This document shows, one piece after another, positions 1-64,000 of a stretch of DNA of 64,000 nt. The notes beneath the pieces were generated by a model. It searched no databases, was not told where the DNA came from, and saw only the letters and a program-made list of their open reading frames with translations. The stretch comes from Candidatus Aldehydirespirator sp. (GTDB lineage: Bacteria > Actinomycetota > Acidimicrobiia > Acidimicrobiales > Aldehydirespiratoraceae). Where the stretch lies: NCBI GenBank assembly GCA_965220645.1, contig OZ244836.1, positions 1,472,237-1,536,236 on the forward strand, given 5' to 3'. The number at the start of each line of letters is the position of its first letter. Position 1 is the first letter of the stretch. A program made the position numbers and the translations under genes.

Positions 1-733
1 CGCCGGCGGCGCTGAGTTCGGAGATGGAGAGAACGTCTGTGGCTGCGACGGCGCCAACGACGATCGTGGCCGGGCTGGCCACCCGGAGGTGACGCAGGCC
101 GGCCAGGTCGGTACGGTCGACGCGCTGGCTCCGGGTCGTGGCCGCGCTGATCACCGCCACCGGGGTGTCGTCGGCCATGCCGCCGGCCCGCAGCCGGTCG
201 GCGATCTGGGTGGTTCGGGCCGCTCCCATCAGGATCACCAGGGTGGTTCCGGCCTGGGCCAGGGCGTCCCAGTCCAGCCACCGCGAAGACGACGGGTCCT
301 GGTGGGCCGTGACCACGGTGAACCCGCTGGAGACCCCTCGAAGGGTGACGGGGATGCCGGCTGCTGCCGGCGCGGCCACGGCCGAGGTCACTCCGGGGAC
401 GACCTCGGTGTCGATACCGGCCGCACACAGCGCTGAGGCCTCCTCGCCGCCGCGCCCGAACACGAACGGATCCCCACCCTTGAGGCGCACGACCCGCTCG
501 AACCGCCGGCCGCGATCGATGAGAATGGCGTTGATGTCGTCCTGGGATGGGCTCGGGGCCCCCGGCGTCTTGCCGACGTCGATGCGCTCGGCCCACGGTG
601 GTGCGAGGTCGACGACGGCTGGATCAACGAGCCGATCGTGGACGACGACATCGGCCTGGCGCAGCAGGTTGACAGCCCGGATGGTCAGCAACTCAGGATC
701 GCCGGGACCCCCGCCCACAAGATGCACGGTCAC
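1..733 (-). CDS. cobA: uroporphyrinogen-III C-methyltransferase (SUMT); 3' end runs off the window
   Basis: Own translation of the minus strand from GTG at 733 gives VTVHLVGGGPGDPELLTIRAVNLLRQADVVVHDRLV...VRLKGGDPFVFGRGGEE. The frame is open to position 2. It is absent from the ORF track because there is no stop in the window. GTGA overlap with the upstream stop at 730-733. Confidence 0.85.
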   Translation of the reverse strand, partial: MTVHLVGGGPGDPELLTIRAVNLLRQADVVVHDRLVDPAVVDLAPPWAERIDVGKTPGAPSPSQDDINAILIDRGRRFERVVRLKGGDPFVFGRGGEEASALCAAGIDTEVVPGVTSAVAAPAAAGIPVTLRGVSSGFTVVTAHQDPSSSRWLDWDALAQAGTTLVILMGAARTTQIADRLRAGGMADDTPVAVISAATTRSQRVDRTDLAGLRHLRVASPATIVVGAVAATDVLSISELSAAG

Positions 734-1395
734 GATGCCAGCGCCTCCGTGGTTGCGGCCTCGGGCGTGTCGAGGCCGAGGTGACACCGCAGGAGGGACC
801 GGGCCTCGGCGGCGCGCCCCACCCTCACGAGTTCGAGCAGCCCACTGTCGAGCGCGGCATCCCAACCCGGTACTTCCGATGTTCGGAAGGCGGTCCGGGC
901 CTCGGTCCTCGCCTCGGCCAGCAGGTCCAGCAGGGTCGCGTAGCCGGAGTCGATCTCCCGCTCGATCCGCTGCCGGAGCCAACGGGCCAGGGCGGGGCTG
1001 CGGCCACCGGTGGCCACGGCCACCTGCAGGTCACCGCGCCTGGCCACCGACGGAAGGGTGAATGTGCAGTTGGCCGGATCGTCAGCTGAGTTGACGAAGA
1101 CGTTGGCGGCTTCGCAATCCCGGGCCACCTGGGCGTTCACCTCGGGGTCGTTCGTGGCCGTGACGACCAGCCGGTAGGAGCCTGCCTCCGGCGGCTGGTA
1201 TCTCCGTCGTTGCCACGTCACCTCGGCTTGCTCGGCGATCGCGTCCGCGGCCGCCGGGGCGACCACGGTCACACGGGCTCCTGCTCGGAGCAGCGCCTCC
1301 ACCTTGCGGGCCGCGATCGGACCTCCGCCGACAACCAGGACGGGTTGTCCGGCCAGGCACAGGTTCACCGGGTAGGGGACTGGCGTACTGGTCAT
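730..1395 (-). CDS. precorrin-2 dehydrogenase / sirohydrochlorin ferrochelatase (siroheme synthase N-terminal type, SirC/Met8-like)
   Basis: ORF 730..1467. The start is trimmed to the ATG at 1395 (MTSTPVPYPVNLCLAGQPVLVVGGGPIAARKVEALLRAGARVTVVAP), which carries a Rossmann GGGxxA motif. Translationally coupled to cobA. Confidence 0.85.
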   Translation of the reverse strand: MTSTPVPYPVNLCLAGQPVLVVGGGPIAARKVEALLRAGARVTVVAPAAADAIAEQAEVTWQRRRYQPPEAGSYRLVVTATNDPEVNAQVARDCEAANVFVNSADDPANCTFTLPSVARRGDLQVAVATGGRSPALARWLRQRIEREIDSGYATLLDLLAEARTEARTAFRTSEVPGWDAALDSGLLELVRVGRAAEARSLLRCHLGLDTPEAATTEALAS

Positions 1396-1515
1396 CCGAA
1401 TACGATAATTCCGATAAGATAAGTCAGGATTTGAGATGGTAGCGCAGGCGCGACCGCGATACAACACAAAGCCGATCAGATTTGTCAGGAATGATGCTGT
1501 GCTGGCTCTGGGGCG

Positions 1516-1869
1516 TCAACCGCGGCTGTCGGCCCGCACGTGTTGTGAGGATCGCCGGGTGGCCCGGGCGATTCGCCACATGATGAATGCGACCGCGACG
1601 GCCACTGCGCCCAGGGTGGCGAACTGGAGGCTCCCGCCCCGATCGCCGGACTGCTGGGGCTTGGGTCCGGCTTCGGGTGAGCCGATGATCCGGTCGGCGC
1701 CGGCAGGGATCTCATACACGGGTTTGAGGTCGTCGCCGGTGTCGACCGGCAGAGGCTCCTCGTCGCCCTCGTGAGCCGCGGCGCCGGAGTGGGCGCCGAG
1801 CAGCAGCGCTACAGCGACGACCGGGAGCAGAGCAGCCCGGCCTGCGAGTCCGCGGCGCCGGCCCCTCAC
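1516..1869 (-). CDS. small secreted/anchored hypothetical protein (117 aa): N-terminal signal-like segment plus C-terminal TM and basic tail
   Basis: In-frame part of ORF 1516..2157. GTG at 1869 overlaps the SDR stop (GTGA). Protein reads VRGRRRGLAGRAALLPVVAVALLLGAHSGAAAHE...LQFATLGAVAVAVAFIMWRIARATRR. GC3-rich codons. Confidence 0.5.
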   Translation of the reverse strand: MRGRRRGLAGRAALLPVVAVALLLGAHSGAAAHEGDEEPLPVDTGDDLKPVYEIPAGADRIIGSPEAGPKPQQSGDRGGSLQFATLGAVAVAVAFIMWRIARATRRSSQHVRADSRG

Positions 1870-2651
1870 GGCTTGGATTCCGGCCGGTACTGGGCTACCT
1901 CGCCAGTGGAGACGGTGAGGTAGGAGGGCACCTCGCCGCCGCCGTGCACCGGCACCGAAGCCCCGGACATGAACGACGCCAACGGCGAGGCGCAGAACAG
2001 CACCACGTTGGCGATCTCGCCCGGCTCCCCGAGCCGGCCGAGGGCGAGGGTCCTGCCGACGGCTTCGATTCCGGCCTCGTCGCCGTAGTAGAGGTGCGCC
2101 TGCTCGGTGCGGAGAAGCCCGACCATGACGCTGAGCACCCGGATGGACGGGCCCCACTCGTGGGCGAGCGTCTGGGTGAGGCTGTCGAGTCCCGCCTTGG
2201 CCGCTCCGTAGGCCGCTCCGGCGGGGGTGGGGCGGATGCTCGACACCGATGAGATGTTGATGATGGCCCCGCCCCCTTCCTGGGCACTCATCACAGGATG
2301 AACCGCCTGGGCGAAGGTCAGGGGAGCGATGAGGTTGAGGGCGATCACCTTCTCGTTGAACCGGGGCGACACGGTGGCGGTATTCGCAGGAGGGGCGCCG
2401 CCGGCATTGTTCACCAGCACGTCGATGCGTCCTGTCGATTGCATCGCCTCGTCGACCACCTTGGCGACCTGGTCGGGGTCGCGAACATCAGCGGCAACGA
2501 AGACGGCCTCCCTTCCGGCCGCGGCCACCGGCTCGTAGGGAGTGCGCCGGGCACACACCACGACATGGGCACCGTGCTCGAGGAACCTCCTGGCGATGAC
2601 GCGCCCGAGGCCCGCTGTGCCGCCGGTGACGATCACGGTCCGGCCGGTCAT
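1866..2651 (-). CDS. SDR family oxidoreductase
   Basis: ORF 1866..2732, trimmed to the ATG at 2651 (MTGRTVIVTGGTAGLGRVIARRF). Contains TGxxxGxG, NNAG and YxxxK (YGAAKAG) motifs. Confidence 0.9.
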   Translation of the reverse strand: MTGRTVIVTGGTAGLGRVIARRFLEHGAHVVVCARRTPYEPVAAAGREAVFVAADVRDPDQVAKVVDEAMQSTGRIDVLVNNAGGAPPANTATVSPRFNEKVIALNLIAPLTFAQAVHPVMSAQEGGGAIINISSVSSIRPTPAGAAYGAAKAGLDSLTQTLAHEWGPSIRVLSVMVGLLRTEQAHLYYGDEAGIEAVGRTLALGRLGEPGEIANVVLFCASPLASFMSGASVPVHGGGEVPSYLTVSTGEVAQYRPESKP

Positions 2652-2738
2652 GTCGAGAGGATTGTCGGGCACGCGGCGCTCCCCGGATTGGCAGGCCCTC
2701 CAGGCCTGGCTCCGCCTCGAAGCTATCGCCACCTGGGA

Positions 2739-2935
2739 ATTGGCAGCGTTGGGTTCCCGGTTTGGCGTCGTCCACTGCCAGTTCGCGGATCGGGCTGGGG
2801 GGTGTTGGGGATTGGCAGCGTTGGGTTCCCGGTTTGGCGTCGTCCACTGCCAGTTCGCGGATCGGGCTGGGGGGTGTTGGGGATTGGCAGCGTTGGGTTC
2901 CCGGTTTGGCGTCGTCCGCTGCCAGTTCGCGGGGG
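2739..2935. repeat. 72-bp tandem repeat, 2.7 copies (copies 1 and 2 identical)
   Basis: The unit ATTGGCAGCGTTGGGTTCCCGGTTTGGCGTCGTCCACTGCCAGTTCGCGGATCGGGCTGGGGGGTGTTGGGG starts at 2739, 2811 and 2883. The third copy has one A>G change and then diverges after about 52 nt. It lies in the 323-nt divergent intergenic region between the SDR start (2651) and the CoA-transferase start (2975). Confidence 0.95.
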
Positions 2936-2974
2936 CGGTGGCGTGGTGGTTGCTGGCGCTCTACGGTCGGGCCG

Positions 2975-3850
2975 ATGGCCGACAAGCGCATGACCGAAGA
3001 CGAGGTGGTAGCCGAGCTCAGCAGCGGCATGACCATCGGCATCGGTGGCTGGGGCTCGCGCCGCAAGCCGATGTCGCTGGTGCGGGCCATCCTCCGCAGC
3101 GATCTGCGGGACCTTCACGTGGCGAGCTATGGCGGACCGGATGTCGGCTTGCTGTGCGCCGCGGGGCGCGTTCGGAAGATCACCTACGGCTTCGTGTCTC
3201 TCGACTCCATCCCGCTGGAGCCGCACTTCCGGATTGCCCGCCAGACCGGTTCCGTGGTGGCCCGCGAGTTCGACGAGGGCGCCTTCTACCTCGGCCTGCT
3301 GGCAGCGGTGCACCGGGTGCCCTTCTACCCGACCAGGGCGGGTCTCGGATCGGACATGCTCACCTACAACCCCGATCTCAAGACGGTGACGAGCCCCTAC
3401 GGCGACGGCACCGAACTGGTGGCCGTGCCGGCCTTCGACATCGACGTGTCGCTGGTGCACATGAACCGGGCCGACGCGGCCGGCAACGGGCAGTTCCTCG
3501 GACCGGACCTGTATTTCGACGACCTGTTCGCCATGGCCGCCAAGCGCACCTTCATGTCGTGCGAGCGGGTGGTGCCCACAGAGGACCTGCTGAAGGAGGG
3601 CTCGGTCCACACCCTCAAGATCCCGCGCCTGCACACCGACGGCGTCGTGGAGGCCCCTGGCGGCGCCCACTTCACCGAGTGCCCTCCCGACTACGGCCGC
3701 GACGAGGCGTTCCAGAGGGAGTACGCGACAACGGCGCGGGATCCCGAGGCTTGGGGCCAGTTCAAGGCCGACTGGCTGGACCTGCCCTCCCACGACGACT
3801 ACCGGGCTCGCCTAGCCGATCGGGCCGAGTCCGCCGGAGCAGAACGATGA
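2975..3850 (+). CDS. CoA-transferase subunit A (glutaconate/3-oxoacid CoA-transferase family)
   Basis: ORF 2762..3850, trimmed to the ATG at 2975 (MADKRMTEDEVVAELSSGMTIGIGGWGSRRKPMSLVRAI). The upstream part of the ORF consists of the tandem repeat. Confidence 0.85.
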   Translation: MADKRMTEDEVVAELSSGMTIGIGGWGSRRKPMSLVRAILRSDLRDLHVASYGGPDVGLLCAAGRVRKITYGFVSLDSIPLEPHFRIARQTGSVVAREFDEGAFYLGLLAAVHRVPFYPTRAGLGSDMLTYNPDLKTVTSPYGDGTELVAVPAFDIDVSLVHMNRADAAGNGQFLGPDLYFDDLFAMAAKRTFMSCERVVPTEDLLKEGSVHTLKIPRLHTDGVVEAPGGAHFTECPPDYGRDEAFQREYATTARDPEAWGQFKADWLDLPSHDDYRARLADRAESAGAER

Positions 3851-3893
3851 GCTGGCCCGTGCCCGCCCGGGAATTCGGATCGGAGAAGGCGCC

Positions 3894-4670
3894 ATGAGCG
3901 ACGCGACGATCGATGAGATCTGCCTGGTGGCGCTGGCCGAGGCCTTCCGGGGAGACGGCGAGCTGCTGTGCCATCCGATGGGTCCGTTCCCGGTGGCGGC
4001 GGGCAGGCTGGCACGGGCCAGCTTCGAGCCCGACCTCATGCTCACCGACACGATCGCCTACGCCGTGGTGGGCACGCTGCCGTTGGGGGTAACCGTTGAC
4101 GCTCCCGGCGGCGAGGACGAGGGCATCGTGGTCGAGGGCTACCTGCCGTTCCGCACGGTCTTCGACCAAGCCTGGTCGGGGCATCGCCACGTCGTGATGG
4201 GTGCCAGCCAGATCGACCGGCACGGAAACCAGAACTTCGCCGCCATCGGTGACTATCGAAAGCCCAAGGCCCAGCTTCTCGGTCTGCGCGGGGCGCCCGG
4301 CAACGTGATCAACCACACCACCAGCTACTGGATCCCCAACCAGGCTCGCGCCTTCTGCCAGAGCGTCGACGTGGTGTCCGGTCCGGGCCATGACCGGGTG
4401 GCGGTGCTGCCCGAGCCCAGCGGGCGTTTCCACGAGATCCGCAGGGTCGTGACGGAGCTCGCGGCCTACGACTTCGAGACTTGCGACCGCACCATGCGTC
4501 TGCGGTCCATCCATCCCGGCGTATCGCTTGAGGACGTCCTGGCAGCCTCCCCCTTCGAGCTCTCAGTGCCCGAAGATGTTCCGGCCAGCCGGCTCCCCAC
4601 CGACGAGGAACTGCACCTCATCCGCAACGTGATCGACCCCACGGGCATCCGCAAGCGCGAGTTTCGTTGA
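3894..4670 (+). CDS. CoA-transferase subunit B-like
   Basis: ORF 3894..4670. GGAGAAGG lies upstream of the ATG. It sits immediately downstream of subunit A, the typical A/B pair arrangement. Confidence 0.8.
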   Translation: MSDATIDEICLVALAEAFRGDGELLCHPMGPFPVAAGRLARASFEPDLMLTDTIAYAVVGTLPLGVTVDAPGGEDEGIVVEGYLPFRTVFDQAWSGHRHVVMGASQIDRHGNQNFAAIGDYRKPKAQLLGLRGAPGNVINHTTSYWIPNQARAFCQSVDVVSGPGHDRVAVLPEPSGRFHEIRRVVTELAAYDFETCDRTMRLRSIHPGVSLEDVLAASPFELSVPEDVPASRLPTDEELHLIRNVIDPTGIRKREFR

Positions 4671-4714
4671 CACTCAATACGCTGCCCCAGTTGACACTCA
4701 ATACGCTGCCCCAT
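4667..4714. repeat. 24-nt perfect tandem duplication (TTGACACTCAATACGCTGCCCCAG/T x2)
   Basis: The same 23-24 nt is read at 4667-4690 and 4691-4714. The first copy contains the TGA stop of the CoA-transferase B gene. It marks the left edge of the lower-GC patch. Confidence 0.9.
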
Positions 4715-4881
4715 AGGGCATTTGAATTGGGGCTTATGTCGGATGGTGCCGAAGGCCGGTGATGGCTAGGGGGTTTTGCGACGTGGCTTGTGGTGCATCA
4801 ACGCTTCGCCCAGTGCTTCGGCGCTGGGGGCGTTGACGGCGATGGGTTCTTCGTGCTGTTACCGGAGGACGGTGAAACGAC

Positions 4882-6102
4882 CTAGGGGCATTCTCGTTGT
4901 AGTACGGCCATCGTTTCGGCGTAGCCGTCGAGTGGGAACACGGCGGTACCGATGGCGACTTGGTCTTCCCAGTAGCCGTTCCATGACATGACGAACACGG
5001 TGGACGTGTCAGGGTCACGCGCTGCGGCATCCAGGTCGTCGGTCCATCCGACTGCGTCGAGCAGGCCGTCGCCTTCGCCTCGGAGACGCCATGACCCGAA
5101 TCCTGTGGTTCCGTCGTCAAACCCCCAGTCTGTGGCGATGAGATCAGTACCCGCAGGCGCATAGATGAAGGCGTTGGGCCACCACAACAGCCACGATCTC
5201 AGGCAGCTGACCCACAGCGCTGGGGCGAGGTCTGGTGTGGTCTGTGGTCCTTCCCAGTAGGTGGCTTGAACCTCTGCCCATGGAATGCCGTCCACATAGT
5301 CGATGTACCAACTCTGTGTCGGGGTAGGGGTCGTCTCTGGAACGCTGCCGACTGGTTCGGGATCGGCTGCGGCTGTTCGGTACCCGCTACGCAGTCTGGG
5401 CAGTTGCGACAACAGTTCCGAAGCGGTCACGGCGTAGCCGATGCCTTCCACGTCCACGTCGACGATCTTCTGAACCACCATCCCTGCCACGTCACCGCAC
5501 TCGGTGAGCAGTGGTCCGCCGCTGTTGCCGGGGTTCATGGCGGTGTCAGTCAGCAGCAACTCTCCCAAGAAGATGTCACGTTCAAGGCGTGAGATGACAC
5601 CGCGAGTGACCGACGGTTCGGACTCGCCGTAGAGCGGGTAACCCGCAGCCAGCACGTCCGAACCTACTCCCGGTGCATCTTGTGCCAGCAGAACCGTCGG
5701 CGATTCGGTGGCGGCATCCAACAACGCGACGTCGGTGTCGTGGTCGATGCCTACCACAGACGCTCCGATTTCCTTGGATCCGTGACGTAGCACAACCCCG
5801 TCTGAGTCGCCTACGACGTGCGCAGCGGTGATCCACTCGCCGTCACCGATATGGAACGCAGTACCGTGACCGTCTTCGGCTTCGACCATCCACACCGCGT
5901 CGAGCGCGCCCCGCAGTTCGCACGCTGCGGCCGTCGTTGTAGTGGTGGACCCGTTCTCGGTGGCGGCTGTGGTTGTGGCTGGTGCGGACACGGCGATGGT
6001 CGTGGCGGTGGTGATCGTGGGCGGCGCTGCCTGCGGATCGGTGGCACATCCCGCCAACGCCAACACCAACACCATCGCAGCAACGGCTGCGGTTCGGGAC
6101 AT
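4882..6102 (-). CDS. trypsin-like (S1/HtrA-type) serine protease lipoprotein with a C-terminal domain of about 170 aa and unknown function
   Basis: ORF 4882..6102. Lipobox VLALAGC. Catalytic triad contexts are WITAAHVV, DTDVALL and NPGNSGGPLL. I do not recognise the Trp-rich C-terminal half. Confidence 0.85.
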   Translation of the reverse strand: MSRTAAVAAMVLVLALAGCATDPQAAPPTITTATTIAVSAPATTTAATENGSTTTTTAAACELRGALDAVWMVEAEDGHGTAFHIGDGEWITAAHVVGDSDGVVLRHGSKEIGASVVGIDHDTDVALLDAATESPTVLLAQDAPGVGSDVLAAGYPLYGESEPSVTRGVISRLERDIFLGELLLTDTAMNPGNSGGPLLTECGDVAGMVVQKIVDVDVEGIGYAVTASELLSQLPRLRSGYRTAAADPEPVGSVPETTPTPTQSWYIDYVDGIPWAEVQATYWEGPQTTPDLAPALWVSCLRSWLLWWPNAFIYAPAGTDLIATDWGFDDGTTGFGSWRLRGEGDGLLDAVGWTDDLDAAARDPDTSTVFVMSWNGYWEDQVAIGTAVFPLDGYAETMAVLQRECP

Positions 6103-6338
6103 GGCGGCTCCCCTCGGCGCGGACTAGGGGGTTCTTTGCCGTCGAATACCGTGCACCCGAAACCGAAGGGAGCCTCGGGAACCCTATTGGTCCGCGTCAT
6201 GTTCGGATGCGATTACGGAAGCGGCTGACTTCCACAGCGTTCGACGGTAACCAGCAACCTAGACGGGGCCGTCCCAACGGACAAGCCCGGAGGGTCTGCC
6301 CACCGCGGACCATGCCTGCTCTAAGCTCGTCTCAAGAC

Positions 6339-6368
6339 GAACGCCGCCAGTTGCCACTGGCGGCGTTC
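6339..6368. other. perfect 13-bp stem / 4-nt loop hairpin
   Basis: GAACGCCGCCAGT-tgcc-ACTGGCGGCGTTC, read directly. It is intergenic, upstream of the protease on the minus strand and upstream of the 6400 small ORF on the plus strand. There is no clear U-tract. Confidence 0.6.
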
Positions 6369-6399
6369 AACGAGCCCATAGAGGAGGACCCGGACCTTG

Positions 6400-6603
6400 A
6401 TGAACACCAAGACCCTAGGAGAACGTGCCCGTGAACATGCGCCAAGGAACCGTCGGGTGAAGCCAGGCTTTCAGCCGCCGCTGGCGAACACCCTGTGGCA
6501 GTATCAACTTGAGGACGAATACTTGGAGCAGCTGCTCGCCGAGAACACGCAGCGGATGGCCGACCTGGATGAACAGGCAGCCAAGGGCCTGATCCCGCGA
6601 TGA
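6400..6603 (+). CDS. hypothetical small protein (67 aa)
   Basis: ORF 6397..6603. AGGAGGA lies 10 nt upstream of the ATG at 6400. No recognisable family. Confidence 0.35.
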   Translation: MNTKTLGERAREHAPRNRRVKPGFQPPLANTLWQYQLEDEYLEQLLAENTQRMADLDEQAAKGLIPR

Positions 6604-6652
6604 TCACGGGATCGGGACAAGCCGATCAGGATGCGATGACGAAGGCGATCCG

Positions 6653-6841
6653 GTGAGTTGTCTGTGCAGATGCGGCGAGTCCCCAGCCAGCGCTGAGAGT
6701 TCGTTCGTCCCCGGCCACGACGGGGTACTCATCCAGAAACTGCTGAACGCCATGGGCGGCCACGAACCCTTGCGCAACCTTGTAGAGGTCTACCTGCGTC
6801 GGCAAGTCAGCGACGACGACCTGACGTGGCGTCGCGTCTGA
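6653..6841 (+). CDS. hypothetical small protein (62 aa) with CxCxCG...FxPGHD motif
   Basis: ORF 6653..6841, GTG start. The N-terminus reads SCLCRCGESPASAESSFVPGHDGVL. Confidence 0.3.
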   Translation: MSCLCRCGESPASAESSFVPGHDGVLIQKLLNAMGGHEPLRNLVEVYLRRQVSDDDLTWRRV

Positions 6842-6874
6842 CGGTTCGCACTGCTTGGCCCAAACCCCTAGCAG

Positions 6875-7167
6875 TTACGCGACCACCCACTCGCGGAACC
6901 CAACATTGCTGTCGGCCAGCGCCGTGCCAGTGCGGGTGCTGAACCGGCGACGGCAGCCATGACACCAAAAACGCTGCGACGGATGCCGCGCACCGTCCTG
7001 CGCATCGTCACAGTCACAATGCGGACAGCGCACCCGTCAGGCCAGCGACGATCAATGAACCACGCCTCCGCCGCCGCGTCGTCAGGGAACCTGCGGAACA
7101 GTTCCGCCAGACTCAGACCCTGCCGGTCGCTGCGACCAGGAGCACGATGCTTGGAGTTCGTAGCCAT
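6875..7167 (-). pseudogene. IS1595-family (ISXO2-like) transposase remnant: N-terminal zinc-ribbon only, frameshifted, DDE domain absent
   Basis: ORF 6868..7236 reads MATNSKHRAPGRSDRQGLSLAELFRRFPDDAAAEAWFIDRRWPDG and then becomes nonsense. Shifting one frame after RWPDG restores VRCPHCDCDDAQDGARHPSQRFWCHGCRRRFSTRTGTALADSNVGFREWVVA*, which ends at TAA 6875-6877. Confidence 0.7.
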
Positions 7168-7247
7168 AACCCCACAGCAGCCAAGGGGTGTCACAGCACT
7201 ACAGCCTCCACTAGGGGTTGGCACCATCCGACACAAGCCCCTTTAAA

Positions 7248-7276
7248 TTGCGTTTTCTACGGAATTTCCGTAGAAT
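7248..7276 (+). promoter_or_regulatory. sigma70-type promoter candidate with an embedded palindromic operator
   Basis: TTGCGT (7248-7253), 17 nt, then TAGAAT (7271-7276). A 9-bp inverted repeat, TTCTACGGA-att-TCCGTAGAA (7255-7275), fills the spacer. The ATG at 7283 is 7 nt after the -10 box, so the mRNA may be leaderless. The local sequence is about 33% GC. Confidence 0.5.
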
Positions 7277-7282
7277 GCTTCT

Positions 7283-8618
7283 TATGATCACAAGTTACTT
7301 AGATTCATCGGGCACCAGTGCGCTACTGTCCTTCACCGCAAGAAACGTCCGTTGCTACCGTGACGAGGTCCACCTGTCGTTTCTTGGAACCCGGATGTCC
7401 GAGGAGGGTGTTGTCCGCCGTGTCTCGGTCGCAGGGAGCGACAGACCGATCTCGGTGTCGCCTGTCGCAGGGATCTTTGGCGCCAACGCCTCGGGCAAGA
7501 CGGCGGTCCTCGAAGCGATGGAGGACATGCGCATCGCGGTGATGAAGCCCTTCCATCGCAAGGATCCGACAGAATCGATGGGTCGTCGCCCCTTCCTGCT
7601 CGACGGAGAGAGCAGAGGACGCCAGTCGAGCTTCGAGACCGAACTCATCGTCGGGGGCGTCCGCTGGCAGTACGGGTTTGACATCGACGACCGCCGGGTT
7701 CTCAGCGAATACGCCTATCACTTCCCCAAAGGCAGGCAGGCGCTGGTCTTCCATCGAGAACCTGACAGCGTTGCCCTCGGGTCGTCTCTCCGATCCTCGG
7801 GCCGCGTGCTCCGAAGCCTCCTTCGCAGCCACTACCTGTTGCTCTCAGTAGCGGGCGTCGCAGAGATCGAAGGCTTGGAAGCGCTGTACGGGTGGTTCCA
7901 ATCGAATCTGTTGCTCACAAAGCCGACCAAGCGCGGCTGGGGTTCCGCCCTCACCGCCGATCTAGTGCAGTCGCCGCATACGAAGCCGAGCGTGCTGAGT
8001 CTGTTGCGGTATGCCGATCTCGGCGTTGTGGATGCTCACAAGGAGCCACCCGATCCCGAGTTGGTGGAGCGAGTGCGTCAGGCTCTTCGCGGCGCCCACA
8101 ACAGTCGTGAAGCGATCGGCACCGATGATGAGCTTGTGATCGAAGGAGCAATGAGGCTCACGCACTCCAGTCCTGCCGGGGAGTGGCAACTTGAGCCCGA
8201 GGACGAGTCCCAGGGCACGCAAGCGTGGCTCAGCTTGATCGGTCCGGCATTGAGCGCGTTGAACGGCGGGACAGTTCTGCTGGTCGATGAACTTGACGCG
8301 AGCCTGCACCCTCACATCGTGAGGAGTCTCATCAGGTTGTTTCAGGACGATCACACGAATCCGCGCTGCGCCCAACTCATCTTCAACTCGCATGACACGG
8401 GCGTGCTCGGAGACAGCGACCGGCGCTCTATTGGCCGCGACCAGATCTGGTTCACGAATAAGGACCTCGCTGGTGTCACTTCTCTCTATCCGCTCACGGA
8501 CTTTGCGCCACGGCGGGACGATGCGGTCGAGCGACGCTACCTCCAGGGTCGCTACGGAGCGGTTCCCTTGATGAACCCAGCTGACGCGGAGCGGGCGCTT
8601 GGCCTAGTAGACGCGTGA
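7283..8618 (+). CDS. AAA15/AAA_21-type ATPase (RloA/AbiLi-like)
   Basis: ORF 7218..8618, trimmed to the ATG at 7283. Walker A is GANASGKT, Walker B is LLVDELDASLHP, and FNSHD follows. N-terminus (LLSFTARNVRCYRDEVHLSF) is typical of this family. Confidence 0.85.
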
Positions 8619-9241
8619 ACCGGCCGCGCCGGAAGGTCCGCCGGAGAGTCGTCCCGCAAGGCGGGAGGACCTCTGAGAGAGTTCGCGTCATCCGGGTCCA
8701 CACGGAGGGGCGCGTGACGGAACGCGATTATCTAAACCATTGGGCCAGGCTCAACAGCGGCGTTCGGATCGACTGGGGCGAGTCCGGAGTTGATCCCATG
8801 AGCCTGGTCAGTCGGGCTCAGGCGGAACTCCGTCAGAGCAGCGTGAACACGCGGCGTCACGGCGTAGCCGACTTCGACGACACCTGGTGCGTGTTCGATG
8901 TTGATACTCACGCCAACGCCTCTCAAGCGATTCTGACTGCACAGCGGAGCGGAATCAGCATCGCGGTATCGAATCCCTGTTTCGAGATCTGGCTGGTGCT
9001 GCACTTGGAGGACCGACTAGGGCCTCTTTCGGGCTTGGAGATTCAGCGGCGAGCATCGCGTTCAGGTCTCGTGCGAAGAAAGAGCGTCCCGGAGGGCGCG
9101 TGGCGTGTCCTTGAAGACAACTATGAGGACGCCAGGCGGCGGGCAAGGGAGTTGGACGCTTGGCATGATGGCAACGATTCGCCTCCACGGTCCAATCCCA
9201 GTTCCGACGTCTGGCGACTCGTGGACCGCTTGCGATCATAG
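8615..9241 (+). CDS. RloB-like protein (AbiLii-like, Toprim-related)
   Basis: ORF 8615..9241. The GTG start overlaps the ATPase stop (GTGA). RloB signatures: HTEGRVTERDYL, WCVFDVDTH, SNPCFEIWLVLH. Confidence 0.8.
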   Translation: MNRPRRKVRRRVVPQGGRTSERVRVIRVHTEGRVTERDYLNHWARLNSGVRIDWGESGVDPMSLVSRAQAELRQSSVNTRRHGVADFDDTWCVFDVDTHANASQAILTAQRSGISIAVSNPCFEIWLVLHLEDRLGPLSGLEIQRRASRSGLVRRKSVPEGAWRVLEDNYEDARRRARELDAWHDGNDSPPRSNPSSDVWRLVDRLRS

Positions 9242-9270
9242 GGTTCAGCCGCGGTGGCGGCGGGAAGCGG

Positions 9271-9795
9271 GTGACTCGGATGGGGGAGCGGCCGGTGGTG
9301 TACATGGTGTGCACCGGCAACGCGGCCCGATCGCCGATGGCCGCGGCCATGCTGCGAGACCTCGACACCGAGGGTCGACTCGATGTGCGCAGCGCAGGCA
9401 TCCTCGCGCTGGAGGGCCACCCGATGGGAACCCGCACCCGGTCGGCGCTGGCCCGCCACGGGCTTGTCGACCACGCCCACCGGTCCCGGCAGTTCCGCGC
9501 CACCGACGCAGCCGACGCCGATCTGGTGGTCGTGATGGAGCCACTGCACCTGTTGTGGATGAGACGCAACCTGTCTGAGGCAGCCCCGATCACCGCGTCG
9601 CTGCGCCGGTTGGCCCGCGACTTGCCCACCACCGGTGAGATCGGTCAGCGGATCGCCTCGCTCGGCTTGGCTTCACTTGACATGGAGCCGTGGGAGGAGA
9701 TCGTCGATCCCGGCGCTGGCGATCAAGAGGGCTTCGATCGCTGCTCCGACGATCTGCGGCTGTTGGTGGCCGAACTGCACCGTCGGTTGGCATGA
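9271..9795 (+). CDS. low-molecular-weight protein-tyrosine phosphatase / arsenate-reductase-fold protein
   Basis: ORF 9271..9795. P-loop VCTGNAARS (CX5RS). An alternative ATG lies at 9280. Confidence 0.85.
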   Translation: MTRMGERPVVYMVCTGNAARSPMAAAMLRDLDTEGRLDVRSAGILALEGHPMGTRTRSALARHGLVDHAHRSRQFRATDAADADLVVVMEPLHLLWMRRNLSEAAPITASLRRLARDLPTTGEIGQRIASLGLASLDMEPWEEIVDPGAGDQEGFDRCSDDLRLLVAELHRRLA

Positions 9796-9934
9796 TCCAC
9801 CGGGTTGCCGGACTGGGTGCATGAGGGCGGCCGCGGCGGTCGGGACATGACAATCCGACCGAGGCCCTACTGGCGCGACGGTTTGACTAGGGCGTTCGCT
9901 TGATCGCGGTGCCGACGAGCGTCAACTGTTTGGG

Positions 9935-10609
9935 CTATTGGAGTGAGGCCAGGAAGGCCGAACGCTTCGCGGTGGCGCCGAGCGGGTTGATGCGGAAGGA
10001 CTCGAGAGTCGACGCGGTGCGGGCTTCGGAGACGTCAGCAATGCAGTCGGTGAGCACCAGGCAGTCGTAGCCCCGGTCGTTGGCCTCCCGGACCATCGCG
10101 CTCACACAGCAGTCCGCGGTGGTCCCCATGATCACCAGCAGATCGATCCCACGGTTGCTGAGTCGCTGGTCGAGATCTGTGGAGTAGAACGCGCCGTGAC
10201 TCGGCTTGTCGATCACCCACTCGCCCGGTGCCGGGGCCACGGAGTCCACGATCTGCCATCCGGGTTCCCCCCGCACCTGGAGTCGCCCGTAACGGCCTTC
10301 ACGCCCGACCGGGTGCCCACGGGCGATCGCCCGGGCCACCTTGGTCGGGGGGCAGTCCGACAAGTCGGCGCGGTATCCCTCGCGGGTGTGCACTACCAGC
10401 ATTCCGGCTGCCCGTGCCGCGGCGAGGACCTCTGCCACCGGTCCGAGCGCCGATTGGATGTGAGCCGTGTCGAGCCCGAGATCGGCGAAGAACCCGTCCG
10501 GAGCGCAGTAGTCGACTTGCCAATCGATGCTCAACAGCGCGCAGCGACCGATCGCAAAGCGTCCAATGATCGGCCACTGGTACTGCTCGGCCGACACCTT
10601 CTCCAACAT
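9935..10609 (-). CDS. isochorismatase-family cysteine hydrolase
   Basis: ORF 9935..10609. GTTADCCVSAMVREANDRGYDCLVLTDC gives the catalytic Cys context. Confidence 0.85.
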   Translation of the reverse strand: MLEKVSAEQYQWPIIGRFAIGRCALLSIDWQVDYCAPDGFFADLGLDTAHIQSALGPVAEVLAAARAAGMLVVHTREGYRADLSDCPPTKVARAIARGHPVGREGRYGRLQVRGEPGWQIVDSVAPAPGEWVIDKPSHGAFYSTDLDQRLSNRGIDLLVIMGTTADCCVSAMVREANDRGYDCLVLTDCIADVSEARTASTLESFRINPLGATAKRSAFLASLQ

Positions 10610-10662
10610 CGCAAGCAGCCTTGCATCTCAACAGACACCGCACCACATGGCACCGCGGCCAA

Positions 10663-11460
10663 TCACAGTGCGAAGGAGCGGGGCCAGTCGTCGGAGCGCA
10701 TCAGCGCGTCGGTGCCGCCGTCGACGTAGAACACCGAGCCGCAGGCGAACCTCGCCACCGGCGACAGCAGGAACTCCACCCATTCCGCCAGCGCGTCGGC
10801 GTCAGGTGTCTCGGTCACCGGCACCGGGAAGGCCTCCATGAGCGGGCCGTACACGTCGTCGGCCTGGCCCTTGCGCAGCAGCGGCGTGTCCACCGGCCCC
10901 GGCGCGATCACGTTGAGCCGGATGCCCTCGCCCACCCATGGCTCGGTCACCGCGGTGCGGCGGCACCAGCGGGTGACGGCCAGCTTGGCGCCTCCGTAGG
11001 CCACGGCAGGAGCGAACACCGGGTCGACCTCGTCGATCAGGGCCACGGCGTCCTCTTCCCGGCCTTCCAGGTAGGCCGCCACCAGCTCGTCTGCCAGGTT
11101 GGGAGTAGTGGTGGACGAGTTCGATCCGAACTGCACAACCTGGGCCCCACCCGAAGCGGCCAGCGCGGGCCGCAGTCCCTCGAGCAGTGCCACCGATCCG
11201 AAGTAGTTGACCCGGGCAATCAGCTCTCCTTCCACCGGCGGACCGAGGCCCGCGGCCGAGACCACGCCGTCGAGAACTCCGCTGGCCGCGTCGATGGCTG
11301 CATCGACAGCTTCAGCCCGACCCTCGGGCGTTCCCAGGTCGGCGCTCACCTCGGCGTTGCGCAGGTCGATGCCAATTACTTCGTGTCCCGCGGCCTCGAG
11401 TCGTCGCCTCGTGGCCGCCCCCATGCCCGAGGCGGAGCCGCTGATCGCGTAGCTGCCCAT
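10663..11460 (-). CDS. SDR family oxidoreductase
   Basis: ORF 10663..11478, trimmed to the ATG at 11460 (MGSYAISGSASGMGAATRRRLEAAGHEVIGID). YGGAKLA motif present. Confidence 0.85.
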   Translation of the reverse strand: MGSYAISGSASGMGAATRRRLEAAGHEVIGIDLRNAEVSADLGTPEGRAEAVDAAIDAASGVLDGVVSAAGLGPPVEGELIARVNYFGSVALLEGLRPALAASGGAQVVQFGSNSSTTTPNLADELVAAYLEGREEDAVALIDEVDPVFAPAVAYGGAKLAVTRWCRRTAVTEPWVGEGIRLNVIAPGPVDTPLLRKGQADDVYGPLMEAFPVPVTETPDADALAEWVEFLLSPVARFACGSVFYVDGGTDALMRSDDWPRSFAL

Positions 11461-11526
11461 CCGTCCATCCTGCCCCAACCCTCAGCGGGTGTCGCGACTG
11501 GCCGATCGGAGGGCCAGACTGTGGCC

Positions 11527-12258
11527 ATGGACTCCGAGGCAATCGTCAACCAGATCGAGTTCGACGGGCGACGCCTGATCGAGGTGGCCCGATCCGACCT
11601 CGGCGCCGCCGTGCCCACCTGCGGCGACTGGACGCTGCGCGACCTGGCCGGGCACATGGGATGGGTGCATGGACTGGTGAGCAGCTACGTGGCCGGCCGA
11701 GCCACTGAGCCCCTGTCCCGGGAGCAGATGCCCCAGGTGCCCGACGACGACTCTGCCGTGGACTTCGCGGCGGCCTCACTCGGTCGGCTCGTCGACGCGC
11801 TGGCCGGAATCGATCCCGACACCCCGGTGTGGAACTGGTCGCCCCGGCCCGACGCCGGCTTCTACTTCCGCAGGATGCTGCACGAGACCAGCGTCCATCG
11901 CTGGGACGCCGAGCACGCGGTGGGGGAGTCCGGTCCCGTGGACGGCGATCAGGGCCGCGACGGGGTCGACGAGTTCTTCGATTTCGTGCTGCCCAACGCC
12001 CAGAAGCGCAAGCGCCGGGATCTTCCGGCGGGCAGCCTGCATGTGCATCGCACCGACGGCGACGGTGAGTGGATCGTGCACGCCGACGGCGACGAAGTGG
12101 TCATGGAGCGCGCCCACGTCAAGGGCGACGCCGCGGTGCGAGGACCGGGCGGGGCGTTGTTCCTGGCCATGTGGAACCGGCTGCCGCTCGACGACGCCTC
12201 GCTTTCGGTAGTGGGCGACGAGGCCACCGCCCGGGCCTGGGCGGATCTCGCCCCGTGA
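11527..12258 (+). CDS. maleylpyruvate-isomerase-family mycothiol-dependent enzyme (DinB/MDMPI_N fold)
   Basis: In-frame tail of ORF 10621..12258, from the ATG at 11527 (MDSEAIVNQIEFDGRRLIEVARSDLGAAVPTCGDWTLRDLAGHMGWVH). Confidence 0.8.
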   Translation: MDSEAIVNQIEFDGRRLIEVARSDLGAAVPTCGDWTLRDLAGHMGWVHGLVSSYVAGRATEPLSREQMPQVPDDDSAVDFAAASLGRLVDALAGIDPDTPVWNWSPRPDAGFYFRRMLHETSVHRWDAEHAVGESGPVDGDQGRDGVDEFFDFVLPNAQKRKRRDLPAGSLHVHRTDGDGEWIVHADGDEVVMERAHVKGDAAVRGPGGALFLAMWNRLPLDDASLSVVGDEATARAWADLAP

Positions 12259-13088
12259 ACACGGCCTTCGGCGCGGACGGGTCCGATCCAGGGACCGACA
12301 AGACGGGGACGGAGCGCTCGGATCTGCCGGCCGCGGACACAGCTGGTCCGGCGGCCGGCGCGGCCAGTCCGACCGGCTCCGCCATGTTGCAGTCGCGCCG
12401 CATGGCTTGGGGCGCCGGTAGCCAGATCGACCAGCTCATGCCGGTGGTGCTGTTCTTGGTCTTCTACAACCTGGACGCCGTCCAGGTCGGCGGCCTCAAC
12501 AACATCGAGGTCGCAGTCGCAGCGGCCACCGCATGGTCGATCAAGGCGGCCTACAGCCGTGTGCGTCGGGGCCTGCCCATAGGCAAGTGGCTGCCGGTTA
12601 TCACCGGGTACCTCGTCGTGCGGGCCGCGGTGAGCATCGCAGTGGAACGCGAGCTAGTGGACTTCGGTGTCAGCTCGGAGGCGGTGTACTTCGGTATCGG
12701 CATAGGCACCAAGATGCTGGTGGGGTTGGCGGCCGCGGCCACGATCCTCGCCGGTTGGCCCTTCATGCTGTGGGTAGCCCGCCGCTTCCTGAACCTGCCC
12801 GAGACGGTGCAGGGACACCCCGACTTCGTGGCCACGATGCAGGGCGTGACATGGGTGATTGCCTTCTACGAAATCGGCTCGTCGGTGTGGGACGTCTGGC
12901 TGTACAACAACTCCGAGCTCAACTCGTTCGTGATCATCCGCTACTTGGGCAACTACCTGGCTTCGTTCGTGCTGATATTCGCCACGCTCCTGTACGTTGA
13001 CCGCCGGTTCTCCAAGATCGAGGGATGCCCGAGCCTGGTCGATCTGGTGAGCCGGGCCACCCGCCGCGAGCCGGCCGAGGATTCGTGA
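12255..13088 (+). CDS. integral membrane protein (DUF3159-like) with a disordered N-terminus
   Basis: Tail of ORF 12069..13088. The GTG at 12255 overlaps the preceding stop (GTGA). There are multiple hydrophobic helices. Confidence 0.65.
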   Translation: MNTAFGADGSDPGTDKTGTERSDLPAADTAGPAAGAASPTGSAMLQSRRMAWGAGSQIDQLMPVVLFLVFYNLDAVQVGGLNNIEVAVAAATAWSIKAAYSRVRRGLPIGKWLPVITGYLVVRAAVSIAVERELVDFGVSSEAVYFGIGIGTKMLVGLAAAATILAGWPFMLWVARRFLNLPETVQGHPDFVATMQGVTWVIAFYEIGSSVWDVWLYNNSELNSFVIIRYLGNYLASFVLIFATLLYVDRRFSKIEGCPSLVDLVSRATRREPAEDS

Positions 13089-13939
13089 TCGGCGATCCGC
13101 CGGCATCAGGTCGGCTAGAGGGCAAGTCTGCCCTCGTAACCGGGGGCGGCACCGGCATCGGGCGTGCCTGCGCGGCACGGCTGGCCGCGGAGGGAGCGAG
13201 CGTGACCATCTGCGGACGGACCGAGCCGACGCTCGCGGAAGCCGCCGCGGCTATTGAGTGCGGCGGCGGGGGTTCGGCGTCGTACGTGGTGGCCGACGTG
13301 ACCTCCGAGGACGACATGGCCCGGGCCGCGCAAGCCGCGGCCGACGATGACGGCCATCTGCACGGCGTGGTGGCCAATGCCGGCGGGGGCGGGCGAATGG
13401 GCCCGTACCACCTGCTCGACACCGACGATTTCAAGCGAGTCCTCAGCCTCAACGTGGTGGGCACCATGCTCACCATCAAGCACACGGTGGAGCGTCTGGC
13501 CGCGGCCGGTGGCGGGTCGTTCGTGGCAATGTCGTCGCTGGCCGGGAACGTCACCCACCCCTACTTCGGGGCGTACACCGCGGGGAAGGCCGGCATCGAG
13601 GCGATGGTCCGCAACGCGGCCGACGAGTTCGGACCGGCCGGTGTGCGCTTCAACGCGGTCAGGCCCGGCTTCATCGCCACCGAGATCATGGAGGCCATCC
13701 CCCGCGATTCCGCCGTGTACGACAGCTACGTGCAGAACACCCCGCTCGGCGGGGTGGGACAGCCCTCTGACGTGGCCGCACTGGTGGCGTTCCTGATCTC
13801 CGACGAGTCCCGCTGGATCACCGGCACCGCCATCAATGTCGACGGCGGGCACAGCCTGCGGCGCGGCCCCGACTTCGGATCGTTCCTGCCCTACGGCGAG
13901 GACGTGAAGTCAGGCCGGGCCCGCCCCGCCAGCCGCTAG
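13085..13939 (+). CDS. SDR family oxidoreductase
   Basis: Tail of ORF 13025..13939. The GTG at 13085 is in a GTGA overlap. Motifs: LEGKSALVTGGGTGIGRA, NAGG, YTAGKAG. Confidence 0.85.
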   Translation: MIGDPPASGRLEGKSALVTGGGTGIGRACAARLAAEGASVTICGRTEPTLAEAAAAIECGGGGSASYVVADVTSEDDMARAAQAAADDDGHLHGVVANAGGGGRMGPYHLLDTDDFKRVLSLNVVGTMLTIKHTVERLAAAGGGSFVAMSSLAGNVTHPYFGAYTAGKAGIEAMVRNAADEFGPAGVRFNAVRPGFIATEIMEAIPRDSAVYDSYVQNTPLGGVGQPSDVAALVAFLISDESRWITGTAINVDGGHSLRRGPDFGSFLPYGEDVKSGRARPASR

Positions 13940-16038
13940 ACGGCGCGCAGGCGCTCCCACTCGTCCAGCAGGCTGCTGTCGACCTCTCGCACCAGCCCGC
14001 CCAGCCACTGGATCACCTCGGCCAGACGGTCATCGACCGCAGCCGATGGCACGGTCTGCACCAGCGCCTTGTAGCAGTCGGTCAGGTAGCGCAGCACCAG
14101 ACCCTCGGAGCGCTTGAGCCCGTAACGGCTCACATACTGGTTGAAGGTGTCGGCGTGCTCGACCATGTCGCGCACCACCGACTTGGGGCTGGTCCGCAGG
14201 TGTCCGACCCACGGGTGATGGCGGGCGAAGGTGTCGAAGGCGGGCTCGATGAACTCGGCCTCGGGTTTCGGCCAGGTCACCTCGGCCAGCCGCGCCATCC
14301 GCTCCTCGTACTCGACGCCCTCCTCCTTCATGCGGGTCATCAGCTCGTCGCGGGCCTGGTCCCGCTGGGCCAGCAGAACCGCCATGGGATCCTCCAGCAC
14401 CGACTCGGCCACGCTGAGCACCTGCAGGTGGTAGTCGGGAACCTCGCGGTCAAGAACCGAGATGGCTTCCACCGCGAACAGCCCCAGCGGCTGGTTCAAC
14501 CGGAACTCGTCCTGGAGGTCGATGTTCACCCGCACCGGGCGGCCCGACTTGTCCGGCTCGTCCAGCACTTCCACGATCTCCGCGTCGATCAGCGACCGGA
14601 ACACCCCGACCGCCTTGCGGATGTGTCGACGCTGGCGAGCGCGGGGCTCGTGGTTGTCGACCAGCAGGCGCTTCATGGCCGCGCAGCCGTCGCCGGGCCG
14701 GTCCAGAACGTTGAGCATCATGGCGTGGGTCACGTCGAAGCTCGAATCCAGCGTCTCGGGCGTCCCGTCCCAGAGCCTGGTCAGGGTCTTGTCGTCGTAG
14801 TGGGCGTAGCCCCTCTCGGGTGGCTTCTTCCGGACCATTTTCCGGAGCTTCTTCGGGTCTCCCGCGGCCCGCATCTCGGCTCGCTTGTTCTCCACCGCGT
14901 GCTGGGGGGCCTGCACCCACACGCTCCCCACGGTGTCGAAGCCGCGCCGGCCGGCCCGCCCCGCGATCTGCTGGAAGTCCCGAACCGACAGCACCCGGGT
15001 GCGGCGGCCGTCGTACTTGTAGAGCTGGGTGAACAGCACGGTGCGGATGGGGACATTGACGCCCACCCCGAGCGTGTCGGTGCCGCAGATCAGCTTCAGG
15101 TGGCCCTGCTGGGCCAGCTTCTCGACCAGCAGCCGGTACTTGGGCAGCATCCCGGCGTGGTGCACGCCGATGCCGGCCAGCACGAAGCGGCGCAGATCCT
15201 TGCCGATGGGCGTGTCGAAGCGGAACCCGCCCACCGCCTCCTTCACCGCGGCCTTCTCATCCGCGTTGAGCACCTTGAGGCTGGTGAGGCTCTGGGCCCG
15301 GGCGGTGGCCCCCCTCTGGGTGAAGTGCACGACGTACACCGGGGCGCGGCCCGTGGAGAGCAGCTGCTCGATGGAGACGTGCAGCGGGGTCTCGCGGTAT
15401 TCGACATCGAGCGGGACCGGCCGGTCGGCCGAGGCGACAAGGGCGGTGTCGCGCCCGGTTCGGGCGGTCAGATCGCGGCGCAGGGCGCCCGTGTCGCCGA
15501 GGGTCGCCGACATCAGCAGGAACCGGGACTTGGGCAGCTCAAGCAGGGGAACCTGCCAGGCCCAGCCGCGGTCGCGGTCGCCGTAGTAGTGGAACTCGTC
15601 CATCACCACCAGGTCGGCCGCAGTGTCGGAGCCTGCTCGAAGGGCCCGCTGAGCCAGGATCTCCGCGGTGCAGGCAATCACACCGGCATCAGCGTTGACG
15701 GAGGCGTCCCCGGTGACCATGCCGACGGAGGACGGCCCGAAAGCGGCGGTGAGCTCGAAGAACTTCTCGCTCACCAGGGCCTTGATCGGAGCGGTGTAGA
15801 TGGCCCTGCGCCCCTGGGCCAGCATGGCGAACGCCCCGGCCAGGGCCACCAGCGACTTGCCCGATCCCGTGGGCGTGGACAGCACCACGTTCTCACCGGC
15901 CAGCAGCCGAAGGACCGCCTCCTCCTGGTGGGGATACAGCTCCAACCCGGAGTGAGCCGACCACTCGATGAAGGCGTCCAGCAACTCGTCGGAGCCGGGG
16001 GTGGCCGGCAGGAAGTCGCCGAGTGCGGGCAGGGCCAT
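13936..16038 (-). CDS. DEAD/DEAH-box (Ski2/HelY-like) helicase with DUF3516-type C-terminal region
   Basis: ORF 13936..16038. Motifs: PTGSGKS, DEFH, SATL, helicase C motifs (HHAGM, QIAGRAGRRG). Confidence 0.9.
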   Translation of the reverse strand: MALPALGDFLPATPGSDELLDAFIEWSAHSGLELYPHQEEAVLRLLAGENVVLSTPTGSGKSLVALAGAFAMLAQGRRAIYTAPIKALVSEKFFELTAAFGPSSVGMVTGDASVNADAGVIACTAEILAQRALRAGSDTAADLVVMDEFHYYGDRDRGWAWQVPLLELPKSRFLLMSATLGDTGALRRDLTARTGRDTALVASADRPVPLDVEYRETPLHVSIEQLLSTGRAPVYVVHFTQRGATARAQSLTSLKVLNADEKAAVKEAVGGFRFDTPIGKDLRRFVLAGIGVHHAGMLPKYRLLVEKLAQQGHLKLICGTDTLGVGVNVPIRTVLFTQLYKYDGRRTRVLSVRDFQQIAGRAGRRGFDTVGSVWVQAPQHAVENKRAEMRAAGDPKKLRKMVRKKPPERGYAHYDDKTLTRLWDGTPETLDSSFDVTHAMMLNVLDRPGDGCAAMKRLLVDNHEPRARQRRHIRKAVGVFRSLIDAEIVEVLDEPDKSGRPVRVNIDLQDEFRLNQPLGLFAVEAISVLDREVPDYHLQVLSVAESVLEDPMAVLLAQRDQARDELMTRMKEEGVEYEERMARLAEVTWPKPEAEFIEPAFDTFARHHPWVGHLRTSPKSVVRDMVEHADTFNQYVSRYGLKRSEGLVLRYLTDCYKALVQTVPSAAVDDRLAEVIQWLGGLVREVDSSLLDEWERLRAV

Positions 16039-16113
16039 GCGGTCCGAAGGCTAGGTCATGCGCCTTCGAGGCCGCGCTGGCGGGTGATCGCCCCTGCGCT
16101 GAAGGATGTTGTT

Positions 16114-16212
16114 TCCCGCTCGTGTTCGCTGCGCTCACGGGCCGCTCGGGCCACGGCCTCGCTCGATGCCTGGCCAAGTCTCTGTGAATTGCGCTCCGTC
16201 CGCTCGGCCTCT
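16114..16212 (-). repeat. dispersed ~100-nt element, copy A (reverse orientation; upstream of the helicase start)
   Basis: The 46-nt core is at 16114-16159 and the 13-nt 5' box at 16200-16212. The core matches copies B and C apart from one polymorphic position. Confidence 0.9.
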
Positions 16213-16225
16213 TAGCGTTCCGCGG

Positions 16226-17506
16226 ATGTCGATCCAGGAGCCGAGCGGACGGAGCGGTGGGGAGCGGACCAGCCCGCCGAGGCGGATCGGTCCTCGCCTG
16301 TGGGCGCTCTTCGGAGCGACGTTCTTCTCGATGGCCCTGACTATGGGGCAGATCACCATTCTGGGCAAGCAGGTGTTCGACATGACCGGCCGCCCGCTGT
16401 CCTTGGGGTTGCTGGGCTTGGCGGAATTCGTGCCCGCCTTCCTGCTCGCTCCCATCACCGGCATGGTCGCGGACCGCTTCGAGCGTCGGCTCGTGTTCGC
16501 CTGGGGCCTCAGCGGCGAGGCCGTCGCCTCGGTGGGCCTGTTCTTCTACGTCGCGTCGGATCCGACATCGGTGCTTCCCATCTACGGCTTGGTGCTCGTG
16601 TTCGGCACGGCTCGGGCCTTTCTCATGGCGGTGAGCCGAGCCCTGCCGGTGGACCTGGCGCCGGACGGGTCCCGGGAGCGGATGGTGGCGTTGAACGTTG
16701 CCGGTTGGCAGGGGGGCTTCATCGTCGGTCCGGTGACGTTCGGCTTCGCCTTCGAAGTCGATCCGGCCCTGCCGTACCTGCTGGCCGCCGGCTGTGCGAT
16801 AGCCGGGATCGGCATGCTCATGCTCGTGCCGTCGGGCGACGTACAACGGGCGGCGCTCGCGGCTGGATCCGGAGTTCGCTCCGCGCTCGGACACGCCCTC
16901 GAGGGTCTGCGTTACGTCCGACGCAACCGGGTGGTGCTCGGGGCGATCTCCCTCGATCTGTTCGCAGTGTTGCTGGGAGGAGCGATGGCACTGCTGCCTG
17001 CCATTGCCGAGGATCGGCTCGGCGTCGGGGCTGTGGGCCTCGGCTGGTTGGCGGCCGCCGTCGGAATCGGGGCTGCCGCGGTGATGGTGGTCCTGTCGGT
17101 ACGGCCGCTTCAGCGGCGAGTGGGTCCAACGCTGCTGGCCGCGGTGGGCCTCTTCGGCGTGGGGACGATCGTGCTCGGCCTGACCCGTTCGTACGTGGTC
17201 GCCTTCATGGCGTTGCTGGTTCTGGGCGCGGCGGACGCCGTGAGCATCTTCATCCGGGGCACCGTCGTGCCGCTGGCCACCCCCGAGGAGATGCGGGGAC
17301 GGGTCCTGGCGGTGGAGTACGTGTTCATCGGCGGCTCGAACGAGCTGGGCGCGTTCGAGTCGGGTGTGGCCGGCGCACTGCTGGGCGTGGTGGGAGCGGT
17401 GGTGTTCGGCGGGGTGGGCACCCTGGCCGTGGTGGGAATCTGGTGGGTGATCTTCCCCGAGTTGCGCCGAATCGACCGCTTCATCGAAGTCCGCCCCGAC
17501 ACCTAG
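16226..17506 (+). CDS. MFS transporter (EntS/MFS_3-like)
   Basis: ORF 16106..17506, trimmed to the ATG at 16226 because the upstream part is the repeat element. About 12 hydrophobic helices. Confidence 0.85.
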   Translation: MSIQEPSGRSGGERTSPPRRIGPRLWALFGATFFSMALTMGQITILGKQVFDMTGRPLSLGLLGLAEFVPAFLLAPITGMVADRFERRLVFAWGLSGEAVASVGLFFYVASDPTSVLPIYGLVLVFGTARAFLMAVSRALPVDLAPDGSRERMVALNVAGWQGGFIVGPVTFGFAFEVDPALPYLLAAGCAIAGIGMLMLVPSGDVQRAALAAGSGVRSALGHALEGLRYVRRNRVVLGAISLDLFAVLLGGAMALLPAIAEDRLGVGAVGLGWLAAAVGIGAAAVMVVLSVRPLQRRVGPTLLAAVGLFGVGTIVLGLTRSYVVAFMALLVLGAADAVSIFIRGTVVPLATPEEMRGRVLAVEYVFIGGSNELGAFESGVAGALLGVVGAVVFGGVGTLAVVGIWWVIFPELRRIDRFIEVRPDT

Positions 17507-17536
17507 CCGCGGTGAGGTCCTGAACGCTGTCCTCGA

Positions 17537-18364
17537 CTAGGCCAGGCCGGCGAAGTCGACCTGGTTGGTGGTGAACCAGGCCATGAACCCATGGTCGGCC
17601 ACCATGTTGTGGCCGTTCATGGCTGCACTGGCGTCCGATCCGAGCATCACCAGGGTGCGGGCAATGTCGATCGGAGTGAGGATCCCGGCGGACTGGTCCA
17701 CCATCCAGTCGATGATCTTCTCGGTCATGTGACGGCGGAAGTCGTGCAGCAGGGGAGTGTCGATCACACCCGGGCACACGCTGTTGGTGCGCACGCCGTA
17801 GTCGAGGTAGCTGCGGCGCGAGCCATACATGGTCCACACCTGAGCCACCTCCTTGGAGAACTCGTAGGGCGCAGGGTCGATCAACTCGCCGTGGTCGGCG
17901 ATCCAGGCCAAGGCCTCGTCCCAGCCGTCGATGGCGATGAGCTCGGAAATCTCGGCCAGGTGCTGGGGCCAGCGCTGCCCGGCGACCGAGGCGGTGTTGA
18001 CGATGGCGCCACCCCGGGCCATGGTCGGCAGCAGCCCCTCGCTGAGCCGGCGCAGGCCCAGGTAGTTGACCCGCATCACGAAGTCCGAGGAGTGCACCCC
18101 GGCCACACCGGCGTTGTTGAATAGCACGTCCACGCCCGGTCCAATGGCTTCGCAGGCCGCGTCGATCGAGTCGGGGTCGCTCAGGTCGGCGGCCACATAG
18201 GCGGTGGCTGGGCCGGTGGGCTCGTTGCGGTCGAGCACTGTTAGGTCGGTGCAGCCGGCTTCGGCCAGCAGCTCCACCGCCGCCGCACCCACGCCGCTGG
18301 CGCCCCCGGTGAGCACCACCTTCTTTCCTGCGTAGCTGAACAGGTTCGGTGAGGATTCGGGCAC
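17537..18364 (-). CDS. SDR family oxidoreductase
   Basis: ORF 17537..18364. Motifs: KVVLTGGASGVGAA, NNAGV, YEFSKE. Confidence 0.85.
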   Translation of the reverse strand: MPESSPNLFSYAGKKVVLTGGASGVGAAAVELLAEAGCTDLTVLDRNEPTGPATAYVAADLSDPDSIDAACEAIGPGVDVLFNNAGVAGVHSSDFVMRVNYLGLRRLSEGLLPTMARGGAIVNTASVAGQRWPQHLAEISELIAIDGWDEALAWIADHGELIDPAPYEFSKEVAQVWTMYGSRRSYLDYGVRTNSVCPGVIDTPLLHDFRRHMTEKIIDWMVDQSAGILTPIDIARTLVMLGSDASAAMNGHNMVADHGFMAWFTTNQVDFAGLA

Positions 18365-18403
18365 GGCGCGGCTCCTTGTCGTCTCGGCTGGTGAGCAGTC
18401 GTC

Positions 18404-19630
18404 TTAGGCCGGGGTGAAGGCTAGATGGGCTTCGCGCAGGCCGTGGACGAAGGAGTTGGGCATCTCCACCTGGGATTCGCCCTCTATGCGCTCGATGCGG
18501 TCGACCCGCCGCAGCAGGCGCTCGAAGAAGATCTGGATCTCGAGCCGGGCCAGGGCCGCGCCCAGGCAGAAATGGGTGCCGAAACCGAAGGCGATGTGGT
18601 TGTTGGGGCTGCGGGTGACGTCGTAGGTCTCGGGATCGTCGAAGTGGCGGGGATCCCGGTTGGCCGATGGGTACATCATGACGAGCTGTTGGCCCTTGCG
18701 GACGGTCTGGCCCCCCAGTTCGGTGTCGGCCGTGGCCGTCCGGCACATGGTGTGGATGGGTGTGACCCAGCGGATGAACTCCTCCACTGCGGTCTCAAGG
18801 TCGGCTCCCGCCTTCAGGGCGGCCCAAGACTCGGGGTGGTCGGCCAGGTCCAGTAGCGTCCGGGCGATCACGGTGCGGGTGGTCTCGGCCCCGCCGTCGA
18901 GCAGCAGCAGGCAATCCGACATGATCTGGGCCAGGCCGAACTCCGAGCCGCCCACCAGCCCATCGCCGTCGGACTCGGCTTCGACCCAGCGCGACATCAC
19001 GTCGCTCGCCGGGCACCCTTGCTTCTGGTCGTACAGTTCTCGGCAGGCGATCCTGAACTCCCCGACAGCCTCGCGGCCTTCCAGATTCTGGTATCGGGGA
19101 CCGCCGCCCAGCGCGATGGTGGCCTCCGACCAGTGTTGAAGCTTGGGCCAGAGGCGGTCGTCGAAGCCGAGCAACAGGCCGATCATCTTCGCGGGCAGGG
19201 GAGCGGCCAGCTCCACAACGATCTCGGCCCGGCCCTGCTCGATCACGGGGTCGAGCAGCCCGTCGACGGTCTCGGTGATGTGCCCCCGCCACTGTTGCAC
19301 GGCCCGGGGAGTGAACCGGCGAGAGACCAGCGAGCGGCGGGCCTGGTGCAGCGGGTCGTCCGTGCCGATGATCGACTGGTCGGCACCGATGTTGGGCCGG
19401 TAGCCGCCCTTTTCGCGATCCGAGCTGATGAACCGCCGCTTGTCCTTCTCGACCGCCACGATGTCGTCGTAGCGGGTGAGCACCCACAACTCGTTGATGT
19501 CGTCCCAGTGGCACGGCGAGTTCTCGCGCAGCCAGGCATAGCGGGAGTACGGGTCGTTGACGTAGAAGTCGCCGTCGAGGATGTCCAGCGGCCGGGGGTC
19601 GACGGGCGTGACGGTCATGGCGGCCGTCAT
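18404..19630 (-). CDS. cytochrome P450
   Basis: ORF 18404..19630. Heme loop FGFGTHFCLGAALAR, I-helix LLLDGGAETT, ExxR motif. Confidence 0.9.
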   Translation of the reverse strand: MTAAMTVTPVDPRPLDILDGDFYVNDPYSRYAWLRENSPCHWDDINELWVLTRYDDIVAVEKDKRRFISSDREKGGYRPNIGADQSIIGTDDPLHQARRSLVSRRFTPRAVQQWRGHITETVDGLLDPVIEQGRAEIVVELAAPLPAKMIGLLLGFDDRLWPKLQHWSEATIALGGGPRYQNLEGREAVGEFRIACRELYDQKQGCPASDVMSRWVEAESDGDGLVGGSEFGLAQIMSDCLLLLDGGAETTRTVIARTLLDLADHPESWAALKAGADLETAVEEFIRWVTPIHTMCRTATADTELGGQTVRKGQQLVMMYPSANRDPRHFDDPETYDVTRSPNNHIAFGFGTHFCLGAALARLEIQIFFERLLRRVDRIERIEGESQVEMPNSFVHGLREAHLAFTPA

Positions 19631-19646
19631 CCTACGTTGGGGGCGG

Positions 19647-20018
19647 TCACGGGAAAATGCTGCCCAGGGTGGTCCACAGCAGCAAGAGGCCCGAGATGGC
19701 GATCGGTACGGGGATGGCTATGACCAGGGTCCAGGTCAGGTAGCGCACCCATGCGGGCCGGTCGGCGAAACGGCGCTGGTGGAAGGCGGCGTCCAGGCTC
19801 TCGGCCTCGACGTCGGGTCGCTCCAGTCCGAGCACCTCAGCCGCGGTATCGGCGACCTCGGCCCGCACCACCAGCGTGGCGAGACGGTAGGTGATGTGGT
19901 GAGGGGCGACCTCGGAGGCCGGGTCCACCAGCACCGTGGCCTCGTATCCCGCCTCGTGTAGCCGCGCCGCGGCCACGTTGGCCTCCCAGCGGTTGGCGTA
20001 CTCGGCGATGGCGACCAT
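19647..20018 (-). CDS. small DUF2007-like protein with a C-terminal TM helix
   Basis: Tail of ORF 19647..20486, from the ATG at 20018 (MVAIAEYANRWEANVAAARLHEAGYEATVLVD...WTLVIAIPVPIAISGLLLLW). Confidence 0.55.
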   Translation of the reverse strand: MVAIAEYANRWEANVAAARLHEAGYEATVLVDPASEVAPHHITYRLATLVVRAEVADTAAEVLGLERPDVEAESLDAAFHQRRFADRPAWVRYLTWTLVIAIPVPIAISGLLLLWTTLGSIFP

Positions 20019-20069
20019 GCCAGGAAGCGGCCTCACCCCCACATCCTGCCCGCTGAAGCGGCCGATAGC

Positions 20070-21029
20070 GTGCTGCCGGTGAGTCCGGCCGTTGCTGTCA
20101 GCGACCTCGTGAAGGAGTACGGGGCGGTCCGGGCCGTCGACGGCGTGTCCTTCGAGGTGGAGCAGGGCGAGGTGTTCGCGCTGCTCGGGCCCAACGGCGC
20201 CGGCAAGTCCACCACGGTGGAGATCCTGGAGGGACATCGCACCCGCACGTCGGGAGCGGTGCGGGTTCTCGATACCGATCCGGCGTCGGCCGGCGCCTCC
20301 TTCCGCGACCGGATCGGCATCGTGCTGCAGTCCTCGGGCATCGACCCCGAACTGACCGTGCGCGAGGCGATCGACTTCTACGGAGCGACCTACTCGCGTC
20401 GAGTCTCGACCGATGAGTTGATCGACCTCGTCGAGCTGGACGAGAAGGCTGACGCCCGCATCTCCACCCTGTCGGGAGGTCAGCAACGCCGCATCGACAT
20501 GGCGCTCGGGCTAGCGGGTGACCCGGATGTGGTGTTCCTGGATGAGCCGACCAGCGGCTTCGACCCCGCGGCCCGCCGCCGGGGCTGGGAGCTGGTTGAG
20601 CGGCTCGCCTCGCAGCAGCGTGCCGTTCTGCTCACTACGCACTACCTGGACGAAGCCGACCATCTTGCCGACCGGGTGGCGGTGCTGGCCAAGGGCCGGA
20701 TCGTGGCCGAGGGCACACCGGCCGAGTTGAGGGCCCGGGCAGGCTCGACACTGATCCGATTCACGGTGCCCGACCGTGCCGATCCCGTGTCGGAGCTGCT
20801 GGGGCCGGTGTCGGGCGACATCGTCGGGCGGGACCGCCACGTGGAGATCACCACGTCCGCTCCCACCGCCGACCTGGCCCATCTGACGGGCTGGGCCGCG
20901 GAGCGGGGCGTCGAGCTGGAGAACCTGACCGTCTCGACACCAAGCCTGGAGGATGTGTACCTGACCCTCGTGGGCGACGACGAAGCTGGCGAGGACGGTG
21001 CGCCTGGCGACGGAGGCCGCGAGCCGTGA
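20070..21029 (+). CDS. ABC transporter ATP-binding protein
   Basis: ORF 20070..21029. Walker A GPNGAGKST, signature LSGGQQRR, Walker B VVFLDEPT. Confidence 0.9.
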   Translation: MLPVSPAVAVSDLVKEYGAVRAVDGVSFEVEQGEVFALLGPNGAGKSTTVEILEGHRTRTSGAVRVLDTDPASAGASFRDRIGIVLQSSGIDPELTVREAIDFYGATYSRRVSTDELIDLVELDEKADARISTLSGGQQRRIDMALGLAGDPDVVFLDEPTSGFDPAARRRGWELVERLASQQRAVLLTTHYLDEADHLADRVAVLAKGRIVAEGTPAELRARAGSTLIRFTVPDRADPVSELLGPVSGDIVGRDRHVEITTSAPTADLAHLTGWAAERGVELENLTVSTPSLEDVYLTLVGDDEAGEDGAPGDGGREP

Positions 21030-21838
21030 GGCTGCTGTGGCGCTGCATCCGCATCCAGAACCGGATCTTCTGGCGGACGCCGATAGCGGCCTTCTTCACT
21101 CTGGTGTTCCCCGTCCTGATGATGGTGCTGTTCACCGCCATCTTCGGCAACGACGCCCTCGACACCGTCTACGGCCGGGTCAACAGCAGCCAGTTCTACA
21201 CGCCGGGCCTGGCCGTGTACGCGGCGGCGTCGTCCACCTACACCGGCATCGGCATCAACCTGGCCAGCCGGCGGGAGCTAGGCATCCTCAAGCGGGTGCG
21301 GGGAACGCCCCTGCCGCCGTGGGCCTATCTCGGCGGCGTGGTGCTGTCGGCGGTCTGGATCGCGGCTCTGGGAGTGGCCGTGATGGTCGTGCTGGGTGTG
21401 GCGGCCTACGGCGTGAACGTCGAGGCGACCAAGGCGCCGGCCATGCTCGTCACCTTTGTCGTGGGTGCCGCGTCGTTCGCCGCGCTCGGCCTGGCACTTG
21501 CCTCGCTGGCCCGGTCGGTGTCCATGGCGGTGCCGATGGCCAACGCCACACTCCTGCCGATCGCCTTCATCTCGAACATCTTCGTTCCCTTCGGATCCGA
21601 CACCCCCGCTTGGCTGAATGTGCTCGGCGACATCTTTCCCCTCAAGCACTTCGGCCTGGCCTTCGGCGAGGCCATGAATCCGCTGTCGGACGCCCCGGCC
21701 TTCGAGTGGCACCGGCTCGGCGTGCTGTTGATCTGGCTGGCGGCCGGCGCGGCTGTGGTCGCGTGGAAGTTCAGCTGGGAGCCGCCCGTGGTTTCCGGTC
21801 GGGCGTCCCGTCGCCGCCGTCGCCCCGTGCCCGTCTAG
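21026..21838 (+). CDS. ABC-2 type transporter permease
   Basis: ORF 21026..21838. GTGA overlap with the ATPase gene. Six hydrophobic segments. Confidence 0.85.
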   Translation: MRLLWRCIRIQNRIFWRTPIAAFFTLVFPVLMMVLFTAIFGNDALDTVYGRVNSSQFYTPGLAVYAAASSTYTGIGINLASRRELGILKRVRGTPLPPWAYLGGVVLSAVWIAALGVAVMVVLGVAAYGVNVEATKAPAMLVTFVVGAASFAALGLALASLARSVSMAVPMANATLLPIAFISNIFVPFGSDTPAWLNVLGDIFPLKHFGLAFGEAMNPLSDAPAFEWHRLGVLLIWLAAGAAVVAWKFSWEPPVVSGRASRRRRRPVPV

Positions 21839-21845
21839 TCCGCCT

Positions 21846-21942
21846 AGAGGCCGAGCGGATAGGCGAGAGTTCACGAGGGCCTCGCGTCGCCGAGCAAGGC
21901 CGTGGCCCGAGCGGCCCGTGAGCGCAGCGAACAGGAGCGGGA
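21846..21942 (+). repeat. dispersed ~100-nt element, copy B (upstream of the alpha/beta hydrolase start)
   Basis: 5' box AGAGGCCGAGCGG at 21846-21858. Core AGGCCGTGGCCCGAGCGGCCCGTGAGCGCAGCGAACAGGAGCGGGA at 21897-21942. Confidence 0.9.
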
Positions 21943-22003
21943 GAGACGACCCCGCAGCGCGAGGAGTCGGTGGCTCCTTCCGGCAGCCGCCTAGCATCGC
22001 CGG

Positions 22004-22906
22004 ATGGTCGCTTACGACGAGTTCGGGATGTTCGCCGAGAATGCCGCCGAGTACGGGCTTGAGTGGGCCGACCCGCCCGCGGTGCGCCGGGAATCGGTTG
22101 CGCTGCCGTCGGGGCTGCGGTTGTCGGCGCTGGTGTGGGGCACAGCCGAGCCGGAGTTGGTCCTGATCCACGGCGGCGCCCAGAACGCCCACACCTGGGA
22201 CACGGTGGCGCTGGCGCTTGATCGGCCGCTGGTGGCGGTGGACATGCCCGGCCACGGACGCTCCGACCACCGTCCCGCCCACAACTACGGGCCGGCATCC
22301 ATGGCCGATGACGTGGTCGTCGCGGTTGAGGCGCTGGCACCTGGAGCCGAGGCGGTGGTGGGCATGTCGTTGGGCGGACTGACCGCCATCTGCCTGGCCG
22401 CCGACCACCGGAGTCTGGTGCGGCGCTTGGGGGTGGTCGACGTGACGCCGGGCACCGACCACAAGAAAGCCGAATCGATCATCGCGTTCGTCGACGGCCC
22501 CGAGCACTTCGACAGCTTCGAGACCATTCTGGAACGCACCATGGAGCACAACCCCACCCGCAGCGAGTCGTCGCTGCGCCGGGGCGTGCTGCACAACGCC
22601 CACGAGATGGCCGACGGGCGCTGGACCTGGAACTACGACCGGATGCGGGACTGGAAGACTGGCGACACCGCCGAGCCGGGATTCGAGGATCTGTGGGAGA
22701 AGGTCTCGTCGATCGAGGCTCCGACCGCGCTCTGGCAGGGCGGCGCCTGGAGCGTGGTGGATGACGCCGACGTGGCCGAGTGGATGCGACGGCTGCCAGG
22801 AACGCTCCATGAGGTAGTGGACGGCGCGGGCCACTCGATCCAGGGCGACCGTCCTTTGGAGCTCGTTGCGTTGATCGAGGAACTCCTGACCCGGCCTACC
22901 GAATAG
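22004..22906 (+). CDS. alpha/beta hydrolase
   Basis: ORF 22004..22906. HGGAQNAHTWD, nucleophile elbow GMSLGG, C-terminal GHSIQ. Confidence 0.85.
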   Translation: MVAYDEFGMFAENAAEYGLEWADPPAVRRESVALPSGLRLSALVWGTAEPELVLIHGGAQNAHTWDTVALALDRPLVAVDMPGHGRSDHRPAHNYGPASMADDVVVAVEALAPGAEAVVGMSLGGLTAICLAADHRSLVRRLGVVDVTPGTDHKKAESIIAFVDGPEHFDSFETILERTMEHNPTRSESSLRRGVLHNAHEMADGRWTWNYDRMRDWKTGDTAEPGFEDLWEKVSSIEAPTALWQGGAWSVVDDADVAEWMRRLPGTLHEVVDGAGHSIQGDRPLELVALIEELLTRPTE

Positions 22907-22937
22907 TGGGCGCCGCAGATCCCGGCCTGAACTGAAA

Positions 22938-22978
22938 TTGACGTAGTTATGCCCCCTGTAGGGGTACAACTACGTCAA
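22938..22978. repeat. 41-nt AT-rich palindromic element E1 (possible bidirectional terminator)
   Basis: TTGACGTAGTT-ATGCCCCCTGTAGGGGTAC-AACTACGTCAA. The 11-bp arms are perfect and there is an inner CCCC/GGGG stem. It lies between convergent genes that end at 22906 (+) and 22986 (-). Confidence 0.85.
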
Positions 22979-22985
22979 GAATGGA

Positions 22986-23768
22986 TCATTGGACAGGATC
23001 GGCGTAGCCGGACTCGTCGAACAGGTAGCCGCCGGGGGTCATCTCCAGGCGGTGACGGGGGCCGGGCACCGAGGCATCGCCGGTCTCGTAGCCGGCATCG
23101 CCGTGCCACAACGAGATCGGCCCGTGCTCGCCGCTGCTGATGCGGGTCTCGTACCGGCGGGGGTGGCGGCGGCCCAGACCCTCCAACGTGTCGGCCACCG
23201 TGGAGAAACGGCTGATGGTGCGCAGCGTCACCCAGGTGGGGGCGATCAACTCGATCTCGCCGGCGTCGCGGCGTCTCATCGCCTCGGCGGGGGTCATCCA
23301 TTCGTGGTGGGTGATCTCGCCGTCGTCGATGGTGACCTCATCGGCGGGGGCCTTGGCCGCGAAGAACCATGTGGCGAAGCGCTTGGGGGCGATGGGAGGC
23401 GGGATCCAGTATGAGAAGTGAACCAGATCCGCCGGGTCCAGCACGATGGCCGCCTCCTCCTGGGCCTCGCGAGCAGCCGCGTTGCGAGCCGCCGCGATCA
23501 GGTCGTCGGTGCCGTCATGATCGGCGTCGTCGATGCGGCCACCGGGGAACACCCACATCCCGCCGAACGCCAGGCGGGAGTTCTTGCGGAGCATCAGCGA
23601 CTCAGGACCGCTGGGCCCGTCGCGTAGCACCACCACGGTTGCGGCTGGGATGGCCGGCGCCTCGCCGTCTCGTTCGAACTGCTTGCGCCACTCCTCGAAT
23701 TGCAGCACCTCTCGCCGGAAAGCGGCCTGAGCCCGGTCATCGGTCGAGCCCGTCTGAACGCCGCTCAC
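22986..23768 (-). CDS. NUDIX hydrolase
   Basis: ORF 22986..23768. Nudix box GGRIDDADHDGTDDLIAAARNAAAREAQEEAAI. GTG start in a GTGA overlap with the upstream stop. Confidence 0.85.
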   Translation of the reverse strand: MSGVQTGSTDDRAQAAFRREVLQFEEWRKQFERDGEAPAIPAATVVVLRDGPSGPESLMLRKNSRLAFGGMWVFPGGRIDDADHDGTDDLIAAARNAAAREAQEEAAIVLDPADLVHFSYWIPPPIAPKRFATWFFAAKAPADEVTIDDGEITHHEWMTPAEAMRRRDAGEIELIAPTWVTLRTISRFSTVADTLEGLGRRHPRRYETRISSGEHGPISLWHGDAGYETGDASVPGPRHRLEMTPGGYLFDESGYADPVQ

Positions 23769-24955
23769 TTGATCACGCCGTCGGCTCTGAGTTGATCGAT
23801 GCTGGCTCCGAGGCCCAGCTCCTTGAGCACCTCGTCGGTGTGCTCGCCGTGGATGGGAGATGACGGCTGGTGCAGCTCGGCCGCCGTGGCCGAGAAGCGG
23901 GCTGCGGGCCTGGGCTGGCGGACTCGGCCCATTGCTGGGTGGTCGTGCTCTTCGAACAACTCGTTGTGCACCGCCTGGGCGTCGGTGGCGACGTCCTCCA
24001 GTCCGAGCACAACCCCGAATGGGACCTCGTGGCGATCCAACGCTTCCACAGCGTCCGCTAGGGGCATGGCGGCCGCAGCGGCGTGCACGGCCCGGAACAC
24101 CCCGCTGGTCTGTTCCTTGTGACGCTGGCGATCGCTCATGGAGGCCACGCGGGGATCGCTCGAGTCCACGCCGAATGCCCTGGCCATGCCGTGGAACTCG
24201 GAGTCGGTGACTGCGGCAACCACTGCATGCCCGTCGGCCAGGGCGATGGCGCGCTGGTGGGCCGAGAACGACTGGGCAAGGTGGCGCTGGTCGTTGTCCA
24301 GTGCTACCTCGTGAGCAGCCGAGTCGGCGAACAGGAATGCCACCGCGGCGTCAAGCATGGCCAGTTGGACGTGCTGACCGCCTGCACCCCGCTCGCGGGC
24401 CAACAGCGCGGCGGTGATGGCCTGCGCGGCGGTATAGGCGGTGACCTTGTCGGCCGCGGCCTGACGCAGGAACCGGGGGGACTCGTCGTTGATACCCGTC
24501 TGGTTGCCGACCAGCCCCGATTGGGCCTGTATCACCGAGTCGTACACCCGCCGGTGGGAGTAGGGGCCGTCAGGCCCGAACCCGGAGAGCGAGGCGTAGA
24601 CGATGTCGGGATTGCGACCCGACACGTCTCCGTAGCCGAGACCGAGTCGCTCGATCACTCCCGGACGCATGTTCTGCACGAACACATCGGCGTCGGCGGC
24701 GAGGTCGAGAACGATGTCGCGGCCCTGCGGACGGGTGCAGTCCACCGCTATGGAGCGCTTGCCGCGGTTGCACATCTGGAACAGCGCCGAGATACCGCCC
24801 GACGCGACGCCCACGTAGCGGCCCTGATCCCCGTTTCTGGGCTCCTCCACCTTGATTGCCTCGGCGCCCTGGTCCACCAGAAGGGTCACTGCCAGAGGAC
24901 CGGTTACGGCCACGGACATCTCCACGATCCGTATGCCGTCGAGGGGGCCGGGCAC
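23765..24955 (-). CDS. CaiB/BaiF family III CoA-transferase
   Basis: ORF 23765..24955. N-terminus PLDGIRIVEMSVAVTGPLAVTLLVDQGAEAIKVE. Confidence 0.9.
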   Translation of the reverse strand: MPGPLDGIRIVEMSVAVTGPLAVTLLVDQGAEAIKVEEPRNGDQGRYVGVASGGISALFQMCNRGKRSIAVDCTRPQGRDIVLDLAADADVFVQNMRPGVIERLGLGYGDVSGRNPDIVYASLSGFGPDGPYSHRRVYDSVIQAQSGLVGNQTGINDESPRFLRQAAADKVTAYTAAQAITAALLARERGAGGQHVQLAMLDAAVAFLFADSAAHEVALDNDQRHLAQSFSAHQRAIALADGHAVVAAVTDSEFHGMARAFGVDSSDPRVASMSDRQRHKEQTSGVFRAVHAAAAAMPLADAVEALDRHEVPFGVVLGLEDVATDAQAVHNELFEEHDHPAMGRVRQPRPAARFSATAAELHQPSSPIHGEHTDEVLKELGLGASIDQLRADGVIK

Positions 24956-24997
24956 GGTGTCTCGTCGATCCTTGCGGGGGCGTCGGGCGGCCTGGGC

Positions 24998-25453
24998 TCA
25001 GCTTCGGTCGGCTGAGTCGGCGCCTGCGGGCTTGTCGGGTTCCGGGACGCCATCGAACCAGCTGGCCTCCTCCACCAGCGACCGGCTCCGCCAACCCTCG
25101 GATGTGCGCACCAGTTCGTGGTGGTACCAGCCGCCGGTGGCCCACACCGGGCTGTCCGGCAGCTTCAGCGGGTTGTAGACCATGGCCACGACCCTGGCTT
25201 CGTCGCCGTCGATGGCGATGTCGATGTTGGAGATCAGGTGCTGCATGGTCTCGAACATCGGCATGACCTTCGAGAGGAAGCCGACCACCTCATCCAGGTT
25301 CCCGGCGATGCCGCCCACCTGGGTGTAGTCGATCTGGGCGTCGGGCGTGAAGACGCTGCGGAAGAGGTCCCAGTCCTTCCGGTCGACGGCTCGGGCGTAG
25401 CGGGTCAGCAGGTCGGTGATCTCGGCTCGATCGACGAGGGTCTGCACGTCCAT
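24998..25453 (-). CDS. nuclear transport factor 2 / SnoaL-like family protein
   Basis: ORF 24998..25453. Protein reads ITDLLTRYARAVDRKDWDLFRSVFTPDAQIDY. Confidence 0.8.
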   Translation of the reverse strand: MDVQTLVDRAEITDLLTRYARAVDRKDWDLFRSVFTPDAQIDYTQVGGIAGNLDEVVGFLSKVMPMFETMQHLISNIDIAIDGDEARVVAMVYNPLKLPDSPVWATGGWYHHELVRTSEGWRSRSLVEEASWFDGVPEPDKPAGADSADRS

Positions 25454-25676
25454 CGCCCCACGATACGAGACAGCGGGAGCCTTCTAGCGTCCGACCAGGC
25501 GTCTAAGTTCCGCGTGTCGGAACGCAACCTGCTCTCGGTGCAACCTCCGTTGATTGGGGCTGGCGCATCTGAGATGGATGCCCCAGGATCACATCAAGAC
25601 GAATCACTGAGGATTTATAGATATTTCTGTGATTTTTCGAGTTGTGTTGTCACAGGGGGTGAGTAGAGTGGCAGCC

Positions 25677-27115
25677 ATGGAACGAACAGGTGTTCTGAAT
25701 GGCAGTGGCGAGTCCGGCAGCGGTCTAGCGGACAGGGATGTTGGCTGCTCGAACGGCAGCGAAGTGGAACGCGGATTCTCGGTGCAGGTTCTACTGGAGG
25801 CGGTCTGCGAGGCCTTGAGGTCGGTCTCATTGGAGGGGTTGGACGAGGATGGGCTGTGCCGGGGGGTGGCCGGGGTCGGCCGGGTGAGGGCTCTGGCGGA
25901 TGCTCTGACCCTGCGGGCTGCAAGCGGGTTGGAGGCGCTGAGGGCCGGCTCGGCTCGCGAGGCGCTGGTGGCTGGGGCGAAGCTGTCGGGTCGAGCGGCC
26001 AAGCGGGTCACTGAGGCGGCGAGGCAGGTCGAGGAGATGCCCAACGTCGGGCGGCTGCTTGACGCCGGGGACTTGACGCTTGAGAGCGTGTTCGCGCTCG
26101 GGTCGGCGGCAAGGCAATGCGGCGCGGCGGCGGTGGACGGCTCGGACGAGTTGCTGTACCAGGCCGCCGCCCGAGACTCCGGGTCATTCAGTCGAGTGGC
26201 CCGGAGGTTCGCCCAGCGCCATGATCCGTCGGCGGGCGGTGACCTGCTCAAGGGGCAGCGCAACAGCCGGAAGGCCGACCTGTTCGTCGGCAGCGACGGT
26301 ATGGGCGTGCTGAAGGGCGAGATGGACCCGGTCAGCTTCGGCGTGCTGGAGCAGGCGGTGGACGAGCGCAAAGACTTCCTGTGGCGCAGGGACGGCGGCC
26401 GTGACGGCACCCCCGACGCGGTGCGCAACAACGGTCAGCGGACGATGGACGCCATCTTCGAGTTGTGCACCGGGCTGGACGCTCTGACCCACGAACCCCT
26501 CGCGGCTGCCGACGGCCCGCGGGGTTCGCGGCGCCTGCCGCCGGGTCGGATCATCGCGGTGACTGTGGGGGTGGTTGACGGCACGGACCCCGACGGATCC
26601 TGCGAGATTATCGGGGTCGGGCCGGTTCCCCCGACGGTGCTCGACAGCATCTCGCCCGACGACCGGCTTGTCGGCGCCATCTTCGGCGGGGACGGCGAAC
26701 CACTGTGGTTGGGTCGCATGGAGCGCCTCGCCAACACCGCCCAGTATGTGGCGGTCGCTCTACGGGACCGTGGTTGCGTGCTGTGCCGGGCTCCGATGCA
26801 CCGCTGCAGGCTCCACCACGTCGACGAGCACTGCGCCGATCACGGCGCGACGGACATCGAGAATCTCGTCGCTCTCTCTGCAACAGTTGCCACCTGTGGC
26901 TGCACAGGACCAACCGGCGTGTCGTGCGAGCAGTCGACGGACTCGGAGTCGTCACTTGGTCGACGGCTGCACGCGGAGGGAAGCCGAGGACGGCATATCC
27001 CGCAAGCGGATTCGGTGGCCAAGAAGACAACCCGGTCAACATGATGGAACCCAACAGGACCGATGTTGGCGGTGGCTCTGCGGTACGCGGCCCGCCAGTT
27101 TCGGAGTGCAGGTGA
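25677..27115 (+). pseudogene. DUF222 / HNH endonuclease (13E12-repeat-type), frameshifted inside the HNH motif
   Basis: ORF 25629..27044 runs from the ATG at 25677 to ...RDRGCVLCRAPMHRCRLHHVDEHCADHGATDIENLVAL and then becomes nonsense. The rest of the motif (LCNSCHLWLHRTNRRVVRAVDG...) continues in the frame of ORF 26705..27115. The switch falls at the (CT)4 run at 26872-26879. Confidence 0.7.
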
Positions 27116-27316
27116 TGGAGGTGGCGGCTGGTGCTGTCGAGGAGGGCGCCGATCGGCCGTCGGGACTGGCGGCAGCCATCGCGCTCCAATCGCTTGGGCT
27201 GCTGCCTGCCTCGGCGTATGGGCTGGTGGGTCACTGAACCTCCGATCGTCAGCCGCTACCTTCGATCTCATCGATGAGCCGCAACTGAATCCCCGTCGGG
27301 CTAGGCCCACGGCGGT

Positions 27317-29899
27317 ATGCGGAGCACGAGAAGCCTTAAGAAACAGAGCCTGGAGACGACCGTGTCACCACCACAACAGCAACTGACTACCGCGACTCTC
27401 GACCCCGTCCCGGCCCGCCAGGTGGACGACGTGCCGGTGGCCGAGGAGATGAGCGACTCGTTCCTCGCCTACGCGCTGTCGGTGATCACCGCCCGTGCCA
27501 TCCCCGATGTGCGAGACGGCCTCAAGCCGGTGCAGCGCCGTGTCCTCTGGTCGATGCTGCAGATGGGCCTTCGCCCCGGCACTCCGTACCGCAAGGCGGC
27601 TCGCGTGGTCGGCGACACGATGGGTCGCTACCACCCGCACGGCGACGCGGCCATCTACGACACCCTCGTCCGGATGGGCCAGGACTTCAGCCGCATGGTG
27701 GCGCTCGTGGACCCGCAGGGCAACTTCGGCAGCCTCGACGACCCGCCCGCCGCCGCCCGCTACACGGAGTGCCGGCTGAGCGAGGCGGCCATGGACATGG
27801 TCGGCGAACTCGACGAGGACACCGTCGACTACCGCCCCACCTACGACGGCGAGGACACCGAGCCCGTCGTGCTCCCCGCAGCACTGCCCAATCTGCTCGT
27901 GAACGGCACCGCAGGAATCGCCGTGGGCATGGCCACAAACATGCTTCCCCACAACCTGGCTGAGGTCGGCGACGCCATCGAACTGGTCATGAGCAAGCAG
28001 CCGGGAGAAGCCGGAACGGAGGGCGGGTCGGCGCAGGCAGGCAACAAGTCGAGCCGCAGGCGCCGGCCACGACCGACAACCGACGAGCTCATGGAGGTGG
28101 TTCCCGGCCCCGACTTCCCGGGCGGCGGAATCGTGGTGGCAGACGAAGGTCTCCGGGCCGCTTATGACAGTGGCCGCGGGTCGGTCAGGGTGCGGGCGCG
28201 GGCCAGCGTCGAATCGATCACACGCCGCCGCCAGGCGGTCATCGTCACCGAGCTGCCCCACCTGGTGGGACCCGAACGGGTGGTGTCGCGCATAACCGAG
28301 TTGGTGGGGGCTGGACGGCTTTTGAATATCTCCGGCATTGCCGACTTGAGCGACATGGACGGGCTGCGCCTGCAGATCGATCTGAAGCCGGGAACTGATC
28401 CCGCGACCGTGCTCGCGGAGCTCTACCGGTTGACTCCCCTGGAGGAGAGCCTGAGTGTCAACAACGTGGTGCTGGTTGACGGTGTCCCCACCACAGTCGG
28501 GCTGCGGGAGCTGTGCGAGCACTACGTAGCCCACCGTCTCCAAGTCGTCTTGCGCCGCACCCGCCACCGGCTGCGGCGAGCGGACGAGCGCTTGCACATC
28601 GTGGAGGGCTTGATCGCCGCTCTCGACAACATCGATGACGTAGTGGCCTTGATCCGGGGCTCGAAGGACGCGGCCGAGGCGAGAGCGAGCCTCATGGCCC
28701 GGTTCGGGCTTACCGAAGTTCAGGCAACCCACATACTCGACATGGCGCTTCGGCGGCTCACCGCTCTGGAGCGCGAGAAGCTTGACGCGGAGGCAGAAGC
28801 TCTTCGGGCAGACATCACCGACTTCAAGGAGACTCTTGCCAGCAGGCGTAGGCAGCGGGCCATCGTGCGCAAGGAGTTGCGACGGATCGTCGAGGATCAC
28901 GGCCGCCCGCGGCGCAGCCGGATGGTCACGGCTGAAACCGCGGACCGCGAGCTGGCCAGAAGTTCTCGCAGCGAGGCAGGGACGTCCCCCTCCACCGAGG
29001 CGGACGACGCCGGGCCTGATCTGCCTTGCGTAGTGACAGTGTCGACGAGCGGGAATATCGGACGGGCATCGCTGAAGGGGGACCGGCGCGCGTCTCCCGG
29101 ACGCCACGATCTGATCGCAGCCCGGGTCGTGGCCTCGACCGGAGCACCGGTGGTAGCGGTCACCACCACGGGGCGAACGTTCACCGTGCGCGGCGCCGAG
29201 ATCGAAGAGGCGAACAATCGCGTCCGCGGCGCGGACGCCACGTCCATCTTCGACATGGAGGCCGGCGAGAGAATCCTGGCGCTGGTCGCCGGAGGCAGCG
29301 AGAGGCTCGTAATGGTGACCGCGGGCGGCATCATCAAGAGGATCGACGCTGATGAAGTGCTCGCCACGCCGCCACAGTCCCCGTTGATCGCGTTGGCAGC
29401 GGGCGACCGGGTGGCGTGCGCCTTCACTGCGCCCGACGAAGCGGATCTCGTAGTCGCTGCCGACGACGGCCGGGCGGTCCGGATGGAGGCCTCATCGGTT
29501 CGCGTGCAGCGGCGCGGCGCGGCTGGAATGGCCGGCATCAAGTTGCGTGAGGGTTCCGTGCCGGTAGGCGCTGGAGGCGTGGCCGGCGACCCGGTGCTGA
29601 TGGTCGCCACCAGCGCACCCGGCGCGGGGAGCGGCATCAAGGTCACGCACTGCTCGGAGTTGCCTACCCAGGGCAGGGGAGCGCAGGGCGTGCTCGTCGT
29701 CAAGCTTCAACCCGGGGAGTCCGTAGTTGCCGCGGCAGTAGGTGCCGCCGACGGCATGCTGGCCTTGATGGGTCAGGACGACAATCCCCGCAAGATCGAT
29801 CCCCACCCTGTGCCCGTGCGGGTTGAGCCCACCGCCCGCAATCGCTCGCCCCAGCGCTTCGAGCGGAGCATTCATGTGCTGGCGCCGGGACGGTGGTGA
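27317..29899 (+). CDS. type IIA DNA topoisomerase subunit A (GyrA/ParC family; ParC-like, with no first-blade GyrA box)
   Basis: ORF 27317..29899. Motifs: AIPDVRDGLKPVQRRVLW, GRYHPHGD, catalytic Tyr context AAARYTECRLS. The start could instead be the GTG at 27363. Confidence 0.9.
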   Translation: MRSTRSLKKQSLETTVSPPQQQLTTATLDPVPARQVDDVPVAEEMSDSFLAYALSVITARAIPDVRDGLKPVQRRVLWSMLQMGLRPGTPYRKAARVVGDTMGRYHPHGDAAIYDTLVRMGQDFSRMVALVDPQGNFGSLDDPPAAARYTECRLSEAAMDMVGELDEDTVDYRPTYDGEDTEPVVLPAALPNLLVNGTAGIAVGMATNMLPHNLAEVGDAIELVMSKQPGEAGTEGGSAQAGNKSSRRRRPRPTTDELMEVVPGPDFPGGGIVVADEGLRAAYDSGRGSVRVRARASVESITRRRQAVIVTELPHLVGPERVVSRITELVGAGRLLNISGIADLSDMDGLRLQIDLKPGTDPATVLAELYRLTPLEESLSVNNVVLVDGVPTTVGLRELCEHYVAHRLQVVLRRTRHRLRRADERLHIVEGLIAALDNIDDVVALIRGSKDAAEARASLMARFGLTEVQATHILDMALRRLTALEREKLDAEAEALRADITDFKETLASRRRQRAIVRKELRRIVEDHGRPRRSRMVTAETADRELARSSRSEAGTSPSTEADDAGPDLPCVVTVSTSGNIGRASLKGDRRASPGRHDLIAARVVASTGAPVVAVTTTGRTFTVRGAEIEEANNRVRGADATSIFDMEAGERILALVAGGSERLVMVTAGGIIKRIDADEVLATPPQSPLIALAAGDRVACAFTAPDEADLVVAADDGRAVRMEASSVRVQRRGAAGMAGIKLREGSVPVGAGGVAGDPVLMVATSAPGAGSGIKVTHCSELPTQGRGAQGVLVVKLQPGESVVAAAVGAADGMLALMGQDDNPRKIDPHPVPVRVEPTARNRSPQRFERSIHVLAPGRW

Positions 29900-32196
29900 T
29901 GAGCGTGGCATCGTCGCGCCCGTCAGGAGAGACGTCGGAGGCGCTCGCCTTGCCGCTGCTGCCGGACTCTGAGGTGGACCCTGCCCCCGAGCCGGGCGTT
30001 CCATCCCATGCCGGCGCAGCCTCAAACGGGCCGGCCCGTCGCCGCAGGGCGGCCGGGGCACGCAGCGACACCAGCTCGAACCACGCCCATGACTCCGCTC
30101 GGAACGCCCCCCGTCCCGGCAGCACCTACGACGCAGACTCCATAGAGACGCTCGAGGGCCTGGAAGCTGTCCGCAAGCGCCCGGCCATGTACATCGGCGG
30201 CAACGGCTCCGAGGGCCTTATGCACCTTATCTGGGAGATCGTCGACAACGCCGTGGACGAGGCCGCGGCAGGTTTCGCCAACAAGGTGGTCGTGACATTG
30301 CGCCGCGACGGGTCGATCGAGGTAACGGACAACGGCCGGGGCATTCCCGTCGACAAGCACCCCGATCGCGAGGTGTCAGCCCTGGAAGTGGTGTTCACCG
30401 AGCTTCACGCGGGCGGGAAGTTCGGTGAGGGCGCCTACAAGGCCTCCGGTGGGCTGCATGGCGTCGGCGCGTCGGTTGTCAACGCCCTGTCCACTCGACT
30501 CGATGTAGAGGTACGTCGCGACGGGTGCGTCCACGAGTTGAGCTTCAAGGATCAGGAGCCGGGCCACTTCGACGGAAACAAGTTCGTCTCCAGCAGCAAC
30601 GTCCGTCCCTCCAGCCGGCGAACCAAGGCAACCGGTACAAGGGTGAAGTTCTGGCCGGACACGGATCTCTTCCATCCCGATGCACGCATCGATGCCGACG
30701 AAGTGCGCAGCCGGGTCAGGCAGATGTGCTACCTGGTGCCGGGTTTGAGGATGACGGTTGCCGACAACCGGGCCGGTGAGAGTGTCGAGCCCTTCGACTT
30801 CGTGAGCAGGGGTGGTCTCGCCGACTTGGTGAAGGAGCGCTCCGAACGGTCTGGCGACCACGCCGTCAGCGGCGTGATCACGGTCAACGGCATCGAGCGC
30901 TTCACCGAGAAGGTCCCCGTCGACGGCAAGATCACCGAAGTTGAGCGGGAGTGCACCGTCGACATCGCACTCCGCTGGGTGTCGGGATACGACAGCGATG
31001 TGCGATCGTTCGTGAACACGATCCCCACCAGTTCCGGCGGTACCCACCTGGCCGGGTTCGACAAGGCGCTGACGCGAGTGGTCAACGGGGTGCTGCTCAA
31101 GGACAATCGCAAGCTTGCCCGGCTGGCCCGCGACACCGGCGGGACAGGCGCCAAGAACGGACGGAGCAGCGCGGCCAAGACCAGTGCCACCAAGGACGAC
31201 GTGCGCGAGGGTCTGGTGGCGGCGGTCAAGGTGACGTTCTCGGAGCCGCAGTTCCGGGGCCAGACCAAACAGGAACTGGGTACGCCGGCTATCGAGGGCA
31301 TCGTGGCCAGGATCACCTACGAGCAGCTCAAGGAGTGGTTCGAGCCCGGAGGGGGTCCCCGGTCGCAGGTGAAGGCCATCGGCGACAAACTGGCCGCCGC
31401 GGTAGTGAACCGGGTCGCTTCCAAGCAGATGCTCGACACCAAGCGCAAGGCGGCGAGCCTCGGTTCCACCGGCATGCCCGACAAGCTGGCCGACTGCCGG
31501 GTCCACGGTCCCGAAGCCGAGCTGATCCTGGTGGAGGGCGACTCGGCGGCGGGCCCGGCCAAGCGGGGCCGAGATTCGGAGTTCATGGCCATCCTGCCGT
31601 TGCGAGGCAAGATCGTGAATGCGGCCAAGGCAAGCGCCAAGCAGGTTCTCGACAACACCGAAGCGCAGGCGATCTTCACCGCCATGGGCGCGGGCGCGGG
31701 CGACGCCTTCGATATCGACGCTACTCGCTACGGCCGGATCGTCATCCTGTGTGACGCCGACGTGGACGGCAGCCACATCCGCTGCCTGCTGCTGACCTTG
31801 ATCCACGGGTACATGAGGGAGATGCTCGTTCAGGGCCGCGTCTTCTCGGCCCAGCCGCCGCTGTACACCGCCAAGGTCGGGGACCGGACCTACCGGGCTT
31901 TTTCGGACGACGAGCGCGATCGGGTCACCGACGAGCTCTGCCGGGGCAATCGCAGGCGCGACAGCGTGAAGTGGCAGCGCTTCAAGGGCCTGGGGGAGAT
32001 GAACACCGACGAACTCCGGCACTGTGCGCTGGATCCTGCGACTCGCACCCTGCGCCGCCTCACCATGGCCGACGCCCAGCAGGCCGACGCGGCGGCCGAG
32101 ATGTTCGACGTACTGATGGGCAGCGACGTGGCCTTGCGGCGCGACTACCTGGTCGAGAACTCCTCGGTGGTGGACGAGGAGACGCTCGACATCTAG
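29899..32196 (+). CDS. type IIA DNA topoisomerase subunit B (GyrB/ParE family) with an N-terminal extension of about 75 aa and low complexity
   Basis: ORF 29893..32196. The ATG at 29899 overlaps the subunit A stop (TGATG), and GTGs at 29893 and 29896 are also possible. Motifs: EIVDNAVDEA, DNGRGIP, GGLHGVG, EGDSAAG, PLRGKIVN, DADVDGSHI, QPPLY. Confidence 0.9.
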   Translation: MSVASSRPSGETSEALALPLLPDSEVDPAPEPGVPSHAGAASNGPARRRRAAGARSDTSSNHAHDSARNAPRPGSTYDADSIETLEGLEAVRKRPAMYIGGNGSEGLMHLIWEIVDNAVDEAAAGFANKVVVTLRRDGSIEVTDNGRGIPVDKHPDREVSALEVVFTELHAGGKFGEGAYKASGGLHGVGASVVNALSTRLDVEVRRDGCVHELSFKDQEPGHFDGNKFVSSSNVRPSSRRTKATGTRVKFWPDTDLFHPDARIDADEVRSRVRQMCYLVPGLRMTVADNRAGESVEPFDFVSRGGLADLVKERSERSGDHAVSGVITVNGIERFTEKVPVDGKITEVERECTVDIALRWVSGYDSDVRSFVNTIPTSSGGTHLAGFDKALTRVVNGVLLKDNRKLARLARDTGGTGAKNGRSSAAKTSATKDDVREGLVAAVKVTFSEPQFRGQTKQELGTPAIEGIVARITYEQLKEWFEPGGGPRSQVKAIGDKLAAAVVNRVASKQMLDTKRKAASLGSTGMPDKLADCRVHGPEAELILVEGDSAAGPAKRGRDSEFMAILPLRGKIVNAAKASAKQVLDNTEAQAIFTAMGAGAGDAFDIDATRYGRIVILCDADVDGSHIRCLLLTLIHGYMREMLVQGRVFSAQPPLYTAKVGDRTYRAFSDDERDRVTDELCRGNRRRDSVKWQRFKGLGEMNTDELRHCALDPATRTLRRLTMADAQQADAAAEMFDVLMGSDVALRRDYLVENSSVVDEETLDI

Positions 32197-32269
32197 CCGC
32201 GGCACAACTTGTTCGTTCCTGCGGGTCGACATCCCTGCTGATGTCACACCGATGAGCTAGAACGGCGGG

Positions 32270-33160
32270 ATGCAGCTTGAGTTCGATCCCGGCGACATGC
32301 TCGATCCTGCAGGTGTCGGCGCGGTCGGGCACGACGGTCGCCCGAGCCCGCCTGAGAGGCTGTCCCCGTCGGGCGCGGCGACCTTCGAGCAATGCCCCCG
32401 TCGCTGGCGGTTCCGCTACGTCGACCGCCTGCCCGACCCTCCGGGGGTGGACGCCCTCGTAGGCACGTTCGCCCATCAGGTGCTCGAGCACCTGATGGAG
32501 AGGCAGCCGAGTCGGCGCACCAAGGACGACGCCCGGCGGATCGCACGGACGTTGTGGCTGGAGATCGCCAATAGCGAGGACTATCGCGATCTGGAGCTTG
32601 ACGACGAGCAGGCCTTGGAGTTCCGCTGGAAGGCTTGGACAGCGATCGAGGGTCTCTGGCATCTGGAGGACCCCGCCTGCGTGGATGTGCGGGCCACGGA
32701 GCAGCAAGTGTCGGTGGTGCTGGACGGCGTGCCCTTCCGGGGCGTCGTGGATCGGGTCGAGTCCGAGCCGGACGGCCTGGTGATCAGCGACTACAAGTCG
32801 GGCCGAGCACCCTCGGCACGCTATGCGCCGAGCCGGCTGCAGCAGGTGCTGCTATATGCGGCGGCCATAGCTGCCGACACGGGCGAGCAGCCGGCAAGGG
32901 CCCAACTGCTGTATCTGGGACAGCGAATCGTGGCCACTGAGGTGACTCCGGTCGAGCTGGGCGGGGCGGTCGAACAGCTGAAGTCCACCTGGGGCGCCAT
33001 CGCGGATGCCTGTGACGGTGATGACTTCTCGGCCCGGCCCGGTCCGCTATGCGGCTACTGCGCGTACACCGAGCGCTGCCCCGAGGGAGAAGCCGAGAAC
33101 CGGCGGCGAGCAGAGCAGCGAGCCGCCGAGGGGGAATACCTGCTGAAGTTGGCCGGCTAG
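32270..33160 (+). CDS. PD-(D/E)XK nuclease (RecB-family / Cas4-like, with Cys cluster)
   Basis: ORF 32270..33160. N-terminal CPRRWRFRY, then DRVE...ISDYKSG, and C-terminal CGYCAYTERCPEG. Confidence 0.8.
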   Translation: MQLEFDPGDMLDPAGVGAVGHDGRPSPPERLSPSGAATFEQCPRRWRFRYVDRLPDPPGVDALVGTFAHQVLEHLMERQPSRRTKDDARRIARTLWLEIANSEDYRDLELDDEQALEFRWKAWTAIEGLWHLEDPACVDVRATEQQVSVVLDGVPFRGVVDRVESEPDGLVISDYKSGRAPSARYAPSRLQQVLLYAAAIAADTGEQPARAQLLYLGQRIVATEVTPVELGGAVEQLKSTWGAIADACDGDDFSARPGPLCGYCAYTERCPEGEAENRRRAEQRAAEGEYLLKLAG

Positions 33161-33432
33161 CGAGCGCGGCGCTTCCAGATCCTCCATAGCCAGCGCAGAG
33201 CCACCAGCCCTACCGCTGCGCCCAACACGGTCGAGATTCCCACCGAATACAGCAGCCGCTCGCTCCAGGCGTTGGGCGGTTCGGGCGCCATCCCGGGATC
33301 CGGTGCCGCAAGGGGCTCATCGTCGTTGGGCCGCGGCGGATCGACCACCGGGTCAAGGAGGGTGTCGACGACCGAGGACGCTTGCCCGTTGGGCCGGTAA
33401 CGGGGTTGGTCACGCTGGGGGTCATAGGTCAT
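33157..33432 (-). CDS. small proline-rich protein with a C-terminal TM anchor
   Basis: ORF 33157..33432. It ends LLYSVGISTVLGAAVGLVALRWLWRIWKRRAR. It overlaps the ParA 3' end by 11 nt. Confidence 0.45.
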   Translation of the reverse strand: MTYDPQRDQPRYRPNGQASSVVDTLLDPVVDPPRPNDDEPLAAPDPGMAPEPPNAWSERLLYSVGISTVLGAAVGLVALRWLWRIWKRRAR

Positions 33433-34216
33433 TGCGATCCTCCGGGGTGCCTACGCCGACAACCAGATCGTAGACCTGATCGAACTCGGCACACGCCTCC
33501 GCCGCGCCTCGGCGGGGCGGAAGGGCATGAATGGGAAGCGAGCGCGCCGCAGCCTCCGCAACCGCGGCCCGCAAGCGGATCGGGGGCAGCACCAGTCGCC
33601 CGTGGTCGGCGATGAGCTGTTCGTTCCAGTAGCGCGAGTCGCGGGTACGGGCGAGGCGATTAACGGCCACTCCCGCGACTCTGAGGCCTGACGGTTTCCT
33701 GGCCGCGACGCGTTCGATGGTCCGCAAGATCTCGCTGACGCCGTCCGAGGCCCACGCGCTCGGCTCGGTCACTACAAGGGCTGCGTCCGCGGCGAACAAG
33801 GCGTTGATCGTCAAGAGTCCGAGCGACGGGGGGCAGTCGATCAGCACGAGGTTCGGGTACCCCGCCAGAGCCACCCGGAGGCGGTCTTGGGCGCCGACGG
33901 GGTCGGAGAGCAACTGCCGCTCCCGACCCGCGAGGGCTGGAGTGGATGCCACGAGCTGCGGCGGGAGGCCCTTGTCGTCGGGCCATCCGGATGGAACGGC
34001 CAGAGTTGCAATGACTCCGGGTCGGTCGGAGGCCAGTGCCTCGTCCACGGTTGTGGTAGGCGCCCACAACCGGAGTCCGGTGGTCGCGTTTCCCTGCGGG
34101 TCCAAGTCGATCACGAGGCTCGGAGTCCGTCGCGCCCAGGCGGCCGACGCCAGCCCGAGTGCTGTGGTCGTCTTGCCGACTCCGCCCTTCTGGTTGACCA
34201 GAGCGATCACTGCCAT
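33422..34216 (-). CDS. ParA/Soj-family ATPase (no adjacent parB)
   Basis: Tail of ORF 33422..34552, from the ATG at 34216. Deviant Walker A in MAVIALVNQKGGVGKTTTALGLA, followed by DLDPQGN. Confidence 0.85.
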   Translation of the reverse strand: MAVIALVNQKGGVGKTTTALGLASAAWARRTPSLVIDLDPQGNATTGLRLWAPTTTVDEALASDRPGVIATLAVPSGWPDDKGLPPQLVASTPALAGRERQLLSDPVGAQDRLRVALAGYPNLVLIDCPPSLGLLTINALFAADAALVVTEPSAWASDGVSEILRTIERVAARKPSGLRVAGVAVNRLARTRDSRYWNEQLIADHGRLVLPPIRLRAAVAEAAARSLPIHALPPRRGAAEACAEFDQVYDLVVGVGTPEDRNDL

Positions 34217-34237
34217 GTCTGCACGGTAGCCAAGCAA

Positions 34238-34258
34238 GATGATGCCACGCGCATCATC
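34238..34258. promoter_or_regulatory. 8-bp inverted repeat in the ParA/MgtE divergent region (candidate operator)
   Basis: GATGATGC-cacgc-GCATCATC, read directly in the 78-nt divergent intergenic region. Confidence 0.3.
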
Positions 34259-34294
34259 GCGCCGAAGTGCCGCTTGATAGAGCACACTTTCTGC

Positions 34295-35536
34295 ATGGCT
34301 GCACGCGGTCGCATTCCGCACGCGCTGATGAGGGCCGCCACACGCTGGGCGCGCGACCTGCTCGCGGTGCGCGGCGCCTTCGGCGCGTTGGTCATGGCCG
34401 CCGTCGCCAGCCTGGTCGCCGGTCTGATCCTTGCGTCCATCACCGACACGCTGGAGGAATTGCCGGGTTTGTTGCTGCTGGTACCGGCGGCGATCGCGGT
34501 GAAGGGCAACATCTTCGGGGCGTTGGGCAGCCGGCTGGGCACCTCCATCCATGCCGGCACATTCAGGCTGTCGAACCGGTGGGACTCGGTGATGGCGCAG
34601 AACGCGGTTGCGTCGGTGGCGCTGAGCCTCGCGCTGGGTGTGGCGTTGGCGGTCATGGCTAAGGGCGCCGCGCTGGCTTTCAACATCTCCCCGACGATGA
34701 GCCTCGCTGACTTCGTGGTCATCTCGGCCTTGGGGTGTCTGCTCGCCGCCTTCGTGGTGCTGGCGTTCACTCTGGCGACTACGGCCGGCGCAGTCCGATT
34801 CGGATGGGACCTGGACAACGTCGTCGCTCCCATGGTGACGGTCGCAGGCGATGTGGTCACCCTGCCGTCGCTGGTGGTGGCGGCCGAGCTCGCCGGGTTC
34901 GAGATTGTCACGCCGTCGGTTGCGTGGGCGCTGGGGGTGGTGTCGGTCCTCTCGGTTGCGTGGGCGCTTCGCAGCAGGCTGGTGGAGTTACGCACGATCA
35001 TGCGCGAGTCGATACCTGTGCTGATCGCGGCGGGAATGCTCGACCTGGTGGCCGGGATCACGGTGGAGAAGCGCATAGAGGACTTCGTCACCTTCCCGGT
35101 GTTGCTCGTCCTGCTGCCGGGCTACCTGGCCACGGCCGGAGCGCTCGGGGGCGTGCTGTCGAGCCGCCTGTCCACCAAGCTGCACCTCGGTCTGGTTAGG
35201 CCCTCAGTAGTGCCCTCGGGAGAGGCGAGGGTCGATCTCGCCACCACTTTCGCTCTGTCCATTCCGGTGTTCGCGCTGCTCGGCCTGGTGTCGTCGATCG
35301 CGGCCGGTTTGGCGGGTCATGCCGGCCCTCCGCTGGCGGATCTGGTCGCGGTGGCTGTGCTCGGCGGCCTGCTGGCCACCGTGGTGATTGTGGTGGTTGC
35401 CTATTACGGAACGCTTGCAGCCGTGCGGTTCGGGGTCGACCCCGACACCTACGGCATTCCCATGGTCACGTCGTCACTGGACTTGGCCGGGGCGTTCACC
35501 TTGATCCTCTCGGTGGTCCTGGTGGGTGTGGTCTGA
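34295..35536 (+). CDS. MgtE-type divalent cation transporter membrane protein (duplicated MgtE TM domain; no cytosolic MgtE-N/CBS part)
   Basis: Tail of ORF 33887..35536, from the ATG at 34295. The motif PGLLLLVPAAIAVKGNIFGALGSRLGT and a second copy, PVLLVLLPGYLATAGALGGVLSSRLST, form an internal repeat. Confidence 0.8.
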   Translation: MAARGRIPHALMRAATRWARDLLAVRGAFGALVMAAVASLVAGLILASITDTLEELPGLLLLVPAAIAVKGNIFGALGSRLGTSIHAGTFRLSNRWDSVMAQNAVASVALSLALGVALAVMAKGAALAFNISPTMSLADFVVISALGCLLAAFVVLAFTLATTAGAVRFGWDLDNVVAPMVTVAGDVVTLPSLVVAAELAGFEIVTPSVAWALGVVSVLSVAWALRSRLVELRTIMRESIPVLIAAGMLDLVAGITVEKRIEDFVTFPVLLVLLPGYLATAGALGGVLSSRLSTKLHLGLVRPSVVPSGEARVDLATTFALSIPVFALLGLVSSIAAGLAGHAGPPLADLVAVAVLGGLLATVVIVVVAYYGTLAAVRFGVDPDTYGIPMVTSSLDLAGAFTLILSVVLVGVV

Positions 35537-35585
35537 CAGGCAAGGTGCCGCGCTTGAGACCTACGATGCTTCCAGGAGGGACCTG

Positions 35586-36827
35586 ATGGAAGACAGACCT
35601 CGCAATTTGCGGGAGATGCTGGCCGAGGCCAAGGACACCTCCGAGCTGATGGTGGACCTGGCTTACGCGGCGGTCTACTTCGGTGACCCCGACATGGCCG
35701 ACGAGGTCAGCGCGCTCGAGGAGCGGATGAGCCACCTGGTGCAGGACATGAGAGCGGTGTGCATTCTGGCCGTGCGCCACCCCCGCGATGCCGACGGCAT
35801 GTCATCGGTACTTCAGGTGGTCTCCGCTATCGAGCGCATCGCCAACGACGCGGTCGACATTGCCCGCATCGTCACCCACCGGGTCGGCATACCGGCCGAG
35901 CTCGTGGCCGACCTGAGTGCGGCCGAGGAGGTGTCGCATCGGGTGTTGGTCTCGGATGGCTCGCTTCTCGCCCACCGTCGCCTCGCCGACCACGAGATGC
36001 CGGCCAAGATGGGTATGCGGGTGATGGCGGTGCGTCGGGAGCGCGAGTGGATCACCGATGTGAGAGGCGACACGGTTCTCGTTCCGGATGACGTGCTCTT
36101 TCTGCGGGGCTCGCCCGACGGCATCGACGAGTTGCGCAGCCTGGCCGGGTCTCCGGACTGGACGCCGCCGGAGGAGCCTGACGGCCCGATCGCCACAGAC
36201 CTCGACCGTGCGGTGGACGTGCTGGTGGAGATGAAGGATCTCTCGGAGGTGGCCGTCGGATTGGCCTACTCGTCGCTGGTGCTGCGGGACGAGAGCCTTG
36301 CCGCTGAGGTGCGCCACCTCGAGGATCGCCTCGACGAGATGAAGGACCGCCTGGAGGAGTGGGTGCTGCGCGCCGCGAGGGAACACGTGGACCACTCGGG
36401 TTTGCGGGGGCTGCTTCACCTGTCGCAAGCGGCGGAGGATCTGGGCGACCAGGCCCAGCAGATGGTTTGGATCATCGAGCGCCAGGAACAGATCCACCCG
36501 ATACTCGGCGTCGCGCTCGGCGACAGCGACGAAGTCGTGGTGCACATACCGGTGGCGGAGGGCTGCGAGGTCGATGGCAGCACGCTGAGCGAACTGAGGC
36601 TGAACATCGAGCCCGGCTTCACGGTGCTGGCGATCCGCCGCGGGGGCCAGTACCGCTACCGGCCGCGCGGCGAGGTACAGCTTGCGCCCGGTGATGCTCT
36701 CATCGCCAGCGGCCCAGACGAGGGACGAGATCGCCTGGCCGAGATGTGCGGCTGGCGGCTCATCAACAGAGAGGACGACGCCGCGATGGTCTTCGAGCCG
36801 CTGGAGTCGAGCCTGCCGACTGCCTAG
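35586..36827 (+). CDS. regulatory protein with 2x (PhoU-like + TrkA-C/RCK_C) domains
   Basis: ORF 35526..36827, trimmed to the ATG at 35586, which is preceded by AGGAGGGA. Two TrkA-C-like segments (VLVSDGSLLAHRRLADHEMP...; VHIPVAEGCEVDGSTLSELRL...). Confidence 0.8.
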   Translation: MEDRPRNLREMLAEAKDTSELMVDLAYAAVYFGDPDMADEVSALEERMSHLVQDMRAVCILAVRHPRDADGMSSVLQVVSAIERIANDAVDIARIVTHRVGIPAELVADLSAAEEVSHRVLVSDGSLLAHRRLADHEMPAKMGMRVMAVRREREWITDVRGDTVLVPDDVLFLRGSPDGIDELRSLAGSPDWTPPEEPDGPIATDLDRAVDVLVEMKDLSEVAVGLAYSSLVLRDESLAAEVRHLEDRLDEMKDRLEEWVLRAAREHVDHSGLRGLLHLSQAAEDLGDQAQQMVWIIERQEQIHPILGVALGDSDEVVVHIPVAEGCEVDGSTLSELRLNIEPGFTVLAIRRGGQYRYRPRGEVQLAPGDALIASGPDEGRDRLAEMCGWRLINREDDAAMVFEPLESSLPTA

Positions 36828-36893
36828 CGGCCCAGCGAGGGCGCAGACCGGGGCGGCGCGCTCCGATGCGCTGCGGCGCTAGCTTCACCGACC

Positions 36894-37781
36894 ATGGCGA
36901 CTCCCGCCGGCCGGCTCTGCTTGCTCACCGTTCACGCCCATCCCGACGACGAGGCCTCCAAGGGCGCGCCCACGGTGGCCCGCTACCACGCCGAGGGCGT
37001 GCACACGGTTCTGGTGTGCTGTACGGGAGGAGAGGAGGGCGAGATCCTCAACCCGGCGCTGGACAAGCCCTCGATGGCCGACAAGCTGGCCGAGATACGC
37101 GCCGAGGAACTGGCCCGGGCCGCGTCGGTGATCGGCTACGACGACGTGGTGATGCTCGGGTACCGCGACTCGGGTATGGAAGGGTCAGAGGCCAACGCCC
37201 ACCCCGACTGCTTCGCCAACGCAGACCTGGACGAGGCGGTGAGCCGTCTCGTGGCGGTGATCCGCCAGTTCCGACCCCACGTGATCGTCACCTACGCCGA
37301 GGATCAGGGCGGCTACATGCACCCGGACCATCTGCGGGTTCACGACATCTCCATCCCGGCCTTCGAGCGGGCCGGCGACTCCCAGTACCGTCCCGACCTG
37401 GGCGAGCCGTGGTCGCCGGCCAAGCTCTACTACACGCTGTGGTCGCGCAAGCGCATCGAGGAGCGGCATCAGGCGTTCCAGGATCTTGGCTTGGAGTCGC
37501 CGTACAGCAACTGGTGGTTCAAGCGCCCTTCCACCGACGACCAGATCACCACTCAGGTTCCTGTGGACGGGTTCATCGACGCGCGCATCGAGGGATTGCT
37601 GGCCCACGCGACCCAGATCGATCCGGAGTCGACCTTCTGGTTCGGATTGCCGCCGGAGGTTGAGCGTTCCATTCATCCTTATGACGACTACGTGCTGGCC
37701 CGCGGCCCCCACCCCGCCGCGATACCTGAGCGCGACCTGTTCGAGGGCCTTCGGCCGGATCCCGCCGGCGAGCCGCTCTGA
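36894..37781 (+). CDS. mca: mycothiol conjugate amidase Mca (LmbE/PIG-L family)
   Basis: ORF 36894..37781. Protein reads LLTVHAHPDDEASKGAPTVARYHAEGVHTVLVCCTGGEEGEILNP, with HPDH further on. Confidence 0.85.
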   Translation: MATPAGRLCLLTVHAHPDDEASKGAPTVARYHAEGVHTVLVCCTGGEEGEILNPALDKPSMADKLAEIRAEELARAASVIGYDDVVMLGYRDSGMEGSEANAHPDCFANADLDEAVSRLVAVIRQFRPHVIVTYAEDQGGYMHPDHLRVHDISIPAFERAGDSQYRPDLGEPWSPAKLYYTLWSRKRIEERHQAFQDLGLESPYSNWWFKRPSTDDQITTQVPVDGFIDARIEGLLAHATQIDPESTFWFGLPPEVERSIHPYDDYVLARGPHPAAIPERDLFEGLRPDPAGEPL

Positions 37782-37782
37782 C

Positions 37783-38157
37783 GTGGCGCCAGAACCGCTG
37801 GGCGAGGGTTGGTTGGAGGCCGTGGGGGCTGAGCTGGCGACGGTCGACGCGCTCGGCTCAACAGACGGCGTGGCTCAGATCATCGTGAGCGGCTCGCCTT
37901 CCGGCACTGCCCCGTTCTATGTCGTGGTCGCGGCCGGTCGCCTGAGCGCGGCGGCAGGGCGCCATCCTGAGCCGGACATGCTGCTGTCGTGGTCCTATCC
38001 CGACTTCGTGCAAGCCTGGGAGGGCGGACTCTCCCTGGAAGCGGCCTACATGTCAGGCCGGATGAAGCTCGAGGGAGACCAGGTGTTGCTGTTCGACGGC
38101 TGGCGACCCCTCTTGCGGTCGTCCGAACTCCGGGCAGCGCTAACCCCTCTGCGCTGA
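37783..38157 (+). CDS. SCP2 sterol-binding-domain protein
   Basis: Tail of ORF 37486..38157, from the GTG at 37783, 2 nt after the mca stop. Contains EAAYMSGRMKLEGDQVLL. Confidence 0.65.
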   Translation: MAPEPLGEGWLEAVGAELATVDALGSTDGVAQIIVSGSPSGTAPFYVVVAAGRLSAAAGRHPEPDMLLSWSYPDFVQAWEGGLSLEAAYMSGRMKLEGDQVLLFDGWRPLLRSSELRAALTPLR

Positions 38158-38227
38158 AGCTGCCAGGCGCCACGGAAGTGGGCTCCGTGCCGCGCCCGTG
38201 CTCCGATCTGGCTTCCGGTGATGGAGG

Positions 38228-39094
38228 TCAGATGCGGTGCCTGGCCCTCCTCTGGGCGCTGCGCAGCGCGCGGTGACCGACCATCGCGGCTCCGGATTGC
38301 TGGAGCATGTCGGTGATGTCGGCGGACAGGGCGAGGGCGAGATCGTCGACCCGGCCGGTCGCGGCGGGGTCGACGGCATGGATCTCGGGCTCGTCGAGGG
38401 CCGGGCACAGCGACAGCTCGGTCACGCCTGGACTCAAGTCGGCCAGTTGCTCGATCACGTGACGGCGGGCGTCGCCTCGGACGAGCCGGAAGTGGTCCGG
38501 GAAGACGATGCCTTCGTCCGTCGCCAGCGACCGGAACGGGAATCCGGCGTTGGCTTCGGCGTCAGCGCCCTCGAGCCGCAGAGGCAGGTCGAAGGCGACG
38601 GCCAGGTCGAGCAGCACGTCGAAGAACTCTGGACGTTGCTGTAGAGCAGCCATGTGGGTGGTGAGGTGGGTTACGTCGAATCCCCACAGCACGGCTCGCT
38701 CGACCTGGGCGCGGCACTCCCGGCGAACCTCGTCGAGGTCCGCGTGGTCCCACAGGTCCTGCACCGTGCGGGGGAACCCGCCGTCGCCGTCAAGGAGGCT
38801 CGGAGCGTTGGTGATCGGACCCCATCGGAAGCAGTCGAGTTCGGAATTGAGCGTGAGGTGGACGCCCAGGTCCTCGCCTCGGTACAGCTCCGCGGCATGG
38901 CGGGCCCACGCGCCGGGCATCACGATCGTGCCGGTCGTGGCTGCGCCCTGGCGCAGGGCCTGGTAGCCGCCGGCAGTGGAGGAGTGGGTGGTGCCGATCC
39001 GGTCCGCGCTGACGATCACGAGCCTCGCGTCGGGCGGGTGTCCGAGTCGCTCCACCAGCGATTCCACGGACCTGACGGTACCTGACTCCGGCAC
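38228..39094 (-). CDS. ChbG/HpnK (YdjC-like) family deacetylase
   Basis: ORF 38228..39094. Segments LVIVSADRIG...LGVHLTLNSE...THLTTHMAALQQRPEFF...DLPLRL. Confidence 0.6.
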   Translation of the reverse strand: MPESGTVRSVESLVERLGHPPDARLVIVSADRIGTTHSSTAGGYQALRQGAATTGTIVMPGAWARHAAELYRGEDLGVHLTLNSELDCFRWGPITNAPSLLDGDGGFPRTVQDLWDHADLDEVRRECRAQVERAVLWGFDVTHLTTHMAALQQRPEFFDVLLDLAVAFDLPLRLEGADAEANAGFPFRSLATDEGIVFPDHFRLVRGDARRHVIEQLADLSPGVTELSLCPALDEPEIHAVDPAATGRVDDLALALSADITDMLQQSGAAMVGHRALRSAQRRARHRI

Positions 39095-39127
39095 CGGTTC
39101 CGTGCCCGCGGGCGCGGCGCGTCCGAG

Positions 39128-39682
39128 TCAGTCCAATGGCACGTCGGGACCTCCACAGACACTCCATAGCCCTCGACCGGCGGCGATCGCCTCCGCCTGG
39201 GCCCGGCCGAGAGCATCGGCGAAATGGTCGTTGGGCGGATAGTTCAGCGCAGCGGCGTAGCCGGCCGCGACCAGCTCCAGGTTGACGAAGAGGCCGTCAC
39301 GGGATCGCACTACATAGCCCAGCAACCGGTCGTACACGTCGCGGGCCTCCACATCGCGCACCAGGGTGATCTCGGTCCCGGCGGGAAGCGCGGCCGCGAG
39401 GAAGTGCGATGCCTCCTTGCCGAAGCACTGCACCGGTCGGGTGGGCGCCACCGACTCGGGAGTATCGACACCGATCAGGCGGATCGTCTCGGAACGGTTC
39501 CCGATCCGTGCGACGAGCGTGTCTCCGTCGACGACGCGCTCGACGACAGCGTTGGGAACCGATGCGGAGTCGGGCGTCGTGGCCGCGATGTCGGCGGAAC
39601 CACGGGTGTCATCCGTCCCGCAGCCGCACGCGAGCAGCAACAGGGTTACGGGTACCAGCGGTCGGAGTGTTCGACGCAGCAT
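39128..39682 (-). CDS. thermonuclease (SNase) family lipoprotein
   Basis: ORF 39128..39682. Lipobox LLLACG. SNase core VVDGDTLVARIG...IRLIGVDTPE. Confidence 0.85.
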   Translation of the reverse strand: MLRRTLRPLVPVTLLLLACGCGTDDTRGSADIAATTPDSASVPNAVVERVVDGDTLVARIGNRSETIRLIGVDTPESVAPTRPVQCFGKEASHFLAAALPAGTEITLVRDVEARDVYDRLLGYVVRSRDGLFVNLELVAAGYAAALNYPPNDHFADALGRAQAEAIAAGRGLWSVCGGPDVPLD

Positions 39683-39787
39683 CGCGCCTACCTCTCGTCA
39701 AAAGGTCCTTCCACAGATGGGCGTTGTCTCCATCTAAGGCCCCGCGGCGGTCAGCAGACCAGGGGCGATAAAGGGGGTCCTCGGCGT

Positions 39788-39982
39788 TCAGGCCGCGGCA
39801 GGCAGGTTGGGGCTGGGGACGGTAGCGGTGCGAGTTTCGGTTCGGGCTGCACGCAGCGCCTGGCGGGCTCGGGCTACTCCGCGCCTGCCGATCTCGCAGG
39901 TTGCGGGGTCGAGCTGCCAGCTGTCCCTCGAGTCGGCCCCTTCGGCGGGGACGATTTCGATAAGAACCAGTTGATCGGTCAT
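39788..39982 (-). CDS. hypothetical small protein (64 aa)
   Basis: In-frame part of ORF 39788..40081, from the ATG at 39982 (MTDQLVLIEIVPAEGADSRDSWQLDPATCEIGRRGVARARQALRAAR...). It lies in an otherwise empty intergenic region of about 300 nt. Confidence 0.35.
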   Translation of the reverse strand: MTDQLVLIEIVPAEGADSRDSWQLDPATCEIGRRGVARARQALRAARTETRTATVPSPNLPAAA

Positions 39983-39988
39983 GTAGAC

Positions 39989-41002
39989 ATGATGGCGAGG
40001 GGGTGTGACATCCTTTCCTGCGTGAATCAGGTCCTCCCCCAAAGACACGGCATCACGGTGCCCTTCGCCGGTCCGCTGCACTCGCAGCGGGAGCGTTTCG
40101 AGGAGCTCGTCGACCTCGGCTACACCGACGTCTGGTCGGCCGAGGCCGACGGCTTCGACGGCCTCACCACCCTCGCCCTCGCGTCGGCATGGGCGCCGTC
40201 ACTGCGTCTAGGCACCGCGATCCTCCCCGTCTACACCCGCGGGCCGGCTCTGCTCGCGCAGTCGGCCGCGTCGCTGGCCTCGGCCGCCCCGGGCCGTTTC
40301 GTGCTCGGGATCGGATCGTCGTCGGACGTGATCGTCGGCCGCTGGAACGCGATCCCCTTCGACCGCCCCTACCAGCGTGTTCGCGACACGATCCGTTTCT
40401 TGAGAGCGGCACTGGGCGGCGAGAAGGTGACAGAGGACTACGACACCTTCTCGGTGCGGGGATTCAGGCTCGGCGTGAGGGTCAACGAGCCCGTCCCCAT
40501 CTTTGTGGCCGCCCTTCGAGAACGGATGCTGCGGCTGGCAGCACGCGAGGGCGACGGCGCCATCATCAACTGGCTGTCAGCCCGGGATGCAGCCCGAGTA
40601 TGCGACATCGTGAGATCCGAGAGTCCCACGGCCGAGGTCGTGGCCCGCATCTTCGTGTTGCCAACTCCTGATCGGGAGGCGGCCATCGCCACAGGCCGGT
40701 TCATGCTGGCCGCGTACCTCAACGTCCCGGTGTACCGGGCGTTCCACACATGGCTCGGCCGCACGGACGCGCTCGGCGAGCATTGGGCCCAGTGGGATGC
40801 GGGCGACCGTCGAGGCTCCCTGGAGAAGATCCCCGAGCACGTGGTCGATGAACTGCTGGTGCACGGCTCGCCCGAACAGTGCCGCGACCACGTCCAGCGC
40901 TTCATCGACAACGGGGTGACCTGCCCCGCGCCCATGGTGCTGCCCGTCGACGGAGTCGACGCGTTCGAAGTGGTCAGAGCACTGGCTCCCGCCGCCGGCT
41001 GA
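39989..41002 (+). CDS. LLM-class (luciferase-like, F420-type) oxidoreductase
   Basis: Tail of ORF 39224..41002. Protein reads GITVPFAGPL...GYTDVWSAEADGFDGLTTLALASAWAPSLRLGTAILPVYTRGPALLAQ. The start is uncertain: ATG at 39989 or GTG at 40022. Confidence 0.8.
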   Translation: MMARGCDILSCVNQVLPQRHGITVPFAGPLHSQRERFEELVDLGYTDVWSAEADGFDGLTTLALASAWAPSLRLGTAILPVYTRGPALLAQSAASLASAAPGRFVLGIGSSSDVIVGRWNAIPFDRPYQRVRDTIRFLRAALGGEKVTEDYDTFSVRGFRLGVRVNEPVPIFVAALRERMLRLAAREGDGAIINWLSARDAARVCDIVRSESPTAEVVARIFVLPTPDREAAIATGRFMLAAYLNVPVYRAFHTWLGRTDALGEHWAQWDAGDRRGSLEKIPEHVVDELLVHGSPEQCRDHVQRFIDNGVTCPAPMVLPVDGVDAFEVVRALAPAAG

Positions 41003-41005
41003 GAC

Positions 41006-41809
41006 TCAGAGTCCCAGAAGACCCCGCTGCATCCGCCGCATCCCGGCCAGCCAGCGCTGCCGGTCGCCGGCCCGGCGCTGCTCGTAGGTGGCCACCTCGG
41101 GGTGGGGCAGTATCAGGAAAGCGTCCTCCCGTAGAGCTGACAGGGTCACGGCCGCCACCTCCTCGGGCTCCATCAGGCCCAGCTCTCGCACCTGGGCCAC
41201 TCCGAGCATCCAATCGGACTCCGTCATCGGGGTGCGCACACCCTGGGGGCACAGACACGACACCCTCACGCCGTCGTCGCCGTGGGTGATGGCGATCCAC
41301 TCGGCCAAGGCCACGGCCGCGTGCTTGGTGACCGCATAGGAGGCAGTACCCAGACCCGTCAGCAGCCCTGCCGCCGAGGCGGTAACGAGCAAGTGGCCCG
41401 AGCTTCTCTCCACCCACCGCGGCACGAGATGGCGGCAGGCGATCACATGGGCCATCAAGTTCACATCCCACACGCGGTTCCACTCCTCGTTGGGACGCTC
41501 CACCCCGCCCATGCTGGAAATGCCGGCGTTGCCGCACCACAGCTCGATCGGGCCGAGGCTCTCTTCGACGCGTTCAATCAGAGCGACGACCGCGGCCTCG
41601 TCGGTGACATCAATCTCGGCACCGAACCCGACCGGGTTGCCGGCAGCAACTTCGGCTGCGATCTCACCGGCCACAGCGGTGGCGCCGGCTCCGTCGATGT
41701 CGGCCACCACCACCACCGCACCGGCATCGAGCGCCAGCGCCCGAGCCAGCGAACGCCCGATGCCGCTTGCGGCTCCCGTGACGACCGCTACCGCCCCTTC
41801 GAGTTCCAT
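41006..41809 (-). CDS. SDR family oxidoreductase
   Basis: ORF 41006..41809. Motifs: VAVVTGAASGIGRS, NAGI, YAVTKHA. Confidence 0.85.
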   Translation of the reverse strand: MELEGAVAVVTGAASGIGRSLARALALDAGAVVVVADIDGAGATAVAGEIAAEVAAGNPVGFGAEIDVTDEAAVVALIERVEESLGPIELWCGNAGISSMGGVERPNEEWNRVWDVNLMAHVIACRHLVPRWVERSSGHLLVTASAAGLLTGLGTASYAVTKHAAVALAEWIAITHGDDGVRVSCLCPQGVRTPMTESDWMLGVAQVRELGLMEPEEVAAVTLSALREDAFLILPHPEVATYEQRRAGDRQRWLAGMRRMQRGLLGL

Positions 41810-41845
41810 GTCGGTGATCCTAGTTACGCCCCCGCACGCCGGGTC

Positions 41846-42370
41846 TCAGCGCAAGAGGCGACGGGCGATCGAGCCGAGGGCCGCACCAACCCCTATCCCT
41901 GCGGCCACGTCGCTGGCATGATGGATCCGCACGTGAATGCGGCTGAGGGCCACAACCAGGGCCAGCGCGTAGTACGCGGGCGCCCACGGGCTGCGGCGTG
42001 ACAGCAGCGCCGCCGCGACCATGGCTGCACTGGCGTGGCCGCTGGGAAAGCTGCTGGTGAGGGGCCGGCGCAGGGCATGGGGCCGCCGTCCGGCGACGAC
42101 CGGGCGGCGCCGCCCGAAGACTGTCTTGATCACACCGTTGACCAGCACCGCCTCCGCAAGCAGGGCACCACTCAACTCGGCAGCCGGGCGATGGTCTCGC
42201 CGTACCGCGGCCTGCACGGCCCCGAGCGCGTGCCAGAGGCGCGAGTGGTTGGCGGCCTCCGATACCGAGTACATGAGCCGATCCAGCCCGGGCTTGCCCC
42301 TGAGGGCACGCTCCCACCAACCGTCGACCGCGGTGTCGATGCCGTCGATGGCGTTCCCAGCATCGCTCAT
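41846..42370 (-). CDS. PAP2-family phosphatase
   Basis: ORF 41846..42370. Motifs: SFPSGHAS and SRIHVRIHHASDV. ATGA overlap with the VanW stop. Confidence 0.85.
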   Translation of the reverse strand: MSDAGNAIDGIDTAVDGWWERALRGKPGLDRLMYSVSEAANHSRLWHALGAVQAAVRRDHRPAAELSGALLAEAVLVNGVIKTVFGRRRPVVAGRRPHALRRPLTSSFPSGHASAAMVAAALLSRRSPWAPAYYALALVVALSRIHVRIHHASDVAAGIGVGAALGSIARRLLR

Positions 42371-44295
42371 TCAGATTCACCTGGAATGGTCGTGGAGGGC
42401 GTGACACTACTGCCCGGGTCGCCGGTCTCGCCGTCCTGCTGGCCGGCGCCCCCGCTGCCGGGCTCATCATCTGGACCGGCGCCCCCGCTGCGGTCGAGCT
42501 CGCCGGTCCCGCTTCCGGTCTCCCCCTGACCCTGGTCGCCTTCCTCGCTGCCCTGGAATTCGCTCCCTTCGGGCGGCACGGTGGTGGAGCTCGTTGTGGT
42601 CGTCGTTGTGACCGATGGCGACCCGTCGCACTTGATGCCCTCGGGGCGGTACTGGGCCCACACCGTGTCCGTCTCGGTGCGCCCGTCCTCGAGGTACGTG
42701 CGAGTGCGCTCTGTGGTCACCCGGGTGCAGGAGGTTCCCACCGTCCGCGACCATTGGTCGGTCTGCTCGGCCAGCACCCACGGCGTGGAGTAGAGCCTCA
42801 CCGTGATCGACGAGTCGTCGGTGGTGGGCCACAGCATCACGCCGTACGGGGTGTTGTTCTCCAGCGCCAGATCGGGCGCCGGATACGACACGGTTGCCTC
42901 GCGCCCGTAGGGGTAGCGGCTCAGGTAGATCGTGTGGCTCTGATAGTCGACGAAGTCCAGTCCCGCGAAGAAGGCCGCATTGAACAGCGTCGTGGCGTAC
43001 TGCGAGATGCCTCCCCCCACCGAGTCCACGAACACGCCGTCGAGGATCATGAAGGCTGGAACGAACCCCTTGTTCGCCGTGCGCGGACCGACGAACCCGT
43101 TGACCGAGAAGCGCTGGCCCGGCTCGATGATCGCCCCGCGCGTCAGCTCGGAGATGCGGGCGATGTTGATGATCCGGTCCTGGCCCGGCCTGAACTGCGT
43201 GGTGAACTCGCCGACCACCTGGATGATTCCGAGCGACTCGGCCCACTCCCGCCCCTGGGGGTGGGGCGCGGGAGCGGCCGGCAGCACTATCACCGGCTGG
43301 CCCTCGATCATTCCCGCGAGAAGCACGTCGGTGACCGAGGAGTGGCAGCACTTGAATCCGGCCTCGCCTTCGGAGATCGTCACCGCACCGTCTTGGTCCA
43401 GGCCGATGGTCGCGGGGATCCCTTCGCTGCCGATCCCCACGAAGAGGCTGGCGAGAGTGGCCGCGATCCGCGGGTTGAGGCCGAGGTGCGTGTCGTGCTG
43501 CTCTCCCTCAAGGACGATGAACTGCCGCAGGGCCAGCTCGCCGATGGTGAACACCTCGGTGGTGCCCTCGAGTTGGAGCTGAACCCCTCCCGCGGTGATC
43601 TCGTTCGCCTTGGTGGCGAGGGCGGCGGCAAGCGCGACCGCGATCGGGTCGGCCGGCTCCATGCCGCGTATCGGAACCTCGACGGCAACCCGGCCGCCCA
43701 TGTTGTTGAGCACGGCGTCTTCGAGCCTGAGGGCCAGCAACTCCATGTCGGGGGCTGGCACATCGATGTGAAGAACCGGCTGGAAGACTCCGTCGACGAA
43801 CTGGATCCGGGGCGTCTCGGGGTCGGTGTAGGGGTCGACAGTCTCGGCGAGGGTTCCCAGGTCGGTGGTCACCGACGGGCTCACGTCGCGGCTGGCGAAC
43901 AGATCGAACAGCCACGCGGCCGGCCGGATCACTGGCGGGGGCGGGTTGTCGGCCTCGGCGAGAATTCGCTCGGAATCCAGCGAGATTCCGAGTTCCTCGG
44001 CGGTGAACGTGATCGTGTGGTCCAGGAACTGCAGGTCGATGTCCGGGAACTGGAGGTCGATGGTGGTCTCGGCCACCTCCTGGACGACGGGTTCAAGCGC
44101 CTCGACCGCCGCTTCGGGCTCGAGCCCGCCGATCTCCACGCCCGAGACCGTCGCTCCCGGGCGTATCCGGGTCTCCTCGCCCGCTTCGTAGATCTGCCAA
44201 CCGACGATGAGAGCGGCGACCACCACCCCTGCTCCGACGAGGAACGGCCATAGTCGCCCGTGCCGAACCTGCCGTCCTAGCAGCCGCCTGAGCAC
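42367..44295 (-). CDS. VanW-family protein (N-terminal TM, VanW domain, Gly/Ser/Glu-rich tail)
   Basis: ORF 42367..44295. VanW core GQRFSVNGFVGPRTANKGFVPAFMILDGVFVDSVGGGISQYATTLFNAAFFAGLD. Confidence 0.85.
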   Translation of the reverse strand: MLRRLLGRQVRHGRLWPFLVGAGVVVAALIVGWQIYEAGEETRIRPGATVSGVEIGGLEPEAAVEALEPVVQEVAETTIDLQFPDIDLQFLDHTITFTAEELGISLDSERILAEADNPPPPVIRPAAWLFDLFASRDVSPSVTTDLGTLAETVDPYTDPETPRIQFVDGVFQPVLHIDVPAPDMELLALRLEDAVLNNMGGRVAVEVPIRGMEPADPIAVALAAALATKANEITAGGVQLQLEGTTEVFTIGELALRQFIVLEGEQHDTHLGLNPRIAATLASLFVGIGSEGIPATIGLDQDGAVTISEGEAGFKCCHSSVTDVLLAGMIEGQPVIVLPAAPAPHPQGREWAESLGIIQVVGEFTTQFRPGQDRIINIARISELTRGAIIEPGQRFSVNGFVGPRTANKGFVPAFMILDGVFVDSVGGGISQYATTLFNAAFFAGLDFVDYQSHTIYLSRYPYGREATVSYPAPDLALENNTPYGVMLWPTTDDSSITVRLYSTPWVLAEQTDQWSRTVGTSCTRVTTERTRTYLEDGRTETDTVWAQYRPEGIKCDGSPSVTTTTTTSSTTVPPEGSEFQGSEEGDQGQGETGSGTGELDRSGGAGPDDEPGSGGAGQQDGETGDPGSSVTPSTTIPGESE

Positions 44296-44352
44296 GGTTT
44301 GAGGGTATCCGCAGCAAGTGACAGCGCTGGCTCAACAGCTGCGCTGAGCCTC

Positions 44353-45021
44353 TCAGAACAATCTCAACTCCGGTGACTCGATGCCCCGCAGCTCGTCGTA
44401 GTCAACCTCTACGCAGTCGATGGACCGGTCGGCTGCCAGCACCTTGGCCTGAGGCTTGATGGTCCGGGCCACGAACACGCCGCGAACGGGCGCCAGGGTC
44501 GGGTCGGAGTTCAGGTAGTGCAGGTACCGGGTCAGCTGCTCCACGCCGTCGATCTCGCCGTTGCGCTTCACCTCCACGGCCACCGCCTTGCCCGAGGCGT
44601 CGCGGCACAGCAGGTCCACAGGGCCGATGGCCGTGGGGAACTCCCGCCGCACCAGGGTGAAGCCACCCTCGATGGTGTCCGGATTCTGTGCGAGGAGCTT
44701 CTGCATCTGCGCCTCCACGCCGTCCTTCTGCAGGCCGGGATCAGTGCCCATCTCGTGGGTGCTGTTGTGGAGGATCTCCTCGATCGTGATCACCAGCGAG
44801 TCGCTGCGGCCCGGAGCGGAAACCCGCCACACTCCGGCCTCTTCGTCGATCACCAGCCGGTTGGGGGCATTCATCCAGTTGAGCGGCTTGTAGGCGCCCC
44901 CGTCGGCGTGGACGGCCACGCAGCCGTCGGCCTTCACCATGATGAGGCGGACGGCCGAGGGCAGGTGGGCCTGCAGGCGACCGTCGTAGTCGACGGTGCA
45001 GCGGGCGATGACAAGGCGCAC
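44353..45021 (-). CDS. nucS: endonuclease NucS (EndoMS)
   Basis: Tail of ORF 44353..45255, from the GTG at 45021 ([33 protein letters not shown]...[11 protein letters not shown]...VEVKR). Confidence 0.9.
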
Positions 45022-45151
45022 TCCGGCCAAGGTACCCGACGTCGCGCGCTCAGATGCCCGCGCCGGCCACACCGTGCCGCGCGACGGCAACTGATTGCCT
45101 GTGGTAGGGGCACGCTGACCTGCAGCCGCGGCCGGGTGGCATACTCTGCCG

Positions 45152-45904
45152 GTGGATCTTGCTGGCCGGACGGCACTGGTAACCGGGGGAGCCAAGCGGG
45201 TCGGCCAGGGTATCACCCTGACCCTGGCCCGGGCCGGTGCCAACGTGGTGATCAACTACAACACGTCGGCTGACGAGGCTCGCCGTACCGCGGCCGACGC
45301 CGAGGCGCTGGGGGTGCAGGCCCTGCCGGTGGCGGCCGACGTCACCGACGACGGCCAAGTCCAGGCCATGGTCACCGCCGCAACCGACCGCTTCGGTACC
45401 ATCGACGTACTCGTCAACAACGCCTCCACCTTCGCCTTCGGCGAGTTCCCGACGGACGACCTGACCGTGTGGCACCGGTCGATCGACACGCTCGTCCACG
45501 GCCCCTTCTACTGCGCCAACCGGGTGGCGCCGGTCATGCTGGCCAACGGCGGGGGAGTGATCGTCAGCATCGGCGACCTGAGCGCGTTCGAGCCCTGGCC
45601 CGGGTTCGCCGGTCACGCCGTCGGGAAGGGCGCGATCATCTCCCTGACCCGGCAGCTGGCCCTGGAGCTGGCTCCCACCATCAGGGTCAACGCGGTGGTG
45701 CCCGGCCCGGCTCTGCGCCCAGCCGACTATGACGACGCCACCTACCAGCGGGTGGCCGACGAGACGCTGGTCGGGCGGTGGGGAACTCCCGAGGAGATGG
45801 GCCAGGCGGTCCAGTTCCTCATCGCAGCCGACTACATCACGGGTGAGGTCCTCACCGTGGACGGCGGCCAGCGCTACGGGCACCGCAAGCACGCCCACGG
45901 CTGA
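45152..45904 (+). CDS. SDR family oxidoreductase
   Basis: ORF 45152..45904. Motifs: [25 protein letters not shown]. Confidence 0.85.
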
Positions 45905-45952
45905 CTCCGGTTGTGCTTGCATGAGCCCAGTCGCGGTCGTCTGAGCCCGGTC

Positions 45953-46933
45953 ATGGTTGCCGCCGGGGTCCACATCGTGCCGCTGATGCCGCCGGGCGAT
46001 GTGATCTCGGTGGCCGTGGAGGCGGAGCGGCTCGGGTACGACTACTGCCTGGTGGCTGACGAGGGGTTCCATCCCGACGTCTACGCCTGCCTGGGGGCCA
46101 TCGCCCGCGCCACCGACCGGATCACCCTTGGCGTGCTTACCAATTGCTACACCCGCCATCCGGCGGTGACCGCCGCCGCGGCCGCCACCGTGAACGAACT
46201 TTCCGGGGGTCGGCTGGTGGTCACCCTGCTGGCCGGGGGGTCGATGGTGCTCAGCCCGATGGGAATCGAGCGAGCCCGCCCGGCCCGGGTGGTGGCCGAC
46301 TCCATGGAAGCGTTGAGGCGGCTGTGGTCGGGCGAAGAGGTGAGCTGGAGGGGCGAGACCTGTTCCCTCGACCGGGCCCGACTCGGCATGGGTCCCCAGA
46401 GCATTCCCATCTGGATCGCCAGCCGGGGCCCCCGCCTGCTCGAGCTGGCCGGACAGCAGGCCGACGGAGTGATCCTCACGGTCAAGCCCGATCTCGGAGC
46501 GGCTCTCAGCCTCGTCGAGGAGGCTGCGGCCAAGGTGGGCCGCGCCGATCCCCGTCGCTTCTACCTGGGGCGGATCTGCTACACGCAGGAGCTCCTTGAG
46601 GGCCAGCGCCGCACCCTGTCGTTCGTGCTGATGGACTCGCCCCGCCGGGTACTGGAGTCGCTGGGTCTCAGCCCCGAAGAGATCATGGTCGTCGAGCACG
46701 CCGCCGGCGCCAACCAGCCCGAGCTCGTGGACGAGCTGGTGACCGGCGACCTTCTCCGGCGCTACCAGGTGTCCGGCACACCCACCGAGTGCCGGGCCGA
46801 GGTCGAGCAACTGGCTCGCCGGCACAGTCTGAGCGGTGTGCTGATCGACGCGCTGTCGTCCGATCTCGGCGAGAACCTCGCTGTGTTGGAAGAGTCCCTG
46901 CCCATCATCCACGCCCAGAGGCCGAGCGGGTAG
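45953..46933 (+). CDS. LLM-class (F420/methylene-H4MPT-reductase-like) oxidoreductase
   Basis: ORF 45911..46933, trimmed to the ATG at 45953 (MVAAGVHIVPLMPPGDVISVAVEAERLGYDYCLVADEG). The last five codons (QRPSG*) lie inside repeat copy C. Confidence 0.8.
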   Translation: MVAAGVHIVPLMPPGDVISVAVEAERLGYDYCLVADEGFHPDVYACLGAIARATDRITLGVLTNCYTRHPAVTAAAAATVNELSGGRLVVTLLAGGSMVLSPMGIERARPARVVADSMEALRRLWSGEEVSWRGETCSLDRARLGMGPQSIPIWIASRGPRLLELAGQQADGVILTVKPDLGAALSLVEEAAAKVGRADPRRFYLGRICYTQELLEGQRRTLSFVLMDSPRRVLESLGLSPEEIMVVEHAAGANQPELVDELVTGDLLRRYQVSGTPTECRAEVEQLARRHSLSGVLIDALSSDLGENLAVLEESLPIIHAQRPSG

Positions 46934-47016
46934 GCCGCAATGCGTAGGAGTCTTAGCGGTGTCCTCAGCGAGGCCGTGGCCCGAGCGGCCCGTGAGCGCA
47001 GCGAACAAGAGCGGGA
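46917..47016 (+). repeat. dispersed ~100-nt element, copy C (upstream of the aldolase start)
   Basis: 5' box at 46917-46929 and core at 46971-47016. An inverted 9-nt copy of the box (CGCTCGGCC) lies at 47065-47073. Confidence 0.9.
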
Positions 47017-47088
47017 AGCACCGCGTCGCATCGCGGTGAGGCATCACCAAAGCCGCGTGTCTGACGCTCGGCCGTAGCATTTGCTGCC

Positions 47089-47868
47089 ATGGCCTCTCGA
47101 CGCCTCCACCGCATCTTCGGCCCCGACGGGCGCACAGTGATCATCGCCTTGGACCATGGATTGATCGACGGCCCCTGTGCGGGCTTCGAGCGGCCGGCCG
47201 AGACCATCTCGGCGATTGTGGCGGGCGGTCCCGACGCGGTGTTGACCTCCTACGGCATTGCCGAGAACTTCGCGGCCGAGTTGAGCGGCGTCGGGCTGAT
47301 CCTGCGCAGCGACGGGTCCGTGAGCAATCTCGGCTCGCCCAGCACCGGCTCGGTGGGTCAGTTCTTCGGGGCCGCCGAGGCGCTCCGGGTGGGCGCCGAC
47401 GCCCTGGCCGTGACCGCCCTGCCTGGTTCGGCCGCAGAAGCGGACACTCTTCGCAACCTCGCCCTCACCATTGGTGAGGCCCATCGCCGGGGCCTGCCCG
47501 TCATGGCTGAGATGGTGCCCGGCGGCTTCGACTCGCCGCCCGAAATGCGAGGCGCCGACGCGGTGGCCACCGCGGCCCGCCTCGGCGCCGAACTGGGCGC
47601 CGACTTCATCAAGGCGCCCTACTGCGAGGACTACGCCCGGGTGACCTCATCGACGTTCGTTCCCGTGGTGATCCTTGGGGGATCCAAGGGCTCGGAGGCT
47701 GCCACCCTGGCCAACATCCGGGCCGCCCTCGACGCGGGCGCGGCCGGCGTGGCCATGGGGCGCAACGTCTTCCAGAGCGCCAACCCCACGGCCATGACCC
47801 GGGCCGTGGTCGCCGTCGTGCATGCCGACGCCAGCGTCGAGGAAGCCCTAGCCATCCTGAAAGGATGA
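47089..47868 (+). CDS. class I aldolase of the DhnA/FbaB/LsrF family
   Basis: ORF 47089..47868. Segments [32 protein letters not shown] (Schiff-base Lys context), [14 protein letters not shown]. Confidence 0.85.
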
Positions 47869-47956
47869 CCCGGGTGGCCCTTCCCATCATCGGGCTGTCA
47901 CATCCCCGGTGTTACTCTCACCCCGTGCAGTAATCCTCCATAACTCAGGAGGTTCA

Positions 47957-48205
47957 ATGACCATGGCGGCAGAACAGTTGCGGACTAACGAGGCCGCCTA
48001 CGAGAAGGACTACCGAGAGCAGTTGGAGCGTGACCACCACGGCAAGACAGCGCTGATGCACGACGGCAAGGTCGTTGACGTATACGACGACCCAAACGAC
48101 GCCTACGTGACCGGCTACGAGAGGTGGGGTTTGGGCGGCTTCTCCATGAAGGAGATCGGTCGGGAACCCATCGAGTTGGGCATCTTCTCAGCCAGCCTTG
48201 CCTGA
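47957..48205 (+). CDS. small hypothetical protein (82 aa, DUF5678-like by eye)
   Basis: ORF 47909..48205, trimmed to the ATG at 47957, which has AGGAGG 5 nt upstream. Contains HGKTALMHDGKVVDVYDDPNDAY. GC is lower than in the flanking genes. Confidence 0.5.
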   Translation: MTMAAEQLRTNEAAYEKDYREQLERDHHGKTALMHDGKVVDVYDDPNDAYVTGYERWGLGGFSMKEIGREPIELGIFSASLA

Positions 48206-48369
48206 GAGCGTCTATTGCGCTCATTTGAAGTTGCCGACGCCAGAATTCTGGTGGAGGTCGATTGCGAGGTGCCGCCCGGCGGCTCGCAGAGCCGGTTCAT
48301 CCTCGTCCACTACGACATCACCATCAGCGGCGGGGAATGCACGATTACTGCTCCCACGCCTGCCCATTG

Positions 48370-49608
48370 ATGCCGCCGCACCCGCACGAACGACTTCATC
48401 AGCACCGGAACGAGGTCGTTCTGGGGTTGGATGCGGGCACCACTTCGGCCAAGGCCGTGGTCGTCGACGGGGCGGGTGAGATCCTGGCCACCGCCGGATC
48501 GGATTCCATTGCCACCCGCTCCACACCGGCCGGCGGCAGCGAGCAGGACCCCGAAGAGATCTGGCAGGCCCTGACAAGCGTGGGCCGGCGGGCGGTAGAC
48601 GACCTCGGAACCGGCGTCCGGGTGGCGGCGCTGGCTGTGGCCGCGCAGAGCGGATCGGTGATCCCGGTTGTTGCTGGAGGACGCGCCGAGCGGGCCATCA
48701 CCTGGATGGACACACGATCCAGGTCTGTGGTGCAGAGCTGGTCGCGCGAGGTCAGGGACCGGATCCGGACTCTCAGCGGCTGGGTGCCCGCATCCGGGGC
48801 GGGGCTGTCGACCGTGGCCTGGTTGCAGGAGGCCGGTTCGGTCCGGCATAGGGAACGGGATTCGGCCGCGGTGGACCGCTGGGCCTCAGTGGACGACTAC
48901 CTAGTGTTCCGTCTGACCGGGCAGTGGGCCACCAACCCGTCAAACGCGTCCGGCATGCAGCTGATGGAGGTTTCGACCCGCACCTGGAGCCCCGAGTTGT
49001 GCCGCGTCGCCGGAATCGATCCAGGGGTGCTCTCGACGATCCTGGAGTCCGGCTCGGCTGCGGGGGCGCTGGCGGGCGGGGCCGCCGCGGCGCTGGGCTT
49101 GGATACCGGCGCGCCGGTTGTGATGGGCGGCCACGACCAGGCCTGCGCCGCCCTCGGGCTAGGCGCTGTCGACCCAGGCGACGTGTTCTTGTCGGCCGGC
49201 ACGGCATGGGTCTTGACCATCGTCACCGACCGCGCAGATGTCGCAGCCCTTCCCCCCGGGCTGAACCTCAGTCCCCATGTCGTGCCGGGACGCTGGACCG
49301 CGTCCACGAACCTCGGAGGGCTGGGAGCGTTGATTGCCCGGAGCTCTCCTGGCAGCGCTCCAGCCGCCTTCGAGACCTGTGCTGACAAGGTGCGCCAGGC
49401 TCTTGAAGGGGTGGGCGAGATGGCCGACGGTGGCGCCGAGATTGTGATGGTGGGGGGCGGAACCCGGTCCGGCGCGCTGATCGAGATGATCGCTGACGCC
49501 GTCGACCGGCCCGTGGTCGCACGGCCCGAAGCCAGCTGGCCGGCCCTCGGTGCGGCCCGGCTGGCCGCAGCAGGTTTAGGGTGGACGACCGGGGGAGAAG
49601 CAACGTGA
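48370..49608 (+). CDS. FGGY-family carbohydrate kinase
   Basis: Tail of ORF 48262..49608. N-terminus VVLGLDAGTTSAKAVVVD, then GGHDQACAALG, and C-terminal VGGGTRS. The start is the ATG at 48370 or at 48337. Confidence 0.8.
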   Translation: MPPHPHERLHQHRNEVVLGLDAGTTSAKAVVVDGAGEILATAGSDSIATRSTPAGGSEQDPEEIWQALTSVGRRAVDDLGTGVRVAALAVAAQSGSVIPVVAGGRAERAITWMDTRSRSVVQSWSREVRDRIRTLSGWVPASGAGLSTVAWLQEAGSVRHRERDSAAVDRWASVDDYLVFRLTGQWATNPSNASGMQLMEVSTRTWSPELCRVAGIDPGVLSTILESGSAAGALAGGAAAALGLDTGAPVVMGGHDQACAALGLGAVDPGDVFLSAGTAWVLTIVTDRADVAALPPGLNLSPHVVPGRWTASTNLGGLGALIARSSPGSAPAAFETCADKVRQALEGVGEMADGGAEIVMVGGGTRSGALIEMIADAVDRPVVARPEASWPALGAARLAAAGLGWTTGGEAT

Positions 49609-50612
49609 CCAGACCTATTGTCGCTATCACGATTGGCCGGTCCCACTACCGGCGAATGTTCAGCGACACCGCCTTGGCCGATCTGGCCGACGCGGCTCAC
49701 GTCGTCCACCACTCCGGAGGCGAGCCCGCCTCCAAGCAGGACTTGCTGGCCGTCCTGGGCGAGGCCGATGCATGCATCACCAGCTGGGGAGTGGCCCCCC
49801 TGGATGCCGACGTCGTGGCGGCCGCGTCCCGACTGGGGCATATGGCCCACATGGGCGGCAGCGTGAAGCGCTTCGTGTCCGCGGCGGTGTGGGAGCGGGG
49901 CATCCGGGTCACCAGCGCCGCGATCACTCTGGCCCGGGACGTGGCCGAGACCACCCTCGGCCTGATGATTGTGGGCCGCAAGCGCATCTGGCCCCTGGGA
50001 AACCATGTGCGCGACGGCGGCTGGCGGAACAGTCCGGTTTGGGACCGGTGGGACGCCCGGGAGCTCAACCGTTCGACGGTGGGCCTGATCGGCGCCGGCA
50101 ATGTCGGCCGCCATGTGGTCGAGCTGCTTGCTCCCTTCTCGGCGACCATCCTGGTGGCCGACCCGTATCTGAGTGACGAGGACGCGGCCGGACTCGGAGT
50201 GGAAAGGGTTGAGCTGGCGGAGCTGATGGATCGCAGCGATGTCGTGTCCATCCATGCCCCGGACACTGATCAGACCCGGCACATGATCGGTGCCGAGCTG
50301 TTGAGCCGCTTGCGCGACGGCACCGTGCTGATCAACACGGCCCGGGGCAGCATCATCGACGAGGCGGCCCTGGTCGACGAGCTGTCCACCGGCCGCATCT
50401 TCGCCTTCCTCGACGTGACCGACCCGGAACCGCCGGCACCCGACAGCCCGCTGCGTTCATTGGAGAACGTGGTGGTCACGCCACACATCGCGGGCTGTAT
50501 CGAGAACTGCCACCGCATGGGGGAGATGGCCGTCGAGGAGGTCCGCCGCTATCTCGCCGGCCGGCCGGCCATCAACGAGGTCCGCCCCGACATCCTCGAC
50601 CAAATCGCCTAG
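49605..50612 (+). CDS. D-isomer-specific 2-hydroxyacid dehydrogenase family protein
   Basis: ORF 49581..50612, trimmed to the GTG at 49605 (GTGA overlap with the kinase stop). Motifs: VGLIGAGNVGRHV, NTARG, TPHIAG. Confidence 0.85.
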   Translation: MTRPIVAITIGRSHYRRMFSDTALADLADAAHVVHHSGGEPASKQDLLAVLGEADACITSWGVAPLDADVVAAASRLGHMAHMGGSVKRFVSAAVWERGIRVTSAAITLARDVAETTLGLMIVGRKRIWPLGNHVRDGGWRNSPVWDRWDARELNRSTVGLIGAGNVGRHVVELLAPFSATILVADPYLSDEDAAGLGVERVELAELMDRSDVVSIHAPDTDQTRHMIGAELLSRLRDGTVLINTARGSIIDEAALVDELSTGRIFAFLDVTDPEPPAPDSPLRSLENVVVTPHIAGCIENCHRMGEMAVEEVRRYLAGRPAINEVRPDILDQIA

Positions 50613-50620
50613 ATCCATTA

Positions 50621-50661
50621 TTGACGTAGTTGTAGCCCTATAGGCCACACAACTACATCAA
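50621..50661. repeat. 41-nt AT-rich palindromic element E2 (related to E1; possible bidirectional terminator)
   Basis: TTGACGTAGTT-GTAGCCCTATAGGCCACAC-AACTACATCAA. It lies between convergent genes that end at 50612 (+) and 50686 (-). Confidence 0.85.
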
Positions 50662-50685
50662 TTTCGGGTTGGCGAGCCTCTCCCG

Positions 50686-51465
<780 letters not shown>

Positions 51466-51514
51466 CGTGCGACCCTACCAGTACCGCGAATTGCCGTTGA
51501 CAGCTGGCTGCTTC

Positions 51515-52270
51515 TTACGCGGTCGCTAGCGCGGCGAGCACCGGGCCGGCCAGTTCGGGGCGGCAGATCACCAGGTCGGGCAGGTAGACGTCGGGCTGGT
51601 TGTAGCGAAGCCTGGAACCGTCGAGCCGGCTAGCGACGCAGCCTGCCGCCTTCGCCACCGCCGCCGGAGCGCACGAGTCCCATTCGTACTGGCCGCCGGA
51701 ATGAACGTAGACATCGGCGGAGCCCCGCACCACGGCCATCGACTTCGCGCCGGCCGACCCCAGCGGCACGACGTCGGCACCGAGCGCGGCGGCCACCGTC
51801 TCGGCCTGCTCCGGGGGCCGTGAACGCGACACGACCAGCCGGGGCGGCCCGTCTCGACCTGGGGGAAGCCGGGGAGGGTCGGCCGTCGAGAGGGTCAGCC
51901 CCAGACCGGGCAGGGCCACGGCCCCCGCTACCGGACGCTCGTCGACTACGAGGGCCACATGCACCGCCCAGTCGGTACGGCCCGTTTCGGAGAACTCCCG
52001 GGTGCCGTCGAGCGGGTCGATCACCCACACCCGCTCGGCCTCGAGCCGGGCTGCGTCGTCGGCGCCCTCCTCCGACAGCACCGCATCGGCAGGGCGGGCC
52101 GCGGCCAGCTCGCCAGCCAGCATCTCGTGAGCCCGGCGGTCGCCCTCAGCTCTCAGCACGGCCGCGGGCGCTCCGTCGGAGACCAGCCTTTCCCGCAGCT
52201 CGATCAGCAGCTCTCCTGCACGGTGGGCGAGGTCTGCCGCCAGCCGGTGGTCATGGGCGGTGGGGGTCAG
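51515..52270 (-). CDS. cysQ: 3'(2'),5'-bisphosphate nucleotidase CysQ / inositol monophosphatase family; start codon uncertain
   Basis: ORF 51515..52159 (WVIDPLDGTREF, WDSCA). The same frame stays open upstream and encodes the family's N-terminal helix (DHRLAADLAHRAGELLIELRERL), but it has no ATG, GTG or TTG. A CTG at 52268-52270 overlaps the kgd stop (CTGA). Confidence 0.7.
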   Translation of the reverse strand: MTPTAHDHRLAADLAHRAGELLIELRERLVSDGAPAAVLRAEGDRRAHEMLAGELAAARPADAVLSEEGADDAARLEAERVWVIDPLDGTREFSETGRTDWAVHVALVVDERPVAGAVALPGLGLTLSTADPPRLPPGRDGPPRLVVSRSRPPEQAETVAAALGADVVPLGSAGAKSMAVVRGSADVYVHSGGQYEWDSCAPAAVAKAAGCVASRLDGSRLRYNQPDVYLPDLVICRPELAGPVLAALATA

Positions 52271-55200
52271 GCCAGCACCGCCGCTTCGAGGAGGTCCTGC
52301 TGCTCCTGGGAGTGCACGGTGGGGCTGCCGCCCGCGGGGCTGCCCGATTCGGGGCGGCTGACTCTGTGGATCTCGTAGTCATCGCCGTGGGCCTCGTAGA
52401 GCCGTCCCTTGATCCCGTCCCAGGCGCCCATGTTCTCGGGCTCCTCCTGCAGCCAGACGATCTCCGAAGCGTTGGGGTAGCGGCGAAGCTCGTAGTCGAC
52501 CGCCCCGAACGGCCACGGGAAGAGCTGCTCGACGCGGCATATGGCCAGCGGGGCCTCGTGCTCGTCGCGCAGTTCGATCGCCGGGTACGCCACTTTGCCG
52601 CTGCAGAAGACCACCCTGGTCACGGCCTCGGCGTCGACCGTCCCGGTCTCCGCGCCGGGGTCGCCGAGCACCTCCTCGAAGGTGCCCGACGACAGGTCGG
52701 CGACCTTCGAGCGGGCGGGCTTGGCCCGCAGCAGCGACTTGGGGGTGAACACGATCATGGGCTTGCGGACGCGGTGGATCATCTGGCGGCGCAGCAAATG
52801 GAAGTACTGCCCCGCAGTCGTGGGCTGGCACACGTGCATGTTGTCCTCCGCGGCCAGCGTCAGGAACCGCTCGATACGGGCCGACGAGTGCTCCGGACCC
52901 TGGCCCTCCATGCCGTGGGGGAGCAGCAGCACGATCCCGCAGTGCTGGTCCCACTTGTCCTCGGCGGCCACGATGAACTGGTCGATGATGATCTGGGCCC
53001 CGTTGGCGAAGTCGCCGAACTGGGCCTCCCACATGACCAGGGCCTCCGGCTTGGCCACCGCGTAGCCGTACTCGAAGCCCACCGCGGCGTACTCCGACAG
53101 CAGGGAGTCGTAGATCCACAGCTCGGCCTCGCGCGCACACAGAGTGGACAGCGGCACGTACTCCTCGCTGGTCACATAATCCACCAGGGTGGAGTGCCGA
53201 TGGGAGAAGGTCCCCCGGCGGCTGTCCTGGCCGCTGAGGCGCACGGGAGTTCCCTCCATGAGCAGCGATCCGAAGGCCATCGCCTCGCCCATGCCCCAGT
53301 CGAACTCTCCGCTGCGGAACAACTTGTTGCGCTGCTCGAACTGCCGAGCCAGCTTCGGATGCACGGTGAAGCCCTCGGGCACGGTGTTGAGAGCCTCGTA
53401 GATGCGCTCCACGGTGACCGAATCGATGGAGGTGCGGACGTGGGGCATCACGCCCATCGGCTCGGGCGGGCGCCGGGCGCGGATGTTGTGGCCGGGCGCG
53501 GCGTCGCGGGTCTCGTCCAGGGCGGCCTGGAGTTGGTCGCGGTACTCGGCCAGGGACGCGTCGGCCTCCTCGGCGCTGATGTCGCCCCGCTTCAGCAGTG
53601 ATTCCCGGTACTGGGTGTGCACGGTTGGCTTGGCGTCGATGCGGCGGTACATGTCCGGCAGCGTGTAGCTGGGGTCGTCGCCCTCGTTGTGGCCGTGGCG
53701 CCGGTAGCAGATCATGTCGATCACGGCGTCCTTGTTGAACCGCTGGCGGTAGGCGAAGGCCAGGCGGGCGGCACGCACGCACGCCTCGGGGTCGTCACCG
53801 TTCACGTGGAAGATCGGCGCGCCGACCATCTTGGCCACGTCGGTGGAGTACTGCGTGGAGCGGGCCGAGTCCGGTGTGGTGGTGAAGCCGAGCTGGTTGT
53901 CGATCACCAGGTGGATCGTCCCGCCGACGCGGTATCCCTTGATGAGGCTCAGGTTGAAGGTCTCGGCCACCACACCCTGCCCCGCGAAGGCAGCGTCGCC
54001 GTGGATGAGCAGCGGCATGACCGGATAGGGGCCGTAGCTGCTGCCGGCCGGGATGTTGTCCATGCGGGCACGGGCCATGCCCACCACCACCGGGTCGACG
54101 GCCTCGAGATGGGATGGGTTGGCGGCCATCTCCACCAGCAGGTGCTTGCCCGACGGACTGGTGTAGGCACCGATCTGGCCGAGGTGGTACTTCACGTCGC
54201 CGCTGCCCTGGATCTGCTCGGTGGTTATGGCTCCCTCGAACTCCTTGAACAGCTCGTGGTAGGTCTTGCCCACCAGATTGACGAGGATGTTCAGCCGCCC
54301 GCGGTGGGCCATGCCCATCACCACCTCCGCCAGCGGCTCATCGGCCGCGCACGTCAGCAGGGCGTCCAGCAGCGGGATGGTGGACTCGGCGCCCTCCAGG
54401 CCGAAGCGCTTCTGGCCGACATACTTGGTCCCCAGGAAGCTGCTGAGGGCCTCGGCCGCGTTGAGTTGGCTGAGGATGCGACGCTGGTCCTCACCCTTGA
54501 GGGTGGTGTCGGCTCCCTCGATCTGCTCCTGGATCCACCGCTTCTCCGCGGGCTCCTGGATATGCATGTACTCCACGCCGACGGTGCGGCAGTAGGCGTC
54601 TCGCAGCACGCCCAGAAGGTCTCCGAGCTTCATCCGGCGTGTCCCGCCCACGGTGGCGTATATCCCGGTCTCGCTGCCGGTCAGGAACTCGCGGTCGAGG
54701 TCCCAGATGGTCAGCCCGTAGGTGGCCGGGTCGAGCTCGGAGTGCATCACGGGAGCCCCGTCGCGCAGCGGGTTGAGATCGGCGATCAGATGGCCTCTGA
54801 CGCGGTACTGGTTGATGAGCTGGTTGACCTTGGCCTGCTTCTCGAGCATGGTCGTCTCGCGGTCCACCGGGTTGAAGTCGCGCCGCCATTTCACCGCTTC
54901 GTACGGGATGTGCAGGGAGCGGAAGGCATTGATGTAGAAGTCGTCGGTGCCCAGCAGCAGGTCGTGCACCCTCTGCAGGAAGAGCCCGGATTCGGCGCCC
55001 TGGATGACGCGGTGGTCGTAGGTGCTGCTGATGGTCACCAGCTTGCTCACGCCCAGATCCGCCAGCAGCGAGGGGTCGGCGGCCTCGTACTCGGTGGGGA
55101 ACGCCAGAGCGCCGACGCCGACGATGGTCCCCTGACCGGTCATGAGCCGGGGGACGGACTGATGTGTTCCGATGGTTCCGGGGTTGGTGATGGTGACGGT

Positions 55201-55980
55201 GACGCCCCGCATGTCGTCGGCGGTCAGGCGGTTCTCGCGGATCTTGGCGATCTGCTCGTCGTAGCGGTCCACGAACTCGGCGAAGTCGAGGGTGTCGGCG
55301 TCGTGGATGCACGGAACCATCAGCGAGCGCGTGCCGTCGTCGCGGGCGATGTCGACCGCGATCCCGAGACCGATGTGATCGGGCCGCACGATCCTGGGCT
55401 TGCCCGCCGCGTCGGTGGCATAGATGTTGTTCATGGCCGGGATCGTGTCGGCAATGGCCCGCACCACGGCGTAGCCGATCAGGTGCGTGAACGAGATCTT
55501 GCGCACCATCTTGCGGCTGAGATGGCCGTTGGCGATCTTGCGGTTGACTTCCAGGAGCTTGGCGGGGACGTCGCGGAAGCTGGTGGCCGTGGGCACGGCC
55601 AGGCTGGCCTCCATGTTGGAGACGATGCGGGCTCCGACACCTCTGATCGGCTCGCCGATGGGTGTGTCGTCGGCAGCGGGCTTCTTCTTCGGTGCGGGCG
55701 GTTTCGGTGGCTCGCCTGCGAGCGGCGCGGTCACGCCGGTGGAGTCCGCGGCAGGCGCCGTCACGTCTGTGGCGATGGTGTCGATGGTGGTCCGTGTGGC
55801 GGTCGATGCCGGCGGCGTGGCCGACGTGATCGGTGAATCCGGCGTCTCGCCCTCGAACAGGGCCCGCCACGCCTCGTCCACCGAGGCCGGGTCGGCGGCC
55901 CAAAGGTCGCGCATCTCGTCGATGACCCAGGCGTTGGCGCCCAGAGCGTCGCCCGGCTCGGTCGCGGTCCGTTCGTTCAT
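52267..55980 (-). CDS. kgd: multifunctional 2-oxoglutarate decarboxylase/dehydrogenase E1 with fused E2-like acyltransferase domain (Kgd type)
   Basis: ORF 52267..55980, 1237 aa. N-terminal Ala/Pro linker, then a succinyltransferase-like segment (TISSTYDHRVIQGAESG), then the E1o ThDP domain. Confidence 0.95.
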   Translation of the reverse strand: MNERTATEPGDALGANAWVIDEMRDLWAADPASVDEAWRALFEGETPDSPITSATPPASTATRTTIDTIATDVTAPAADSTGVTAPLAGEPPKPPAPKKKPAADDTPIGEPIRGVGARIVSNMEASLAVPTATSFRDVPAKLLEVNRKIANGHLSRKMVRKISFTHLIGYAVVRAIADTIPAMNNIYATDAAGKPRIVRPDHIGLGIAVDIARDDGTRSLMVPCIHDADTLDFAEFVDRYDEQIAKIRENRLTADDMRGVTVTITNPGTIGTHQSVPRLMTGQGTIVGVGALAFPTEYEAADPSLLADLGVSKLVTISSTYDHRVIQGAESGLFLQRVHDLLLGTDDFYINAFRSLHIPYEAVKWRRDFNPVDRETTMLEKQAKVNQLINQYRVRGHLIADLNPLRDGAPVMHSELDPATYGLTIWDLDREFLTGSETGIYATVGGTRRMKLGDLLGVLRDAYCRTVGVEYMHIQEPAEKRWIQEQIEGADTTLKGEDQRRILSQLNAAEALSSFLGTKYVGQKRFGLEGAESTIPLLDALLTCAADEPLAEVVMGMAHRGRLNILVNLVGKTYHELFKEFEGAITTEQIQGSGDVKYHLGQIGAYTSPSGKHLLVEMAANPSHLEAVDPVVVGMARARMDNIPAGSSYGPYPVMPLLIHGDAAFAGQGVVAETFNLSLIKGYRVGGTIHLVIDNQLGFTTTPDSARSTQYSTDVAKMVGAPIFHVNGDDPEACVRAARLAFAYRQRFNKDAVIDMICYRRHGHNEGDDPSYTLPDMYRRIDAKPTVHTQYRESLLKRGDISAEEADASLAEYRDQLQAALDETRDAAPGHNIRARRPPEPMGVMPHVRTSIDSVTVERIYEALNTVPEGFTVHPKLARQFEQRNKLFRSGEFDWGMGEAMAFGSLLMEGTPVRLSGQDSRRGTFSHRHSTLVDYVTSEEYVPLSTLCAREAELWIYDSLLSEYAAVGFEYGYAVAKPEALVMWEAQFGDFANGAQIIIDQFIVAAEDKWDQHCGIVLLLPHGMEGQGPEHSSARIERFLTLAAEDNMHVCQPTTAGQYFHLLRRQMIHRVRKPMIVFTPKSLLRAKPARSKVADLSSGTFEEVLGDPGAETGTVDAEAVTRVVFCSGKVAYPAIELRDEHEAPLAICRVEQLFPWPFGAVDYELRRYPNASEIVWLQEEPENMGAWDGIKGRLYEAHGDDYEIHRVSRPESGSPAGGSPTVHSQEQQDLLEAAVLA

Positions 55981-56019
55981 GGCCGCAATGCTACTTTCTT
56001 GCGGGGGTAGGGTCGGCCT

Positions 56020-56817
56020 GTGCGGGTCGTGACCTGGAACGTCAACTCGTTGAAGGCGCGGCTAGGCCGGGTGCAGCGCTGGATCGAGTCCTTCTCACCG
56101 GACGTGCTGTGCCTGCAGGAGACCAAGCTCGCCGACGACACCTTCCCTGCGCTGTCCTTCCAATCGCTCGGCTACGACTGCTTCCATTACGGCGAGGGCC
56201 GCTGGAACGGCGTGGCCGTGCTGAGCAGGGTGGGGCTCACCGACCCGGTGGCCGGATTCGGCGAAGGCATCGAGCCGGATCCCGACGCCCGCCTGGCTTG
56301 GGCCACATGCGGAGGGATTCGCGTGGCGTCGTGCTACGTGCCCAACGGACGGGCCCTAGGTCACGACCACTACCACTACAAGCTCGATTGGCTGAGTCGC
56401 CTGCGGGACTCCTTGAGTGTGCAGGCAGATCCCGGTGCTCCCGTCCTGGTGTGCGGCGACTTCAACATCGCCCCCGACGATCGGGACGTGTACGACCCGG
56501 CCGCCTTCGCCGACTCCACCCACACCAGCGCGGCGGAGCGGGAACAGCTTGCCGGCCTGCTCGATTGGGGACTGGTCGACGTGTTCCGCGAGCATCACGA
56601 CGGCGGTGGGCTGTTCACGTGGTGGGACTACCGGGGAGGCAACTTCCACAAGCGCATGGGAATGCGCATCGACCTCGCGCTGGCGACCCGGCCGGTGGCC
56701 GACGCGGCCAGCTTCGTGCTCATCGACCGCAATGAGCGCAAGGGTCCCAAGGACGACCCGCCCAGCGACCATGCGCCTCTTCTGGTGGACCTGGAGGAGG
56801 TTGTCGAGCAGTGCTGA
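56020..56817 (+). CDS. xthA: exodeoxyribonuclease III
   Basis: ORF 56020..56817. Motifs: MRVVTWNVNSLKARL, LCLQETK, GDFNIAP, SDHAPL. Confidence 0.9.
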   Translation: MRVVTWNVNSLKARLGRVQRWIESFSPDVLCLQETKLADDTFPALSFQSLGYDCFHYGEGRWNGVAVLSRVGLTDPVAGFGEGIEPDPDARLAWATCGGIRVASCYVPNGRALGHDHYHYKLDWLSRLRDSLSVQADPGAPVLVCGDFNIAPDDRDVYDPAAFADSTHTSAAEREQLAGLLDWGLVDVFREHHDGGGLFTWWDYRGGNFHKRMGMRIDLALATRPVADAASFVLIDRNERKGPKDDPPSDHAPLLVDLEEVVEQC

Positions 56818-59039
56818 CGCCGCTTGACGAGCACGCCCTGCTCGTTTTCTGGACGCAACTGCTGGTGCTCGTGGTGGCCGCACGGGCCGTTGGCTACGCG
56901 ATGCGCCGGGTCGGGTTGCCCTCGGTGATCGGCCACCTGGCCGCGGGTGTGATCCTCGGCCCTTCGGTGTTCGGGGTGGTGTGGCCGAGCGGCCTCGAAT
57001 GGTTCCTTCCCCACGAGGAGATCTCCTCGGGCGCCCTGTTCGCGGTCACCTGGCTGGGGGTGGCGCTGCTGCTGGTCACGGCCGGGTTCGAGACGGACCT
57101 GGCCCTGATACGTCGACTGGGGCGCGCCGCGGCGCTGGTGACCGGCTTCAGCCTCGTCATTCCGCTGGCCGGAGGCCTGGTGACCGGCTTGCTGCTGCCG
57201 GAGGACTTTGTGGGTGGCGGCGCCGACCGCACCGTGTTCGCGCTGTTCGTCGCGGCCGCGCTGTCGGTGTCGGCTCTGGCCGTGATCGCGCGGATCCTGT
57301 CGGAGCTGGGGCTGATGAGGCGCGACTTCGGCCAGATCACGGTGGCGGCCGGCATGGCCAACGACGTGGTCGGCTGGGTGATGCTCGCCGTGTTCGCCGG
57401 TTTCGCCACCGCGGGCGAGGTGTCGGTGGGGGGCACCTTGCGGACGGTGCTGGGCCTGGCCGCGTTCCTGTTCCTGGCGATGACGCTGGGCCAGCGCGCC
57501 ATCGACGCGAGCCTGCGGCGGATCCGGCGCGACGGACCCAACCTGCACGGCGCGCTCGGCATCGCAGTGATCACCATGCTGGTGTTCGGCGTGGCCACCC
57601 AGGCTTTGGGTATCGAGGCCGTGCTCGGGGCGTTCGTGGCCGGGGTGGTCCTGAACCGCTCTCGTTTCCAGCAGCACGAGGTCGTTCATCACATCGAGTC
57701 GCTCACTAACGCCTTCCTGGCCCCGGTGTTCTTCGCCATGGCCGGGCTCCGGGTCGATCTCTCCCTGTTGGGTGAGGGCAGTGCGCTGGCCTGGGCCGGG
57801 GCGGTGATGGCGGTGGCGATCGTGGCCAAGTTCGCGGGGGCCTTCATCGGCGCCCGGCTGGCGGGACAGTCGCAGCGGGCTGCGGTGGCGCTGGGCGCAG
57901 GCCTCAACGCCCGCGGCGCGCTGGAGATCGTCATCGCTTCGGTGGGGCTGTCTCTGGGCGTGTTCAGCGAGACGGCATACACCGTCATCGTGATCGTGCC
58001 CCTGGTGACATCGGTGTTCGCCGCGGTCAGCCTGCGGTTGGCGGTGCGGGACTGGATGGGCTCCCCGGCGGAGCGCGAGCGCCTCGAGCGTGAGGAAGCG
58101 CTCAGCCGGAACCTGGTGGTGCGATCGTCGCGGCTGCTGTTGGCCTCGCGGGCCGAGCCCGCATCCATCGCAGCCGCGCAGCTCATGCACTTCGCCTGGC
58201 CGGTGCAAGTGCCGGCCACCGTGATCTCAGTGATGCCCGAGAGCTCTGGCGACGGCTCCTACCACTCCGACGGCCCGACGAGAGGCCAGTGGCCCGACAT
58301 CACCATCATCCGCAATGTTCTCGACGGGCGGGACATAGATCACCGCCAGGTGAAGGCCTCCAGCGCAGCCGGCGCGGTGGTCGCGGCGTCCATAGTGGCG
58401 GAGGCCCGCCTTGGGTACGGCGTGATCTGCGTCGGCGTGGCCGGCCGTCACGAGGGCCAGCTGTACTCGCCGATGGTCGACGAGTTGCTGTTGCACTCGT
58501 CTCTCCCGGTGGTGATCGTCAGGCGGGCCGAGGGTCTGGAGACGCCGCTGCCGGGCGCCTTCACCCGTGCCATCGTGCCGGTGACGGGCACGAGGTCCTC
58601 CAGAGCCGCTCAGGAGGTGGCCTTCGGGGTGAGCAGCCAACTCGGCACCGACGTGGTCCTGACCCATGTGGTGCAGCGGCAGTGGGCGGAGATGCGGATG
58701 CTGCCTAAGCGGCTGACCAGAAGCAAGTTGGCGACCCGGGTGCTCGGTGAGGCCCACAGCGAATCGGCTCGCCCCGTAGTTGATGCGCTCATGGACGCCG
58801 CCAGAGCGCGGGGCGAAGAGATGGGTGTGGGCGCCCGCACCCTGGTCCAGGAGGGCTCCTCGCCGGCGTCGACGCTGGTGTCGGTAGCTGAGGAGCAGGA
58901 GGCCGACCTCGTGGTTCTGGGGGCATCGCTGCGAAATGTGGACGGTCGCCCGTTCCTGGGACACACCGTCGAGACGGTGCTGGAGCGATGCACCGCCAAT
59001 GTCGCAGTGGTGGCCATGCCCCGCGCCGACACCGGCTAG
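56811..59039 (+). CDS. CPA2 cation:proton antiporter fused to C-terminal universal stress protein (Usp) domains
   Basis: ORF 56811..59039. The N-terminal half of about 420 aa is hydrophobic (GLPSVIGHLAAGVILGPS). The C-terminal half has two Usp-like modules (...DLVVLGAS...). Confidence 0.85.
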   Translation: MLTPLDEHALLVFWTQLLVLVVAARAVGYAMRRVGLPSVIGHLAAGVILGPSVFGVVWPSGLEWFLPHEEISSGALFAVTWLGVALLLVTAGFETDLALIRRLGRAAALVTGFSLVIPLAGGLVTGLLLPEDFVGGGADRTVFALFVAAALSVSALAVIARILSELGLMRRDFGQITVAAGMANDVVGWVMLAVFAGFATAGEVSVGGTLRTVLGLAAFLFLAMTLGQRAIDASLRRIRRDGPNLHGALGIAVITMLVFGVATQALGIEAVLGAFVAGVVLNRSRFQQHEVVHHIESLTNAFLAPVFFAMAGLRVDLSLLGEGSALAWAGAVMAVAIVAKFAGAFIGARLAGQSQRAAVALGAGLNARGALEIVIASVGLSLGVFSETAYTVIVIVPLVTSVFAAVSLRLAVRDWMGSPAERERLEREEALSRNLVVRSSRLLLASRAEPASIAAAQLMHFAWPVQVPATVISVMPESSGDGSYHSDGPTRGQWPDITIIRNVLDGRDIDHRQVKASSAAGAVVAASIVAEARLGYGVICVGVAGRHEGQLYSPMVDELLLHSSLPVVIVRRAEGLETPLPGAFTRAIVPVTGTRSSRAAQEVAFGVSSQLGTDVVLTHVVQRQWAEMRMLPKRLTRSKLATRVLGEAHSESARPVVDALMDAARARGEEMGVGARTLVQEGSSPASTLVSVAEEQEADLVVLGASLRNVDGRPFLGHTVETVLERCTANVAVVAMPRADTG

Positions 59040-59060
59040 AGGCTTGCCGTCGAAGCGTTC

Positions 59061-60809
59061 CTAGCGGTCTCGGCGGGATCGGAGTTCTTGGCGGGCTCGG
59101 GCGATCGCTTCCCGGTGGTCGACGGCGCCGGGGCCCGGACCGGAGGCCTCGGCGATTGCGCTCAGCCACGGCGACGGCTCTCTGTCCACGTCCTTGCCGC
59201 CTAGCTCGCGCCGGTCGCACCACAGCACGTGCAGTTCCTGCTCGGCCCGGGTGACGGCGACGTGCAGCAGGCGGCGCTCCTCGGCTCGCGCCGCGGCGGT
59301 GCGGGCGTGGGCGATGGGGACGAACCCGTCCTCCATGCCTACGAGGTGCACGATGGGCCACTCCAGTCCCTTGGCGGCGTGGAAGGTGATCAGATCGACG
59401 CCGTCCGACGACGCCGTCAGACGGCCGTCGGAGCGCAGCGCGGTGGTGAAGGCGTTGACAGTGGAGTCGGGGTCGAGGGACAGATGGTCCTCCGCGAACT
59501 CCAGGAAGGCCTCGATGTTGGCTCGGGTCTCGGGCGTGTCCGGAGCGGCAGGCCGCCCTGCATCCGCGCCGGTGCCGGCAGGGTCGCGGAGCCACTGGCG
59601 AGTGTCGGCCACGCAGGTGACGAGGCTCGCGCCGGGGGTCCAGGCCGCCAGCACAGCCGCGATCTCGGGCCGGCGGATCAGGCTGGCCTCGCTCGCCGCG
59701 GCGATCGGGATGTTCTGGCGCCGCAGCGCCTTGCGCAGCGGCTCGAGTTGTGCGTTGGTGCGGGCCAGTACAGCCTGGCGGCGCCATGAAGAGCCGGGCC
59801 GGTGGCGGTGCCGCACCGTGCGGGCCAGCACTGCGGCCTCGTCGGCCCCGTCGCAGACGGTGACGGTGGGGTCGTCGCCCGACGGGCGGCACGCGGGCTG
59901 CGGTGGCCGGCCCAGGATCCGGCCCGCCGCGTCCAGCACCTCCGGCGTCGACCGGAAGTTGGTGCGCATGTGCAGCACCGCGCAACCCGGAAAGTGTTCG
60001 CCCACCGTGTTGATCAGCTCGGGATCGGCCCCGTTCCATCCGTAGATGGCCTGGTCGGGATCGCCCACCACCACCAGCGTCGAGTCCGGGCCCAGCCACG
60101 ACCTCAGCAGGGCGAACTGCAGCGGGTTGATGTCCTGGAACTCGTCGACGAGCAGGTGCTGGTGAAGCCAGCGATGAGCTGCGGCGTGCTTGGGCTCGGC
60201 CGCCATCAGCTCCCCCGAGCGGGCCAGCACGTCGTCGAAGTCGAGCAGCCGGCGCTTGCGCTTGGCCGACTCGTAGTCGGCGTAGATCTGGGCGAAGCGG
60301 TCGGCTCGACCCACTGGTGGCCGCCGGCCTGCAGCCCGCGCCGCCTGGGAGTAGTTCTCGGGTGTCACCAGCCGGGCCCGGCACCAGCCGATCTCGTTGG
60401 CGATGTCGGCCACCGCCGCTCGGTCGGCGCGGGGCCGGAGTTCGGCGATGAGGCCTGCGACGCTCTCGAGGATCCGGGGAGGGCGCCTGCCGGAGTCGGC
60501 GGCATAGCGGCGCAACTGGGCCAGAGCGACGGCATGGAAGGTTCCGGCTCTGACCGCGTCATTGAGGCCGACTCCCCGCAAGCGGGACCGAAGCTCGCGC
60601 GCCGCCCGGCGGGTGAATGTCACCGCCAGCACGCGCCGGGGATCGACGTGGGCCTCGCTGGCCTGCCAGGCGATGCGCCTGGTCAGGACACGGGTCTTCC
60701 CCGAGCCGGCCCCGGCAACGACACACAGCGGCGACGCTCGGGTCGTCACCGCGTCGCGCTGCTCGGCGGTGAGGCCCGCCAGCAGCGGATGCTTCGGGTC
60801 GGTCACCAC
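59061..60809 (-). CDS. UvrD/Rep/PcrA-family ATP-dependent DNA helicase (short form)
   Basis: ORF 59061..60809. Motifs: AGAGSGKTRVLTRR, VDEFQDINPLQ, VTRAEQEL. Confidence 0.9.
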   Translation of the reverse strand: MVTDPKHPLLAGLTAEQRDAVTTRASPLCVVAGAGSGKTRVLTRRIAWQASEAHVDPRRVLAVTFTRRAARELRSRLRGVGLNDAVRAGTFHAVALAQLRRYAADSGRRPPRILESVAGLIAELRPRADRAAVADIANEIGWCRARLVTPENYSQAARAAGRRPPVGRADRFAQIYADYESAKRKRRLLDFDDVLARSGELMAAEPKHAAAHRWLHQHLLVDEFQDINPLQFALLRSWLGPDSTLVVVGDPDQAIYGWNGADPELINTVGEHFPGCAVLHMRTNFRSTPEVLDAAGRILGRPPQPACRPSGDDPTVTVCDGADEAAVLARTVRHRHRPGSSWRRQAVLARTNAQLEPLRKALRRQNIPIAAASEASLIRRPEIAAVLAAWTPGASLVTCVADTRQWLRDPAGTGADAGRPAAPDTPETRANIEAFLEFAEDHLSLDPDSTVNAFTTALRSDGRLTASSDGVDLITFHAAKGLEWPIVHLVGMEDGFVPIAHARTAAARAEERRLLHVAVTRAEQELHVLWCDRRELGGKDVDREPSPWLSAIAEASGPGPGAVDHREAIARARQELRSRRDR

Positions 60810-60891
60810 CCGACCCTAGAGGGAGACAACGGCCGCCACAGGGCGCGGCGAGCGCCGTTCGACAGACCCGCTGCCGGTACTGTCAGAGGCG

Positions 60892-61236
60892 GTGTTCATG
60901 ATCGACGAGGCCCGCTTCGAGCAGTTGGTGGGCGAGGCCCTTGATTCGTTGCCCCCTGCGCTGGGGGAGATGATGGAGAACATCGTGGTGATGGTGGAGG
61001 ACGCCCACCCCGACGAGGATCTCCTCGGCCTCTACGAGGGTGTTCCCCTGACCGAGCGGGAGGACTACGGCGGGCTGGCCATGCCCGACCGGGTGACCGT
61101 CTACCGCCTGCCCATCTGCCAGATCTGCGACAGCGAGGACGAGTTGCTGGACGAGGTCATGGTCACCGTGGTGCACGAGGTGGCCCATCACTTCGGCATC
61201 GACGACGAGACCCTGCACCAACTCGGCTGGGACTAG
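60892..61236 (+). CDS. small zinc metallopeptidase-like protein (DUF1025/MtfA-like minimal fold)
   Basis: ORF 60892..61236. HEVAHHFG motif. Confidence 0.75.
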   Translation: MFMIDEARFEQLVGEALDSLPPALGEMMENIVVMVEDAHPDEDLLGLYEGVPLTEREDYGGLAMPDRVTVYRLPICQICDSEDELLDEVMVTVVHEVAHHFGIDDETLHQLGWD

Positions 61237-61301
61237 CCGAAGGGGTTGCTGGTTCGTATCGGAGTCACCCGGGCCGGCTTGAACCACTCGCACGCGATGG
61301 C

Positions 61302-62819
61302 TCAGGCGAAGCGGGGAAAGCGGCTCCGGGGACCGGCTTCGGCCCAGTCCATGTGGTTGCGTACGTACTCGTTGGCGGCGTCTCGCCGCGGGTTGTAGTC
61401 CCACGAACGCGTGCCTGTGGATCCGGCCGCGGCGTACAGCACCCGGCGGGCGCGCTGGGAGCACAGCACGCGGTCGCGGATGGCGGCGCTGTCCCAGCGC
61501 TGGGCGGTTTCGGCGGCGAAGGCCGCGGCCAGGGCGGCGCAGTCGGGATCGGCGGCGAGGTTGGTTCGCTCGAGCGGATCGGCTTCCACGTCGTAGAGCA
61601 GCGGGGGGTCGGTCTCGCAGTGGATGTACTTGTGGCGACCCCGCCGGATCATGAACATCGGGTGCGAGGTCATCTCGGCCATGTACTCGCCCGTGGTCTC
61701 GGCGGCGACATCGGTGCCGCCGGCCGCGACCTCCCACAGGCTGCGTCCGGCGAGCGGTGCTGCGAGCTCGGGCCAGGCCCCGCCGCCGGTCGCGATGTCG
61801 AGCAGGGTGGGCAGCAGGTCCAGATGCGAGCAGACGTTGGGAACCGAGCGGCTGGCCACCTCCGGTCCGGCCATGATCAGCGGCACCCGAGCCGAACGCT
61901 CGAAGAACGACATCTTGAAGAACGTGCCCCGGTCGCCGAGCATGTCTCCGTGGTCGCTGGTCACGATCACCACGGTGTTGTCGAGACGGCCGGTCTCGTC
62001 CAGCACCCCCACGAGGCGACCGACCCATGAGTCGAAGTAGCTCGTGTTGGCGTAGTAGCCGTGGCGGGCGTTGCGGCACTGGTCGGTGGTGTAGCCGACC
62101 GTGTCGGCCTCGATGCCGCGGCGGATGCGCCGGGTGTGGGGGTCGAGCGCATCTTCGGAGATGGGCTCGGGCAGGTCGATGTCGTCGTGGTTGTAGAGGT
62201 TCCACCACTCGGGTCGGGCCACGTAGGGGTCGTGGGGGTGGATGAACGACGCCACCAGGAAGAACGGTCGCTCGTCAGGGTCCCGGGCCAGGTCGTAGAG
62301 GCGGCGAACCGCGGCGAACCCGACCTCCTCGTCGTAGTCGATCTGGTACGTGGCCAGCGCCTGTCCGGCCTCCGACAGGCTGTCCATGTTGTGATACCAC
62401 TTGCCGATGCGCGTGTCGGGATCGTCCCAGTCGGGGGTCCAGGCGAAGTCGGCGGGATAGATGTCGGTGGTGAGACGCTCGTCGAACCCGTGGAGCTGAT
62501 CGGGGCCCACGAAGTGCATCTTTCCTGACAGGCAGGTGCGGTAGCCGGCGAGCGCCAGGTAGTGGGCCAGAGTGGGCACCGACGCCGGGAACTCGGCGGC
62601 GTTGTCCCACGCTCCGATGGCCGATACCGGCTGGCCCGACAGCATGGTGAAGCGGGCCGGGGCACACAGCGGCGAATGGCAGTACGCCGCGTCGAAGCGG
62701 GCCCCGCGCTCGGCCAGAGCCTCCATTGCCGGCGTGCGTACGAGCGGATGGCCGTAGGCCCCGGTGAAATGGGGTGCGAGCTGGTCGGCCATGACGACCA
62801 AGATGTCGGGCTGGCTCAT
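61302..62819 (-). CDS. sulfatase (choline-sulfatase/arylsulfatase family)
   Basis: ORF 61302..62819. Formylglycine motif SPLCAPARFTMLSG, plus TSDHGD. Confidence 0.85.
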   Translation of the reverse strand: MSQPDILVVMADQLAPHFTGAYGHPLVRTPAMEALAERGARFDAAYCHSPLCAPARFTMLSGQPVSAIGAWDNAAEFPASVPTLAHYLALAGYRTCLSGKMHFVGPDQLHGFDERLTTDIYPADFAWTPDWDDPDTRIGKWYHNMDSLSEAGQALATYQIDYDEEVGFAAVRRLYDLARDPDERPFFLVASFIHPHDPYVARPEWWNLYNHDDIDLPEPISEDALDPHTRRIRRGIEADTVGYTTDQCRNARHGYYANTSYFDSWVGRLVGVLDETGRLDNTVVIVTSDHGDMLGDRGTFFKMSFFERSARVPLIMAGPEVASRSVPNVCSHLDLLPTLLDIATGGGAWPELAAPLAGRSLWEVAAGGTDVAAETTGEYMAEMTSHPMFMIRRGRHKYIHCETDPPLLYDVEADPLERTNLAADPDCAALAAAFAAETAQRWDSAAIRDRVLCSQRARRVLYAAAGSTGTRSWDYNPRRDAANEYVRNHMDWAEAGPRSRFPRFA

Positions 62820-62935
62820 GTCCAGAAGCTAATGGACGCCCGCTGCGATGGGGCTGGCCAACGGTCCGCGCGCGGCAGCTTCCCCATATGTACGTTGCGG
62901 CTGTAACGCCGACTTCGTTGGATCAGGAGCACTGC

Positions 62936-64000
62936 GTGAACTTCAGAGCTGGTACCGCCCGAGCCCGTCCGTCCCGATCGGACACCCCTGGATGGGCTCA
63001 CCGACGCCGAGCCCCCAGAACGCTGGCCGCGATGGCCGTCGCGGCTCTCCTGGCGACGTTGACAGCGCCCTCGAGCGCTCTGGCCCAGGCCGAGGAGCCG
63101 GTCGACCGGCCGGCGCTGCTGGAGCTCTTCATTGCCACCGACGGCACCAACTGGGATCGACACGACAGCTGGGGCTCCGAACTTCCGCTGGAGAGTTGGT
63201 ACGGCGTGAGCACCGACGAAGACGGCAGGGTAGTTCGCTTGGCGCTGCCGTCGAACGGGCTGTCGGGGGAGCTTCCCTCTGCGATCGGCGGCCTCACGGC
63301 CCTGGAGCTACTGGACCTCGGCGACAACGAGGTGTACGGGGAGATCCCCGCCGAGATCGGAGAGCTGTCCAACCTCGCGCACCTGGACCTCCAGAACAAC
63401 GACCTCGACAGGCAGATTCCGACCGAGATCGGCAGTCTCGACAAGCTCACCACCCTGGACCTGCGAGACAACGGCCTATGGGGAGCGCTCACCCCCGAGA
63501 TCGGCCAGCTCGCGAGTCTCAGGATTCTCGACCTTCGCAACAACGGGTTCTCCCGCGAGATCCCCGCGACGTACGGCGATCTCTCCTCGCTGACTCACAT
63601 GGTGCTCAGCGGGAACCGTCTGTCGGGTGAGATCCCCGCCGAGTTCGGCAGTCTCACCAACCTCGCCTGGCTGGACCTCAGCTCCAACCGCCTGTCGGGT
63701 GAGATCCCCGCCGAGTTCGGCAGTCTCGCCAACGTCACCTGGCTGGACCTGAGCTCCAACCGTCTGTCGGGTGAGATCCCCACCGAGCTGAGCTTGCTGA
63801 CCCGGCTCAAGCGGCTCAGTCTCTGGAACAACGGGTTGTCGGGAGAGATCCCCGACGCGCTTGGTCTGCTGTCAGAGCTTGAAGATCTCAGCCTCAGCCT
63901 CAATCAGCTGTCGGGCCCGATTCCCTCCCGGCTCGGTGATCTCGCCGCGTTGCAGCGCCTGAGGCTCGGGCACAACAACCTGTCCGGTCAGATCCCTGCC
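62936..64000 (+). CDS. secreted leucine-rich-repeat protein with plant-specific-type 24-residue LRRs; 3' end runs off the window
   Basis: Own translation from the GTG at 62936, with AGGAG 6 nt upstream. All 355 codons to the window end are open, and it is absent from the ORF track because it has no stop. Signal-like RRRAPRTLAAMAVAALLATLTAPSSALAQA is followed by at least 11 units of LxxLxxLxLxxNxLSGEIPxExGx. Confidence 0.8.
   Translation, partial: MNFRAGTARARPSRSDTPGWAHRRRAPRTLAAMAVAALLATLTAPSSALAQAEEPVDRPALLELFIATDGTNWDRHDSWGSELPLESWYGVSTDEDGRVVRLALPSNGLSGELPSAIGGLTALELLDLGDNEVYGEIPAEIGELSNLAHLDLQNNDLDRQIPTEIGSLDKLTTLDLRDNGLWGALTPEIGQLASLRILDLRNNGFSREIPATYGDLSSLTHMVLSGNRLSGEIPAEFGSLTNLAWLDLSSNRLSGEIPAEFGSLANVTWLDLSSNRLSGEIPTELSLLTRLKRLSLWNNGLSGEIPDALGLLSELEDLSLSLNQLSGPIPSRLGDLAALQRLRLGHNNLSGQIPA

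Follow-up and report, generated by a model that had tools for sequence, protein, structure and literature searches.

The window, a 64,000-nucleotide stretch of DNA from a Candidatus Aldehydirespirator sp., harbors two overlapping genes that encode an ABC (Rad50/SMC-like) ATPase of the AbiLi type and an RloB protein of the AbiLii type. They are preceded by a predicted promoter and together with it make up a compact cassette with the following features:

7248–7276, forward strand: predicted cassette promoter, with a −35 box TTGCGT (7248–7253), a 17-nt spacer, and a −10 box TAGAAT (7271–7276)
7255–7275, no strand: inverted repeat TTCTACGGA-ATT-TCCGTAGAA with 9-bp arms (9-pair stem), which fills the promoter spacer and overlaps the −10 box
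7284–8618, forward strand: abiLi-type ATPase gene, 444 aa
8615–8618, forward strand: GTGA overlap of the ATPase stop and the rloB start, read directly from the sequence
8615–9241, forward strand: rloB (AbiLii-type), GTG 8615 to TAG 9241, 208 aa
8888–9190, forward strand: recombination mosaic, 3′ half of rloB
9236–9241, forward strand: right junction of the cassette, last rloB codon and stop (TCA TAG), followed by GGTTCAGCCGC

The two proteins and their promoter

The ATPase matches the PADLOC AbiLi model PDLC02335 (8.1e-80, 266 bits; the top of 46 matches) and Pfam AAA_21 (9.5e-32, 111.7 bits; cut-off 27). A secondary match to a PADLOC AriA model (8.9e-30) is far poorer than that to AbiLi. The second protein matches Pfam RloB (5.7e-30, 105.4 bits; cut-off 31.5) and, as its sole match, the PADLOC AbiLii model PDLC02337 (1.7e-22). 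These models bear out the AbiL/RloAB-like assignment of the preliminary description, apart from its placement of the ATPase in AAA_15, for which the score of 27.1 bits lies below the 32.1-bit threshold.

The ATPase motifs comprise (i) the Walker A sequence GANASGKT at G66–T73, with K72, (ii) Q129, (iii) the signature E308-S-Q-G-T312, (iv) D335-E336, and (v) H370; the LLVDELDASLHP motif that had also been quoted is likewise present in the pair. In a 61-sequence alignment, the Walker A, Q-loop, signature, Walker B, and H-loop motifs are invariant or nearly invariant, with K72, D335/E336, and H370 invariant. While the motifs described earlier stand, the start and length do not: the conserved start is ATG 7284 rather than 7283, giving 444 instead of 445 residues. 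Another in-frame ATG, at 7275, sits within the −10 box and is missing from the other alleles in an allele comparison. The AlphaFold2 model (pLDDT 81) has as its top Foldseek matches Rad50, the retron/Septu PtuA ATPases, and the OLD nuclease 6p74 (E 1e-9 to 4e-8), and the predicted fold is thus Rad50/PtuA/OLD-like and of the ABC type. The ATPase has neither a long coiled coil nor a fused nuclease. Sequence and profile searches of PDB sequences with both proteins yield no relative of solved structure, and NCBIfam holds nothing informative for the pair.

RloB consists of a disordered, Arg-rich tail (residues 1–23) followed by an α/β core that carries the motifs EGRVTERDY, FDVD, and NPCFEIW. Residues E31, E36, D95, D97, H99, E124, H130, and K156 are invariant in a 62-sequence alignment, and the putative catalytic-type residues of both proteins are intact. 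The public automated gene call yields an RloB of 175 aa that starts downstream of E31. The longer start at 8615 is the better one, correcting a call that cuts off the putative catalytic glutamate. From this start, the 208-residue protein, its three motifs, and the GTGA overlap can be read in the sequence just as they had been reported. An overlap of this kind (GTGA, ATGA, TTGA, or TGATG) is kept in all nine alleles of the chromosomal site described below and in a paralogue, and the ATPase and rloB genes are predicted to be translationally coupled through it.

The −10 box of the predicted promoter lies 7 nt from ATG 7284, a gap that implies a leaderless mRNA. The same geometry (TTGnnn, 17 nt, a TAGAAT-like box, 7 nt, ATG) recurs in 9/9 alleles despite protein identities of 53–98%, and the paralogue has a similar arrangement (TTGAAA, 17 nt, GATATT, 6 nt, ATG). 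A predicted promoter of the leaderless type is therefore common to all alleles. The inverted repeat in its spacer is a candidate operator or, alternatively, the terminator hairpin of the upstream CoA-transferase operon. It is partly conserved among the alleles: one stem pair is C:G in G054 but A:T in G053, with both sides changed, whereas G008 and G047 keep only a degenerate form. At the same promoter position, the paralogue carries an inverted repeat of its own that differs from this one.

Relation to AbiL, PARIS, and OLD-type systems

Judged by its sequence, the window pair is a typical member of the widespread AbiL family of likely anti-phage modules, which combine a sensor-type ATPase with a small nuclease-like partner. 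It contains both components that define AbiL in PADLOC, an AbiLi and an AbiLii match, adjacent on one strand. Like AbiL of lactococcal plasmids, it has overlapping genes in the same order, in which a protein of the RloB family (~200 aa) follows an ATPase of ~440 aa. Both proteins resemble an “ATP-binding protein + RloB family protein” pair of a Rhodococcus plasmid and an “abortive phage resistance” pair of a lactococcal prophage. The window RloB aligns with the latter over the motifs TEG..TE, FDxD, and N..E.WL.LH, and reaches 24% identity (E 2e-7) with the second protein so named in the Lactococcus prophage proPhi7. In contrast to AbiL of Lactococcus lactis, which resides on plasmids, the window pair lies on a high-GC Acidimicrobiaceae chromosome, is only ~24% identical to the lactococcal members, carries an Arg-rich N-terminal tail on RloB, and has a leaderless-looking promoter. 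Lactococcal AbiL confers abortive phage resistance that is abolished by loss of abiLii (Deng et al. 1999, cited in PMC13064643) and acts after transcription (PMC13064643).

RloB proteins also occur in other genomic settings. In Campylobacter jejuni, RloA and RloB are found in type I restriction-modification (hsd) loci, where a protein of the same Pfam family (PF13707) is likewise paired with an ATPase. The window pair, unlike the C. jejuni genes, does not lie within such a locus. It is directly flanked by metabolic genes with no restriction-modification gene nearby, and the sole Methylase_S and N6_Mtase (type I-like) matches of the genome are at 2.925 Mb, 1.45 Mb from the pair at 1.480 Mb. The pair had been described as standing alone, which is correct, but the implied rarity of this state is not borne out: the PADLOC AbiL system consists of AbiLi and AbiLii, and solitary pairs are also seen at the end of a Lactococcus prophage and on a plasmid of Rhodococcus. 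Detachment from restriction-modification is not unusual for ATPase + RloB pairs. A role as a restriction-modification accessory of the Campylobacter type, suggested by RloB family membership, is extremely improbable given the distance to the only hsdM/hsdS-like genes and the lack of restriction-modification genes at all nine occupied sites of the genus, each of which has metabolic genes as the direct neighbors of the pair.

The preliminary description also drew a parallel to the ATPase + Toprim architecture of OLD, Gabija, and PARIS, which fares well for the ATPase fold and less so for RloB. Toprim domains reportedly follow a rule set out by Aravind, Leipe and Koonin in 1998, in which a Glu follows strand 1 and a DxD motif follows strand 3. 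The predicted RloB model (pLDDT 86.5) fits this layout on a four-strand parallel sheet, in that E31 directly follows strand 1 (24–30) and D95/D97 lie at the end of strand 3 (89–95). Published work groups AbiL with PARIS as ABC ATPase + Toprim (PMC11464382; PMC13064643), and published trees place it beside PARIS (PMC11464382). The Toprim-like nature of RloB is suggested by these motif positions, the predicted topology, and the literature. Against a Toprim effector of the AriB or OLD type, RloB matches neither AriB/DUF4435 nor OLD-Toprim models: a weak-hit Pfam scan of 62 family members returned RloB only, with no DUF4435 or OLD-like_TOPRIM even at E ≤ 10; PADLOC AriB models gave no match at E ≤ 0.01; and hhalign found no significant match between the RloB alignment and 14 OLD-like Toprim domains from the phylum. 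Foldseek searches of the RloB model retrieved no Toprim or OLD structure from the PDB, where unrelated Rossmann-like folds scored best (E 5.7e-3), and only another RloB-like protein from BFVD.

PARIS (AriA + AriB) shares with the window pair the split into an ABC ATPase and a small nuclease-type partner, and is the best available mechanistic template by analogy. It differs in this partner, which is RloB in the window and the DUF4435/AriB Toprim tRNase in PARIS, and AriB and RloB-type effectors superpose poorly in structure (review PMC13064643). P2 OLD and Gabija GajA resemble the pair in their Rad50-like ATPase fold (the 6p74 match) and in the Glu + DxD arrangement found in RloB, but their ATPase and Toprim parts are fused whereas the window pair forms two polypeptides. 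Both AriB (PMC12409363) and P2 OLD (bioRxiv 10.64898/2026.07.10.737580) are tRNases. The pair could instead work in the manner of class 2 OLD systems such as Gabija, as a constitutive complex that binds phage DNA and nicks it directly, with neither abortive infection nor release of a nuclease. The similarity of the ATPase model to Rad50 and 6p74 would suit such a complex, and the Arg-rich tail of RloB could bind DNA or RNA. We nevertheless consider this unlikely, since the ATPase lacks the long coiled coil and fused nuclease, lactococcal AbiL acts by abortive infection after transcription, and PARIS, the closest split ATPase/Toprim system, cleaves tRNA as P2 OLD does.

Turnover at one chromosomal site

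The cassette lies at a chromosomal hotspot of this Acidimicrobiaceae genus, within the final two codons of a gene for CoA-transferase B. In empty sites, the CoA-transferase gene ends in TCG TAG GGTTCAGCCGC, which matches the 3′ end of rloB. The pair occupies this fixed site, between the CoA-transferase B and phosphatase genes, in 9/27 species with the site read, while in at least 14 of these species the flanking genes are 17–174 bp apart. ATPase alleles at the site are 53–98% identical, compared with 86–92% for the flanks. Single frameshifts occur in three of the nine copies; in one of them (G023), the ATPase is frameshifted and rloB is intact. Four species carry a deletion scar (CGCTAGCGG/CGGGAGACGGG), and their clade also includes G008 and G047, in which the site is occupied. 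What is new is the gain and loss of a 2-kb cassette at one fixed site across the genus. The population genetics are defence-like: presence and absence are polymorphic, the alleles are hyperdiverse, and copies decay or are deleted.

These observations bear on two further explanations. Domestication of the pair for a cellular, non-defence role could account for its presence at the same site in nine species, yet it is very unlikely: a conserved housekeeping role does not fit a site that is empty in most species, hyperdiverse and horizontally exchanged alleles, and broken copies, and the catalytic residues are intact. Alternatively, the pair may be mainly a toxin–antitoxin (TA) system in which the ATPase serves as antitoxin to a toxic nuclease, RloB, and persistence is due to post-segregational killing rather than phage protection. 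The NetFlax study (PMC10440598) predicted AAA antitoxins paired with TOPRIM_OLD-domain toxins and explored them by experiment, PARIS acts as a TA pair (PMC13064643), and translational coupling with a possibly autoregulatory palindrome is TA-like. TA behavior and defence are, however, not exclusive; clean deletions and frameshifted copies imply that the pair is easily lost; and the intact rloB beside a broken ATPase in G023 argues against a constitutively toxic RloB that needs the ATPase as antitoxin, with the caveat that lost translational coupling could silence this rloB. A chiefly TA role therefore seems improbable.

A highly similar cassette is found in G046, a non-sister species whose ATPase is 98% identical. 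Positions 7288–8887 share 93–100% nucleotide identity with G046 per 100-nt segment (at least 96% after the first), even though RpoB identity is just 95% and closer relatives (97%) have an empty site or a 53% allele. From the FDVD codons onward (8888–9190), identity falls to 61–65% in a sliding-window comparison, and the RloB protein is 96% identical in its N-part and 63% in its C-part. The 1.6-kb segment at 7288–8887 stems from a recent interspecies transfer with a single recombination breakpoint inside rloB. Of the five other intact alleles at the site, four are 63–66% identical to the window RloB (G000) in the C-half, and G017 is 38% identical. A view of the C-half as a hypervariable, swappable specificity cassette was rejected as a general property because the C-half does not exceed the N-half in per-column family entropy. 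A second ATPase + RloB pair lies 340 kb away in the same genome and is 42%/38% identical to the window pair. Its match to G012 spans its own 2.0 kb and not the flanks, which indicates that the moving unit is the 2-kb cassette itself.

The cassette has a lower GC content than the genome, and the low-GC patch noticed earlier is real (0.59–0.64 over about 4500–9000, 0.68–0.73 in the surroundings). Part of this patch is occupied by a separate mobile element:

4721–4728 and 7242–7249: target duplication of the element (TTTGAATT and TTTAAATT), 8 bp, 7/8 identical
4729–7241, no strand: IS1595-derived element, 2,513 bp, just 5′ of the −35 box and outside the module
4729–4767 and 7203–7241: terminal inverted repeats of the element, 39 nt, imperfect
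4882–6102, reverse strand: lipoprotein S1 protease gene inside the element (Trypsin_2 1.6e-21, lipobox LAGC)
6868–7236, reverse strand: frameshifted transposase N-terminus inside the element

The transposase remnant, read through one frameshift, matches the zinc ribbon PF12760 (29.6 bits; cut-off 25.4), and no DDE domain is left in the element. Together with the imperfect repeats that are kept, this marks the element as a putative decayed IS1595-family derivative. It is present in a single copy in the genome and absent at the site from all eight other occupied genomes, including G046. The IS remnant reported beside the pair is thus confirmed, but not as the explanation for its acquisition: since G046 lacks the element yet has the 98%-identical ATPase, a role as carrier was rejected, and this 2.5-kb element inserted later, beside the promoter of the pair and in this genome only. 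The trypsin-like protease was also considered as a third module component and rejected, since it has a lipoprotein signal, lies within the IS-derived element, is absent at other occupied sites, and has no relative above 42% identity in the genus. Its PADLOC matches cover the generic protease domain only.

Proposed mechanism and significance

The best explanation, which we hold to be probable, is that the locus is a self-contained 2-kb defence cassette of the AbiL family, which combines a leaderless-type promoter of its own with an ABC/Rad50-like ATPase and a coupled RloB, and for which a caged-nuclease mechanism is proposed. As the preliminary description noted, the trigger and effector chemistry of such pairs is poorly defined, and this is still so for AbiL (PMC13064643). 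If the pair is analogous to PARIS (AriA/AriB) and P2 OLD, the ATPase may form an oligomer that holds RloB inactive until a phage-made trigger induces an ATP-dependent conformational change. Released or activated RloB would then cut nucleic acid through its Glu/DxD metal site. The likeliest target would be tRNA because both related characterized effectors, AriB and P2 OLD, are tRNases, and its cleavage would stop translation and abort the infection. Autorepression may act through the palindrome of the promoter spacer. The intact rloB beside a broken ATPase in G023, along with the negative AriB, DUF4435, and Toprim-fold searches with RloB, counts against this proposal.

A more specific version of this proposal is possible, and we advance it tentatively: the cassette would be a PARIS-like caged tRNase under a leaderless, palindrome-controlled promoter that is autorepressed by its own complex, and the nine alleles would form a chimera set for specificity mapping. 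If this is true, the 98%-identical ATPase combined with a 63%-identical RloB C-half would represent a natural chimera for trigger and target specificity.

AbiL-type pairs are common and found by standard tools, and the window pair alone matters little. For the dissection of AbiL, an established two-gene system, the genus nevertheless offers material: (i) intact alleles that are compact (about 2 kb) and include their promoter, (ii) a single site, (iii) a natural chimera, (iv) natural knock-outs by frameshifts in either gene, and (v) isogenic-like empty sites. This material would be useful for work on ATPase/RloB specificity and on the turnover of small defence cassettes without integrases.

Identity and architecture of the pair

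The two plus-strand genes make up an AbiL-type cassette that is complete, intact and mobile, and whose population behaviour is that of a defence gene. They and their surroundings are arranged as follows.

Upstream: sirohaem/uroporphyrin methylase genes; short-chain dehydrogenase (SDR)
2762-4670, upstream: CoA-transferase A and B subunits
4729-7241: discrete IS1595-derived element, 2,513 bp
4882-6102, minus strand: lipoprotein S1 (Trypsin_2) protease gene, passenger of this decayed IS1595-type element
7255-7275: inverted repeat in the promoter spacer
7284-8618, plus strand: ATPase, 444 aa counted from the conserved ATG
8615-9241, plus strand: RloB, 208 aa, GTG start
9271-9795, downstream: low-molecular-weight phosphatase
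Downstream: isochorismatase; mycothiol-dependent maleylpyruvate isomerase (MDMPI)-domain protein, then others

The ATPase reading frame of the preliminary description exists, but its start (7283) was one base off and its length (445 aa) one residue too many; every motif quoted from the two proteins is present, and the GTG of RloB overlaps the TGA of the ATPase (GTGA). Of the two Pfam families proposed for the ATPase, AAA_21 is matched (9.5e-32), whereas AAA_15 falls under its cut-off (27 vs 32.1 bits); the second protein does belong to RloB (5.7e-30). By the models of PADLOC, a standard defence-annotation tool, the pair is classed as AbiL (AbiLi 8.1e-80, AbiLii 1.7e-22), and an NCBIfam scan added no information. 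The closest named homologues are recorded as “MAG: Acidimicrobiaceae bacterium”, which places the host in the Acidimicrobiia, within the Actinomycetota.

Across a 61-sequence alignment, the Walker A residues G66..K72-T73, Q129, the signature motif E308-S-Q-G-T312, the Walker B residues D335-E336, and H370 of the ATPase are invariant or nearly so. In its AF2 model (pLDDT 81) the one internal stretch that is poorly predicted, 271-284, coincides with the most variable segment; Foldseek with this model retrieves Rad50, retron/Septu PtuA ATPases and the OLD nuclease 6p74 (E 1e-9 to 4e-8).

In RloB, E31, G32, T35, E36, D95, D97, H99, E124, H130 and K156 are invariant among 62 sequences. The AF2 model (pLDDT 86.5) consists of a disordered Arg-rich tail (residues 1-23) followed by a beta-alpha-beta core, in which strand 1 directly precedes E31 and D95/D97 close strand 3. 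The classical Toprim arrangement, reportedly set out by Aravind, Leipe and Koonin in 1998, places Glu directly after strand 1 and DxD at the end of strand 3, and the modelled positions of E31 and D95/D97 follow it. The Toprim-like character first ascribed to RloB holds for these predicted positions. Searches for a link to solved Toprim domains yielded none: Foldseek gave no PDB match under E 1e-3 and, in BFVD, only another “RloB-like protein” and no Toprim; hhalign against 14 OLD-Toprim domains aligned EGxTE alone, without significance; and no relative emerged when PDB sequences were searched with a profile.

Genomic setting and the adjoining element

As first described, the pair stands apart from any restriction-modification system: no such gene lies nearby, and the sole type I-like matches (Methylase_S + N6_Mtase) in the 3.59-Mb, two-contig source genome (G000) are at 2.925 Mb, 1.45 Mb away. 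The low-GC patch is likewise borne out (0.59-0.64 over ~4500-9000 vs 0.68-0.73 on either side). A 700-aa DEAD/DEAH helicase with DUF3516 (13936-16038, minus strand; 5e-143) has partial matches to Hachiman HamB and PDC-M23B helicase models. These are confined to the helicase core, and a housekeeping role as a Ski2-like helicase is therefore probable.

The source genome carries a second, divergent pair (L001, C1:1139363-1141320; ATPase 42% and RloB 38% identical to the window pair) that matches the same PADLOC models, with a TTGA overlap and similarly lowered GC (0.60-0.64). Its 2.0-kb cassette is 83% identical in nucleotides to one in another species (G012) in a different context with unmatched flanks, so the ATPase-RloB cassette is the unit that moves.

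The IS remnant noted beside the pair is a discrete single-copy element with 39-nt imperfect terminal inverted repeats between 8-bp direct repeats (TTTGAATT and TTTAAATT). Read through one frameshift, its transposase N-terminus matches PF12760 (Zn_ribbon_IS1595; 29.6 bits, cut-off 25.4), and no DDE domain is left. The element is missing from the site in all other genomes, including that of G046, and is a later insertion immediately 5' of the -35 box of the cassette. That it brought the pair in is ruled out, as G046 has a 98%-identical ATPase without it. In the passenger protease, the protease domain resembles the RT-Protease_XI (1.9e-17) and Avs1b (4e-5) models of PADLOC, and the Trp-rich C-terminal half (~190 aa) matched no Pfam family. 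At 4666-4713, a 24-bp unit (GTTGACACTCAATACGCTGCCCCA) stands twice in perfect tandem. This duplication begins 2 nt ahead of the CoA-transferase B stop codon (TGA), so that it includes the stop, and finishes 8 nt short of the target duplication of the IS-derived element; G046 has one copy of the unit.

All nine alleles share TTGnnn, 17 nt, a TAGAAT-like box, 7 nt and ATG, and the paralogue has TTGAAA, 17 nt, GATATT, 6 nt and ATG; this suggests a cassette-borne promoter and a leaderless mRNA. The spacer inverted repeat may be an operator or could be the terminator of the upstream operon; it is partly conserved across alleles, with one both-sided change (G054 vs G053), and degenerate in G008 and G047.

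Occupancy and turnover of the site in the genus

The site downstream of CoA-transferase B was read in 26 further species (27 with the source genome). In nine of the 27 an AbiL pair separates CoA-transferase B from the phosphatase, and in at least 14 these two flanking genes are 17-174 bp apart.

Alleles at the site in other species of the genus, with ATPase/RloB identity to the window pair
G046: 98/76%
G047: 79/60-69%
G008: 78/63%
G020: 67/65%
G054: 60/60%
G053: 59/54-78%
G017: 53/38%
G023: 53-57/41%

Single frameshifts, possibly assembly errors, occur in the ATPase of G023 and in RloB of G047 and of G053. On the CoA-transferase B flank, identity is 88-92% in occupied species, and 86-92% across most of the genus (75-82% in four outlying species).

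One class of empty site has a CoA-transferase gene ending in ...GAGTTCCG(C/G) TCG TAG GGTTCAGCCGC; where the site is occupied, the end of that gene reads CGC TAG, and rloB finishes with CGG TCG TAG GGTTCAGCCGC. The cassette thus sits within the last two CoA-transferase B codons, with the original Ser-stop serving RloB. The junctions of the G017/G023 allele are unlike those of other occupied sites. Four empty species (G018, G042, G043, G044) read CGCTAGCGG|CGGGAGACGGG, the left junction of G047 fused to the right flank of G008 over GCGG microhomology, a deletion scar in the clade of these two occupied species. In 11 genomes (G008, G016, G018, G019, G021, G024, G042, G043, G044, G047, G051) the match to the 700-aa RpoB query breaks in two near residue 257; the split, used here as a clade marker only, indicates a clade-specific insertion in the beta subunit.

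At some empty sites (G048, L030; G049, L023) the CoA-transferase and phosphatase genes are separated by a short duplication or filler (100-170 bp); in G048 the final ~30 nt of the CoA-transferase gene occur a second time. Such sequences may be traces left when the cassette turned over in the past. In G008 (L013, C1:594000-613900) the block with the SDR and CoA-transferase A/B genes is flipped with respect to the one with AbiL and the phosphatase, and the site thus adjoins a local rearrangement there.

Relatedness by RpoB does not predict allele type: among the closest relatives of the source genome (97%), G011, G012, G022 and G041 have an empty site and G023 has the 53% allele. G046 has only 95% RpoB identity, yet 7288-8887 is 93-100% identical in nucleotides (mostly at least 96%), falling to 61-65% over 8888 to ~9190 and returning to 87-96% in the phosphatase gene. 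This pattern shows recent horizontal exchange with a breakpoint at the FDVD codons of rloB, whose C-terminal half is not generally hypervariable across the family.

Elsewhere in the class RloB is rare, with 5 of 300 genomes from outside the genus encoding it, though the family is widespread: more than 3,378 ATPase relatives (E<=1e-10) are among the matches listed, and 64 plasmid and 8 phage records hold members, including an “ATP-binding protein + RloB family protein” pair on a Rhodococcus plasmid and an “abortive phage resistance protein” pair in a Lactococcus prophage.

Proposed function

Very probably, the pair is an AbiL-family defence module. More tentatively, and with somewhat less than even confidence, an oligomer of the ATPase would keep RloB inactive until a phage trigger released or activated it, whereupon its Glu/DxD site would cut nucleic acid and infection would abort. 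RNA is slightly favoured over DNA as the target, and tRNA would be the likeliest because AriB (PMC12409363) and P2 OLD (bioRxiv 10.64898/2026.07.10.737580) are tRNases. The rival readings weighed were a pure toxin-antitoxin addiction module, Gabija-like nicking of DNA, domestication, and an accessory of a restriction-modification system. Rather than a new principle, the hotspot, the deletion scar, the chimera and the predicted leaderless promoter provide useful details.
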